Origin: Promethearchaeota archaeon
GTDB taxonomy: Archaea > Asgardarchaeota > Lokiarchaeia > Sigyniarchaeales > SOKP01
Direction: 5' to 3'
DNA length: 10,813 nt
Assembly: GCA_019058015.1 (NCBI GenBank)
Contig: JAHLWH010000146.1
Coordinates: 1 to 10,813, forward strand
Shown here: positions 1 to 10,813 of the stretch, one piece after another
Position numbering within the stretch: position 1 is the first letter of the stretch
Layout: the number at the start of each line of letters is the position of its first letter
The notes under the pieces: model-generated
What the model was told of the DNA's origin: nothing
The model's database searches: none
The model's input: the letters and a program-made list of their open reading frames with translations, nothing else
Position numbers and translations under genes: made by a program

Positions 1-825
1 CCTCTTATTATCTTTTCAGCTCACTACGATTCTATTTCAGCAAAAGTTTCTTATAAATTGCAGAAGATTTTATATGTCATAATTAGAATTTTAGGTTTTG
101 CTTATCTTTTTTTATTATTAATTCTTTTTATCTTGTTCATTTTTGAGATTTTTTTAAATTTATCTATTAATTTTTTCTTTTTAAATTTATTAGGTATATT
201 TTCCTTTATTGAATTAGGTATAATAATTCCAATATATACTATTCTTTTCAATAAAAATCCTAATGAATCAACTGGCTCGATTGATAATGCAAGTGGGGTT
301 GCAATTTTAATTGAATTAGCAAAACTTTTAAATAAGAATCCGCTCGAAAATATAGATATTTTATTTATATGGTGCGGTGCCGAAGAATGGGGCAACAAGG
401 GTTCGAAAAAATTCTGCACGAAGCATTATAACGACTTAAATCAAGAGTATGACCTTAATAAATCCAATAACATAAATATTGATATGGTTGGGACCTATAT
501 CGGACTTGTAGATAAAACTGGTTTAATTAAAAAAAAAATGAATGATAAGTTGAATGATATTCTTGAAATATCAGCAAAGAGATTGAATATCCCTCTAACA
601 AAATTCGTGAAAATTATAGAACCTAAAAGTGATCATGAGTCGTTCCGATCATTTGCTAAAAAACCAAACAAAAAATTTCAAGTATGTTGTTTTTATTCAG
701 ATAAGGATTCTAAATTTATTCACTCATTAGACGACACTCCTGATAAATGTTCTTCTGAAAATCTAAATGGTTGTCTAGAAATCTGTTATGAAACGGTAAA
801 AAGCTTAGACTTGAGAATGGAATAA
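1..825 (+). CDS. M28-family zinc metallopeptidase with an inserted transmembrane hairpin (5'-partial)
   Basis: Frame 1 is open from base 1 (PLIIFSAHYDSISAK...), so the gene starts upstream of the window and TTG at 58 is internal. M28 motifs appear in order: AHYDS, GSIDNASG, GAEEWG, NIDMVG, SDH, FIHSLDDTPD. Two hydrophobic helices lie between HYD and DNASG. Stop is TAA at 823-825. Confidence 0.85.
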   Translation, partial: PLIIFSAHYDSISAKVSYKLQKILYVIIRILGFAYLFLLLILFILFIFEIFLNLSINFFFLNLLGIFSFIELGIIIPIYTILFNKNPNESTGSIDNASGVAILIELAKLLNKNPLENIDILFIWCGAEEWGNKGSKKFCTKHYNDLNQEYDLNKSNNINIDMVGTYIGLVDKTGLIKKKMNDKLNDILEISAKRLNIPLTKFVKIIEPKSDHESFRSFAKKPNKKFQVCCFYSDKDSKFIHSLDDTPDKCSSENLNGCLEICYETVKSLDLRME

Positions 826-1289
826 ATTAGGAATCGTTGTATAACTTTTATTATTTCATTTTGGAATTAATTAATTAAATTCTCAACTTACTTTATTTTT
901 AATCTTTTTTTAATAATAGAACAAAAAGATGTGATGGAATCTTTGCTAGACTTGTTTTTTCTTAGTTTATAACTTTATTTTTCGTTGGATTAATAAAGGA
1001 CTTGCGCTTAAATGTGTGAATTCATTTTATAAGAGATATAATAAAATATTTGTGCTTATTTAAATGTAACAAGAAATATAGTAAAATGATATATAAATTT
1101 ATCCAGTGGTAATTCTGGAATGATAAAATTTGTCCAAGTTTTCAATAATTGCAATTAGGAATAAGATATGAAAAAACAACTAAATAATTTTTTCAACTTA
1201 GTTATATATTTATTTTTAGCAACAATATTAAATTAATATCTTAATTTATTTCTAATAAATTTAATAGGTTCATTACCTTATGTGATTTT

Positions 1290-2540
1290 ATGACAAGTTA
1301 TGATTATATTTTAAAAAAGGTCAAAGGGAAAATTTTATCCGCATTAGAAATTAGAGAAATTATAAAAGATACAGTTAATGGAAAATTATCAGATGTAGAA
1401 CTCGCTACTTTCATTACTGCAATAAAAATACAAGGAATGACAAATGAAGAAATTATAAATTTAACACAAGCAGAAGTTGGCACTGGTAATTTATTTGATT
1501 TTGGCTCTGATGTGTATGATAAACATAGTACTGGGGGTGTCCCGGGGAATAAAGTGAGCTTAATAATCGTCCCAATAGTTGCAACTGCTGGTTTAATTAT
1601 TCCAAAAACGTCAACCCGAGCAATTACTTCTCCATCAGGTACGGCTGACTCAATGGAAGTCCTTGCACCTGTAAAATTTAAGTCTAATGAAGTTAAAAAA
1701 ATGGTTAAAAGTAATGGTGCGTGTATTATATTGGGAGGACACCTTGAGACAGCCCCTGCAGATTCGATTTTAATCAAAATTGAGAAAAAATTACATTTAG
1801 ATCCGTTTGGTCTAATGATTCCATCAATTTTAGCTAAAAAAATGTCTATGGGAGTAAAAAAATTAGTTTTAGATATTCCTTGTGGAAAAGGTACTAAATT
1901 TAAGAATGCTGATGAAGGGCGTAAATTTGCGTTATTTTTTAAAGAAATCTCGAAAAAAGTAAAAATTGAAACAGAATGTGCCTTAACAAATGCAATTCAA
2001 CCTATTGGACATTGTGTTGGTCCAGCTATTGAAGCAAGAGAAGCCTTACACCTTTTATATGATTATAAAAAGGGACCAAATTCTTTAATTGAAAAATCAA
2101 CTGATTTAACGGGTATCCTATTAGAAATGGGTGGAAAAGCCCAACAAGGAACCGGTCAACATATGGCAAAAAATATATTAAGATCCGGAAAAGCATTAGA
2201 AAAAATGAAGAAAATCATAGATATCCAAGGGGGAAATCCAAATATCAAACCTGAAGATATTGAAGTAGGTCCCTTAGAAGCAGAATTCTTCTCAGCCAAA
2301 TCAGGCTATGTAACCGATATTAATAATTCAATAATTAATAAAATTGCTAAAACAGCTGGCTGTCCGCAAGAAAAATCAGCTGGGATCGAACTCTTTAAAA
2401 AAATTGGTGCGTTGGTTAAGGAAGGAGACCTAATTTTTAAAATTTATGCGAAAAATAGTTTTAATTTAGAGAAAGCAACTGAAATTTTTAACGCATCAAG
2501 CCCGGTTATTTTGGGTGGCATGATAATTGAGCGTGTTTAA
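1290..2540 (+). CDS. deoA: AMP phosphorylase / thymidine phosphorylase family protein, lacking the N-terminal domain (416 aa)
   Basis: Motifs DKHSTGGVPGNK, PKTSTRAITSPSGTADSMEVLAPV, SILAKK, LDIPCGKGTK, QPIGHCVGPAIEA. The GGVPGNK and RAITSP forms match the archaeal AMP phosphorylase branch of the family. Confidence 0.85.
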   Translation: MTSYDYILKKVKGKILSALEIREIIKDTVNGKLSDVELATFITAIKIQGMTNEEIINLTQAEVGTGNLFDFGSDVYDKHSTGGVPGNKVSLIIVPIVATAGLIIPKTSTRAITSPSGTADSMEVLAPVKFKSNEVKKMVKSNGACIILGGHLETAPADSILIKIEKKLHLDPFGLMIPSILAKKMSMGVKKLVLDIPCGKGTKFKNADEGRKFALFFKEISKKVKIETECALTNAIQPIGHCVGPAIEAREALHLLYDYKKGPNSLIEKSTDLTGILLEMGGKAQQGTGQHMAKNILRSGKALEKMKKIIDIQGGNPNIKPEDIEVGPLEAEFFSAKSGYVTDINNSIINKIAKTAGCPQEKSAGIELFKKIGALVKEGDLIFKIYAKNSFNLEKATEIFNASSPVILGGMIIERV

Positions 2541-2543
2541 AAT

Positions 2544-2552
2544 AAAAAAAAA
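2544..2552 (-). terminator. possible oligo-T terminator for the 2581-3903 gene
   Basis: A9 run on + (T9 on -) in the 40-bp gap between two convergent genes. Archaeal intrinsic termination uses oligo-T tracts, but such runs are common in DNA this AT-rich. Confidence 0.3.
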
Positions 2553-2580
2553 CACAAAATAATTTAATTTTTAATAATTT

Positions 2581-3903
2581 TTATAACTTTATTTTCATTG
2601 GATATAGTTTTGATTTTGGACCAATAATGTTATTATCACTATCTTTATATTTTACTGTTGTATTTATATCAAATTCACCTGGTTCAAGTGGCTTAATTTG
2701 AATTTCCCATCTTATATCTTCATTTGGTCTGATTGAATATACCTGTTTCTTAGTTGTCCCGCGCATAACTTTTAATTCCTCGGGGAATTCTAGTTCAATT
2801 TCGATTTCTAAAGCTTCTCCGGTGCTTTTATTAGAGACAGTTATTTCCAATGGAAAAGTTTGATTTATTAATGGAGGTTTTAAATTTTTAAAATAAACTC
2901 CAAGCTGTGTAGGAGGAGAACTAATGTTTAAATGTTGTGATTTTGATTTTATATGAAATGTTAATAAATCATTTATATTTGATGTTATTAATATTGATCC
3001 AAAATATGATTCTGGATCAGGAAAATTTGAAACGGTCTTAAACTTTAGATTAATATGTTCTCCTTTATTCAATTCAATTGGTAATTTTGGCTTTCTAATT
3101 ATTGATAAATTATCTGAATGGGCAATTCTAATATTATTAAAAGTTAGTTTTTTAATTTCAAAATTCAAACCTGTATCTAATGTTAAATTAAGTAAAAGTT
3201 TTGTATCGATATCAAGAGAACAATCAATTTTTTCATCAGTTGTGAAATTATTCTTTTGAAAATTTAGTTGATTTTTTATTGATATATTAATATAAGCCAA
3301 AAGTAATACAAATTTTATTAATCGTGCTTCTCCACTTTTAAATTTATACTTATCCAAATTATTTTCAATTTCCTTCAAGGATTTAATATTTTTATCAATA
3401 ATTGCAGTTGTTGTGTTTTTTATTAATTGAGTAAAGATGTTCTCTCTAAAAGAATCAATATCCACCCTGACTTTTATTGATTTTATATACTTTAACCCTT
3501 CATCTTGTCGTCCCAATAAAAAATAACAGAAATATGAAAAGCTACTACAAACCAATGCATTAAAATCTCGATCTTTACTCTTTTCTCTTTTTAAAGCATA
3601 TTTTGCCGCTAGTTGAAAATTTTGTCCTGCTTTATTAAACCCATCTATCATTAAACTGGCATTGGCTGCTTTCCTGTAATAGGTTGATATATTCTCATAT
3701 TCTTGACTATATTCATAAGATTTACATACCATTGAAAAGATTTTTTCAGCAGTATCATATTCCTCAACTTTATAGAAATCTTCTCCAGCTTTTATAAAAT
3801 GCTTTGCAGCCTTATTGTAATTCTCAATTTCGAAAAATCTTTCTGCTTTATTTAATTTTTTATTTGCAGATTCGATTAAACTTTGTTTATCTCTCTCTTT
3901 CAT
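2581..3903 (-). CDS. hypothetical cytoplasmic protein: N-terminal SNAP/TPR-like helical repeats plus C-terminal Ig-like beta-sandwich domains
   Basis: 440-aa ORF with repeated helical motifs (YNKAAKHFIKAGEDF, ISTYYRKAANAS, FNKAGQNFQLAAKY). C-terminal alternating beta strands (FPLEITVSN...IEIELEFPEEL...IRPNEDIRWEIQIKPLEPGEFDINTTVKY) resemble CARDB/DUF11-type Ig folds. No signal peptide or TM segment. Confidence 0.6.
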   Translation of the reverse strand: MKERDKQSLIESANKKLNKAERFFEIENYNKAAKHFIKAGEDFYKVEEYDTAEKIFSMVCKSYEYSQEYENISTYYRKAANASLMIDGFNKAGQNFQLAAKYALKREKSKDRDFNALVCSSFSYFCYFLLGRQDEGLKYIKSIKVRVDIDSFRENIFTQLIKNTTTAIIDKNIKSLKEIENNLDKYKFKSGEARLIKFVLLLAYINISIKNQLNFQKNNFTTDEKIDCSLDIDTKLLLNLTLDTGLNFEIKKLTFNNIRIAHSDNLSIIRKPKLPIELNKGEHINLKFKTVSNFPDPESYFGSILITSNINDLLTFHIKSKSQHLNISSPPTQLGVYFKNLKPPLINQTFPLEITVSNKSTGEALEIEIELEFPEELKVMRGTTKKQVYSIRPNEDIRWEIQIKPLEPGEFDINTTVKYKDSDNNIIGPKSKLYPMKIKL

Positions 3904-4006
3904 CGTAAGACATTGCTGAATGAATAAATTATTAAAAAATAAGAATATTTCCTTTTTTAAATTTTATAAAAAATCATAATATTCAGATTTTTTATAGAAA
4001 AGCTAA

Positions 4007-4387
4007 TTATTTTCCTTTTTTAACAGTTCCTTCAAATGTTTCAAACTGTTTGAAGATTGAAATATCTCCTTCAATTTTTGCAAAAACATTTACAGGTGAA
4101 ATTGCTCTCGGCTTATCCCCTTTACTAACTGGAGTCGATCCAAACATAATACAAAATCCAGTTCCTTGAATCCAATATGCTACATCACCAACTTCACAAT
4201 CTTCTTGTGCGTTTTCTCTTTCAATTTTTATAGGAATTGAACCATATAATTCATCACCCCACCGTGATAATGATATTTTTAAGGGTAAATTGTCCCAAAT
4301 TGCTTTACATGTTTTTGGATTTTTATCTAGTAATAATTTTGCTTTAATTACACCAATTTTCTCATTCTCGATAATAATTTCTTTCAT
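4007..4387 (-). CDS. cyclophilin-like fold protein (DUF369-type)
   Basis: Motifs PKTCKAIWDNLP, RWGDELY, GDVAYW..G.GFCIMFGSTPVS, PRAISPVNVFAKI are typical of this small archaeal family. AAGGA lies just upstream of the ATG. Confidence 0.8.
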   Translation of the reverse strand: MKEIIIENEKIGVIKAKLLLDKNPKTCKAIWDNLPLKISLSRWGDELYGSIPIKIERENAQEDCEVGDVAYWIQGTGFCIMFGSTPVSKGDKPRAISPVNVFAKIEGDISIFKQFETFEGTVKKGK

Positions 4388-4413
4388 ATTCCTTAACTCA
4401 AATTTTAATTATG

Positions 4414-4446
4414 CTTTTTGAAATAATTCAATTAAAATTCAAAAAG
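4414..4446. repeat. inverted repeat / hairpin between the SECIS and the cyclophilin-like gene
   Basis: CTTTTTGAA (4414-4422) and TTCAAAAAG (4438-4446) are perfect 9-bp reverse complements, with an inner TAAT-tca-ATTA pairing. Confidence 0.5.
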
Positions 4447-4452
4447 TTTAAT

Positions 4453-4521
4453 ACCGAATCCTATTGCGATAGGCTGTCATAATACGACTAAAATTTATTC
4501 ATATTATTCATTCTATTCGGT
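4453..4521 (-). promoter_or_regulatory. eukaryote-type SECIS element (cis-acting RNA for UGA-to-Sec recoding)
   Basis: The minus strand reads AUGA (4511-4508), AUAAUAUGA, AU, AAA (4496-4494), UUUUAG, UCGUAUUAU, GA (4478-4477). It forms a 9-bp upper helix (AUAAUAUGA/UCGUAUUAU, one G-U) on a tandem G.A core, with apical As 11 nt after AUGA. A lower helix ACCGAAU (4521-4515)/AUUCGGU (4459-4453) is available. It lies directly 3' of a gene with in-frame UGAs. Confidence 0.82.
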
Positions 4522-4929
4522 TTTTAATTTGTTGAGGGGATTTTTTCCAAGCTTATTAATCTTTTCCGAAGTTGTTATTGCAGTTTTTTGAAATTTATCT
4601 CCTTCCGCTGAGCTACAATACTCCATAAATACTCTCTCTGGGTTAAAACCAATGGTTTTTAAGATTTCTTGCACATATTCCACATTTTTTAAAGCAACTT
4701 TATTCCCAATTTCATAATCACATTCACCTGGATATCAGCCAACTACTAAAACTCCATCGGCTCCATTACCAATTGATCTCATGATTAAACTTGGAGTTAC
4801 TCTTGCAGTGCAGTTTACTCTAATTGGTCTAATTGTTGTAGGATATTGTGCACGAATCGTTCCAGCCATATCTGCCGCTCCGTAACCTCATTTCAAACAT
4901 AAAAAAGCTAAAATTTTAAAATCTTCCAT
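4513..4929 (-). CDS. mvhD: methyl-viologen-reducing hydrogenase delta subunit (MvhD/VhuD, [2Fe-2S]), selenoprotein with Sec14 and Sec65, 138 aa
   Basis: Absent from the ORF track. Manual translation: MEDFKILAFLCLK-U-GYGAADMAGTIRAQYPTTIRPIRVNCTARV...GADGVLVVG-U-YPGECDYEIGN...IGFNPERVFMEYCSSAEGDKF...LGKNPLNKLKTE. TGA at 4890-4888 and 4737-4735 replace the Cys of the MvhD motifs CxxC and GCxxxxC. TAG stop at 4515-4513. Confidence 0.95.
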
Positions 4930-4933
4930 TTTT

Positions 4934-6901
4934 TTATGCCACCTCTTCCTTTGTTCCTTCTAATAAAGCATCAATTTGATCTTCATATTGAACTTCTCGA
5001 TAATATCTTAAAGTTATTGCTTCACTTGGACAATTCGCAAGACAAGAACCACAACCTCTACATGCAATTTCATCAACTTCAGCACCATCTTCAACCATTT
5101 TAATAGCATCATATGGACAATTTAATATACATAATCCACATTTACTACATTTTTCCTTATCTACTTCTCCAGTAATGAGTTCTATTTTATATTTTCCACG
5201 TTTCATTAATTTTCCAGCAGATGATGCAGCTCCTCCTGCTTGCATAATCGATTCAGCGATCGATTTTGGACCTTGAGCAACGCCTGCAAGTGAGATGCCG
5301 GGAATCTTCGTCTCTATCGGCTCTAATCTTGCGTGTCTTTCTTTAAAAAAACCATCTGGAGTAACTTCTAATTTTAATGTCTTTATCAGTGCAGAAATAT
5401 CATAATCTGGAATCATTGCAGCAGAAAGAATAATCAAATCATATTCTTTCTCTTGAACACCTAGAGTTTCTCTCAATGTATCTTGGATAAGAACTTTCAA
5501 ATTTTTTGTTTCTGGGTCTTCATAAACTCTTGAGATATTACTGCGTAAATATTTTATACCCTCTTTTCTCGAAGCAGTGTAGTATTCCTCATAATATTTC
5601 CCTGCAGCACGCATATCCATATAGGCAATAGTAATTTCTGCATCAGGGTAATGTTGTTTGATTAATTTTGAATTTTTTATGCTAATCATGCAACACACAC
5701 CACTTGAACAGTAAGCATTCCTGTTTAAATCTCTTGAGCCAACGCATTGGATGAATAAAATTCTTTTAGGCTCTTTTCCATCAGATGGTCTTACCAAATG
5801 TCCGTTAGTGGGTCCATTTGGCGCTAAAATCCGTTCTAATTGTAACTGAGTTATGACATTATCATATTTATTGTATCCTAAATATCCATCTTCTGGTATA
5901 TATTCATCCCAACCTGTTGCTACAATTATGGTTCCGACATCTAATTTAATTATTTCAGGTTGTTGGTCAAAATCTATTGCTTCTAATTCACAAACGCTCT
6001 CACATAAACCGCATTTAATACATTGATTCATATCAATTTGTGCAATCGATGGAACGGCTTGTGGAAAACTAATGTAAATTGCTGGTCTAGGATTTAATCC
6101 TTGATTGAATTCATTATATCCATAAGCAGGACACACATCCATACAAGCTCCACAACCGTTACAATCATTATTTACATACCTAGCTCTTTGATTAATTTCT
6201 ACTGAAAAATTTCCTATATAACCTGAAATTTTGGACACTTCGGAGTATGTATATAACTTAACATTTTCATTCCTTGCAACATCTAACATAACAGGTCCCA
6301 ATATTCATATGCTGCAATCATCAGTTGGAAAAGTTCTATCAAGCATTGCCATTTTTCCGCCAATTGTTGGCTCTTTCTCAACTAAAAACACTTCATAATC
6401 TTGATCTCCAAGTTCATTTGCTGCTTTTAATCCCGCAACACCTCCACCGATAACCAAGCACTTTCCAAGAACATCAACTTCTCTTATAAGAATTTTCTCC
6501 AATTTTGCTGCTCTTACGACCGCAGAACGAAGTAAATCCTTTGCAACTTTTAATGCGCCCTCTTTATCATGCATATGAACTAATGATGAGTGTTCTCTAA
6601 TGTTACAAAATTCTAAATATGATGGATCAACCACTGTATCTTCTAATACTTTTTTAAATACGGGTTCATGTGTTATCGGAGTACACGCACAAACAACTAA
6701 TCTATTAGAATTGGTTTCTTCCATTTTTTCTTTAATAAATACTGCTCCGCCTTCAGTACATAGACTTATATAATTACTTGATTCAACCACGTTGGGTAAA
6801 GTCTTTACATATTCAACCAAGGCATCTGTGTCAATAAATCCTCCAATATTTATCCCTCAACGACAAATAGCTACATATATTCGTATTTCTTCAGTTTCCA
6901 T
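4934..6901 (-). CDS. hdrA: heterodisulfide reductase subunit A (FAD / Fe-S), selenoprotein with Sec15 and Sec199, 655 aa
   Basis: One continuous frame from ATG at 6901: METEEIRIYVAICR-U-GINIGG (TGA 6859-6857), CACTP, NIREH, GGGVAG and EKEPTIGG (FAD site), TFPTDDCSI-U-ILGP (TGA 6307-6305), CxxCxxCxxxC ferredoxin motifs, QCVGSR, YCSSGVCCM, QGPKSI, two C-terminal CxxCxxCxxxCP motifs. It joins track ORFs 6305-6820 and 4934-6301, and the length fits a full HdrA. Confidence 0.95.
4940..4945 (-). promoter_or_regulatory. Shine-Dalgarno site for mvhD inside the hdrA 3' end
   Basis: GAGGTG on the minus strand, 10 nt before the mvhD ATG (...GAAGAGGTGGCATAAAAAAATG). Confidence 0.6.
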
Positions 6902-6972
6902 TCCAATGACCTTAATTTTTATTTTTTCTTTTAAAATATTCCTCCAAATTTATTAAAGTGTATTATTTTTGA

Positions 6973-7000
6973 TTAATTATATTAAGTTAGATATAATTAA
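6973..7000. promoter_or_regulatory. inverted repeat in the divergent promoter region upstream of hdrA
   Basis: TTAATTATAT (6973-6982), 8-nt spacer, ATATAATTAA (6991-7000). Perfect 10-bp arms, but AT-only. Confidence 0.3.
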
Positions 7001-7079
7001 ATTTAACTTTAAATCTTTTATCTATAAAAATATAAACTAAATTATAAAAAAATTATAATTTTTTAAAAAGGATAATAAT

Positions 7080-7469
7080 ATGTTATTTCAAGCTGAAATT
7101 CCCTGGGGGGTCATAACTCCAATTCTTATTGTTACAATCGCTTCCGTAGTAGGGATGGTTCTACTAAAAGTAGGATTAAGTATAGTAAAAGCTGAAAAAA
7201 AAACAAGAATGAAAAATGTACTAATGTATTATTTCATTTATTTGGGAACAATTATGTTTATTTTGATGCAATTAATGTTTATTGAAATGAGAGGTTTTAA
7301 TATTGTTCCAATTCTTGGTCTTTCGATTCTTGCAGTCTTCATTGTGACAAATATGATTAATATTTTTCATGACACAGGAATTAAAAAGGCAATTTTTATT
7401 ACGGTTTTATTAATAATTCCTATTACAGTTGCAATGTCAATAATTGGCCCATTAATGGGAGAATTATAA
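7080..7469 (+). CDS. hypothetical integral membrane protein (about 4 TM helices)
   Basis: 129-aa ORF with four hydrophobic segments separated by short loops, two of them Lys-rich. AAGGA lies upstream of the ATG. Confidence 0.75.
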   Translation: MLFQAEIPWGVITPILIVTIASVVGMVLLKVGLSIVKAEKKTRMKNVLMYYFIYLGTIMFILMQLMFIEMRGFNIVPILGLSILAVFIVTNMINIFHDTGIKKAIFITVLLIIPITVAMSIIGPLMGEL

Positions 7470-7481
7470 AAAATTGGAGTT

Positions 7482-8459
7482 TTATATTATCCTTTTATTA
7501 TTCTGTTTTAATTTTTTATTAATGTCTTCCCTCATTTTCAATGCAACTTCACTTGCTGCTTTATCAAAATTTTCGGGAGAAAATTTTTTAGAATAATTCA
7601 GTTTCTGATATGCAAAATCAATGCTTCGAGATGAATTAATAATTGCTCCTAATCCATCGTCATTTACTCCATGAACCACGTCCTCCGCTGTAGCACCTTG
7701 TGTGTCATAACCCGGAATTAATAGAAAACAATTATCTATTATCTTTCGAATTGAGATCATCTGTTCAGGGAAAGTTGCTCCCACTACAGCGCCAAATGAG
7801 CTGTACTCATTTGTTCCTATTAATTCTTTACCCCACTCTTTAACTAAACGCGCCATATGAATAAAATTTCTCTCTAAAATTATTTTTTTTCCTTTAATTT
7901 TCTCAATCTCAATTGTAACTTGTTCAATTGGGATATTTTCTAAACGAATTGAGAATAAATCTTGAAATTCTGCAGAACTCTTATTTGAATTTTTAACTTG
8001 AGTAAAAAATCCTTTCTCTTTATAGGATAAAAATGGCTTAACACCGTCACTTCCAAAATAAGAATTTAGTGTTATTGAATCAGCATTATACCCCTCAAAA
8101 AGATTTGATGCATATACTTGACAGGTACTTCCAATATATCCCCTTTTTGCATCTAAAATAACTAATGAATTATTTTTTTGGATATATTTTATTGTTTTTT
8201 TTAATCCTGATAATGCCTCATATCTCTCATAAAAAGCTATGTTGGGTTTATAGATTGGAGTAAAATCAACTGTTGCATCAATTAATCTTTTATTAAATTC
8301 AAATATCACCTTGGAATTATCATTATATTCATCCACCAAAAATTGTGGAATATAAAACGTTTCTTTATTATCTGGTAGCCGAGGATCCAAACCGATACAA
8401 ATTATTGATTTTTTCTCCCGAATTTGTGAAATTAACTCATCCGCAAAATTCTTACCCAT
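7482..8459 (-). CDS. pyrF: orotidine-5'-phosphate decarboxylase (long subfamily-2 type) with a degenerate active site
   Basis: Motifs CIGLDP, YKPNIAFYE, ILDAKRG(Y)IGST, GAVVGAT, LLIPGY..QG, INSSR. The DxKxxD motif reads DAKRGY. Confidence 0.88.
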   Translation of the reverse strand: MGKNFADELISQIREKKSIICIGLDPRLPDNKETFYIPQFLVDEYNDNSKVIFEFNKRLIDATVDFTPIYKPNIAFYERYEALSGLKKTIKYIQKNNSLVILDAKRGYIGSTCQVYASNLFEGYNADSITLNSYFGSDGVKPFLSYKEKGFFTQVKNSNKSSAEFQDLFSIRLENIPIEQVTIEIEKIKGKKIILERNFIHMARLVKEWGKELIGTNEYSSFGAVVGATFPEQMISIRKIIDNCFLLIPGYDTQGATAEDVVHGVNDDGLGAIINSSRSIDFAYQKLNYSKKFSPENFDKAASEVALKMREDINKKLKQNNKRII

Positions 8460-8465
8460 AAAACC

Positions 8466-9803
8466 TCACTTTTCAAGTATATCCTCTAAAATCTTTCTAT
8501 TTAAATTTTTTAATTTAGGTGTTTCTTGAGTATTAGTGAGCAAATTTTTAATAGTTACAGAATTTCCTTCTTGTTCTTTTGGTCCAATTATTACAACTGC
8601 TTTACAATTTAATTCATTAGCTTTGCTTATTTGATTTCCCAACTTTCCACAAGAATAGTCAATAAGACATTCAAAACCCATTTTTCTAAGTATTTGAGAT
8701 AATTTAATGCTTAAAGGAGCAAGTTTCTCATTAAATGTTGTTATATAAATAATATTTGAATAATCTAACTCTTTTACATTCTCCGGAATCAATTTATAAG
8801 TTCGTAAAAATAATTTAAATGACAAGAGCCCCATCCCAAAACCAATCCCAGATATCTGTTCATTAGAAAATAAATTTAATAAATCATCATACCTACCACC
8901 GCCAAAAATAGACCTTCTATTTTCTTCTCCCATATCATATACTTCATAAACAGTTCCTGTGTAATAATCTAAACCTCTAACTACACCAGCTGAAAAGGTG
9001 CAATATTCTTCCAAATTTGTTTCTTTTAATAATTTTTGCAACTGTTTTATTTCTTTATATCCCTGAGAATTATAAAATTCATTTGGAATGTTATCATAAG
9101 GTAAATTCTCAATATCATCTATCTCATTTAATTGTAAAATATTCTTTACTAATTTATCATCTCTAAAAGTATCCATCAAGTATTTTTGGTATTCTTTCTC
9201 TTCCATTTTATCAGATTTATCAAGTGCCTTATAAACTTTCATATAAAAGGCATTAGGAATTTTAAGAATGAATTTAAAAATCGCATCAATTAAACGTCTG
9301 TTATTATAATATATTTGAAATTGATCTCTTGTTGCTCCAAATGACGTAAAAATATCTATAGATATATTAAATATTTCAACTTCTTCTAATAAACTAATCT
9401 CGCCTAAAATATCAAAATTAATTTGTTTAAAAGAGCGTGCTCGCCCTCTCTGTGGCCTTTCGTAGCGATAACAAGTTGGAACGCTAAACCAACGAATGGG
9501 CTTCTTCATTTCTTGACTTTTTCTTGATATCATTCGAGCTAAAGAAGGAGTTAATTCTGGTCTTAGTATTAATTCATCTCCACCTTTACTCGTAAAAGTA
9601 AATGATTGCTCATATATTAACTCGTCTGATGATTTTGCAGCATAAATCTCTATAGGTTCTAAAAGTGGAGTTTCAAATTCTTCATATATATATTTTTTAG
9701 AAATTTCCCTAATTTTATTAACTATATAATATTCTTCCCTCACATCAGGAGGGAAACGGTCTGCCATTCCTCTTAATGGCTGATTATTAAATTTTTCTTT
9801 CAT
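8466..9803 (-). CDS. hisS: histidine--tRNA ligase
   Basis: Motifs RGMAD, ETPLLE, LRPELTPSLAR, YRYERPQRGR, VRGLDYYTG, GGGRYD, GFGMG, and a C-terminal anticodon-binding domain (VVIIGPKE...VTIKNL). Confidence 0.95.
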   Translation of the reverse strand: MKEKFNNQPLRGMADRFPPDVREEYYIVNKIREISKKYIYEEFETPLLEPIEIYAAKSSDELIYEQSFTFTSKGGDELILRPELTPSLARMISRKSQEMKKPIRWFSVPTCYRYERPQRGRARSFKQINFDILGEISLLEEVEIFNISIDIFTSFGATRDQFQIYYNNRRLIDAIFKFILKIPNAFYMKVYKALDKSDKMEEKEYQKYLMDTFRDDKLVKNILQLNEIDDIENLPYDNIPNEFYNSQGYKEIKQLQKLLKETNLEEYCTFSAGVVRGLDYYTGTVYEVYDMGEENRRSIFGGGRYDDLLNLFSNEQISGIGFGMGLLSFKLFLRTYKLIPENVKELDYSNIIYITTFNEKLAPLSIKLSQILRKMGFECLIDYSCGKLGNQISKANELNCKAVVIIGPKEQEGNSVTIKNLLTNTQETPKLKNLNRKILEDILEK

Positions 9804-9836
9804 CTTAAGACTAATAATGAGAAAAAAACTATTAAA

Positions 9837-10799
9837 TTATGATATTTTTACTAAAATTTTAATTTCAGTTCTATCACTTTTTTTCGTTCTTTCTATTCCC
9901 TCCTGAACCTTCTCTAGAGGAATTATATCTGAAATCATTTTTTGTGTGTTTATCTTTTTATTTTTTATGAGTTCTATAGCTTCCAAAAAGTCTTTTCTGG
10001 TTTGACAATAGCTTCCCTTAACCACAATTTCATTATATACAATCATAAACATTGGTATTGGAATATTTCCTCTTTTAATACCCTCGAGTAATACCGTTCC
10101 ACCTTTTTCAACTAATTCTAGACTTAATAAATAAGAAGATTCTGTTCCAGCACAATCATATACAAAAGAACAAGCTCCATGCTCTCTTATAAATTTCCTA
10201 ATCTTTACTTTTTGTTTTGGTTTAAAACAAGCACTTGCTCCTAACTCCATTGCTTTATCAAGTAAACTTTGATTAAAATCTACCATTATTACATACTTAG
10301 GTTCTCTCGTTGCTAATAATACTTGCAATAAAGAGATTCCCATAACCCCACTCCCTAAAATAATAACTCCTTCATTTTTTCCTATTCCCGAAATATCTCG
10401 CGCATGAGTAAGGCACGATACAGGCTCTGCAAGACACATTTCTTCAAAAGTTATTTCATTTGGTTTATTCACTACATAACTCTCTTTTACTTTCATATAT
10501 TCAGCAAATCCACCATCCTCAACATTTCCGAAGTATTCTTGATTTGCCCAAGCCGAAACTGTGTCTCCTACTTGATAATTTTTGACATTCTCTCCAATTG
10601 ATTCTATAATGCCTGAAAACTCATGCCCCATAATTATGGGAACATTACCTAGTTGATAAAAATAGCTAGATACATCGGTTCCGCAAATTCCGCAGAATTT
10701 TACTTTTATTAAAATTTCATCCTTATCTGGAACTGGTTTAGGATAATCTTCAATTATTTTTATTTTTTCTTCTAATCCCTTAAAAACAGCCGCTTTCAT
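9837..10799 (-). CDS. zinc-dependent medium-chain dehydrogenase (threonine/sorbitol dehydrogenase-like)
   Basis: Catalytic-Zn motifs CGICGTD and GHEFSG, then GGFAEY, LAEP, Rossmann GSGVMG, and an Asp at the end of the second strand (VMVD) suggesting NAD(H). Confidence 0.88.
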   Translation of the reverse strand: MKAAVFKGLEEKIKIIEDYPKPVPDKDEILIKVKFCGICGTDVSSYFYQLGNVPIIMGHEFSGIIESIGENVKNYQVGDTVSAWANQEYFGNVEDGGFAEYMKVKESYVVNKPNEITFEEMCLAEPVSCLTHARDISGIGKNEGVIILGSGVMGISLLQVLLATREPKYVIMVDFNQSLLDKAMELGASACFKPKQKVKIRKFIREHGACSFVYDCAGTESSYLLSLELVEKGGTVLLEGIKRGNIPIPMFMIVYNEIVVKGSYCQTRKDFLEAIELIKNKKINTQKMISDIIPLEKVQEGIERTKKSDRTEIKILVKIS

Positions 10800-10813
10800 G
10801 AAAATTTTTATAC

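Follow-up and report, generated by a model that had tools for sequence, protein, structure and literature searches.

Four in-frame UGA codons interrupt two adjoining genes, hdrA and vhuD, in an Asgard archaeon, and the question raised by this locus is how they are read. The stretch of DNA analysed here, referred to below as the window, is 10,813 nucleotides long and is an entire contig of a 3.84-Mb genome (29.4% GC, 94% complete). Without recoding of UGA, both genes of the window would be annotated as broken. A first-pass annotation, made from the sequence alone, had placed a eukaryote-type SECIS in the 3' UTR of vhuD (mvhD). Our analysis indicates that this element is very probably the SECIS of the hdrA-vhuD pair of a Loki-type (Promethearchaeia) Asgard archaeon, of the kind described as lokiSECIS or type I eSECIS-like, and on the evidence of the sequence hdrA and vhuD most likely share this single element for all four of their UGA codons.

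All the genes around the element lie on the minus strand (Table 1). The read-through product of hdrA matched the NCBIfam model HdrA2 with 764 bits over residues 7–653, and this match spans both UGA codons. The vhuD frame follows the hdrA stop after a gap of 4 nt, and its product matched Pfam FlpD (E = 1.4e-42) as well as NCBIfam VhuD, the latter with 134.7 bits, under the 215-bit cut-off. The four UGA codons lie 226, 379, 1796 and 2348 nt upstream of the element. In the metatranscriptome run X20 we found a 407-nt contig that is ~97% alike over 4609–5004 and spans the boundary between the hdrA stop and the vhuD start. This is compatible with co-transcription of hdrA and vhuD in a close relative, for an assembled contig in which DNA carry-over is possible; no sequence from this run covered 4300–4608, the part that includes the SECIS element. 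DNA contigs from three other runs had no differences within 4453–4521; one of them differs at 14 places over 413 nt. The comparison as a whole is too weak to count.

Past the element, a second hairpin lies 7 nt beyond the SECIS junction and ahead of the next gene, which is cyclophilin-like; judging from the predicted fold, this hairpin may be the transcript end. Adjoining the cyclophilin-like gene, at 2581–3903 on the minus strand, is a 440-codon ORF with a sub-threshold match to Pfam TRAP_beta (21.1 bits against a cut-off of 22.4 bits).

Table 1 Features of the hdrA-vhuD locus and of its 3' UTR element in the window
Feature	Coordinates	Strand	Details
hdrA	6901-4934	minus	655 codons, read-through ORF; in-frame UGA at codon 15 (6859-6857) and codon 199 (6307-6305)
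vhuD/mvhD	4929-4513	minus	138 codons; in-frame UGA at codon 14 (4890-4888) and codon 65 (4737-4735); UAG stop 4515-4513
Whole SECIS three-way junction (P1 + K-turn + P2 + P3)	4453-4521	minus	69 nt; MFE and centroid structure
P1 5' strand	4521-4515	minus	7 nt; last vhuD sense codons and U of UAG; pairs with 4459-4453
K-turn bulged strand	4513-4508	minus	G4513 (last base of the stop, position -1b), bulge A-A-U 4512-4510, G4509-A4508
A4512 and AUGA	4512; 4511-4508	minus	A is the 1-nt spacer after the vhuD UAG stop; AUGA follows
P2 5' strand	4507-4499	minus	9 nt; all pairs change on both sides across 25 distinct alignment rows
Apical loop	4498-4488	minus	11 nt; AAA 4496-4494 at loop positions 3-5; ends A4489-G4488
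P2 3' strand	4487-4479	minus	9 nt
G4478-A4477 and C4476	4478-4476	minus	G-A lie opposite the 5' G-A of the core; C4476 (position -1n) forms the closing pair with G4513
P3	4473-4460	minus	5-bp hairpin, GC-containing 4-nt loop; abuts the P1 3' strand directly
P1 3' strand	4459-4453	minus	7 nt
Second hairpin	4414-4446	minus	9 bp, 15-nt loop, flanking U5/U4 tracts (centroid fold and sequence)
Cyclophilin-like gene	4387-4007	minus	Next gene past the SECIS element

The first-pass annotation had described an AUGA one nucleotide after the vhuD UAG, a helix of nine base pairs, an apical AAA beginning 11 nt after the AUGA, and a closing GA followed by C that would complete a tandem G.A core. Its coordinates, 4476–4512, are exact, as is every feature that it described within them (Table 1); the strand, which it left unstated, is minus. 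The P2 helix consists of nine standard pairs with no mismatches, one of them a U-G wobble, and nearly all are A-U or G-U, with a single G-C. The loop starts with A-U-A-A-A, where the U at position 2 is a small departure from the run of adenines seen in the Loki group.

Could this hairpin have arisen by chance in AU-rich sequence, or serve just to end or stabilise the transcript and have no part in recoding, the real SECIS being located elsewhere? At 29.4% GC, AU hairpins and the words AUGA and GA are common in this genome, U tracts lie downstream of the element, and RNAfold gave −16.4 kcal/mol for 4530–4440, with a z of only −2.5, and 3 of 200 shuffles folded equally well. However, a strict pattern (ATGA, 9 bp without mismatch, an 11-nt loop, then GA or AA) had one match in the window, both strands included, and when the window was shuffled 1000 times with its dinucleotides preserved, just 6 of the shuffles gave at least one. 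The pattern scan found no other SECIS candidate on either strand of the window, where the hdrA-vhuD gap is only 4 nt, and this element alone was matched on the contig by the covariance model described below. Compensatory changes behind orthologues with unrelated helix sequences, and recurrence in the genome only behind UGA-containing genes (apart from one pattern-only match), further argue against chance, and we consider this explanation very improbable.

The relatives of vhuD also support a SECIS. A protein search with VhuD yielded 40 related loci, several of which carry just the label 'uncultured archaeon'. Where a lineage is named, the locus comes from an Asgard MAG (Promethearchaeota/Promethearchaeia, Sif-, Borr-, Jord-, Freya- or Helarchaeota), with the exception of one Bathyarchaeota and one Thermoproteota MAG. 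The best VhuD match has 96% protein identity and the nearest relatives are Promethearchaeia MAGs, in agreement with the Asgard origin that had been proposed for this DNA. Thirty-seven loci were scanned from −40 to +200 of the vhuD stop, leaving out L004 and L037, in which the stop was not located, and L039, which reaches the contig end. The motif was retained downstream of these orthologues at 13 of 37 loci by the strict pattern, at 21 when up to one mismatch was allowed, and at 26 when the loop or stem could also be off by 1. The other 11 fall outside the scan pattern even in its loosest form; in several of them the element can be recognised by eye, with a bulge or with a helix of 7 bp, and these do not enter the counts.

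To count pairs we used a gapless 41-nt alignment (A3) of 26 elements, comprising that of the window, four others of the same genome and 21 loci, with 25 distinct rows. MAFFT alignment of 81-nt flanked elements (A1) mis-registered the Loki group, and a further alignment (A2) kept the P2 register but lost P1 and P3. Because register was lost in A1 and A2, pair counts were taken from A3 and P1 and P3 were followed in constrained folds. The AUGA, the AAA at loop positions 3–5 and the 3' A (alignment column 37) are invariant in all 26 rows. The loop ends in G in at least 90% of rows, and column 36 holds G except in the AA variants, which have A there. The first-pass annotation had put forward covariation across mvhD 3' UTRs as a check, and among the 25 distinct rows all nine P2 pairs, together with one flanking pair, change on both sides, with up to six pair types per pair. 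Paired combinations fill 96.8% of the A3 cells, against 35–40% when the partner is slid, a percentage that is inflated by the choice of rows, which were picked for fitting the 9/11 geometry and are mutually related; this selection does not inflate the variety of pair types. None of 500 shuffles reached the observed covariation score.

We also ran a covariance model built from the A3 rows on the 3.84-Mb genome. Six matches scored 40–48 bits, and the next best scored 21 bits. Each of the six strong copies lies behind a gene with an in-frame UGA. Five of them, the window element included, are training rows, and the sixth, on contig C125 (24857–24897, plus), is independent: it is located 1 nt past the UAG of a third vhuD paralogue of ~141 codons with two UGAs. 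On contig C134 (4681, plus), an element follows the second vhuD, which has 142 codons and again two UGAs. Both the C125 and C134 elements have the same three-way junction as that of the window. Judged by its sequence, this genome holds at least three putative vhuD selenoprotein genes, each with its own Loki-type SECIS. The remaining copies are found behind vhuU (C28) and behind two small UGA-containing ORFs (C101 and C213). One further pattern match, on C72, lies within a coding sequence, has a loop that is not A-rich and received no score from the covariance model, and we took it as chance.

The elements on C213 (22483, minus; L061/L068) and C101 (7822, plus; L042/L063) are strong Loki-type SECIS, with 45.3 and 43.1 bits. 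The small ORFs ahead of them have an N-terminal hydrophobic helix and, with UGA read as Sec, end in G-G-G-Sec-Gly. One has 51 codons; the other has 140 codons, a second UGA in a P-U-N-C context and a stop 155 nt ahead of its element. None of the seven Asgard selenoprotein families presented in the main text of PMC11227280 is a match for either. The C213 ORF, with its UGA and its SECIS, is kept in three of four same-genus genomes at 93–99% DNA identity, and among its relatives indels come in multiples of three and the codon after the UGA is Gly or Cys.

On C28 (~2517, minus; L044/L065) the element accompanies a split [NiFeSe] hydrogenase, made up of a large-subunit gene of 435 codons and, after it, a short vhuU-like ORF with the motif C-U-L-S-C-A-A-H. 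This short ORF terminates at the very UGA that forms part of the SECIS core AUGA; it thus has a Sec-UGA and also a stop-UGA that belongs to the SECIS. The stop is likewise the core UGA in the vhuD of L023–L025, L027, L030 and L031, and in the vhuD paralogues of C134, L005 and L006 a UAA stop lies inside the 9-bp helix.

The UGA codons themselves are conserved among the relatives. All 38 sequences have UGA in the first UGA column of vhuD, and the hdrA codon-199 column, whose flanks are conserved, is an in-frame stop in each of the 34 matched loci. The hairpin would be dispensable if the code had changed generally or if UGA were suppressed independently of a SECIS, and the presence of four UGAs at distances of as much as 2.3 kb from one element could be taken to suit such a mechanism. 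However, UGA also terminates genes here, namely the vhuU frame of C28 and vhuD of several relatives, and the second UGA column of vhuD, with UGA in 36 of 38 relatives, aligns with Cys in the other 2. The genome also contains a dedicated machinery for selenocysteine. A tRNA-Sec gene is present on contig C156, ~3.3 kb from a gene for SelB (the two fall within 15452–20894). The SelB protein has 494 codons and scored 269.9 bits against a cut-off of 242.25 bits; it matched the archaeal SelB 4ac9 over its full length (314.6 bits), and human eEFSec in the core only. SepSecS is present as well (388.5 bits). We regard reading of UGA by a changed code or independently of a SECIS as extremely improbable. 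An SBP2-like protein was not found in this 94% complete genome, in which the only L7Ae-fold proteins are L7Ae, on contig C61, and L30e, on C204.

In the standard kink-turn register, a C-side pair is followed by a 3-nt bulge, tandem G.A pairs and then a helix. The window element has the tandem G.A/A.G, the 3-nt bulge and a Watson-Crick pair on the C side, and the core G and A and the 3' A are invariant. The closing pair, which joins the base ahead of the R-A-U bulge to the one that follows GA (G4513-C4476 in the window), is formed in all 25 distinct rows, as GC in 11, UA in 10, AU in 3 and UG in 1, and it played no part in the selection of rows. From this modelled fold we infer that the SECIS hairpin sits on a textbook kink-turn register.

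These same features, the textbook register with its 3-nt bulge, tandem G.A and covarying closing pair, would also be expected of a general kink-turn protein site unrelated to Sec, such as a regulatory or sRNA-like element that is bound by L7Ae and acts on mRNA fate or on the cyclophilin-like gene, and the top Rfam match in a focused scan was indeed a C/D-box snoRNA, at an insignificant 13.4 bits (E = 3). However, each of the six strong copies is associated with a gene that has an in-frame UGA, and the invariant loop AAA with the fixed 9/11 geometry are features of SECIS and not of C/D elements. The downstream gene also varies among relatives, and L003 has no cyclophilin-like start past its element. 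We regard a kink-turn site without a role in Sec incorporation as highly unlikely.

As a SECIS, the element can be set beside the three known types. Eukaryotic SECIS elements have a kink-turn core (AUGA_GA) and an apical AA, lie in the 3' UTR and are bound by SBP2. Bacterial SECIS are hairpins that lie inside the gene, immediately downstream of every UGA, and are bound by the winged-helix domain of SelB. Methanococcal and Methanopyrus SECIS have a GAA_A bulge between stems and G-C clamps. The window element shares with the eukaryotic type the AUGA core, the GA partner, unpaired adenines ~11 nt after the AUGA, the 3' UTR location and a putative action over a kilobase range, but it differs in its shorter upper helix, in an archaeal-type SelB with no SBP2 found, and in its putatively polycistronic mRNA. 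Comparison with eukaryotic SECIS models, which the first-pass annotation had suggested, gave no match: none of the Rfam SECIS families appeared at E ≤ 10, either across the whole window or in a focused scan of 161 nt (4400–4560), and such matches as there were to other families were insignificant. The earlier assignment to the eukaryotic consensus holds for the layout of AUGA, A-rich loop and GA and for its place in a 3' UTR whose gene has two in-frame UGAs, but the element is a short-helix Loki variant that no Rfam SECIS family matched. On its sequence, it resembles a eukaryotic SECIS and would work like one, and is a member of the Loki/Asgard family and not formally of the eukaryotic family.

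The 3' UTR location is shared with the methanococcal SECIS as well. The first-pass annotation had set the element apart from the methanococcal GAA/A type, and this was borne out: no GAA_A structure was found on the minus strand in the 143 nt of 4530–4388 with the loose model of Huang et al. (PMC11227280), for which the chance rate in the window is ~0.1 per 143 nt. The methanococcal VhuD SECIS is itself described as also having AUGA, GAC/AAC and an extra stem (PMC4989117).

The earlier statement that such elements are known from Lokiarchaeota agrees with both descriptions of the Asgard type. In the main text of Mariotti et al. (2016; PMC4989117), the lokiSECIS always has AUGA ahead of a 9-bp stem with an 11-nt loop, in which adenines are preferred at the first five positions and the last G is ultraconserved, usually after A; the stem is followed by GA, or by AA in vhuU, and every hdrA-vhuD tandem has a single element after vhuD. 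Standard SECIS models miss this element, according to the same authors. The window element is like the lokiSECIS in its AUGA, 9-bp stem, 11-nt loop, early adenines, terminal A-G and GA, and in being one per hdrA-vhuD tandem, and the vhuU element of the same genome is like the lokiSECIS of vhuU in having AA after the stem. Unlike the classic Loki group, the window element has a loop of A-U-A-A-A instead of five adenines, and a further difference from the lokiSECIS as described there is that its helix is almost wholly A-U and G-U, with one G-C.

The second description, the type I eSECIS-like model of Huang, Xiao and Zhang (2024; PMC11227280), has a core of GA_[G/A]A, an upper stem of 7–15 bp with at most 2 mismatches and a loop of 8–20 nt; it was catalogued across more than 400 Asgard genomes, where neighbouring hdrA and frhD/vhuD share one structure. 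The window element fits this model, again with one structure for adjacent hdrA and vhuD. An absence of SBP2 has been reported in both studies (PMC4989117 and PMC11227280).

Where the window element departs from these models is below the core. There, PMC11227280 describes an internal loop and a lower stem without conserved nucleotides, whereas the window element has a three-way junction and a hairpin with a GC loop. The main text of PMC4989117 is without a closing helix in the coding sequence, a third hairpin or the 3-nt-bulge register, which its supplement S4 may show; likewise, neither a junction nor a second hairpin is mentioned in the main texts of PMC4989117 and PMC11227280, and the supplements may show them. 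A literature search for archaeal SECIS with a three-way junction gave only unrelated papers.

The same junction architecture was obtained in constrained folds of the relatives. With P2 fixed, P1 had at least 6 bp in 29 of 29 folds, and the P1 sequences of the clades are wholly different. Exchanging the 5' flank for that of another clade gave an equally good or better fold in 52 of 716 cases, most of them between clades with similar P1. In 28 of 30 elements P3 had at least 3 bp, and a GC dinucleotide in the P3 loop was likewise seen in 28 of 30, set against a genome GC of 29%. In secondary structure only, the fold is like the k-junction of Wang, Daldrop, Huang and Lilley (2014; PMC4005666), a kink-turn within a three-way junction in which an extra helix leaves the non-bulged strand and can stack on the C-side helix: here too a three-way junction is built on a kink-turn, and P3 abuts P1. 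Unlike in the k-junction, 1–2 Watson-Crick pairs and a linker of 2–6 nt separate the G.A pairs from the junction. The modelled fold may be a k-junction or, just as well, a simple kink-turn with a junction behind it.

Taken with the SECIS assignment, these features suggest how the element could act. hdrA and vhuD would be carried on one mRNA, and the element in its 3' UTR would fold as a kink-turn in which G4509-A4508 and G4478-A4477 form the tandem G.A/A.G next to the bulge A-A-U and the closing pair G4513-C4476. This kink-turn would carry the 9-bp helix, with AAA displayed in the 11-nt loop, and would stand on a base helix made partly from the last vhuD codons. A binder, either SelB itself or L7Ae/L30e, would then bring SelB-GTP-Sec-tRNA(Sec) to ribosomes paused at the four UGAs; an L7Ae-family protein and/or the Sec elongation factor, as put forward in the first-pass annotation, would be a plausible reader. 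Ribosomes terminating at the UAG would melt P1 and the closing pair, so that the element would have to refold between rounds.

Elements of this kind were already published in 2016 and 2024, and the window instance is a correct one but not a new one; its value is confirmatory, with a modest structural refinement. We tentatively propose, as something possible rather than probable, that the functional Asgard SECIS may be the whole 69-nt junction and not the published hairpin alone: a kink-turn or k-junction, a base helix built from codons and stop, and a third hairpin whose GC loop would contact the SECIS binder or the ribosome. If this is true, termination and SECIS folding would be physically coupled, and a construct with the hairpin only would be expected to fail in heterologous tests. 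A lokiarchaeal SECIS was indeed not functional in Methanococcus maripaludis, according to a 2025 discussion (PMC11881835), and this fits either a lineage-specific reader or a junction-less construct; absence of the junction from the construct would be one possible reason for the failure under the whole-junction proposal. How archaeal SECIS elements are recognized without SBP2 is a question posed in PMC4989117, PMC11227280 and PMC11881835, and the kink-turn register with its junction would offer a larger unit to use in experiments on it.
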